NCBI GenBank assembly: GCA_039698055.1
Contig: JBDKTL010000025.1
Location: 1-38,644 of the forward strand
Reading direction: 5' to 3'
Origin: Methanoregula sp.
GTDB lineage: Archaea; Halobacteriota; Methanomicrobia; Methanomicrobiales; Methanospirillaceae
Length of the DNA: 38,644 bases
Shown: one piece after another, positions 1 to 38,644 of the stretch
How positions within the stretch are numbered: position 1 is the stretch's first letter
How the letters are laid out: each line of letters begins with the position of its first letter
Notes under the pieces: generated by a model
Databases searched by the model: none
What the model was told of the DNA's origin: nothing
The model's input: the letters and a program-made list of their open reading frames with translations, nothing else
Program-made: the position numbers and the translations under genes

Positions 1-206
1 CGAAGTTCGGTAAACCGGGTTCCTTTGAGAGGATAATGATCCTTACCGCACCGTTTGCACCGAACCCTCGAACGTTTCAGATAGTAAAAATCCGGGGAAT
101 TGCATGATGGACATACTGGACCCCCCCGTTTTCTCCAGAGATATTCCAGGGAGTGTTGGTCTTCGGATACCAACCTCCCAATATCCCGAAAATTCATACT
201 TCTCAT
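1..206 (-). CDS. IS1595-family transposase, N-terminal fragment (not in ORF track)
   Basis: Manual translation: MRSMNFRDIGRLVSEDQHSLEYLWRKRGGPVCPSCNSPDFYYLKRSRVRCKRCGKDHYPLKGTRFTELR. The CPxC...CxxC Zn ribbon followed by GTxF is typical of IS1595 transposases. The frame runs off the window. Confidence 0.75.
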   Translation of the reverse strand, partial: MRSMNFRDIGRLVSEDQHSLEYLWRKRGGPVCPSCNSPDFYYLKRSRVRCKRCGKDHYPLKGTRFTEL

Positions 207-253
207 TTCATCCACCCTTCCTTTAGGTTAGTGGTGGACTTTACTCAATCACC
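1..253 (-). mobile_element. IS1595-family insertion sequence, left end (truncated by window edge)
   Basis: 28-bp terminal repeat at 226-253 (minus strand GGTGATTGAGTAAAGTCCACCACTAACC) directly upstream of a Zn-ribbon transposase start. The same terminus recurs at 10452-10479 (26/28 identical). Confidence 0.75.
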
Positions 254-258
254 AAAAA

Positions 259-990
259 TTATTCTGCTGGTTTTATGCTGTCGTATACTCTGGTCACATA
301 CCGTGCCTGGAAAACAGAAACCAGTGGCATAATGATGAGCAGCACGAGAACCAGTACAATGATCCATGCAAGGATGGCAACTGTACTTGCACCAAGTGCG
401 AACAGGGAAACTCCAGCGATAAGGACGAATGCAAATATCAGGATACCCACCGGAATGCCGATGACCAGTGCTACGATGATGAGGGCAAGAATATAATTGA
501 GCCACCCGATCTTCCCGATATATCCGATAATTTCACCGAAGTTGAACGCTTCAGAGAAACTGTTGGTGCGGGCAAAGCGTATCGAAGCAATGGGCACAAT
601 AATGGCGATTACAATCTCGATCACATACATAACTACCAGAAGGGCAAGGTTTGGTGCCCAGCCGGACATCATTGCCGGTCCCACGCGCGTAAAGTCCCCG
701 GACACGACGGCCATAATCATCCTGGCATAGATAATTATCCACAGGATAATAATCGGGATTGCATATATCAGTCCCACAATTATCAGTTTTATTCCATCCA
801 CAAACAAGGTGCCCCAGTTATCTACGTCTGGTGCTGGTTGTACACCGCGATAGATACGCATGACGTACCCGTTCAGGGGAATTCCAAGGCAGATGATCGC
901 AAGGATCAGTCTCAGCCATCGACCGGCATTCTTGAATATGCCATCTCTTGCATAAGCGAAGGCATCGTGTATCATTTCTCCGTAATCCAT
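259..990 (-). CDS. DUF4013-family membrane protein
   Basis: 243 aa. N-terminal MDYGEMIHDAFAY, GYVMRIYRG..P..DNWGTLFVDGIK motif and several TM helices. Confidence 0.85.
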   Translation of the reverse strand: MDYGEMIHDAFAYARDGIFKNAGRWLRLILAIICLGIPLNGYVMRIYRGVQPAPDVDNWGTLFVDGIKLIIVGLIYAIPIIILWIIIYARMIMAVVSGDFTRVGPAMMSGWAPNLALLVVMYVIEIVIAIIVPIASIRFARTNSFSEAFNFGEIIGYIGKIGWLNYILALIIVALVIGIPVGILIFAFVLIAGVSLFALGASTVAILAWIIVLVLVLLIIMPLVSVFQARYVTRVYDSIKPAE

Positions 991-1368
991 GGTGGTAACC
1001 TGTTGCTGGTATGAAGGATAACCAGGACGATATGCCCGGTTTTCTTCTGTAACGTTACGTTTTGCATGCTGTCATATTAATTTGTGGGCATCGGGTGTCC
1101 TTTTATTGTGCCTATAAACGGTAAACACGTCAGACCGGTCTGCTGTTTTCATCTAGTGACTGGATTTGGCGATTTGGGTCCCGAAAATGCCCGGATCCTC
1201 CTTGTTTTTTTATGCCGTTCTGCCGGATTACCGACAGCGAAATGACTCCTTGTATGATGAAATCCAAAAAACCCGTGAAGCGTTCGGACAAGAATTCCCA
1301 TGAATGCTATTACCATTGCTTCGTTCAAGAAAAAATCTCAGACAAGATATGGAACACCATAAAGGAGG

Positions 1369-1471
1369 ACTGATACCCTACATTGGAGGGGCTCCTTCGC
1401 GCCCGATGTGATTGCCTGTCGATCTGTGATGCTCATATTACACTGATACCCTACATTGGAGGGGCTCCTTC
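1369..1471. repeat. Two perfect 30-bp direct repeats separated by 43 bp
   Basis: ACTGATACCCTACATTGGAGGGGCTCCTTC at 1369-1398 and 1442-1471. Confidence 0.9.
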
Positions 1472-1495
1472 TCTGGCAGGAAATTAAAAGAAGTG

Positions 1496-1721
1496 GTACG
1501 ACCCCCCCCCAATATCTTGAGATTACGACGTATCATGCAAAAACGATGGGGGGGTCGCACAGGTACATTCCACAAGAACCAGATCCAACAATCCCTGCTA
1601 ACCCATCCTGCGGCGATCCTGATCCGGCTTACTTTTACACCGGTGATTCTATGAAAACTGATGAATTATGTCGACCCGGAACCACAACATGGAGGATCTC
1701 AATTGTACCTGTGTGACCCCC
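1496..1721. repeat. Nested inverted repeats (MITE/REP-like relic)
   Basis: GGGGGTCGCACAGGTACA (1550-1567) pairs with TGTACCTGTGTGACCCCC (1704-1721), 17/18. The 1548-1560 arm can alternatively pair with GTACGACCCCCCC at about 1496-1508. Confidence 0.7.
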
Positions 1722-1856
1722 TCCCTACCCCCTCGTACCGGTACAGGTTGAACCGGGTAGCTTGAGCCGGGTTGATGGTTCCAATCCGGGGGAACCTAAA
1801 CATAGCACGGATCTCGTGCAAAGAATATATCCCAAATCAATCGCAAACCCACAAGC

Positions 1857-1988
1857 ATGGAGAAACAGCAGATTATCGACCTGTTCAGTGCAGTAATCGC
1901 AGGAATAATTATCGGGCTTCTTATCGGGTGGGCTATCTGGCACGGCACCGGTGCCGATACCTGTCCCATGCCAGCAATCCAGACCTGA
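1857..1988 (+). CDS. Putative 43-aa single-pass membrane protein with glycine zipper (not in ORF track)
   Basis: MEKQQIIDLFSAVIAGIIIGLLIGWAIWHGTGADTCPMPAIQT*. TATA-like AATATAT about 27-33 nt upstream of the ATG. Confidence 0.5.
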   Translation: MEKQQIIDLFSAVIAGIIIGLLIGWAIWHGTGADTCPMPAIQT

Positions 1989-2155
1989 TGCGGATCAGGG
2001 ATAATCCTGACCCGGTCTTGGTCCCGGCCGCCAGATACACCTCTCCTGCAAGAAGGATTAAAATACACACTCTTTACCCCGTCTCTTTTTACTACAAGTC
2101 CGGTTCTGGCTTACAGTGTATGGGTGTCTGGCGATACCGGTCTCCGCCACATGGA

Positions 2156-2812
2156 TCAACCGGTGATGAAGGCCTTGCCAATGATCCGGCAGAGGCGGTT
2201 ACTCTCTGCAAGATAGCGTGGCGTTTCCCGGAGGATCTTCTCCTGCCTGAAACGTGTGAGATCCCTGCACCAGTCCTGTATGATCGGGGCGGTCAGTTCG
2301 ACATGGAACTGCAGCCCAAGCGCCGTCTTGTATGCAAATGCCTGGTTCCTAACCGTATCACCCGTGCAGAGGAGGCGCCCTTTATACGGGATTTCAAACG
2401 TCTCCCCGTGGAGCTGGAAGACGGTGAACCGATCCGGGAATTGTGAAAATGCGCCCTCCTTGACGGGTTCGCACCGTACCGGGCACCAGCCGGTTTCCCG
2501 TATAAAGGGGTAGACTTTTGCGCCGAACGCTGATGCAATGAGCTGGGCGCCAAGACAAACACCCAGAACCTTCTGGTGGTGGCAAACGGCCCTGCGGATC
2601 AGCGCTTTTTCTTCTGCCAGCCACGGGTAGACCGGGTCGTCATTCACGCTCATTGGCCCGCCAAGAAAAATAAAATGCGTCGCGTCAGTCTCCCGAAGTT
2701 CGTTTGTCTCATACAACCGGATATATTCAAGCGGGATGCCCTGCTCTGCAAAAAATGATGCCAGAAAACCCGTGGGTTCCCGTTTGACATGCTGGAATAT
2801 GGCGATCTTCAT
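2156..2812 (-). CDS. Class I glutamine amidotransferase (GMP-synthase-like GATase domain)
   Basis: LGGPMSVND, nucleophile GVCLGAQL and LQFHVE (Cys-His-Glu triad). Likely start is MKIAIFQH at 2812; ORF track gives 2836. Confidence 0.9.
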   Translation of the reverse strand: MKIAIFQHVKREPTGFLASFFAEQGIPLEYIRLYETNELRETDATHFIFLGGPMSVNDDPVYPWLAEEKALIRRAVCHHQKVLGVCLGAQLIASAFGAKVYPFIRETGWCPVRCEPVKEGAFSQFPDRFTVFQLHGETFEIPYKGRLLCTGDTVRNQAFAYKTALGLQFHVELTAPIIQDWCRDLTRFRQEKILRETPRYLAESNRLCRIIGKAFITG

Positions 2813-2923
2813 ACCCATATACAGGGATTTTGTCATTTTTTTAACAATAATGTGTTGGTAAAAAATGTTGGTTGCCGTTTCTGATCCGTGAAACCGGGCA
2901 GAACTACTTTAAGAATAACCCCT

Positions 2924-3574
2924 CTATTTTTGATCCATCGCGTGAGTATTCCGGAAGCGGATCAGTTCGTCGCAGAACTCTCCCAGGTACTCCTCCATCG
3001 AGAGGCTTCCTTCCTGGAATGCACACTCCTCCTCTTCGATGATCTTGTTGATCATATTCCGGGTGGGCAGGATGATATCGAGGGGTACGCCTGCTTTTTC
3101 TGAACCCTGGATGAGGGCTTCGCGGAAGACGCCGAGGCAGTACCCGATACGGTATGTGTAGATGTCCCGTGTCTTTTCGAGATACCCGGCAACCCGGTCG
3201 GTTTCGATGCGGAGGAAATCCTCCAGCACCTGTTTGTCCTTGCATTTCCCGAGCATGTATTTGTAATGGGCATACGGGTACATCATCTCCAGCTCGGAAG
3301 GAACAATCCCACACGTGCCAAAGATCACGATATGGTACTGCGAAGGTTCGAGAACCTGCGAGATGACCATACGGATGAGCTGGTGGCTGGGGCTTGAGCT
3401 GTAGGGTTTGCGTACCGCACAGGGCATGAAGATCGCAATCTGCCGTGGTGTAACTTCATATTCGTCAATGATATACCGGTACGACTTTTCAAATGCCTCA
3501 AGGTAGAACGGGGGATCGGTCAGGAACGGTTTATCAATTGTGCCTGCTGGATCTGGCTTGTCCTGTTCGCCCAT
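2924..3574 (-). CDS. DUF5591 / archaeosine synthase ArcS-motif stand-alone protein
   Basis: PCAVRKPYSSSPSH matches the PCx3KPYx2Sx2H signature, followed by GIVPSELEMMYPYAHY. No TGT barrel or PUA domain. Confidence 0.75.
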   Translation of the reverse strand: MGEQDKPDPAGTIDKPFLTDPPFYLEAFEKSYRYIIDEYEVTPRQIAIFMPCAVRKPYSSSPSHQLIRMVISQVLEPSQYHIVIFGTCGIVPSELEMMYPYAHYKYMLGKCKDKQVLEDFLRIETDRVAGYLEKTRDIYTYRIGYCLGVFREALIQGSEKAGVPLDIILPTRNMINKIIEEEECAFQEGSLSMEEYLGEFCDELIRFRNTHAMDQK

Positions 3575-3739
3575 AGGTGTTCCATATCAGATCGCCCCGG
3601 TGATACAAGAAACAATCGCCATGCCCGAATCCTGCGTTCAGACGCCTGGTTCTCATGAAACGAAGATTCCTAATAGTTTTTCGCGGAGAATAATCCGCAA
3701 ACTATTCAAGATGCAAAGTGTGATATTTCCCTCTAACGA

Positions 3740-4321
3740 GTGTGGTTTTCTATAGGATCGGAACTTCTGGGGGTACTCTTTGTGACCCTGCTCATTTTTG
3801 TCGCCCGGATTATTGAGGCAAGCCTTGAAACGGTGCGAACGATCTATATCAGCAAAGGTCACGGGGATCTTGCTGCCTACGTCGGGATTATCAAGACCGG
3901 TATCTGGCTGCTCTCAACCGGGCTTGTCCTGACAAACCTGAGCAATTATTGGAATATCGTTATGTATCTCGCTGGTTATGGTATCGGGACGGTGTTTGGC
4001 ATGCATATTGAGAATCTGATCTCAATTGGGAATGTCATCGTCCGGCTCATTACACCGGCAGATCCCTTGCCAATGATCACCAGTCTTTCCACACTCGGCT
4101 ATGGTATGACAAGAATCGAAGGGACAGGGAGTTTTTCAAATCCCGTTAATATCATTTTCATGATCGTTCCCCGGACAGAACTCTCCCGTCTGATGGGAAT
4201 AATATCCCGTGAATACCCGGATGTGTTGTACACTATCGAGGATGTACGCACAACAAAGGATGGGGCACGGATCTTCTACAAGGATCCAAAAAGCAGAATT
4301 CCTGATTTTTTCGGTATGTAA
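3740..4321 (+). CDS. DUF2179/DUF5698 (YebE-like) membrane protein
   Basis: IFVARII..SL.TVRTI motif, three TM helices, GYGIGT..G, and a C-terminal ACT/PII-like domain (GYGMTRIEG.G ... TIEDVR). Confidence 0.8.
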   Translation: MWFSIGSELLGVLFVTLLIFVARIIEASLETVRTIYISKGHGDLAAYVGIIKTGIWLLSTGLVLTNLSNYWNIVMYLAGYGIGTVFGMHIENLISIGNVIVRLITPADPLPMITSLSTLGYGMTRIEGTGSFSNPVNIIFMIVPRTELSRLMGIISREYPDVLYTIEDVRTTKDGARIFYKDPKSRIPDFFGM

Positions 4322-4359
4322 AAAGTTTTTTGGAGCGCCTGCTATCACCCCACGCATAT

Positions 4360-4387
4360 GGTTCGTGGTGGACGTCCCGCAACCCCC
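4360..4387. repeat. Degenerate solo copy of the IS1595-type terminal repeat
   Basis: GGTTCGTGGTGGACGTCCCGCAACCCCC is 21/28 identical to 226-253. Confidence 0.5.
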
Positions 4388-4474
4388 CTCTAAAAAAATC
4401 AGCAAAATTTCACTAAAACCTGCCCCCAAGGATACTTCTATTATCATCCAGCTCTTCATCTCTTCCTGAGAGGA

Positions 4475-4948
4475 GTGCAATTGAACCAGAAAAATACCGC
4501 CAACCAACCAGAGAAAATCCCGATCTTTCACGCAGACACCGGAAACGTTGAGGATATGGCGCCGGTAGAAAAAACCGATGATGAATGGCAGGCGCAACTC
4601 ACACCCGAACAATTCGATGTGGCACGAAAGCAGGGCACCGATTACGCGTTCACCGGGAAATACCATGACTGCAAGGCTCACGGGATCTACCGGTGCGCCT
4701 GCTGTAGCACCGACCTGTTTTTATCGGAGACAAAATTTGATTCAGGCACCGGCTGGCCCAGTTTCTTTGCCCCGGTTTCCCCGCTCAATATCCGGAACGT
4801 GACCGATGTCTCGGCAGGGATGAGCCGGACGGAAGTCCAGTGTGCCCGGTGCGGGGCGCATCTCGGCCATGTCTTTGATGACGGCCCGTTGCCTTCCGGG
4901 AAACGCTACTGCATGAACTCCGCCGCTCTCGTGTTTGAAAAACAATAA
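4475..4948 (+). CDS. msrB: Peptide-methionine (R)-S-oxide reductase
   Basis: KFDSGTGWPSF, HLGHVFDDGP and RYCMNS motifs, two CxxC Zn pairs. GTG start after GAGGA. Confidence 0.95.
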   Translation: MQLNQKNTANQPEKIPIFHADTGNVEDMAPVEKTDDEWQAQLTPEQFDVARKQGTDYAFTGKYHDCKAHGIYRCACCSTDLFLSETKFDSGTGWPSFFAPVSPLNIRNVTDVSAGMSRTEVQCARCGAHLGHVFDDGPLPSGKRYCMNSAALVFEKQ

Positions 4949-4997
4949 GCAGATTTCAATAGCCGGATTCACCCACTATACCTCAAACGTGATGACC

Positions 4998-6125
4998 ATG
5001 CTGTACCGAAAGATGAAAAAGGCAGACCGGAAACTCTCCATTCTCGGTTTTGGATGCATGCGTTTGCCCCAGACGCTGGATTGTCATATCGACGAACCAC
5101 AAGCCACGGAGATGGTACGCTACGCCATCGACCGGGGCGTGAACTACATCGACACCGCGTATGTGTACCATAACGGTGAGAGCGAGCCGTTTCTTGGCCG
5201 GGCGCTTGCTGACGGGTACCGGGAAAAAGTCAGTCTCGCGACAAAACTTCCGGTCTTTAACGTGGAGACGCGTGAGGATATGGACCGGCTGCTCGATGAA
5301 CAGCTCAGGCGCCTCAATACCGATCATATCGATTTCTATCTCCTCCACGGGCTGACCGGCAGGACGTGGGACACTGCACAGGAATTGCATGTCACGGAAT
5401 TTCTCGACCAGATCATTGCCGATGGCAGGGTTCGTCATGTCGGGTTCTCGTTCCATGATGAGGTTAATCTCTTCAAAGGGATTGTCGATGCCTATGATTG
5501 GACATTCTGCCAGATCCAGTACAACTACATGGATGGGGAGTACCAGGCAGGAACCACGGGGCTGAACTATGCGGTAGAAAAAGGTCTGGGAATTGTCATC
5601 ATGGAACCGCTCCGCGGCGGACTTCTTGCCCGGGAAAACGGCGAGATTAAAAAAACATGGGCATCCACCGGTCTCTCTCGCACGCCGGCAGAATGGGGAT
5701 TGCGGTGGCTCTGGAACAAACCGGAGATCAGCGTCGTCCTTTCCGGCATGAGCACGATGGCACAGGTTCGGGATAACGTTAAGTATGCAAATGACGGGAA
5801 ACCCGGATCACTTACTTCAGATGAGCTCGCTGTATACGATACGGTCAAAACCGTCTATCGCGAAAGAATGAAAGTGCCCTGCACCCAGTGCCGTTACTGT
5901 ATACCCTGTCCGGGAGGTATTAAGATCCCGGAATGTTTCGCCGCATTCAACGATGCCGCAATGTATCATGATACCGCTGCTGCGAAATTCAGTTACGATG
6001 TGTTCATCGGCAGCTGTGGCGATGCTTCCGCCTGCCAGGAATGTGGGGTCTGTGAAAGCCTCTGCCCCCAGAAGATCGAGATCCGTAAACGACTCAAAGA
6101 TGTTGTACAGCTGTTCGGGCACTGA
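4998..6125 (+). CDS. Aldo/keto reductase with C-terminal 4Fe-4S dicluster domain
   Basis: LGFGCMRLP, GVNYIDTAYVY, DFYLLH, MEPLRGG, then CxxCxxCxxC and CxxCxxCxxxCP. Likely start MLYRKM at 4998. Confidence 0.9.
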   Translation: MLYRKMKKADRKLSILGFGCMRLPQTLDCHIDEPQATEMVRYAIDRGVNYIDTAYVYHNGESEPFLGRALADGYREKVSLATKLPVFNVETREDMDRLLDEQLRRLNTDHIDFYLLHGLTGRTWDTAQELHVTEFLDQIIADGRVRHVGFSFHDEVNLFKGIVDAYDWTFCQIQYNYMDGEYQAGTTGLNYAVEKGLGIVIMEPLRGGLLARENGEIKKTWASTGLSRTPAEWGLRWLWNKPEISVVLSGMSTMAQVRDNVKYANDGKPGSLTSDELAVYDTVKTVYRERMKVPCTQCRYCIPCPGGIKIPECFAAFNDAAMYHDTAAAKFSYDVFIGSCGDASACQECGVCESLCPQKIEIRKRLKDVVQLFGH

Positions 6126-6153
6126 CATAAATTTAAGGAGAAGGTGATACTTT

Positions 6154-7056
6154 TTGCGTATCGGATACCCGTGCATCAACCGTTCAATCGGGTGCAGTCC
6201 GTCCGGTACGTTCCGTCTCGCTTCATACACTGAAGCCCGGCTCCGCACGACCGTTGCCGGTAACCTTGCCTGCCTTGAAAAAATCCTTTCCTATAACCAC
6301 AGTAACGGGTTCCTGTTTTTCAGGATTACGTCCGATCTCATACCGTTTGCCTCCCATCCGGTCTGCCGGTTTGTGTGGCAGGAATATTTCTCAAAAGATT
6401 TCAAACGGCTGGGAACCATCATCCGCCAGAATCAGTGCCGGGTATCGATGCACCCGAATCAGTTTGTGCTGCTCAACGCTCCCCGTGAGGATATCGTCGG
6501 GCGGAGCATTGCCGAACTGGAATACCATGCCTCGGTTCTCGATCTCATGGGCCTGGATACAATGGCTAAAATTCAGATCCATGTCGGTGGTGTCTATGGC
6601 GATAAGGACGCCGCCATCGGGCGATTTGTCGAAATATATCAGGTGCTCGACCCTGCGATCCGCAGGCGCCTTGTCATCGAGAACGATGAACGGTTGTATA
6701 CGGTTTCAGACTGCCTGCAGATCAGCCGGGAGACCGGTGTTCCGGTACTGTTCGATGTGTTCCACCACGCCCTGAATAATCACGGCGAGTGTATAGATGA
6801 ACTCATCGACCGGATCAGTGAAACATGGAAACCCGCCGATGGTCTCATGATGGTTGATTACAGTTCGCAACAACCGGGGAAACGCGTGGGAGCTCACGCT
6901 GAAACAATCGATCCCGGTGATTTCTCCCGGTTCCTCTACGTGACCAGATCCCACGATATGGATATTATGCTTGAGATCAAGGATAAGGAAAAAAGTGCCC
7001 GTACAGCACTGCAATCTGCTGCCGGAGATCCCCGGCTGGTTATTCCGATTTCATAA
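6154..7056 (+). CDS. uvsE: UV DNA damage endonuclease
   Basis: RIGYPCIN, FFRITSDLIPFASHP, SMHP.QF, IHVGGVYG, IENDE, FDVFHH, MLEIKDKE. TTG start with AGGTGA RBS. Confidence 0.93.
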   Translation: MRIGYPCINRSIGCSPSGTFRLASYTEARLRTTVAGNLACLEKILSYNHSNGFLFFRITSDLIPFASHPVCRFVWQEYFSKDFKRLGTIIRQNQCRVSMHPNQFVLLNAPREDIVGRSIAELEYHASVLDLMGLDTMAKIQIHVGGVYGDKDAAIGRFVEIYQVLDPAIRRRLVIENDERLYTVSDCLQISRETGVPVLFDVFHHALNNHGECIDELIDRISETWKPADGLMMVDYSSQQPGKRVGAHAETIDPGDFSRFLYVTRSHDMDIMLEIKDKEKSARTALQSAAGDPRLVIPIS

Positions 7057-7101
7057 CATCCGCGATCTTATCAGGAAGAAGTACCTATTTTACCGGTATT
7101 C

Positions 7102-7662
7102 ATGGATTTCCTGACTCCGCTGCTTATCGGTATCGGCCTTTCGATGGATTGCCTTGCGGTATCGCTTGCTATCGGTGCAACTACCAGGACGCGGCTGGTA
7201 CAAGCGGCGGTAATTATTGCAGCGTCTTTTGGAATCTTCCAGGGGGGTATGACGATAATCGGGTGGCTGGCAGGGTCATCGTTTATTGATCTGATCTCTG
7301 CCTATGATCACTGGATTGCGTTCCTGCTCCTCCTGGTTATCGGCATAAAGATGATTTGGGAGGGAATTACCGGCGATGCAAATGAAGCACCGATCGAAAC
7401 CATCCGCTTCGTCCCGGTGATTGTCCTGTCGGTTGCCACAAGCATCGACGCCCTCGCAGTCGGGGTTTCGTTTGGGGTACTCCAGACCGCAGTGTTCCTC
7501 CCCTCCCTGATCATCGGTGTCGTATCGTTTTTCCTATCGTTTTGCGGTGTGATGCTTGGCGAACGGCTGGAAAAGATTCTCGGTACCAAAACAGAGATCG
7601 CCGGTGGCCTTATTCTTGTCCTGATTGGCATCCGGATTCTCGCAACGCATGTATTCGTATAA
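7102..7662 (+). CDS. mntP: Manganese efflux pump MntP
   Basis: Duplicated LSMD.LAVS and ATSIDALAVG motifs, DHWIAF, six TM helices. Confidence 0.9.
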   Translation: MDFLTPLLIGIGLSMDCLAVSLAIGATTRTRLVQAAVIIAASFGIFQGGMTIIGWLAGSSFIDLISAYDHWIAFLLLLVIGIKMIWEGITGDANEAPIETIRFVPVIVLSVATSIDALAVGVSFGVLQTAVFLPSLIIGVVSFFLSFCGVMLGERLEKILGTKTEIAGGLILVLIGIRILATHVFV

Positions 7663-7803
7663 CTTGTTTTATACAGTCAGCGTCAGATCTCTTTTGGCTG
7701 GCACCGGTTCATGCTGCACAGGAACGCACATGAGCTTGGAGAAAAATTCTCTTGAGAAATTAAAAAAAATAAAATACCGGATGCAGGAAGCATCCAAAAA
7801 AAA

Positions 7804-8259
7804 TTACCAGGCTTCGGGGAAGGCCATCTCAACGTAGAGATCTTCCAGCCGGGTCTTGTGTCCCCGTTCCATGGTTGCAAGCTGGGAAAACAGCAGTTTC
7901 TGCTCGGTATCTGTTGAAAGATTTGCAAGCTGGGTGTACATCTGCATCGCTTCAAGTTCCTTCTTGATGGCAATTACGAGTCCGTCAATGGGTTTCAGGT
8001 CTGCCGTCAGTGCTGGTGCCGGGAGGGCGTCTCCAACCTTGTAATCACTCTTTGGATCAAAGTGCATCGATGAAACATTTTTTGTGAGCATGCCCTGCAA
8101 AAACTCACGGTGCTGTTTCTCTTCCCCGGCAAGTTCGGTGAAAAGTGATTTCAATACTTTGTCCTTCACCTTTTCTGAGATCGTACGGTAAAAAGTGTAT
8201 GCCTCGACTTCCCTGTCAATGGCCAGTGAAATGATCTTTTTTGCATCGTCTGCTTTCAT
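7804..8259 (-). CDS. Ferritin/rubrerythrin-like di-iron protein (no rubredoxin domain)
   Basis: Twin E...FY...EExH and E...MY...ExxH four-helix-bundle motifs. Confidence 0.85.
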   Translation of the reverse strand: MKADDAKKIISLAIDREVEAYTFYRTISEKVKDKVLKSLFTELAGEEKQHREFLQGMLTKNVSSMHFDPKSDYKVGDALPAPALTADLKPIDGLVIAIKKELEAMQMYTQLANLSTDTEQKLLFSQLATMERGHKTRLEDLYVEMAFPEAW

Positions 8260-8480
8260 TTCTCTCTTCCTCCATTTGATAATAATTGCAAATGGCCGTA
8301 TATAAGGTCATTGGTTTTGCCACTCATAGGTGGGAGATATCCCAAATCAAGCATCATTTGAAGGAGTAAGCAGTACTCCCTCACTAGTCTTCGACACCGG
8401 TGGGATGCGGACAAAAATATCCCGGGGTTTTATCAACCGGTGAAAATGTATATGTACACACATAACGGGTGAATGAAACC

Positions 8481-9074
8481 ATGGACAAACCTGATCACCT
8501 TTCCGAGATAGAACAGATCCTCGGTTATCATTTTTTTGAACGGGAGCACCTGATTCGGGCGCTCACCCACCGGGCATATGCCAACGAACAGATCCAGCAG
8601 AACACTGTCTGCATGGATCAGGAAGCCGACAGCACGCTGGGGGATGCGGTTTTAAAAACCGGGTTAATCCTGTTTCTCATGGAAAAGGGTTTCCAGACAA
8701 AAGGGGAGATTACCCGGACTAAAGAGCAGCTGGAAGATAACGTAAGCTTAGCAAAGGTCGGCAGGCGGTTAAAGATCAAAAAGTTCATTCGGCTGGGCCG
8801 GGGCGAAAAAGACCTGTGGCGGACCGGTGAAGAAACCATTCTTGCAGATACGGTTGAAGCCCTGATCGGCGCTATTTTTCTTGACAGCGATGCAGGCTTT
8901 GGTGTGGTGAAACAGATTATCGGCGAATGGTTTGAACCCGAACTGCGCCGGGTAAAAAAAGAGAAACCGGTCGAAAAAAAGGTGGCCCCGGCGGTCAGTC
9001 ATCCGAAGGTTTCTTCCAGACATGGATCACCCATGCCAAAGAAACGCCCGTGGCAACGATCGTTGAACCGATAA
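8481..9074 (+). CDS. Ribonuclease III catalytic-domain protein lacking a dsRBD
   Basis: LGY.F....L..ALTH..Y, TLGDAVL and LADTVEALIGAIFLD motifs, with a basic low-complexity tail. ATG 8481 follows GGGTGA. Confidence 0.8.
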   Translation: MDKPDHLSEIEQILGYHFFEREHLIRALTHRAYANEQIQQNTVCMDQEADSTLGDAVLKTGLILFLMEKGFQTKGEITRTKEQLEDNVSLAKVGRRLKIKKFIRLGRGEKDLWRTGEETILADTVEALIGAIFLDSDAGFGVVKQIIGEWFEPELRRVKKEKPVEKKVAPAVSHPKVSSRHGSPMPKKRPWQRSLNR

Positions 9075-10071
9075 GCAGTGGTACATACCACCACTGTGCC
9101 CCCATCTCACCTTTCATAACCCCGCTCCCCGCAATCGTTGCAATGGTGTTGGGTACAAGGAACGCGGTACCCAGCACGGTCAGGTAAGCAGTAACGAGGG
9201 CAAACCGGTTATTCAGGCTCTGGAGCTGGTTATTGTAAATGCTTTGCATCACTTCAAGCCCGGAGGAGAGTACATTGGACATCTGTTCGGTGAGTTCGAT
9301 ATGGCGGTCGATGTTATTTGAAAGGATACCGATTCGTCCCAGCAGTTTTTCATCGTTGGTGACAAGATCGGCATCCCCATATTGCAGCGAATCGATTACG
9401 TCTTTACTTGCCCAGAGCACGTTGAGGTAATCGATCAGTACGTGTTTCATCTGGTAGATCTTATGGGCGATCTTTTTCTTTGCCACGTTCTCTTCTATCA
9501 GTGACTTGCTGATCGCGTCGCCCCGCATCTCGATCTCCCGCAGGTACTCGAAATTACGATCATTGTTCTCATCGATGATCCGCTCCAGCATCAGCGTGAT
9601 CTTGTCGCAGGTATTTTCAGCAGTGATGCGCTTAAAAAACGGCTGGGCATACCGGGAGAACCGCAGCAGCCGGCTGATGTCCTGGGTGTGCATCGTGAGG
9701 ATGAAGTTGTCGCGAATCAAGACAAAAAGCGGGTTGATGCTCATATTCTCCTGCTTGAGTGTTACGGATGGAAGCATGATCCCAAGTTCGGTGTCGTAAT
9801 CCTCGTACGCGGAATAGAACCCGGTGCTGAGTTTGGGGATCGGAATTTTAGAAAACCCGGCGATCTGGGCGACCTGCTCGATCTCTTTTTCATTATTCTG
9901 CGTACTGTAATCAATCCATGCGATGCTTGCGTCAGGGAGTGCAGATAGATATTCTTCTATGGGGCGGTCCACCAGCCGTTCAATCCTGCCATCTTTATAG
10001 AGTATGATACAGAAATTCAGGGGAGCCGGTCCAATTACCTGAGGGACTTGTGGGGTGATCTGCATTTTCAT
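8995..10071 (-). CDS. CorA-family divalent cation transporter (divergent)
   Basis: WIDY, YEDY, ILTMH, long funnel helices, NNQL..LN and two C-terminal TM helices. The GMN motif is absent. Confidence 0.8.
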   Translation of the reverse strand: MKMQITPQVPQVIGPAPLNFCIILYKDGRIERLVDRPIEEYLSALPDASIAWIDYSTQNNEKEIEQVAQIAGFSKIPIPKLSTGFYSAYEDYDTELGIMLPSVTLKQENMSINPLFVLIRDNFILTMHTQDISRLLRFSRYAQPFFKRITAENTCDKITLMLERIIDENNDRNFEYLREIEMRGDAISKSLIEENVAKKKIAHKIYQMKHVLIDYLNVLWASKDVIDSLQYGDADLVTNDEKLLGRIGILSNNIDRHIELTEQMSNVLSSGLEVMQSIYNNQLQSLNNRFALVTAYLTVLGTAFLVPNTIATIAGSGVMKGEMGAQWWYVPLLIGSTIVATGVSLAWVIHVWKKPSDD

Positions 10072-10159
10072 GGTGACGCCTCGTAAAAAGAAAGACTTCT
10101 CGCTCCTTCTGGTACGTGAGCTATTGATGCAGGGAGTGTATATAGGTTTTATAATTTTA

Positions 10160-10479
10160 GGTGATTATGTAACATCCACCAAAAGCTCGATAAACCGAAA
10201 CAAAATTTACATTGCCGCTCTTGGGGGCTCCGGCAAGCCTCCGCCCCCGCCGCTCGGGCATCCCCCGGTTGCGATAGTGCCGTATTACCTGTACCTGTGA
10301 GTGCCCCTGATACAGGTAATGTCGAGGCATCGAAATTCGCCCTGTCCCCCTCGGGGGCTTTGCGGCGCAAGAGGGGGGGCTGCATTTTTTGTGTTCTCCG
10401 GAGCGCAGATCTTAAAAAAAATAATCCTGAATTGGGTTAATACTAACCAAGGGTTAGTGGTGGACTTTACCTAATCACC
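10160..10479. mobile_element. 320-bp non-autonomous MITE with IS1595-type terminal inverted repeats
   Basis: Left end GGTGATTATGTAACATCCACCA versus reverse complement of right end GGTGATTAGGTAAAGTCCACCA. Right end is 26/28 identical to the IS end at 226-253. Flanks TAATTTTA and TTTTTTTA resemble a decayed 8-bp target duplication. Confidence 0.8.
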
Positions 10480-10661
10480 TTTTTTTATAAAACTGGCAAG
10501 CCGCAAATCATATCCTGTGTTTCCTGTGATCCTGTTTTTGCGGTTTTTTATTTTTTTGGTGATCATGATCCAGCGTTTATGTTCGATCGTTCTGACGGCC
10601 ATCGGGGCTCTTCTGTTATTTGTTCCCTCAAACCGATAGTACAAGAAGATGGTATATTATA

Positions 10662-10694
10662 GTAACCGGTTATCATATTGTAACCGGCTATCAT
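10662..10694 (+). promoter_or_regulatory. Candidate tandem palindromic operator of the hxlR-like genes
   Basis: GTAACCGGTTATCAT (10662-10676) and GTAACCGGCTATCAT (10680-10694) lie between TATATTATA (10653-10661) and the ATG at 10693. TAACCGGTTA is a perfect palindrome. Confidence 0.55.
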
Positions 10695-11036
10695 GTACCG
10701 AAACGGCGAAATTTGCACTTATCATTGTGAGATAGAGGCAGCCTTTGCCATTATGGGCGGCAAATGGAAAGCCCGGATAATCTGGCATATCGGGGAAGGA
10801 AAACCCCGGTTCAATGAGCTCAAAGAGATCCTCAAAATGTCAGCCCGCGAATGCTGGCAAAACAACTGCGGGAACTCGAACGGGACGGGCTGGTCATACG
10901 TACCCAGCACGCCGAGATCCCGCCCCGTGTGGAATATAACCTGACGAATGCAGGCATTGCACTCATCCCGATTCTTGAACATATCAGCACCTGGGTCACC
11001 GCATACTGTCCAGATGCCGCAAAGATGATTGAATAA
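10693..11036 (+). pseudogene. HxlR-family winged-helix regulator, frameshifted
   Basis: N-half (GGKWKARIIWHI..GKPRFNELK) is in ORF 10693 and C-half (MLAKQLRELERDGL...PPRVEY.LT) is in ORF 10851. One extra A in the run at 10834-10837 restores LKNVSPRML. Confidence 0.85.
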
Positions 11037-11057
11037 TTCTGCCTGGGGGAAATAACA

Positions 11058-11417
11058 ATGAAAAAACCAACCTGTACCTACCAGTGCCCGGTCGAAGCGG
11101 CTTTTGATTTTATCGGGGGAAAATGGAATGCCCTGATCGTCTGGCATATCGGGAATCATAACCGGCGGTATTCTGAGATCAAACAAAAACTGCCAAAGAT
11201 CAGTCCCCGGATTCTTTCCCGGCGGTTGAAGACCCTTGAGGATGACGGGATTATTGTCCGGACACAATACGAAGGAATCCCGCCCCGTGTTGAGTATAAT
11301 CTGACTGAAGCCGGTATTGCACTCCTTCCGATTCTTGACCTGAGCTGTGACTGGGCGATCCAACACTATCCCGAATACATCCCGCCGGGTTTTGTCAAAG
11401 TGCCGCTCGATGATTAA
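11058..11417 (+). CDS. HxlR-family winged-helix regulator
   Basis: CPVEAAFDFIGGKW, ISPRILSRRLKTLE and PPRVEYNLT. Intact tandem paralog. Confidence 0.92.
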   Translation: MKKPTCTYQCPVEAAFDFIGGKWNALIVWHIGNHNRRYSEIKQKLPKISPRILSRRLKTLEDDGIIVRTQYEGIPPRVEYNLTEAGIALLPILDLSCDWAIQHYPEYIPPGFVKVPLDD

Positions 11418-11477
11418 AAGAAATGACCGGCGATCCCCGGGAAAATTCGGAGAACGCAGCCGGTCGCGAGGCAATTG

Positions 11478-12035
11478 TTAATGCTCGATTGCGACATCGA
11501 AGAAGATACTTTTTCCCGAGGCTTTCAGGGGCATGCTGTATGCCATGCTGCATCCTTTGACGATGCCCAGTTTCATGGCGGCAACACCGGCAGAATACAT
11601 AACCCGGTTGTCCATGTTGTGGATGCTTGCGGTTTTTACCGCTGAGCCGACAGCGATACCGAGATCCGTTACCTTAAACACGCAGTTTGGGCCGGCATAA
11701 TCGGTTTTGTGCGACTTTGTACTTGCAGCTGCTTTTATCATCTCATTGCAGGTTGCATGCCCGCAGCCCCCGCAGTTCAGCCCAAGTGCCTTCTCCCCGC
11801 TTACGCCAACAAGGAAAAGGGCATCACTGACCTTGACCTGTTCGCCGTTTACCCGGAAAAAATCCATGTGCGTCTCTTCGGCGATCTGGATCATTTTCGC
11901 GGCAATTTTTTCCAGGTCCTTACCGGTGACAATTTCAATCGTAAGGGAATCTATCCCGACAGCTTTTGGTGCAGTCCGTGCCGCAAGGGCCATAAGCCCG
12001 GCAACGGTCTTCACGGCTTCTGTTTCAGCAGACAT
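11478..12035 (-). CDS. DUF2148 ferredoxin-domain-containing protein
   Basis: AARTAPKA.G.D, LNCGGCGHATC, GPNC....DLGIAVGSA, DNRVMYSAG, K.IFFD. Confidence 0.85.
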   Translation of the reverse strand: MSAETEAVKTVAGLMALAARTAPKAVGIDSLTIEIVTGKDLEKIAAKMIQIAEETHMDFFRVNGEQVKVSDALFLVGVSGEKALGLNCGGCGHATCNEMIKAAASTKSHKTDYAGPNCVFKVTDLGIAVGSAVKTASIHNMDNRVMYSAGVAAMKLGIVKGCSMAYSMPLKASGKSIFFDVAIEH

Positions 12036-12161
12036 ACCGGAATATTAAGGATTACCCAGTAAAAAACTGAAACGTAACAGAATTGTGATCATATATCGTA
12101 TTGGTTATCGAAATGAAATACCAGGGTTATGTTTATATTCCGGCATTCCCCTCTTGAAATC

Positions 12162-12755
12162 ATGAAACTCCGGTGGTTCCTCTGCGGGATGCTTCTTTTA
12201 TTCTTTGTCATGATGGGTGGTTGTACTGCACCATCGCCATCTGGTGCCACGACCGTTGTCACGCAGATTCCGGCTGCCGCAACGGGTGTCACCGGCAATA
12301 CCTTCTCGATCCAGGTAGATTCGATCATGACGGGACAGGCGCTCCCGGCTGCGTATACCTGTACGGGTGCCATGGAATCACCCGACCTGCGGTGGCAGGG
12401 TGTCCCAACTGGTGCAGAAAGCCTGGTACTGGTTGTCGACGATCCTGATGCGTCCGGTGGGACATTTACCCACTGGCTGGTCTATAATATTCCGCCGGGA
12501 TCCAGCGGGTTACCCCGGGCACAGTCTGCGTCAAAAGTTCTCGCAGACGGTTCCCAGCAGGGGGACTCAAGTACCGGTTCCCGTGGTTATTACCCGCCGT
12601 GCCCGCCCATCGGACAGGAGCACCGGTACATCTTCCGGCTGTACGCCCTTGACATGATGCTCTCTATGCCGACAACAGACCGAAACGGTATGGATGCGGC
12701 GATGAGCGGGCATGTCATCGCTGTTGCCGAAACCGGCACAACGTTCAGGAGATGA
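12162..12755 (+). CDS. YbhB/YbcL (PEBP, Raf kinase inhibitor-like) lipoprotein
   Basis: Signal peptide with GGC lipobox, DDPDA, FTHW, Y.PPCPP, HRY.FRLYALD. Start 12162 lies about 24 nt after TTTATA. Confidence 0.9.
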   Translation: MKLRWFLCGMLLLFFVMMGGCTAPSPSGATTVVTQIPAAATGVTGNTFSIQVDSIMTGQALPAAYTCTGAMESPDLRWQGVPTGAESLVLVVDDPDASGGTFTHWLVYNIPPGSSGLPRAQSASKVLADGSQQGDSSTGSRGYYPPCPPIGQEHRYIFRLYALDMMLSMPTTDRNGMDAAMSGHVIAVAETGTTFRR

Positions 12756-13980
12756 ACGTTGTTTTTTGTGCCGTGTCCCGTACCGACAGCGCGAATACGA
12801 TGGCGATCAGGATAGCAAGGACAAAACTTGCAAAGAAACCTGCAACGTAGCCGGCTGAGGTAATGATAATCCCGGTCACAAGAGGTCCCCCGGAATGCCC
12901 AATGTCCATGGTGGACGAGAGCGCTCCCATGGAGGCCCCGATCTGTTCTTTTTTTGCAATATCTGCGGTATAGGCACTGGTTGCTACCGTGGACAGCGAC
13001 ATCCCCAAGCCGAAAATGGAACTTACGGCAAGATATCCGGCAAATGATCCCATGATTGGAATGACCGCGACCGAAGCCCCGAGGATCAGGATGCCGGCAG
13101 CAATCTGGTACCGTTTATCGATACGGTCGGCAAGTTTCCCGAAGAACGGTTTGGTGAGGGCAATGATGAGGACCTGCACGGCAAAGATAATCCCGGTCTC
13201 GTACGCCCCGATGCCTTTTGAAGCGAGAAACACCGGCAGGAAAGTTTCAAACGCCCCGAATGAAAAATAGGTCGCCATATCGACAAGGGCGGTACCGCGA
13301 AGCCGCCGGTTTGAAAAAAACAGAACAAAACTTTCCTTGAAGACAGCAAACCCCGGCACATCGAGCGATCGTGACTGGTCTTCCCGGTAGAGCAGCGTCA
13401 TGAGAAAGACCGGTACTGCCGCAACTGCCGCAACGATATATACCATCTGGTATGGGATCAGCCCGGGGTACATAATAAAATACGATATGATGATACCGCC
13501 GATAAGCGGTGCAATCGTTCGCCCGATGAGCGTTGCGGAGGAATACTGGCCGAGCATCGCCCCTTTTGTTGCAGGGAATCGTTCGGCAATGACTGCAGAG
13601 ATGACCGGGCCGAGGATTGCTGTTGCCATGCCGTGAAAGAACCGGACCGGGATCAGCCAGACCGGGGCGGTGATGAGCAGGTACAGCAGGGGGGCACATA
13701 AAAAAATGATGCCGGATGCGACCAGAAGGCGTTTTCGCCCGAAATGATCGGAGAGCACACCGACCGGGAAGGAAAACAGGATGCCTGCAAGAGGGGAGAC
13801 GGCAGCGACAAGACCGATCACCGCATCATTCGCCCCGATTGCCTGTGAAAATAACGGGAGCACGGGATTTTTCGATATGGTTGTTGAGAAGATGGCAAAA
13901 AAACCGAGCAGGAAGAAGAAATAAACCTGCCTGCGGTCCGGGGCGAATTGTGGTACCTGCCGTGAAGTTCGTACGTTCAT
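12745..13980 (-). CDS. MFS transporter
   Basis: Twelve TM helices, motif A in both halves (GVLSDHFGRK and GKLADRIDKR). Confidence 0.92.
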   Translation of the reverse strand: MNVRTSRQVPQFAPDRRQVYFFFLLGFFAIFSTTISKNPVLPLFSQAIGANDAVIGLVAAVSPLAGILFSFPVGVLSDHFGRKRLLVASGIIFLCAPLLYLLITAPVWLIPVRFFHGMATAILGPVISAVIAERFPATKGAMLGQYSSATLIGRTIAPLIGGIIISYFIMYPGLIPYQMVYIVAAVAAVPVFLMTLLYREDQSRSLDVPGFAVFKESFVLFFSNRRLRGTALVDMATYFSFGAFETFLPVFLASKGIGAYETGIIFAVQVLIIALTKPFFGKLADRIDKRYQIAAGILILGASVAVIPIMGSFAGYLAVSSIFGLGMSLSTVATSAYTADIAKKEQIGASMGALSSTMDIGHSGGPLVTGIIITSAGYVAGFFASFVLAILIAIVFALSVRDTAQKTTFIS

Positions 13981-14083
13981 TCTTATGCCGGAAGTGTGCG
14001 TCGTTGAGCTATTTTAAGACTGACGGTTTAGGGAATAAAAAATATCGCTACATCTATTATCTGAAAGGAACAAAAATCATCGT

Positions 14084-14893
14084 ATGGCTAACATTATCTC
14101 CCATTCACGGGCGGCTATTGCCGTGTTCTTCCTTATCCTGATGGTCGTCCTCCCGGTATCGGGCATGTCAGTTCCGGTGGGAACCCCCGCTCCCACCGAT
14201 GCGGTCGCAACCGTATCTCCGGTAGTATCGGATACTGGTGCCGTTTCTGTCGCGACAACTACCCCGGCACCCACTGCGACAGCGACGATTACAGCAGCTG
14301 CAACAGGATCACAGCCGTTTATTTCTGCAATGGATACTCCAGCCAACCCTGTTATTGGTGATGCAATAACAATCAGCGGTACGGCTTCAGGTGGTAACCT
14401 GACGCAGGGAGTTCAGATCTGGATCTTTGCCGGTAATTATATCAACGTTATGACGGTACCGGTGAATGCACAAGGGCAATTCTCAAAAACATACCAGACT
14501 ATCGACCTCCCCCCGGCAACGTATTATTCCTTTGTCCAGAGCCCCGGCACCAACGGGAAGTTTGACATTGTGGAAACTGATGCAAACGGTTATGCCGGGC
14601 AGGTCATCAACACCGCGACAGGTGCCACAATCTTCAGCTTTACTGGTACTGGAAGTGTCCATGACCTGGCCGCCGTCACGGCCTTATCAGATGCATTTAA
14701 CCTGCCCAATGTCGATGATATCTACACAAAATTATCGTTCACGCTTGCTGCCCCGGGAACCAATGGGGCTGCGCTTGCGTCCAATCAGGGTACTCCTGTG
14801 CAGACAACAGCAAAATCGCCGGTATCCTTCCTGACCGTGCTTGCCGGGATTGGTGTGGCAGGTTTAGCTCTCGTGATGATGAGAAGGCAGTAA
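14084..14893 (+). CDS. Secreted cell-surface protein with Thr/Pro-rich linker and C-terminal anchor
   Basis: Signal peptide, TPAPT repeats, beta-rich core, C-terminal TAKSP + hydrophobic helix + RRQ. Confidence 0.8.
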   Translation: MANIISHSRAAIAVFFLILMVVLPVSGMSVPVGTPAPTDAVATVSPVVSDTGAVSVATTTPAPTATATITAAATGSQPFISAMDTPANPVIGDAITISGTASGGNLTQGVQIWIFAGNYINVMTVPVNAQGQFSKTYQTIDLPPATYYSFVQSPGTNGKFDIVETDANGYAGQVINTATGATIFSFTGTGSVHDLAAVTALSDAFNLPNVDDIYTKLSFTLAAPGTNGAALASNQGTPVQTTAKSPVSFLTVLAGIGVAGLALVMMRRQ

Positions 14894-15207
14894 TCTTTTT
14901 TGGAATTTTTTTATTCATGCATTTTTCACACGATTATGTGCACGAGCAGTGAGGATAGTTTTTTTATTTGCAACGCCCTCAACAACTGCGGTTGTCAGAT
15001 CCCATTATACCGCGCGTCGCTCTTTCAACCGCTCTTCCCGTTATCACCTGCAACTATCACGTGTCAATCCAGCCCCATTTCGCCACCGGGCTACCCCCTT
15101 TTTACGACTGTATATGGATTGATGGGACGAATTTGCAAAAAAGCAGGATCCCTTAAAAAATTATTCATATAAAAAAGAGGGAACCGGTACTGAACCGTAA
15201 AGCCGGC

Positions 15208-17130
15208 TCAAGGCCTTGGCTGCTGCTGTGTACCGCAATGGAATGTTCCAAACCCTTCCACCATTGCCCGGGCATTAATCCCGATCACGTTCCGGTCCGG
15301 GAATTGTGCCTGCAGGATCTTTATGGCCTCGCCATCGTGCGGGTCTTCAAAAACCGGAACAATCACAACATGGTTTGCGATAAAAAAATTGGTGTAACTT
15401 GCGGGATACCGCTGCTCTTCATCCGCTACTGGTGCCGGCATCGGCAGTTTTACTACCGTGAACGGGTTTCCTTCCTGGTCGGTTGCCCGGATCAGGATCT
15501 CGTAGTTCTCGTGCAGCGCCGCGTAATTTTCATCAGTGGGATTATCCTCATATGCACAGACAATTGTCGATGGCGAGGTAAATCGTGCGATATCATCGAT
15601 ATGGCCATCCGTATCGTCGCCGGCCACACCTTTGTTGAGCCAGATCACCTTGACCACACCGAGATATTCTTTGAGGATCTCTTCTAAATCGGATTTGGTA
15701 AGATTGGGGTTCCGGTTCGAATTGAGAAGACAGGACTGGCTGGTAAGGACGCATCCTTTACCGTTAACATCAATGGACCCGCCTTCGAGCACGATCCCTG
15801 CTGAAAAGACCGGCAGTTCAAGCCACCGGTTTATGAGGAACGGGATCTTCCCGTCCGCGATCTGGTCGTCGTATTTCCCGCCCCATGCATTGAAATCCCA
15901 GCGCACCATCGCGCTTTGTTGCAACGCACGGTTGACGACAAAAGTGGGGCCATAGTCGCGGATCCATACATCGCTATATTCGGTCGTTCTGACTGTGACC
16001 CGGTCCAGATTGACGCCGGCACTGCGAAGACGCGATCGCACCATCCGGTATACTCCCGGACTCGGAACGAAAAGTTCGATATGTTCCGATTCCGCGACCG
16101 CAGCGATAAACCAGATATATGCATCCTCGACATCGGAGAGATGAGGAAATGTAGTCTTGTTGTGCGGCCACGAAAGCCAGACCGCATCATGAGTTTCCCA
16201 TTCCGCCGGCATATAATATCCCCATTTTCGCGGCGTGTCGCCCTCTTTGGTTGAAGGAAATGAAGCATTTTCACCCCTCACTGGCGCACAGCAGGAGGAA
16301 TAACTGTCAGGTCTCCGGTTCCGGAAAAATCCCCACGACTCCCTGATGTCACTGTTCATGGACAGGTCGAGTTTTGCCGTTACGATCTCTTCGTCATCGC
16401 CGGCATGAGCAACCAGTTTTCCAAATGCATCGCAGACAAACGAGCCGCCAAAAAACCGGATCTTTCCTTCGACACCGACACGGTTGACTGCGGCGACATG
16501 CACACTGTTTGCGATCGCGTGGCTGCGCTGGATCAGCTCCCATGATTCCTGCCATTCCCCTTCGGCAGGCAGGACTTCGCCGGGCTGCCCGATTGCAGTC
16601 GGATAGACTATCAGGTCAGCACCTTCGAGGGCAACACACCGGGCGGCTTCGGGGAACCACTGGTCATAACAGGTCAGGACCGCAATACGTCCGTATCGGG
16701 TCGCGTGGACAGCGTACCGGTCACCGGGGTAAAAGTAGCACTTCTCGAAAAACCCCGGGTCCTGCGGGATATGCACTTTATGGTAGGGCTCGTGGAGATG
16801 GCCGTCCGCATCGATGACGACCGATGAATTATAGAACCGTCCGTCGGTTGACTTCTCGTAGAGTGGAACGATGATAACTATACCGTACTTTTTTGCCAGC
16901 TCCGCAAATGCCTGTGTGGACTCTCCTGGGACTGGTTCGGCAAGCATCCGTGCATCCGTTCCAATCTGCTGCGGGAAGTATTGCGTGCGGTAGAGCTCCG
17001 GCAGGCAGACGATTTGTGCACCGTTGTGCGCTGCCGTTTCGGCGCGGGCTAATGCCTTTTTGAGATTTTCCCCGGGATCGGCGTCCATTGTCATCTGGAC
17101 AAGCCCGATCGTAACGCTCGTGTGTTCCAT
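15208..17130 (-). CDS. Fused N-carbamoylputrescine amidase (nitrilase fold) and agmatine deiminase
   Basis: N-half has the LPELY, KVHIPQDPGFFEK and CYDQWFPE triad motifs (Glu-Lys-Cys). C-half has MPAEWE.H, WIRDYGP, EGGSIDVNG, DDTDGHID and FHCGTQQQP. Confidence 0.93.
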   Translation of the reverse strand: MEHTSVTIGLVQMTMDADPGENLKKALARAETAAHNGAQIVCLPELYRTQYFPQQIGTDARMLAEPVPGESTQAFAELAKKYGIVIIVPLYEKSTDGRFYNSSVVIDADGHLHEPYHKVHIPQDPGFFEKCYFYPGDRYAVHATRYGRIAVLTCYDQWFPEAARCVALEGADLIVYPTAIGQPGEVLPAEGEWQESWELIQRSHAIANSVHVAAVNRVGVEGKIRFFGGSFVCDAFGKLVAHAGDDEEIVTAKLDLSMNSDIRESWGFFRNRRPDSYSSCCAPVRGENASFPSTKEGDTPRKWGYYMPAEWETHDAVWLSWPHNKTTFPHLSDVEDAYIWFIAAVAESEHIELFVPSPGVYRMVRSRLRSAGVNLDRVTVRTTEYSDVWIRDYGPTFVVNRALQQSAMVRWDFNAWGGKYDDQIADGKIPFLINRWLELPVFSAGIVLEGGSIDVNGKGCVLTSQSCLLNSNRNPNLTKSDLEEILKEYLGVVKVIWLNKGVAGDDTDGHIDDIARFTSPSTIVCAYEDNPTDENYAALHENYEILIRATDQEGNPFTVVKLPMPAPVADEEQRYPASYTNFFIANHVVIVPVFEDPHDGEAIKILQAQFPDRNVIGINARAMVEGFGTFHCGTQQQPRP

Positions 17131-17199
17131 ACACTCTCTGCTTACGACATTATTGTTGAATGGATATCAGGGTATGCAAAAGTAAATGATTACCGTTTT

Positions 17200-17712
17200 T
17201 CATTTCCCCCGTACGTAGAGGTACTCATTCATCACAATGCCATTTTTTGTAATCGCCTTTGAATGGACTGCTTCACGACAGAAACCGCATTTCTCCAGCA
17301 CCCGCATAGAAGACGGGTTGCTCTCGAAGACTCCTGCCTGGAGACGAATGACCGGGAACCGGTCAAATGCAACGGGGATAATTGACCGGACGGCATCTGT
17401 GACTATACCCCTCCCCCAAAATTCCTGCGATAGCCAGTACCCGATTTCAGCCGTACCACGGTACACATCATTGAGCGGGTGAATGCCGATGCCTCCCACC
17501 GCTTCACCATCCACATCGATTGCCAGCATGAGTGCGGAGCGGATGTGCGTTGCCATCGCGATGAACGATTCTGCGTCGTTGATAGTGTACGGGTGGGGAA
17601 ACATATCTCGCATATTGGAGGCGATGCTGGGATTATTGGCATGATAGGCAAGGGAAATGGCGTCATCCTGTGTCCAGTTGCGGAGGGTGGCAGATGGGGT
17701 TGCAAGACGCAT
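17200..17712 (-). CDS. GNAT acetyltransferase, RimJ/RimL family
   Basis: PHPYT..DA, AEIGYWL...FWGRGI, N.SSMRVLEKCGF. Confidence 0.9.
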   Translation of the reverse strand: MRLATPSATLRNWTQDDAISLAYHANNPSIASNMRDMFPHPYTINDAESFIAMATHIRSALMLAIDVDGEAVGGIGIHPLNDVYRGTAEIGYWLSQEFWGRGIVTDAVRSIIPVAFDRFPVIRLQAGVFESNPSSMRVLEKCGFCREAVHSKAITKNGIVMNEYLYVRGK

Positions 17713-17810
17713 ATGTATCTTCAGGATTGTGTATAAACAACTGAATTGTTAAAGAGTATAAGACCGTGCCCGTTTAAAAAAAACTGTTTTTCCCCCTTTG
17801 AGGGAACCAA

Positions 17811-20123
17811 TCAGGATGCATTACCTTTTTTACGTTCGTCCAGCCATTCGGTTAATGAACCCATCAGCGAGAGTACGGCCGGCATGATGAAGATCGCACC
17901 GATAAGCGAGAATCCTACGGCGATCAGGGTTGTCACCCCGAAATTGCTGATGATGGGGAAACTTGCCAGCATCAGTGCCGAGAATCCAAAGAATGTGGCA
18001 AGTCCCGATACGGTGATTGCCGTACCGATCCTGCTCACGCTTTCCTGGATTGCGGCAATATGGTCGTGCAGCCGCTCCTGCTCTTCGCTGTACCGCTCCA
18101 TGACGAGGATTGTATACTCGGCCGCAACCCCGATGGTCATGGACCCGAGCGTTGCGGTGAGCGGTGAGTAGGCAATCCCAAGGATATACATCATCACCGC
18201 GTTCCACCCGACAATAAGGATGATTGGCACCAGCGGGGAGATCGCATGGATATGCCGGTATACTAGGGCAAGGAAGAGGAAGACGAGAATAAACCCGAGA
18301 AGTGTCATCATCTCTTTAGAGGAGGAGAGATCATGAATCAGCGAGGTCATGATATCGAAGCTTCCCACCGGTTGGACTGTGATTCCCGGTGGCGGCTGGT
18401 TGAATCCGATATCCTTGATCATCTGCTCCTTTAGGTTCTGCTCTTCAGGCACCTCCATGCTGAGGGTCCCAAACCGGATCACACCTTCCATCGTGCCGCC
18501 GAGATACTGTTCTTTGATACTGTCGGGAATTTTTGCCAGTGCCGAATCAAGCTGTTGCTGGGTTTCCGGCAACACCCCGTTGTTATAGGCAAGGATATAG
18601 GTGACAATGCTGGTCGCTCTGGTGATCTGGGTGTGGTGGGAGATCTCATAGTCCTGGAACTGCTGCATCCAGCGCAGTGTATCAAGATCGGTGACCCGGT
18701 TTCCCTGCACGTAGAAATCCACCGAACTTGTCGCACCGATAACCCTTGTCACTTTGTCCATCTGGACTTTTGCCGGCATATCGCTGGGGACAAACGCGTT
18801 CTCGTTAGTCTCGATGGGGATCATTGTATCAATCTGGAAACCAATCACCGCGATGAGTACTGCTATGAGAAGGATCGGCACCGGATTCTTTGCGATCTTC
18901 ACTGAAATATCGGTGAGGAACTTTCCATACGACCAAGAACTTTTTTTACCTGCACGGTTCTTTTGGTTTCCGTCCGGATCTGAACCAAGAAAATCACATG
19001 CCCCCTCTCCGACGGCATAGCACACTTCAGGTTTTTTTGGTTTGGGGGTGTAATTCAGGAGGTGAGCCATGGTCGGTAACCCGACAAGGGAGATGATATA
19101 ACAGCTCATTACACCGATCATCGCGACCAGCCCAAACGACTGGACCATCGGTACCGGGGAGATGAACATGGCGAGAAATCCCATGCAGGTGGCAAGCATC
19201 GCGTACAACACTGCAGGTCCCGTCCGTGTCACTGTCATAAAGACCGCCTCGTCAAGAGATCCCTTCCGTGATTCTTCATCAAGCCGGGCATGAAACTGGA
19301 TTGCATAATCGATCCCAAGGCCGATCATCACCGGGAATGCCCCGAGCACCGCCATGTTGAGCTGGATACCGGTCAGTCCCATGAATCCCATCGCAGAGGT
19401 GAGCCCGATGCCGACGAGGAGCACGGGCAGGAACCGGTGGCTGACATAGGAGAACAGGATGCCCATGACAAGGACCATCAGGAGCATGGCAGCACCGATA
19501 AGCACTCCCATGGAAGAGCCCATCTCTGCTTTCATCTGTGCGGAGAACGCCGGGCTCCCGGAAACGGTCACTTTAACTCCCGCAGGTGGATTGGAATGAA
19601 GGACAAGCGACTCCACATTATTCAGGGCTGCGGTCTTTGTCTCATCGGATAATCCCTGCGCGAGTTGGATCTGCACCAGCGTCAGGACATTTGAAGGGAT
19701 TGCAGTTGCCTTCACTTCCGGAGGGATCTGCTCAACGATCCGGTCAATTTCACCCTTTGACTGCGGGAGAACCCCGCCGTTTGCACTTTTCAGGATATCG
19801 ACAACACTGGAGGATTTAATAATGTTCTGCTGCTGGTTGATATCGTTTTCAAGCCGGTCGAGATACTTGAGAATTTCAGGATTCAAAGGGTCGCTTGTTT
19901 CGACAATGAGGATAAGGGAATCCGATGCGAACGTGTCCGTATAGTGATTGTTCAGGATCCCTTTCGGGGAATTTTTGTCTAGGTACGTATCGTTCCCGGT
20001 CTGCATGGTGATCATCGTCATGCCAAAGATGGCAACGATAAAGACCAGTACGATGATGGCGGCAACGACACGCGGGTGGTGATTAATGGTCCGGGCAATT
20101 TTTTCAAAAAGTTGGTCGATCAT
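17811..20123 (-). CDS. RND/MMPL transporter, HAE3 (hydrophobe/amphiphile efflux-3) type
   Basis: Two repeats of TM + large loop + five TMs, with GLGIDYAI and GVAAEYTI acidic residues. Likely start MIDQLFEK at 20123. Confidence 0.9.
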   Translation of the reverse strand: MIDQLFEKIARTINHHPRVVAAIIVLVFIVAIFGMTMITMQTGNDTYLDKNSPKGILNNHYTDTFASDSLILIVETSDPLNPEILKYLDRLENDINQQQNIIKSSSVVDILKSANGGVLPQSKGEIDRIVEQIPPEVKATAIPSNVLTLVQIQLAQGLSDETKTAALNNVESLVLHSNPPAGVKVTVSGSPAFSAQMKAEMGSSMGVLIGAAMLLMVLVMGILFSYVSHRFLPVLLVGIGLTSAMGFMGLTGIQLNMAVLGAFPVMIGLGIDYAIQFHARLDEESRKGSLDEAVFMTVTRTGPAVLYAMLATCMGFLAMFISPVPMVQSFGLVAMIGVMSCYIISLVGLPTMAHLLNYTPKPKKPEVCYAVGEGACDFLGSDPDGNQKNRAGKKSSWSYGKFLTDISVKIAKNPVPILLIAVLIAVIGFQIDTMIPIETNENAFVPSDMPAKVQMDKVTRVIGATSSVDFYVQGNRVTDLDTLRWMQQFQDYEISHHTQITRATSIVTYILAYNNGVLPETQQQLDSALAKIPDSIKEQYLGGTMEGVIRFGTLSMEVPEEQNLKEQMIKDIGFNQPPPGITVQPVGSFDIMTSLIHDLSSSKEMMTLLGFILVFLFLALVYRHIHAISPLVPIILIVGWNAVMMYILGIAYSPLTATLGSMTIGVAAEYTILVMERYSEEQERLHDHIAAIQESVSRIGTAITVSGLATFFGFSALMLASFPIISNFGVTTLIAVGFSLIGAIFIMPAVLSLMGSLTEWLDERKKGNAS

Positions 20124-20252
20124 AGTGTTCCTGTTGTATTTGTCAATATGCTGGTGGTATGTTTCTGACGTATCGAATTGCATTCCCACATCGTGACACC
20201 TCTGATCAGATCTCTTGCACACTCTCCGGTCGTATTTACCAAAAAAAGGGTA

Positions 20253-21626
20253 TTACTGGGGGATGTTTCGCCGTTTATAGAGGAAATAGCCCGCTGCTGC
20301 TATGATCGCAATAACGATAACCAGCAGGATGAGCGGGTTTGCCAGAATATCCAGGACTCCCTTTGCCGCAACGATATGGACGTTCACCTTCATCGGGGTT
20401 GAGGTATAAGTATTGTCGAGCGCGTCACGGTAGCTCATCTCGGAATCAATGCCGTAATCTTTCAGCGTCGCACCTTTATCTACGGACACGTCAAATGCGG
20501 CCTCTTTTATTTCACCGGGGGCCATGGTGCCCAGATAGGATGTATCATCGTTGCTGGTGAAGGGATCGACGGCACTGATGCGTGCCTGGGCATTGTATAC
20601 CGTTGCTCCACCGGTATTCTGGTAGCCGACCCGTATCACGCTTTTCGCGCCGGGTGAGATGGTTGAATTTGTGTAGGCAACAGCAAAATCCACTTTCTTT
20701 CCGACTGGAATCCCGATGGTCTCACTTTCTGAAGTAACCTGATCCTGTTCGGAGTTCTGGTAATCGACATACACATCGAGAGGATATGATTTTGCTTCTG
20801 CATCCCCGGACACCATTACCTTGAACCGGCAATCGGCGGTGGAACCTGCTGCAAAATCCCCAATATATGCGCTACCTTCTGTTGGGGTAACGGGGCTGCC
20901 ATCGTTCTGGGAAAGCCTGACAACTGACTTCTTCCCATCTTCATGGCCGGTATTTTTGACCTTGAGGATGATGTATCCCTCATTGCCCACATTCAGGTTT
21001 TCAGTATCGACCGACAGCACATCTATCTGGACATTTGATTTGATCTTTATCGGGAGACTGACAATATCGTTGACTGATTTATAGTAATACTGGACGGTAT
21101 CATCTCCGTATTGTTCAACCTGGTACAAGTACGTGTAGTTCAGCGTTACCGGCAGGTTATAGGTCCCTGCTGGCGCATCCCGGTTGATCTTCAGGTTAAA
21201 AAGTACCGTGGCGCTATTGCTTCCCAGCAGGTCTCCAACCGTCTGGGAATCGGATTTGATCGCAAGCGGGGCGTCGTCCGTGCCCAAAGTCACCGTCAGG
21301 TGTTTTGCCGTATTGGTAAGATCCTCCGTATCGACGATACCGGATTTGACAAATTTAAACTGGTTGACTCCCTTATTCTCAATTACGACATGGAGCGGTA
21401 CGTCTTGTCCGGGGCTATATTCATTTGTTCCGGCTATGTATACGGAAAGTTCCGGGCTTCCTGCCATATATTGTGTCCCGGCCATCGCCGGGGTACTCAT
21501 CATAACTGCGATGGATACTGCGGCAAGGCACAGGCACCACAGCAATGAATGTCGGAAGTTCAGGAAACCCCCGGATGGCATACGGATTAGATTATTCCTT
21601 GTTGTATCCCCGATTGTCTGACTCAT
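20253..21626 (-). CDS. COG1361 S-layer-domain protein
   Basis: Signal peptide, three Ig-like repeats (G.Y.LPV.L.Y, N.G...A) and C-terminal TM + KRR. GAGG RBS before ATG 21626. Confidence 0.85.
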   Translation of the reverse strand: MSQTIGDTTRNNLIRMPSGGFLNFRHSLLWCLCLAAVSIAVMMSTPAMAGTQYMAGSPELSVYIAGTNEYSPGQDVPLHVVIENKGVNQFKFVKSGIVDTEDLTNTAKHLTVTLGTDDAPLAIKSDSQTVGDLLGSNSATVLFNLKINRDAPAGTYNLPVTLNYTYLYQVEQYGDDTVQYYYKSVNDIVSLPIKIKSNVQIDVLSVDTENLNVGNEGYIILKVKNTGHEDGKKSVVRLSQNDGSPVTPTEGSAYIGDFAAGSTADCRFKVMVSGDAEAKSYPLDVYVDYQNSEQDQVTSESETIGIPVGKKVDFAVAYTNSTISPGAKSVIRVGYQNTGGATVYNAQARISAVDPFTSNDDTSYLGTMAPGEIKEAAFDVSVDKGATLKDYGIDSEMSYRDALDNTYTSTPMKVNVHIVAAKGVLDILANPLILLVIVIAIIAAAGYFLYKRRNIPQ

Positions 21627-21803
21627 GTAATTCCTCGGTTTATGTATTAAAATCTTAATACAGGTTGAGATTATTAATACATATATTTTGGTCAATACTA
21701 CGGTTTTTGGATTTCCCCCCAATCTGCACGGGAATACTGGATTCACGCACGCGGCAGGAAAAATCCTGCAACCCTCTCCCAAGAATGCCTTTATCGCCCG
21801 GTG

Positions 21804-22892
21804 TTATTCAAGTGTCCTGCGGTATGTCGCGATGCCAAGGATGATCATAGCCGTGGAAAAAATGAGCAGGGCGATAAGATCGGTTCCGATCACGTCAAGC
21901 CCCTGGCCCCTGAGGATAATACTCCTCAATGCATGCACGCCATAATACTCGGGATTGATGGCCGTGATCCAGCGCAGCCAGTCCGGCATGCCGATGACCG
22001 GGTAGAATGCTCCCGATGTCATGAACAAGACAAGGTTGAGAAATGCAACAATGGACGTGTACTCCTGCTGGGAGGAGAACCGGGATGCAAAGGAGACGAC
22101 AAGGCTGGTGACACCGACGCATGCTATCAGGATTACCAGTACAACCAAAAAGAAATCTTCCATGTTTTGGAGGGCAATACCGGTGATGAGGAGATCAATC
22201 CAGAAAATGGCAAATCCCGCAATAAACGCCCGGACTGTGCCGCTGGAGATGATCCCAAAGATGATGCTTGATCGTTTCACCGGTGTGACAAGATAGCCTT
22301 CGTGGATACCGTTCTCCCGGTCCTTGATGAGCGCGATACCGCCGCCGAACATGGTGGAGGTAAAGATCGCCATCATGATAACACCGACACCAAAGAACTG
22401 GATATACTTGATGTCCCCGTAGATTTTATCGACGTACATTGGGTTGTGGGCCCCGAGTTTGTAAAGCACACCCTGGACTGCTGACTCTACAAGCGGCGGA
22501 ATAATAGAATCCGCGCTGTCGACATACAAACGGACAGTATGGTCGTTTGACACCTCTGAAGGAAATACAATTACGGCGGACAGCAGCCCGTTTTTAAGAT
22601 CCTGTTTGGCAACGGCCTCATCGGTGTATACCTTCACATCCAGCAGTTTGGGAGCGTCAGTCTGGGAAATATGGTTGAGACTCCAGACCGCGTCGGTAAA
22701 AAGAGGTGTATCCTGAAACGGAGGGCCTTCCTGCACCACACCTACTGGGATATGGCTGATGGTCCCGCCCATCGCGTTGCCGAAGATCACCAGGTACATG
22801 ATGGGCATCATCAGCGTCATGCCAATGACAAACGGATTGCTGAGGAATTTTTTAAAGTCCCGCTTGAAGATGGCAATCGTACCCCGGATCAT
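21804..22892 (-). CDS. ABC-2 type exporter permease
   Basis: DRENG..EGYLVTP, SGAFYP..GMPDWL.WI..INP..Y. Overlaps the ATPase stop by 4 bp. Confidence 0.92.
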   Translation of the reverse strand: MIRGTIAIFKRDFKKFLSNPFVIGMTLMMPIMYLVIFGNAMGGTISHIPVGVVQEGPPFQDTPLFTDAVWSLNHISQTDAPKLLDVKVYTDEAVAKQDLKNGLLSAVIVFPSEVSNDHTVRLYVDSADSIIPPLVESAVQGVLYKLGAHNPMYVDKIYGDIKYIQFFGVGVIMMAIFTSTMFGGGIALIKDRENGIHEGYLVTPVKRSSIIFGIISSGTVRAFIAGFAIFWIDLLITGIALQNMEDFFLVVLVILIACVGVTSLVVSFASRFSSQQEYTSIVAFLNLVLFMTSGAFYPVIGMPDWLRWITAINPEYYGVHALRSIILRGQGLDVIGTDLIALLIFSTAMIILGIATYRRTLE

Positions 22893-23950
22893 GGCATACG
22901 CCTCCCCCGTGCACCCGGTGCAGGGGCATTCTCATTGCCATTGTCAAGTTTTTTCCCGGTGAGGTAGATGAACACATCTTCAAGTGAAGGAGAGTGGATG
23001 GAGATTGACAGGATTGGGAGGGAATAGTCTTCAAAGATTGTCAGGAGAAGCGGAAGTACCTGGCTGCCGTTTGTAGCAGAGATGGTCACCCGTTGTTCGA
23101 GTACACTGACAGAATTCACGAGCGGATTTTCCCGGATTGCCGCGACCACCCGGTCATCCATTTTTTCCACCCCGATCTCGATCAAATCGCCTGCCGGAAT
23201 GAGTTTCCGCAGGTTCTCCATAGTATCTAGTGCGATGAGCCGGCCACGGTCAACAAATGCGATACGCTGGCAGAGTTTTTCTGCTTCGTCCATGTAATGG
23301 GTGGTCAGGATGATGGTGGTCTCTTCTGCATTAAGGTGGGCAATCTGCTGCCAGACTTCCCGCCGGGATTCCGGGTCAAGGCCGATGGTTGGTTCATCAA
23401 GGAACAGGATGAGCGGCTTGTGGATAAATGCCCTGACGATCTCCAGTTTTCTCCGCATCCCTCCGGAAAATGTCTGGACAGGTACCGTTGCACGATCGGA
23501 AAGCCCGGTCATCTCCAGCAGTTCCCAAATCCTGTCTTCGAGAACCGCGTCATCGACATTTTCGAGTTTCCCGTAAAATTCGAGGTTGTCGTATGCGGAC
23601 AGCTCAGTATCGAGCGTTCCGTTCTGGGGGCAGACACCGATTATCCCCCGGATCTGTTCCGGATCTTTTGTTATATCGAAATTATGCACCCAGGCAGTTC
23701 CCGATGTCGGCGTCAGCAACGTTGTAAGAATACGGATAAGTGTACTTTTTCCCGCCCCGTTTGGGCCAAGAAGGCCAAAAATTTCACCTTTTTTAACATC
23801 AAATGAAATATCGTTTACGGCTTTTACCACTTTGGTCTTGGAGGGAAAAATCTTCGTTATGTGATCCAAGTGGATGATGGTTTCACTTTGAAGGGCCGTG
23901 GTGTGCGACGATGCAGCTATATGTTCTGCTCCCTGTTTCTCAAAGTCCAA
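22889..23950 (-). CDS. ABC exporter ATP-binding protein (DrrA-like)
   Basis: Walker A GPNGAGKS, signature FSGGM, Walker B LFLDEPT, H-loop TTHYM. Confidence 0.95.
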   Translation of the reverse strand: MDFEKQGAEHIAASSHTTALQSETIIHLDHITKIFPSKTKVVKAVNDISFDVKKGEIFGLLGPNGAGKSTLIRILTTLLTPTSGTAWVHNFDITKDPEQIRGIIGVCPQNGTLDTELSAYDNLEFYGKLENVDDAVLEDRIWELLEMTGLSDRATVPVQTFSGGMRRKLEIVRAFIHKPLILFLDEPTIGLDPESRREVWQQIAHLNAEETTIILTTHYMDEAEKLCQRIAFVDRGRLIALDTMENLRKLIPAGDLIEIGVEKMDDRVVAAIRENPLVNSVSVLEQRVTISATNGSQVLPLLLTIFEDYSLPILSISIHSPSLEDVFIYLTGKKLDNGNENAPAPGARGRRMP

Positions 23951-24038
23951 AATGTATACCCCGTTTCTTTTTAAAAAGAATGATGTGCCAGAATATTAGT
24001 TCATGCATACCCATTTTTTTGGTTTTTATAGCCTCGCT

Positions 24039-24668
24039 TCATGATGACGGAGAAAACATCAGGGAGATGATCATTACGACCCCAAACCCGGCAATAATCA
24101 TTCCGGAAACACGGTTGATAAGGTGCAGGTGGGCCCTGTTCAGGTAGGTTCGTACCGTGCCAAGACTTCCGCATAAAAAAATCCACCATATGGCTTCCCC
24201 TAAAAGTACCCCCATGACAAATATTGCCGGGGAAAGTATCGAGTTCCCGCTGATCACCACGCCAAATGCCGGGATAATAATCGTAAAGAAAAGAATGGTC
24301 AGTGGGTTTGCGATTGCGAGGGCAAACATTGATGCAAAATCCCTGAAATACGATAACTCATCCTTCGGTGTCTGGATATCCGGTGGGACCCGGAAAAATA
24401 TCCATATCCCCACAGCAATGAGCGCAATCCCGCCAAACAACCGGAAGAACCACTGGCGGGCAAGGAGGAACTCAGCGATGAGGGCAAAACCAAACGCGGT
24501 TACTGCCGCATAGACGATATCGGCGGTTGCTACACCCATGCCGGAAATAATGCCATGCAACCTCCCGTTTGCCAGTGTCCGGTGAATGCAGATAAGGGCA
24601 ATGGGACCAACCGGTGCAGCAAGTGCAATCCCAATGATAATCCCATGGATGAAAAGTAAGGTTTCCAC
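24039..24668 (-). CDS. LysE-family translocator
   Basis: G..LAAPVGPI, G.G.ATAD and NPLTI motifs, six TM helices. GTG start after GGAG. Confidence 0.88.
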   Translation of the reverse strand: METLLFIHGIIIGIALAAPVGPIALICIHRTLANGRLHGIISGMGVATADIVYAAVTAFGFALIAEFLLARQWFFRLFGGIALIAVGIWIFFRVPPDIQTPKDELSYFRDFASMFALAIANPLTILFFTIIIPAFGVVISGNSILSPAIFVMGVLLGEAIWWIFLCGSLGTVRTYLNRAHLHLINRVSGMIIAGFGVVMIISLMFSPSS

Positions 24669-24860
24669 GCGTTATACTCCCGTCAAACCCTGATTCCTGG
24701 TGAGCACCAGCATATCTTTAGATATTTACATGCGGGACATCATCAATCTTGCATACCCGGATACATGTCCGATACTGGCGGGGCGCCCCGCATTTCCTGG
24801 TTAGTAGTTCCAAACGGGTGCGCGATGGGGTTGATGGAAACCGTATACGGTAATTTCTTT

Positions 24861-25073
24861 TTAACGTATCAGGAAATACCATGCAAGCCCGGCAATTGCG
24901 ATAACCGAACAAACGGATACCAGCGTGACATTGAATTTTTTATCCCGCAGGCTCATGTTCGACCAGTCTGGTTTTTGTTTTCCCAGCAGGAACCCAAGAG
25001 ACAATCCAATACCTGTTCCCATCAATAACCCGATCAGGATTACCATTATGATTGAAAATGCATCTGTATACAT
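24861..25073 (-). CDS. Small two-TM membrane protein
   Basis: 70 aa with two hydrophobic helices and a GxxxG pattern, same strand as neighbours. Confidence 0.7.
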   Translation of the reverse strand: MYTDAFSIIMVILIGLLMGTGIGLSLGFLLGKQKPDWSNMSLRDKKFNVTLVSVCSVIAIAGLAWYFLIR

Positions 25074-25193
25074 ACCGTACTCTGGTTATAGGTTACCGGT
25101 AGGGAAATAAAAAACCAAATGCCCGTTCATGTCAGAATAATTCAGCCAAAGAAAAGTATTTCACGATCCTTGGGTTTAATTGACTGGTACAGT

Positions 25194-25679
25194 ATGGGAC
25201 GTAAATCAATCCGGTCCGGTATATTGTTTGCCCTGTGCATTGTAATTCCGCTCGGTGTCGGTGCTGTTGGATCGATATTCACCTTGTCTGCGATTCCCAC
25301 ATGGTATGCAACCCTCCAGAAACCCTTCATTAATCCCCCAAACTGGGTTTTTGCTCCGGTCTGGACCGCCCTTTACATCCTGATGGGCATTTCGCTGTGG
25401 CTGATCCTGAAAAACGGTATCCGGACGTTTCTTGAACGGCAGGGAGCGATCCTGTTCTCTCTCCAGCTGGGTGTCAACCTGCTCTGGTCGCTGGTTTTTT
25501 TTGGGATGCACTCCGTCACGTGTGGGCTTATCATCATCGTGATTCTTTGTGCCCTTATTGCTGCTACGATATATACATTCAATAAGGTTTCAAATCATGC
25601 GGCATGGTTGCTTGTTCCGTATTTCCTGTGGAGCTGTTTTGCGGCGGTTCTGAACGCGATGATTTTCATGCTCAATTAA
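25194..25679 (+). CDS. tspO: TspO/MBR tryptophan-rich sensory protein
   Basis: WY..L.KP..NPPNWVFAPVWT.LY.LMG, N..WS..FF, LLVPY..W..FA..LN. Likely start 25194. Confidence 0.9.
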   Translation: MGRKSIRSGILFALCIVIPLGVGAVGSIFTLSAIPTWYATLQKPFINPPNWVFAPVWTALYILMGISLWLILKNGIRTFLERQGAILFSLQLGVNLLWSLVFFGMHSVTCGLIIIVILCALIAATIYTFNKVSNHAAWLLVPYFLWSCFAAVLNAMIFMLN

Positions 25680-25828
25680 CCTGTCGTTGCCAGTCTGTAA
25701 TGACATGACAGGTAAAAACAGAAAGCGTGTTTTTTCCCGGTGCGGTAGTGTTTTATCTCTTCTCCCGCTCATCATACTACCATACCGTTTGGTGTTCCCC
25801 AGTATGGAGAATGGAGGTAACTGCAACC

Positions 25829-26890
25829 ATGATTTCGCTGCGTTTTTATCGCATCTATGATATCGGCAGGGAAATAGACCTTGACTGGCTCGAGCGATCG
25901 CTTGCAGAGAATTATTTTACCGCACGGACGAGTTTTCTCCGGGTAAAGCCAAAATCCATCATGATCGAGGACCCCCCGCTCCTCATACGGATGCTTCCTG
26001 TCCGGGTGGAGCGGGATGGCCGGCATTTTGAATTTACTGCGGTGGCCCGTATATATGATATCGGAGTTATCAGCCTCTGTTTTGTATACGAGGATGCTCA
26101 TGCCGACTATTCGGCATTAGAAGAAATTGCATTCTTATTTGCCGGCCAGGAAGGGCTTTCAGACTATTTCATCCAGTATCTCAAAACTCTTGGCGAGATC
26201 ATCAAACCGCATATCCGGAATTTTGCCATCAACCCGGATTTCTATGAGGATTACACCATATACGTGACCGACCGGCGGGACGATTCCATTGATCCTGTGC
26301 CGCTCCTAATTGGCGAGCGAACGAACTTTTCTATGCAACTCCGTGAGGATATTACCCGGAACACGCTGAGCTATACGATCGATGATATTGCTGTGCTCTC
26401 CTGGGACTCGGCATTGCTCTGCACTCCTGACAGTCCGACCGATCTCATTGACTTGATCGAATTTGCGAATGTGCAGGTGCTTGAGCTCCGGTATTATGAC
26501 CGGGAGCTGACACGCCAGATGGAAAAAATGTATGACGATATCGAGTATGCAGATCGCTTGTCCCCGTTCCGCAGGAGCCGCCAGTATCACGCGATTATGA
26601 CGCAGCAGATGAAGACCTATGCGGAAATTTCAGAGATTATTGAAAAAGTGGACAACCTGATCAAGGTTACTGAGGACGTGTATTATGCACGGATCTATGC
26701 GACGGCGTTAAAAGTTCTCCGGAGCAGCCAGTGGAGCGAGAGCGTGAGCCGCAAGATTGATGTCATACGCGAGAATTACTCTATGCTTTCCGATGAGGTC
26801 CGGATCCAGCATTCCAATTTCCTCGAATGGGTCATTATTATTCTCATCGCGCTTGAGTTCGGGCTTGCGATCTGGCAGAGCATCCGTTAA
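25829..26890 (+). CDS. RMD1/DUF155-like protein with C-terminal TM helix
   Basis: Helical body ending LEWVIIILIALE. GGAGGT RBS before ATG 25829. Confidence 0.65.
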   Translation: MISLRFYRIYDIGREIDLDWLERSLAENYFTARTSFLRVKPKSIMIEDPPLLIRMLPVRVERDGRHFEFTAVARIYDIGVISLCFVYEDAHADYSALEEIAFLFAGQEGLSDYFIQYLKTLGEIIKPHIRNFAINPDFYEDYTIYVTDRRDDSIDPVPLLIGERTNFSMQLREDITRNTLSYTIDDIAVLSWDSALLCTPDSPTDLIDLIEFANVQVLELRYYDRELTRQMEKMYDDIEYADRLSPFRRSRQYHAIMTQQMKTYAEISEIIEKVDNLIKVTEDVYYARIYATALKVLRSSQWSESVSRKIDVIRENYSMLSDEVRIQHSNFLEWVIIILIALEFGLAIWQSIR

Positions 26891-27044
26891 ACAAAACGGA
26901 CTGAACTTTTTTTAGCGTATTATTTTCATTTCGGCATTTCTGGCATTTTTACCAAGCCGAAAACGATGGGAATGCTATTTTAAAAGATGTGAGAATTGGT
27001 TCACGGGAACGATCAAAAAAAGAAGAATTGAAAAATGTATACAA

Positions 27045-27218
27045 TTAGAACCGGGGTTTCCGGTGTTTCGGCAGGCATTCCTGACAATACACTGGCCTTC
27101 CCTCGGTTGGCTTGAATGGAACTTCGCATTCTTTTCCACAGTCTGAACAGGTAACTTTCGTCATTTCACGTGGGCCGGAGTCTCTGGGACCGCGACCGCC
27201 AAAATTTGATCCATACAT
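27045..27218 (-). CDS. CxxC-x17-CxxC zinc-ribbon protein, 57 aa (not in ORF track)
   Basis: Manual translation: MYGSNFGGRGPRDSGPREMTKVTCSDCGKECEVPFKPTEGRPVYCQECLPKHRKPRF*. Confidence 0.93.
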   Translation of the reverse strand: MYGSNFGGRGPRDSGPREMTKVTCSDCGKECEVPFKPTEGRPVYCQECLPKHRKPRF

Positions 27219-27426
27219 GATATTTCTCGTACAGTTGTTTTATAACTGTTATATTATACATGACCTTCAAGCATAAGAAGCTCTGCATGGTCGTACCGGC
27301 TTATTCTCATGATAAGCCCTCGAAAAAACCAATTGATGCCACTGGGAGAAAAAGGAATTCTTATATTCCAGTTCGTGGAGAATGGGCTGGTATACCCTCT
27401 CGATGGTGAATGCGAATCCCTGTTGA

Positions 27427-27588
27427 TCAGGGTGCCGGTGGGGTTGTTTTCTGGATGCCGCAAATCTGGCCGTATTTGTTAATGCCATACGATGACAGGA
27501 TGGTTTCGTCATCAAGTTGTTTCTCTGCAATCCCGATACGGCTTAATTTGTCACGAAGAATCCGGATATTTTTATCAGTGTTTTGCAT
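27427..27588 (-). CDS. Hypothetical small protein (53 aa)
   Basis: MQNTDKNIRILRDKLSRIGIAEKQLDDETILSSYGINKYG... preceded by GAAGGT. No recognised motif. Confidence 0.4.
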   Translation of the reverse strand: MQNTDKNIRILRDKLSRIGIAEKQLDDETILSSYGINKYGQICGIQKTTPPAP

Positions 27589-27789
27589 AGGGTTACCTTC
27601 TCTTTGGTGTGTGAGATGATGAAGAGATGTTTTTTTAATAGCAGGGATTTTTTTCATGTGCCCTGAATACTGTAGCCGGCACCGCTTGTTCCGGTGTAAC
27701 AAACGGTTGAATATGCCGGCTCTCCCGTGGGTAATGTTGTCAGATTCCTGCAGGTCCGCGCTATATATGGCGGAAAAAACCAAAAAAAG

Positions 27790-28134
27790 TTACAGGTACC
27801 GGTTTTTGCGCAGCCAGTCAACCTGAGGCGGAAGATACCGGTAAATGATATCGCACTTATCGTCTTGGAAACTCCAAGGAGTTACAATTAACGTATCTCC
27901 TTCCCGTATCCAGACACGCTTTTTTATTTTCCCCTTGATCCTGCCCATGCGTGTAACGCCGTCAAAACAGCGCACGCGTATGTGGTTTGCCCCCATCATC
28001 AGATCTGCGGAAGCAAACATTTCATTTGCCCATTTCTTTGGCAGCCTGACCCGGACAAACGGCGTCCCGTCAGGATTTACTGCATTCGGATCGAAATCGT
28101 TACTATTGCCCTTTTTCTGATTATTACTGGTAAT
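27790..28134 (-). CDS. eif1A: Translation initiation factor aIF-1A, probable non-canonical ATT start
   Basis: RVRLP...NEMF...LMMGANHIRVRCFDG.TR.GRI.GK.KKRVWIREGD..IV.PW.FQD.K.DI.YRY. The frame is open upstream of 28020 to a TAG at 28174-28176 with no ATG/GTG/TTG. Confidence 0.93.
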   Translation of the reverse strand: MTSNNQKKGNSNDFDPNAVNPDGTPFVRVRLPKKWANEMFASADLMMGANHIRVRCFDGVTRMGRIKGKIKKRVWIREGDTLIVTPWSFQDDKCDIIYRYLPPQVDWLRKNRYL

Positions 28135-28448
28135 CCAAACAACTCCCTTGTTGTATACATATGGTGTCTGGCACTATTAACGTATGCCTCGTGAGACCCA
28201 GGTGGGGACGGGCGGAAAAGATGGGGGCAATCCATGGTTTTCCTGTGGCATGTGGCATCAATAGGTACAGATCAAGACCGTAAAAATAAAATGATCATGA
28301 ATAAATGTCCCACGTACCTGTTCTTTTACAGGCACTGGAATCCCTCCATCAACCTGGCCCGTCCACCCCTGCGTGGTCCCCAGCAGTGGATGTCCCGGTG
28401 AAGAACAGCAGGATACAGAAATGGAATGATGCAGGGGAGACATATGGC

Positions 28449-30332
28449 ATGTACCTGTCGCAGTATGGGGTAAAACGCAATCTGGCCTGGAACCTGGCAA
28501 TCGCCGGCACTGCATGTGCCACCCTTATTGCAAATTTCTGGGGACTTACCGCAGGCATTACCATGGTCATTCCTCATCTCCTCTATATCCCTGTCGTACT
28601 GGCTGCCTACCGGTATCCGCGTTGGGGCCTATACCTTTCAGCACTTATCGGTGGGATCTATTTCGTGATCGCATTTCTGCTGGTGGGAAACGATCCGTTC
28701 ATTGTTTTTGAGATATTCATCAGGACCCTTGTCATTATCCTCATCGGGGGGTTAATCGCTTTCCTGACGCTGCGGCTCCGGGAACACGAAAACCTGTACC
28801 GGGGGCTCTTTGACCATTCTGAAGCCGGGAGCATCCTTCTCACGGATAACGGAACCGGCCCGGTTATAGAAGATGTGAACTGGAAAGCAACTTATATTCT
28901 TAAAATGAAACAATCTGCACTGAAAGGAAAACCGCTCACGGTCTTTAGCAGCGGAGATCTCGTGCAGGAGATGTTTTCCCACATACATCAGAATGGAGCC
29001 GTCTTCACCCGGGAGGCAATCTTTACACCGGTGCATGGGGTACCGGTAAATGTGCTGGTTTCCCTTGCGGCACTTCACCGGGAGCGGTTTATCTTCACGT
29101 TTGTGGATATCACCAGCCTTGTCCGGACAGAGGAAGCGTTACGGGCGGCGAATGAAAAACTCAATCTTCTCTCCCGTATATCGACCGATTACCTCACCCA
29201 TACGGCAGATCGTATCTCCACAACTGTTGATGATGGGGTCGCCCGGTGCACCCACCCTGCTTCCATGAGCCTTTTTAAGAAGATCCAGAACCTCGTACAG
29301 GTTCTTACCCGCCAGCTCCAAATTGCGCAATCCTATAAAGATCTCGGCACTTCTTCCCCGGAATGGATCCCCGTCCAACGTGTCCTTGAAGGAGTCCGCT
29401 TTTTGGAGGCCGGCAGCATAGTTTCCATCAGATTCTGGACACAACGGCTTGAGATATTTGCCGATCCGCTTTTTAAAAGGGTTCTTTCCCATATTGCCGG
29501 GAATGCAATCCGCCATGGAGAAACGATCCAGAATCTCGTCGTTTCGTACCAGGAAACCGCTGATGGACTCGACCTGTTTTTTGAGGATGATGGTATCGGG
29601 GTCCCTCTCGAAAAGAAACAGCAGATTTTTAATTATGATGCAGGAGAGCACGCGGGAATCGGGCTCTTTATCTGCCGGCAGATTATCGCTGTAACCGGTA
29701 TGACCCTTTCAGAAATTGGGACCAAGGGGACCGGTGCCCGGTTTGTGATACATATCCCTCAAAAGGGGTACCGGATTGATACTGCCCGTGAAAATCCTCC
29801 TGTCCCGGAACACACTATCGATACGGCAGAACCCCTGCAGCGCGGAGTGCGGCATACAACCGGTGCAATGGTCCGGGAACTTTCGGCACCGGAGTTTACT
29901 ATTGCGGACACTTTATGGACCGGTTATCACCCGACAAAGGGAGATCCCCTGATGGACCGGATATTTATGGCATTCTCTGATGGGAATGCCGTATCGGTTG
30001 CCCGGTGCCGTAAACACCCGGATGGCTATGAAGTCGATGGCGTGTATACGCCGGTTGAGTACCGTGGTCATGGATTTGCCCATGCAGTGGTATGGGGTCT
30101 GGTTGAAGCATGCGGGCACGATACCCTCTATATGCACTCTATTAAGGATCTGACCGGGTTCTACAGTAAACATGGTTTTGTTCCCATCGATGAGCATGAA
30201 CTCCCGCCAACGATACAGGAACGTTATGCCTGGGCTCAGGGCGAGATGGAAGGTGCCGATGTATGTCCGATGAAACGGACGCCGGTTCCGGGCAGGGGCA
30301 TACCCGTCCCGGACACTGTTTTACGATCCTGA
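28449..30332 (+). CDS. Membrane sensor: TM - PAS - histidine-kinase-like/HATPase_c - GNAT fusion
   Basis: About four TM helices, PAS (YRGLFDHS...DIT), N/G1/G2 boxes (NAIRHG, DDGIG, GIGLFI) and C-terminal GNAT (YRGHGFA, FYSKHGF). Likely start 28449 after GGAG; ORF track gives 28305. Confidence 0.85.
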
Positions 30333-30405
30333 TAAAAAGAAGCAATCACTTTCTCCCTGCCCACCACACATCTTTTTAAACATCCCGGCGATTCATTGTC
30401 GTACC

Positions 30406-31593
30406 ATGATCATCGGCAAAGGCGCATACCTTAAACAGCTGACTGCCGCTACTGCGCAGATGAAATCAGTAGAGGTAGGTAAAGAGATGGAAGGCAGCTC
30501 ACCCCCCTCCGTCTTTGTTGGCAGCTGGAATTACCCGAATTTGTATGCCGGTCCGATGATTGCCCCCATGCATGGGAATACTGCGATCATGGACCAGCCT
30601 GAGTCATGGCTCGCACAGAATAAGACCCAATCGGAGATCATCGGGTACCGGATGAATCTTGTCCGGGGAAAGTATCCCGTATGTGCAACCGATATCAGTA
30701 CCCGGTTTGTGGAAAAACTCCAGGATATCGCACTGTCCGATGGATCTGTCGAGAGTGAAGCCGGCTTTGCCAACGCTCCAGCGGGAATCTCATTTTCTGA
30801 AGAACATACCCCGTTTGGGCCCAGTGCGGCACTTGAACATTTTGAGATCGAGAGTGGGAAATGGGACAGGAATCTTGAAAAAGTATATTATGATACTGAC
30901 CTCCTCGCGGCGGATGCAATCATTGGCCTTCACCGGCAGGGAGTCCCGTTTTCCGGTATCCAGAAGGCTTTTTCGGTCGGGACGATGGGCAGGACCAAAG
31001 GCCGGCGTCTTGTTCCCACACGGTGGTCGATTACAGCTTGCGATACGATGATTGGCGATCATCTTCTTAATGAGGTGAAAAAATACCCGGTGATCGATAG
31101 TTTCCGGCTTCACGAATTCTCAAGCCTTCACAACAACTATGCTGTACTCCTGATGCCTACCGGCTGGCAGTATGAATGGAGTGAAGCATTCCTGCATGTG
31201 CTGGGAAACGAAGAATATGTTTTCTCTGATCATGAAGGCCATGCGAAAAAGAAAGGGTACTCCCCTCTTGGCGGGTGCTATTACTCCTGCAAGATGGCAG
31301 TTCTTGAAGCCCTTGCACGGGAACAGAAACAGGCCGGGGCGATTATCCTGCGCGAAGCACTTCCGGGCTATGTGCCTATGGGAGTGTTCAATGTCCGGGA
31401 GAATGTAAGAAGCGCAATGAACCAGCCGGGACAGGAATTCGAAGATATCCGCTCGGCACTCTCGTATGTGGCAGGGAACTTTACCCTGCCGGTCTCGAGA
31501 TTCATTGAAGAAGGAGCACTCCTTCGGGAAAGTATCCGTCAGCGGCAGAGCACGCTTAGTGATTTTCTCTCATGCGTTGCACCAGCCTGCTGA
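30406..31593 (+). CDS. Nre-family archaeal DNA repair protein
   Basis: [31 protein letters not shown] and P.GV..VRE.VR motifs, C-terminal PIP-like QSTLSDF. Confidence 0.88.
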
Positions 31594-31664
31594 TAACCTG
31601 GTCCTCTGTTAGAAACAAAACCCCCTCAATCATGCTGTTGTCAGATAATGATGCAGGAATAACG

Positions 31665-32726
31665 ATGCAACGGATTATTCTGCACCTCGATATGGACAGT
31701 TTCTACGCATCAGTCGAGATGCATGAACATCCGGATCTCAGGGGCAAACCGCTCGTCATCGGGGCAGATCCCCGGCAGGGAACTGGGCGCGGTGTCGTAT
31801 GCACCTGCTCGTATGAAGCAAGAGTATCGGGCATCCATTCCGCGATGCCGGTGTCACAGGCATATTCCCTTTGTCCGGATGCGATATTTCTCCCGCCCCG
31901 CTTTCCGCTCTATATCTGTACATCAGAACAGGTCATGAACATCGTCAGGTCATCAGGATTCCCCTTGCAGCAGGTCAGTATCGATGAGGCATTTCTCGAT
32001 TTGAGTTCCCTTTCAGGATATGCTGCGGCAAAGGTATTCGCACAGCAGATCAAAGCGGAGATTGAAAAAACCCTTGGTATTACCTGTTCTGTTGGTATTG
32101 CACCGACAAAGATTGTAGCGAAGATCGCGTCAGACTACCAGAAACCCGACGGCCTGACGGTGATTGAACCTGAAGATGTTATTTCGTTTCTTGCACCGCT
32201 TGCTGTACGGAAGATTCCCGGTATCGGTGCAAAGACCGACACCACCCTTCATGAAATGGGGATCCGGACCATTGGAGATCTCGCCGCGTTCGATGTTCAG
32301 GCGCTCATCGGAAAGTTTGGGAATTCAGGAATTGCAATGCACGCTGTTGCAACCGGTATTGATGACAGTGAGGTTGTCGAGCGGGATGGCAGCAGATCCG
32401 TGTCACGGATGACCACGTTTGCCGAGGATACCGATGATACCGTGCTGCTCGCTGAAACGATGAGCAGTCTTGCGGATGAATTATACCGGACGCTCAAAAA
32501 AGAAGGATTCAGGTTCAAAACGCTGACGGTTACCGTGCGGTATACAGGCTTCATTACCAAAACCAAAGCAAAAACATTTCCTCATTCCACCGATGATGAG
32601 GCTGTAATCCAATCAGGCGCCCAGGCACTTCTCCGGAACCTGTTTGACGGCAGGAAAATCCGGCTGATTGGACTCCGGTTGTCAACGCTTGAGAAGCATG
32701 ACCCCCGCCAGACAACCCTGTTCTGA
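31665..32726 (+). CDS. dinB: DNA polymerase IV (Y family)
   Basis: HLDMDSFYASVE, SYEAR..G, SIDEAFLD, AKIASD..KPDG, IPGIG, IRLIGL. Likely start 31665. Confidence 0.95.
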   Translation: MQRIILHLDMDSFYASVEMHEHPDLRGKPLVIGADPRQGTGRGVVCTCSYEARVSGIHSAMPVSQAYSLCPDAIFLPPRFPLYICTSEQVMNIVRSSGFPLQQVSIDEAFLDLSSLSGYAAAKVFAQQIKAEIEKTLGITCSVGIAPTKIVAKIASDYQKPDGLTVIEPEDVISFLAPLAVRKIPGIGAKTDTTLHEMGIRTIGDLAAFDVQALIGKFGNSGIAMHAVATGIDDSEVVERDGSRSVSRMTTFAEDTDDTVLLAETMSSLADELYRTLKKEGFRFKTLTVTVRYTGFITKTKAKTFPHSTDDEAVIQSGAQALLRNLFDGRKIRLIGLRLSTLEKHDPRQTTLF

Positions 32727-32853
32727 TACAACGAGCGGATCTCCTGTAATCGCGTTTCCCGTGCTCTCCCTGCAGGAAAAATCCTGGGATTTCTTTGGGC
32801 ATACATAACAGTCTTTATTGCCGTTCTCGGACAAAATGGGAAGTGAATTGAAC

Positions 32854-33714
32854 ATGCTCCCCGGAGAATCCCAATCACCCCCGGAATACTCGTATAAACA
32901 GAGAATCTACGAGGTTCTTGAGAGTAAAACGCTTATCCTTCCTGCCGGGCGGTTCATTGCCGGTTCCCTGACACTCCTGATTTTCCTCAACGTGATAGCA
33001 GCTGTCATTGAAACGGATAATGGCCTTTTCACCAGTTACGCTCCATCGTTTGATGCGTTTGCCATGTTCTCTGTTGGCGTATTTACCATTGAATATGTCC
33101 TTCGGGTCTGGGTATGCACCAGTAATCCCCGGTACAGTGCGCCCGTTACCGGGAGACTGCGGTACATGGCGTCCCCGGTAGCAATCATCGATCTTGTTGT
33201 CATCATACCTTTTTTCCTGCTGCCGTTCCTGACAGGCTTTCCCGGGGTATTCAAATTTATCCGGTTTTTCCGCATCTTCTGGATTGTGAAACTGACTCAC
33301 TACTCGCGTTCGCTTAAAACGTTCGGGCGCGTATTCATCGCAAAAAAAGGTGATATCTTTACAGCCTTTTTTGTCATGATTGTGCTTTTAATCATCTCCT
33401 CGTCCCTGATGTTTTTTGCAGAACGTGCTGCACAACCGACAAAATTCTCCAGTGTTCTCGCATCCATGTGGTGGGGGGTTGAGACGCTGACTACCATCGG
33501 GTATGGGGATATGGTTCCGGTGACCCCGTTAGGAAAACTGATAGGCGGGATGGTGATGATGATGGGCGTCGGCCTGTTTGCCCTGCCTGCCGGTATTTTT
33601 GCATCCGGTTTTTTTGAGGAGCGCAACCGGCAACGGGAACTCCACCGCGATGAAAAAACGGTCTGCCCGCATTGTGGCAAGGATATTCACGATGCACCCC
33701 CAAAAAATCAGTAG
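32854..33714 (+). CDS. Six-TM voltage-gated-type potassium channel
   Basis: WW...TLTTIGYGD selectivity filter, S4-like KxxRxxR, C-terminal CPHCG. Confidence 0.92.
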   Translation: MLPGESQSPPEYSYKQRIYEVLESKTLILPAGRFIAGSLTLLIFLNVIAAVIETDNGLFTSYAPSFDAFAMFSVGVFTIEYVLRVWVCTSNPRYSAPVTGRLRYMASPVAIIDLVVIIPFFLLPFLTGFPGVFKFIRFFRIFWIVKLTHYSRSLKTFGRVFIAKKGDIFTAFFVMIVLLIISSSLMFFAERAAQPTKFSSVLASMWWGVETLTTIGYGDMVPVTPLGKLIGGMVMMMGVGLFALPAGIFASGFFEERNRQRELHRDEKTVCPHCGKDIHDAPPKNQ

Positions 33715-34080
33715 AAACTAGAATATCGTCTTTTATCCGGCATTTTCCGTAATTCCCGACGTTTCCGTACGGGGACGCGCACCCTTTTATTGTAATCTGG
33801 CGGACGAATTTTTCGGGATATTCCCGACAATGCAGGTATGATGGTTGTTTTTGCCGGTTATCGTGCCAGTATCCCCGTTTGGACAAAAATCTGCATGCGT
33901 TTCCTGTCACATGACGACACAGGATTTCTCTCTATGTTATTTTTTCATCTGTTGTTGGGTTTTCCGTGTACCGGTATTATCATTATCTCATTTTTTTTCT
34001 AATGAATGGAAATAAAAAGGGGAACGACCATTGTTGCCTATAGGCACCGCAGTGACGTAGTGCCGGGAGACTGAAAGATC

Positions 34081-35580
34081 ATGCAGGATATTATCAAAAA
34101 AATGATCGCAGAGGCAATGGCTGCACAGCATGCCGATGTGAACATGATAAAAAAGAAACGCGGGCAGTCGTTTGTCATCAACGACACAAAAGTGTACGTC
34201 GACGCTGTCAAAGGCATGAAAGCCATCGGGGAACAATCAAAAGCAGTATTCCAGTTGCATACCGATTCAGTCAATGCGCATTATACTACGTTAAACAATC
34301 TTGCCACTACCGTCCGCCCCGAAGACGATCCCTTTGTCGAACATTACCAGACCCCGGTGATCATGGAGATGCTCTACGAGGCGGATCCGTCCTTCAGGAA
34401 GAGTGTCGATGTGTTTATCAAAGGTGTGGGTAAGGCAGAAGCCCTCATCGGAAAAGAATCTGCACGGAGATATGCCGGCTATTATGGCCCTACCTGTGTC
34501 GTGGACTTTGCCCTTATCCCGGGCAGCAGCAGCAATATCGTCAACCAGATCTTAAAGACTGTCGATATACCGGTTGCCCACAAACAAGCGATTCTGGCAT
34601 CCAAGTCGTGGGGAATGAATACCTCGTATGGCTTTGGCGATGTGTTTGCCCATGCGGTCGAGAATGGCAAAACCCTTGCAGATGCGGTAAAAATGGAAGT
34701 GGCGATGATCCAGTCCATCTATGACACTCCCGTAGCAGCGCAGGCAAAACTGATGGACGATGTCGGCCAGTCCTCGTTTGACTGCCGTAAATACATGGCA
34801 GATTACAAAAAGAAGATGTCCGGTGCGGTAAAGGCATCGCTGGACGAAAAGATCCACTATGCAAATATCGTTACGATTCCCGCCTATTGTGTAGGAGATA
34901 TCGCACACCACATCGCCCAGTCTACCTTCAACATGTGCAAGGATGATGTGATCATGGCCGTGATTGAGTCGGTGACTGAAGTAATGGAAAAGACGCTTCA
35001 TGCTGCAGCACACAAGATGAAGAGCGAATACGATGCCCTGTCGCTTGCAACCGGTGCATCGGCAAGCGCTGCCGAATATATCCTCGAACTTGACGGGTTC
35101 AATGCCATCATGGTCGTGGATATGCTCACGAAACGGTACCATAACTATGTCCAGCTCTATCCCCAGCGTGGTGCGGCAGTCGAGCTTCACAACTGCGATT
35201 TCATGGACATGATCTATCGAGGGTGGAAGTATGTTGACAAGGCACGCCGCTCGCAGGCATCCGGTGATGGCATCATGAAACCCAAAGTCGGAGGTTTTGA
35301 CGTTGACCTGTCCCCCATCCTGAAGAATGATGTGATGGCAAACCCGCAACGATATGCCTACCCGGCATGTGCCATGACGGTGCGGTTCTCGGCCATGATG
35401 CGTCTTGCTGACTACCCGTGCCTGCTGACGAGCGAGCCCATCACCGCCACCATGATGACCAATATCATCGCCCTGCACAAAGACACTCCCGCTGCCCCGG
35501 CCCGGATCTGCAAGGACTGTGCCTCTGCTGCACTGATGGATTTCCGCCATCATTACTGCCAGTGGAAAGAGGCGGTCTGA
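34081..35580 (+). CDS. DUF2193-family protein (methanogen-associated, Cys-containing)
   Basis: 499 aa. VRPEDDPFVEHYQTP, YGPTCVVDFA, KSWGMNTSYG, NPQRYAYPAC and C-terminal CxxC-x12-C. Confidence 0.85.
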   Translation: MQDIIKKMIAEAMAAQHADVNMIKKKRGQSFVINDTKVYVDAVKGMKAIGEQSKAVFQLHTDSVNAHYTTLNNLATTVRPEDDPFVEHYQTPVIMEMLYEADPSFRKSVDVFIKGVGKAEALIGKESARRYAGYYGPTCVVDFALIPGSSSNIVNQILKTVDIPVAHKQAILASKSWGMNTSYGFGDVFAHAVENGKTLADAVKMEVAMIQSIYDTPVAAQAKLMDDVGQSSFDCRKYMADYKKKMSGAVKASLDEKIHYANIVTIPAYCVGDIAHHIAQSTFNMCKDDVIMAVIESVTEVMEKTLHAAAHKMKSEYDALSLATGASASAAEYILELDGFNAIMVVDMLTKRYHNYVQLYPQRGAAVELHNCDFMDMIYRGWKYVDKARRSQASGDGIMKPKVGGFDVDLSPILKNDVMANPQRYAYPACAMTVRFSAMMRLADYPCLLTSEPITATMMTNIIALHKDTPAAPARICKDCASAALMDFRHHYCQWKEAV

Positions 35581-35612
35581 TCCTGCGTATCCTGTACAGG
35601 TGAGGTGAAGAA

Positions 35613-35825
35613 ATGAAATGTTACGTCTGTGCAAAAGAAGGAAAGGACAGTGATGCGGTTGCGGTCTGTACGGTATGTGGAATGGGTACCTGCATGAACC
35701 ATACCATCCGCAGGGATGTTGATGTGTGGGAAGGCGGCTATCCTTTCCCGTCAAAAAAACTGCCAAAGAAAATCCCACGGATGCTCTGCCCTGACTGCAA
35801 TGTGATGTATAGCGAGGGAAAATAA
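35613..35825 (+). CDS. DUF2180-family small Cys-rich metal-binding protein
   Basis: MKCYVC...AVAVCTVCGMGTCMNH...GGYPFP...LCPDC. GAGGTG RBS. Confidence 0.85.
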   Translation: MKCYVCAKEGKDSDAVAVCTVCGMGTCMNHTIRRDVDVWEGGYPFPSKKLPKKIPRMLCPDCNVMYSEGK

Positions 35826-36566
35826 ATGGCATCCCTGTCAGCGCGATGCATGGCTGAAGGCGTCGGAACGCTGCTCCTCGTGTACTTTGGTGCCGGGGCA
35901 GCGGCGATTACGCTCATGCTCGCTGTGGGGTCAACACCTGCAACGCCGTTTAATATCGGTATAGGACAGCTCGGTGGGCTTGGTGACTGGCTTGCTATCG
36001 GTATGGCCTTTGCCATCATCATCGCGGCGGTTATCTATGCCCTCGGCCGGGTCTCCGGCGCCCATATCAACCCGGCGGTAACGATTGCGCTCTGGGCGAC
36101 GAAACGGTTTCCCGCAAATGAGGCTGTCGGGTATATTATCGCCCAGTGTATCGGTGCCGCATGCGGCAGCCTGCTCTTTGCCATGACGGCTGGTATGAAC
36201 GCGGTTACGGTCGGGGGGCTTGGTGCAACGACACCGTTCCCGGGCATCGGGTACGGGCAGGCTGTCCTTGCCGAAGTGATCGGGACGTTTGTCCTGATGC
36301 TGGTTATCATGGGTGTCGCGGTTGACAAACGTGCCCCGACGGGTTTTGCCGGGCTGGTCATCGGTCTTACTGCGGGGGGTGTGATTACGACCCTCGGAAA
36401 CCTGTCCGGGGCATCGCTCAACACCGCCCGTACTTTCGGTCCGTACCTGATAGACTGGGTTCTTGGCGGCCCCAACCTCTGGATGTATTTCCCGATCTAT
36501 ATCATTGGCCCCATTTTCGGCGCGGTACTGGCCGCATTTTTCTACGATAAGATTACTGCGGAGTAA
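35826..36566 (+). CDS. aqpM: MIP-family channel, archaeal aquaporin AqpM type
   Basis: AE..GT..L, GIG.LGGLGDW, SGAHINPAVT, GASLNTARTFGP. Starts directly after the DUF2180 stop. Confidence 0.9.
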   Translation: MASLSARCMAEGVGTLLLVYFGAGAAAITLMLAVGSTPATPFNIGIGQLGGLGDWLAIGMAFAIIIAAVIYALGRVSGAHINPAVTIALWATKRFPANEAVGYIIAQCIGAACGSLLFAMTAGMNAVTVGGLGATTPFPGIGYGQAVLAEVIGTFVLMLVIMGVAVDKRAPTGFAGLVIGLTAGGVITTLGNLSGASLNTARTFGPYLIDWVLGGPNLWMYFPIYIIGPIFGAVLAAFFYDKITAE

Positions 36567-36619
36567 CCAGAACCTGCCGGATACAAAACGGCCCTCATTT
36601 TTTTATATCGCTGTCTGGT

Positions 36620-37384
36620 TCATTCCAGCGTATTGTCACGGGCGGATGCGTTTTTTTGGCTGACCGCGGGAATGAGTCCAAGTACCATCAGGGAAAAACC
36701 CGCACTGACAAATGTGCCAATTACGTTGAGGACCGGAATGGTGGGGAAGAGTGTTTCACGCAAGGGGTAGATCATGAATGCCAGGCAGAAAAGGGCAGTT
36801 CCTGCGAGGATAAGCGGGTAGTCCTGGACTGAATGAATAAGCCCGATGATGAGGAGCGAACCGCAGCCAAAGAAGTAGAGGAAAGTCATGAGTGTCTGCG
36901 GGTTGATCCCGTACGCAATAATAATTGCAAGCGGCACAAGGAATGTCACTGCAAGTAGCGATAGCAGAACCGATCCTCTCACCTGTTTTCGCGTGAATGC
37001 GTGTTGGTAAACTACGGTGAGAAGAAAAATCGATGCAATCATGCCGATATCTATCAGGCTGGGGAATACATCGTTTCTCTTTCCAAGCATTATATTCACG
37101 TACCACACGATGTTGGATGCCGCCCAGAGTCCAAAAGCTCCTGTCGCATAGAGCATGCAATCCTGCCGGCCGAAGCGGAAATAGGCATATACGAATGCCA
37201 GCGATCCGGCAACAGCTGTAAAGATCTGGAGTTCGTTACTGATCGCAAGGAATGCCGTTGAGGGCAGAAGTACAATAGTCAGGGCAAGCGCCACAGCCAC
37301 GCCAAGAAACGCCCCGAACACGCCATGGATGATTCGCAGCGGGAGATCGAGAGGAGTTGATACCGATAAAACCGGATCTGTCAT
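36620..37384 (-). CDS. Hypothetical polytopic membrane protein
   Basis: 254 aa, about eight hydrophobic helices, W..SN..W and FPSL.D motifs. Confidence 0.75.
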   Translation of the reverse strand: MTDPVLSVSTPLDLPLRIIHGVFGAFLGVAVALALTIVLLPSTAFLAISNELQIFTAVAGSLAFVYAYFRFGRQDCMLYATGAFGLWAASNIVWYVNIMLGKRNDVFPSLIDIGMIASIFLLTVVYQHAFTRKQVRGSVLLSLLAVTFLVPLAIIIAYGINPQTLMTFLYFFGCGSLLIIGLIHSVQDYPLILAGTALFCLAFMIYPLRETLFPTIPVLNVIGTFVSAGFSLMVLGLIPAVSQKNASARDNTLE

Positions 37385-37570
37385 TCTTTAATGTAGTGCT
37401 GGTTCTGGCAAAAAAACAGTAGGGAATGCCCGCCAACCTATGAAATCTCTTTTCATGGCTTTTGAAAAACGGTAAACCCGTTGCCATGTATTCGTACAAG
37501 GTTCCCGGCCGGGATTCCGCCAAGCAACAAAAAAGAAAACTGTAAACTTACAGAGCACTGACATGATCGC

Positions 37571-38464
37571 ATGCATCGCTACCAGTTCAAAAAGATCGAT
37601 GCGTTTGTGACCGGGTTGTCGTCCGGTAATCCAGCGGGATGCGTGTACCTTCCGGATGGGAATGCACTTTCTCCAGCCGGGATGCAACAAATCGCACGGG
37701 AACTTGCCGGTTACGTGAGCGAGGTGGTGTATTTATGGCGGGAAGCCGGGCACACCACATTTTGCTATTACTCGGCCGAACGGGAAGTTGCATTCTGTGG
37801 GCATGGGACGATTGCTGCCATGTACGATCTCATAAAAAATGATCCGAACCTGATATATGATCCCATCATCCGGATTCATGTCGGGGATAATACCTTGCTT
37901 GTAAAAAATGAGATACAGTCTGCGGATTCGGTTTTTGTCAGCGCCCCGCAACCGGTATTTTTATCAACGGATCTTACCGTGGATCATATTGCCGCAGCAT
38001 TAAAAATAAAACCCGGTGATATCGAAGGTTCAAAACCAATTGCGTTTATAAATGCCGGGCTGGCAACGCTCATTGTTCCAATACCTTCTCTTCAGACCCT
38101 TCTTTCAATCCATCCCGATCAAGCCAATTTAAAAGAGTTCTGCCTTTCGCATGCCATTGACCTCATTTTGGTCTTCTCAGAAGAAGTGTCATCTCCAGAA
38201 AGCCAGTACCGGACCCGGGTATTTGCTCCCCTATATGGGTATCTTGAAGATCCTGCAACGGGGTCTGGTAATGCAGCACTGGGATACCACCTGCTTACTG
38301 CTGGTGCATGGGATGGAAAGATGATTTCCATCGAACAGGGGCGGAGCAGGGAACATCCCAATATTATAAAACTGGTTTGCGATGAATCGCAGCAGCACCG
38401 AACCGTCTATTTCGGCGGGAATGCGATCGTCAGGATCGAAGGGGAGTATCTCCTCCAGATGTGA
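37571..38464 (+). CDS. PhzF-family isomerase/epimerase
   Basis: IDAF.....GNPAG, SE, EVAFCGHGT, RVFAP..G..EDPATGS, IEQG. Confidence 0.9.
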   Translation: MHRYQFKKIDAFVTGLSSGNPAGCVYLPDGNALSPAGMQQIARELAGYVSEVVYLWREAGHTTFCYYSAEREVAFCGHGTIAAMYDLIKNDPNLIYDPIIRIHVGDNTLLVKNEIQSADSVFVSAPQPVFLSTDLTVDHIAAALKIKPGDIEGSKPIAFINAGLATLIVPIPSLQTLLSIHPDQANLKEFCLSHAIDLILVFSEEVSSPESQYRTRVFAPLYGYLEDPATGSGNAALGYHLLTAGAWDGKMISIEQGRSREHPNIIKLVCDESQQHRTVYFGGNAIVRIEGEYLLQM

Positions 38465-38519
38465 TGTTGATTTTTTTTACCAGTTCTTTTGAGATTCTCG
38501 CGTAATTTTGATCTAAAAT

Positions 38520-38644
38520 AGGACTTACGCAAAAGCGGGATCAAACCGGCAGATCAAAATAATTTAACGACAGAAGAAAAGACCGTGGACAAGTCACGGA
38601 AGATAACCGACTTGGATTACATCAATTTCCTTGTAGTTGCGCAA
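38520..38644 (+). mobile_element. IS701-family insertion sequence, left end and transposase start (truncated)
   Basis: AGGACTTACGCA terminus at 38520. GTG 38585 opens MDKSRKITDLDYINFLVVAQ, matching the DYINFL N-terminus I recall for IS701 transposases. Confidence 0.7.

Follow-up and report, generated by a model that had tools for sequence, protein, structure and literature searches.

In the Methanoregula DNA analysed here, a stretch of 38,644 nucleotides referred to below as the window, sequence comparison gives good support for translation of the initiation factor aIF1A from a near-cognate codon, AUU, placed behind a strong Shine-Dalgarno site. Comparison of aIF1A loci across the phylum shows that the combination of such a site, at optimal spacing, with a near-cognate start is an ancient and selected feature of the gene. 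In bacteria (IF3) and in eukaryotes (eIF1 and eIF5), it is textbook knowledge that initiation factors can be controlled through weak start sites of their own. The best reading of the archaeal design, drawn from that design and from analogy, is that it may provide feedback on start-codon stringency of the infC and eIF1 type, a reading about which our confidence and our doubt are evenly balanced.

The aIF1A frame lies on the minus strand of the window, where it runs from an in-frame TAG that closes it upstream (28176-28174) to the stop codon at 27792-27790, and its translation meets no ATG, GTG or TTG between the TAG and an ATG at 28020-28018. The proposed start codon, an ATT at 28134-28132, is the only start-type codon of translation table 11 in the open frame that has a Shine-Dalgarno site, and relatives carry a homologous near-cognate codon. 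It follows the GGAG core (28146-28143) after an 8-nt spacer (minus strand: TTGTTTGG), a length that is also the mode of the genome, and it opens a coding sequence of 114 codons (27793..28134, stop 27790-27792) for an aIF1A of 114 aa. The codon before the ATT is TGG, not a stop, and an A-rich run, CAGAAAAAGGGC, lies downstream. The preliminary description of the locus, which had reported no canonical start upstream of the ATG at 28020, an ATT 8 nt after GGAG and a 114-aa product, is borne out in full. A 57-aa treble-clef zinc-finger protein (PF23477, E = 9e-19) is encoded on the minus strand at 27045-27218, beyond the 3′ end of aIF1A; the 118-aa ORF between the two genes (27427-27783) has no Pfam match and may be no gene.

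Membership of the product in the aIF1A/eIF1A family is established by a match to PF01176 (eIF-1a, S1-like OB fold) over residues 37-99 (E = 1.7e-21), whose 76.1 bits pass the curated cut-off of 30.2. Homology to solved aIF1A structures extends over the full fold, with 1jt8 aligned to residues 27-114 (E = 4.4e-31) and chain 6 of 5jb3 to residues 22-110 (E = 6.4e-22). The first in-frame ATG is residue 39 counted from the ATT and falls within the conserved fold, so that a start there would cost the protein the conserved residues 27-38 (VRVRLPKKWANE). The tail upstream of this ATG also evolves as coding sequence: over 19 codons surrounding and preceding the RVRxP motif, all of them before the window's first ATG, mean entropy among 67 loci with ATT/ATC/ATA-type starts was 0.78, 0.67 and 1.61 for the first, second and third codon positions, respectively. 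On the Pfam span, the structure alignments and the coding pattern of the tail, the internal ATG is rejected as the start.

A start at this ATG is one form of a broader alternative, according to which the apparent AUU start reflects an artefact or another kind of decoding, the other forms being a sequencing error or indel, a frameshift from an ATG at 28160 and reinitiation after an upstream ORF. Such a reading could draw on the A-rich run downstream of the ATT, on the TGA or TAA that stands directly before the start codon in many relatives, and on gene callers that give aIF1A proteins extended to upstream ATGs (P0003 and P0005) or truncated (P0017 and P0021). An error or indel is nonetheless rejected: the design is present in most of 212 loci, and contigs from three further DNA runs (X3, X4 and X5; three studies) span 28029-28300 and match the window at the ATT and from there to the TAG, with neither a substitution nor an indel, so that no upstream start is joined to the frame. 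The only differences of these contigs over that span are a G for A at 28200 in the contigs of three runs and a T at 28267 in one, both of them strain variants in the divergent intergenic region upstream of aIF1A and outside the start region. A metatranscriptome contig (X16), from the same study as a possible source sample, covers 27941-28100; it gives no transcript start, and a contig does not prove transcription. Frameshifting from the upstream ORF at the A-rich run was rejected, since inspection found no canonical slippery heptamer and neither the run nor the upstream ATG is present in relatives, as was termination-reinitiation at an adjoining TGA or TAA, a stop that is missing from the window and that has no conserved uORF ahead of it elsewhere. 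With the tail under coding selection and included in the solved structures, the whole alternative is already contradicted, and we give it almost no weight.

The preliminary description had also suggested a competing uORF, and the out-of-frame ORF of 27 codons on which it relied, from the ATG at 28160 to the TAA at 28077-28079 (28077..28160, minus strand), is present within a 52-aa ORF (28077..28235). Its proposed role did not hold up: ATGs lie within 40 nt upstream of the start in 38 of the 67 ATT/ATC/ATA-type loci, scattered over 17 positions, the commonest of which occurs six times, and in no conserved frame, and the ATG at 28160 has no Shine-Dalgarno site. The ORF is therefore judged not functional. 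A conserved leader structure was likewise rejected, together with riboswitch-type control, as RNAalifold found 0 conserved pairs among 20 leaders and the window's own leader folds no better than shuffled sequences (z +1.26). Further upstream, TTAATA at 28175..28180 of the minus strand is a possible TATA-like promoter element, to judge from a motif common to relatives (ACGTTAATA, ATGTTAATG or ACCTTCATT) about 35-45 nt before the start.

The same genome (G000) carries a second aIF1A copy, 70% identical, at C16:54640-54942, and a whole-genome family search returned the same two loci. The frame of the second copy opens at a TGA followed directly by CTG ACC, with GGAG 8 nt upstream, and its first canonical codon falls inside the fold. 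Both copies follow the design GGAGT(T/G)GTTTG(G/A)-ATT/CTG-ACC; besides the start codon, the two leaders through the second codon differ at only two places (GGAGTTGTTTGG-ATT-ACC and GGAGTGGTTTGA-CTG-ACC). Across the 2867 long ORFs of the genome, spacers between GGAG and canonical starts have a mode of 8 nt (59 cases). Ahead of the first canonical start, the position GGAG+8 shows no genome-wide enrichment of near-cognate codons relative to other codons (ATT 10, CTG 11, ATC 13 and ATA 4, against about 9.5 per codon). A wider scan for GGAG 7-9 nt before ATT, ATC, ATA or CTG, upstream of the first canonical start and with at least 90 codons, gave 109 candidates, nearly all of them non-coding frames by eye, among which the two aIF1A copies stand out. 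When ten of these candidates, the longest or furthest-upstream, were run through Pfam, the one product whose domain began ahead of the first canonical start was GatD, and general use of near-cognate starts in this genome was rejected.

To place the window's start among its relatives, 216 aIF1A loci were gathered from one phylum: 43 from relatives and other Methanomicrobiales genomes, 80 from named Methanomicrobiales records (Methanoregula, Methanolinea, Methanospirillum, Methanoculleus, Methanofollis, Methanogenium and Methanomicrobium) and 93 from 86 genomes of 18 other families. Removal of four exact duplicates left 212. Starts were called computationally among ATG, GTG, TTG, CTG, ATT, ATC and ATA codons in the part of the open frame that precedes the RVRxP motif, with at least four contiguous matches to a register that we take to be that of the Shine-Dalgarno site and a start about 12 nt after its first base. 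Fourteen calls were changed by eye: five to CTG behind a GGGG site (L030, L036, L038, L136 and L187), two to ATT where the script had chosen a far or odd GTG (L085 and L101), five to ATG from the clade and the position of ATG sisters (L096, L102, L103, L116 and L129), and one each to ATG (L208) and ATA (L078). Three loci (L026, L075 and L106) were left uncalled.

Among the 119 Methanomicrobiales loci, the start was ATT in 54, CTG in 33, ATC in 10, ATA in six and ATG in 13, with three uncalled and no TTG or GTG; among the 93 loci of other classes it was CTG in 55, TTG in 20, GTG in seven and ATG in 11, with no ATT, ATC or ATA and none uncalled. Because the loci share ancestry, with one genus contributing many of them, these counts overstate the number of independent events. 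GGAG followed after 8-10 nt (mostly 8) by ATT, ATC, ATA or CTG was found in 103 of the 119 Methanomicrobiales loci and in all six families sampled there, while a strong Shine-Dalgarno site precedes CTG in 55 of the 93 other loci; 20 have TTG. Of the 18 other families, 12 include CTG starts, and at least one near-cognate copy is present in 52 of their 86 genomes. Alignment of 5′ regions, which had been suggested as a check across Methanomicrobia, is thus strongly positive, and the suboptimal start, the feature expected of an infC- or eIF1-type device, is conserved far beyond that class (103/119 and 55/93 loci). Nor do orthologues point to an ATG at the homologous position, the 13 ATG loci of Methanomicrobiales forming one paralog clade that lacks GGAG. 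Independently of any start calling, the frame holds no ATG, GTG or TTG from the upstream stop to RVRxP in 50 of the 119 Methanomicrobiales loci and in 40 of the 93 others. One locus, L047 (G144:C63:7686-8015), has a single in-frame TAG within its aIF1A match, with a Shine-Dalgarno site and CTG downstream of it; the TAG is probably upstream sequence drawn into the match.

The form of the conserved element is strict in some respects and loose in others. GGAG is invariant in an alignment of 20 leaders, and nearly every locus has its start 12 nt downstream of the first GGAGGTGATC register base. In starts of the ATT/ATC/ATA type the first two letters are invariant and the third varies, and starts of the Leu type are CTG (88) or TTG (20) and never CTC, CTT, CTA or TTA, a pattern that is not merely an effect of the start caller because all but three loci were called. 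A FastTree phylogeny built from the 212 core domains gives at least 26 changes of start codon and at least 16 changes of start class (near-cognate, TTG/GTG or ATG). Taken together, the codon tallies, the at least 26 changes, the restriction to CTG and TTG and the agreement of both copies in the window's genome suggest that the codon is selected to be weak.

The loci with canonical starts bear on the same question. In Methanomicrobiales, the 13 ATG loci are contiguous in tree order (11 and two, with the uncalled L026 between them), and in all 13 the homologous GGAG is changed to GTAG, GAAG, GCAG or GTTG; ATG therefore accompanies loss of the Shine-Dalgarno site. The argument from compensation comes from this clade, the only one of Methanomicrobiales with ATG, and as a natural case it is suggestive only for the expectation that AUG would abolish control by factor level. 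The 13 loci make up a third aIF1A paralog clade in Methanoregulaceae, with the N-terminus MSGFHKK... and an ATG directly after TGA (L025, L032, L088, L095-L098, L102, L103, L108, L114, L116 and L129); this ATG paralog was not found in G000, an assembly that is 93% complete. Some genomes hold two or three aIF1A paralogs of distinct design, namely ATT-type, CTG-type and ATG without a Shine-Dalgarno site. Elsewhere, halophile-type genes (NLRMP motif) start at ATG or GTG without such a site, family f15 uses TTG, GTG and one ATG, and the other canonical starts are scattered TTG codons and one GTG in family f25 (L183). Beyond the Methanomicrobiales clade and the halophile-type genes, ATG occurs only twice more, in L174, which combines it with a 9-nt Shine-Dalgarno site, and in L188.

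As a feedback device, the design would work as follows. Translation of aIF1A would start at the AUU at 28134-28132, decoded as Met by the initiator tRNA, with the GGAG 8 nt upstream placing the 30S subunit at the codon in an unstructured leader. The yield of aIF1A would then depend on the stringency of the initiation machinery towards non-AUG codons, which we consider the most likely reason for the design. A 30S subunit well loaded with the aIF1A/aIF1 pair would reject the weak codon and less aIF1A would be made; when the factors are scarce, rejection would relax and more aIF1A would follow. The outcome would be negative feedback of the kind attributed to infC (AUU) and eIF1 (poor-context AUG), with either aIF1A alone or the aIF1/aIF1A pair closing the loop.

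The main rival to feedback is plain expression tuning, in which the near-cognate start is real and sets a fixed low translation rate, adjusting stoichiometry without any response to stringency. One case that supports it is GatD, the Glu-tRNA amidotransferase subunit D, which is unrelated to initiation. In this genome (G000:C30:24520-25758, plus strand; L222/L259) the gene has an apparent ATA start 8 nt after GGAGG, and among relatives (L260-L288) the sequence GGAGGCTGGTAGC-ATA or a near variant is present in 17 of the 18 Methanoregula-genus loci printed, the remaining one having an ATT further upstream; one further locus matched only from residue 73. In L270, L271 and L274 the upstream stop is six codons away with no canonical codon between, and other families of the order mostly have ATG or GTG at the homologous place. 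GatD thus appears to be a second gene with near-cognate initiation in the genus Methanoregula, and its GGAGG-N8-ATA arrangement implies that near-cognate starts may be a general expression setting and not a fidelity sensor. Tuning would also accommodate TTG, a weak canonical codon, in place of CTG in 20 loci, and the ATG clade with its destroyed Shine-Dalgarno site, which fits low output by any means. Against it, an ATG with a weak site would reach a low fixed rate easily, whereas all six Methanomicrobiales families and 12 of the 18 others retain, on this one initiation factor, the costly combination of a strong site and a near-cognate codon.

The argument from specificity also tells against tuning and for feedback, because near-cognate codons at GGAG+8 show no genome-wide enrichment and aIF1 (SUI1) has no such design: its start is ATG at 30 of 30 loci in 30 genomes of the order. 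At these aIF1 loci (L139, at G000:C31:35975-36190 on the minus strand, and L230-L258) GGAG is absent in all 30, and most of those from the genus Methanoregula carry an A/T-rich motif (cttaaaaata...) some 9-17 nt upstream of the ATG. On balance, we think it rather unlikely that tuning by itself accounts for the design.

Feedback has difficulties of its own. The design is not universal, with TTG in 20, GTG in seven and ATG in 11 of the loci outside Methanomicrobiales and a strong site combined with ATG in L174. In addition, passages of two papers (PMC6237735 and PMC4705826) credit the rejection of non-AUG codons to aIF1 and not to aIF1A, and aIF1 itself starts at ATG; these passages contain nothing on a role of aIF1A in archaeal codon discrimination. 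According to part of PMC4705826, aIF1 blocks the binding of AUU mRNA in a Sulfolobus system, a precedent that also favours the feedback reading. These statements lend some weight to cross-regulation, in which aIF1A synthesis would report aIF1 activity or a stress-induced loss of fidelity and the differently designed paralogs would be expressed under different conditions, as the two or three aIF1A paralogs per genome with distinct start designs might also suggest. This version, which differs from the feedback reading only in which factor closes the loop, strikes us as improbable.

The feedback reading also draws on its likeness to known systems. As in infC, which encodes IF3, an initiation-factor gene has a conserved near-cognate start (AUU in infC and in the window) behind a functional Shine-Dalgarno site, and by analogy a set of start-codon-proofreading factors would limit its own synthesis. 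Unlike IF3, aIF1A is a homologue of bacterial IF1, its codon varies among AUU, AUC, AUA and CUG, and regulation is in its case a proposal from the design. We know of no such control for bacterial infA. The eukaryotic parallel is eIF1 with its poor-context AUG, and eIF5 with its uORFs, where a suboptimal start on a stringency factor gives negative feedback (described in parts of PMC6237735 and PMC4705826); autoregulation of infC and eIF1 through weak starts is covered in a passage of PMC4705826, whose table also lists IF3 as having no archaeal homologue, and the eIF1 loop recurs in part of PMC6237735. The eukaryotic device relies on Kozak context around an AUG and on scanning, whereas aIF1A has a non-AUG codon placed by a Shine-Dalgarno site, and the archaeal homologue of eIF1 starts at ATG throughout the loci sampled. 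To our knowledge, autoregulation of eIF1A through a suboptimal start has not been reported, and our literature search brought up no such report.

A stronger form of the feedback reading, which we advance tentatively and hold to be somewhat less probable than not as a joint claim, is an archaeal homeostat of start-codon fidelity built on aIF1A and not on a proofreader of the eIF1/IF3 type. In such a homeostat, aIF1A synthesis would read out stringency, the ATG paralogs without a Shine-Dalgarno site would form a second, unregulated channel, and the arrangement would be shared by Methanomicrobiales and by Methanothrix- and Methanocella-like lineages, and might extend further.

Some public gene calls already use this start. 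Through the annotation pipeline (table 11), several NCBI entries with the name 'translation initiation factor eIF-1A' have their initial M at the near-cognate codon: P0002 (MTDNNQRK) corresponds to L005 from its ATC and P0024 and P0028 (MPGNPKK) to the L024 form from ATT, all three beginning at the codon homologous to the window's ATT; P0023 and P0029 also begin at a near-cognate codon, P0171 (named Methanocellales) equals L160 from CTG, and P0194 (named Methanothrix) is nearly identical to L049 from CTG. Public calls for the gene (P0001-P0029 and P0121) disagree widely, P0121 for instance starting at a GTG inside the Shine-Dalgarno site. An annotated near-cognate start is a gene call and not a description of a conserved feature or of regulation. 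Searches of the openly accessible full-text literature, including passages of PMC6237735, PMC8211752, PMC4705826, PMC6412873, PMC11456600 and PMC7531240, yielded no statement of a non-AUG aIF1A start, and the 2020 review of archaeal initiation (PMC7531240) gives the start codons as AUG, GUG and UUG.

For annotation, the near-cognate start explains the truncated and over-extended aIF1A gene calls, and because the calls are discordant, family alignments of the aIF1A N-terminus built from them will be unreliable; the rule that follows is to take as the start the codon about 12 nt after the beginning of the Shine-Dalgarno register. For the biology of these archaea, a feedback device of the kind proposed would fill the archaeal gap in this control logic, would suggest that aIF1A helps to discriminate between start codons and would offer a directly testable system in genetically tractable methanogens. 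Should the more tentative homeostat prove true, it would represent a third, domain-specific version of the same logic, with aIF1A taking part in codon discrimination in vivo.
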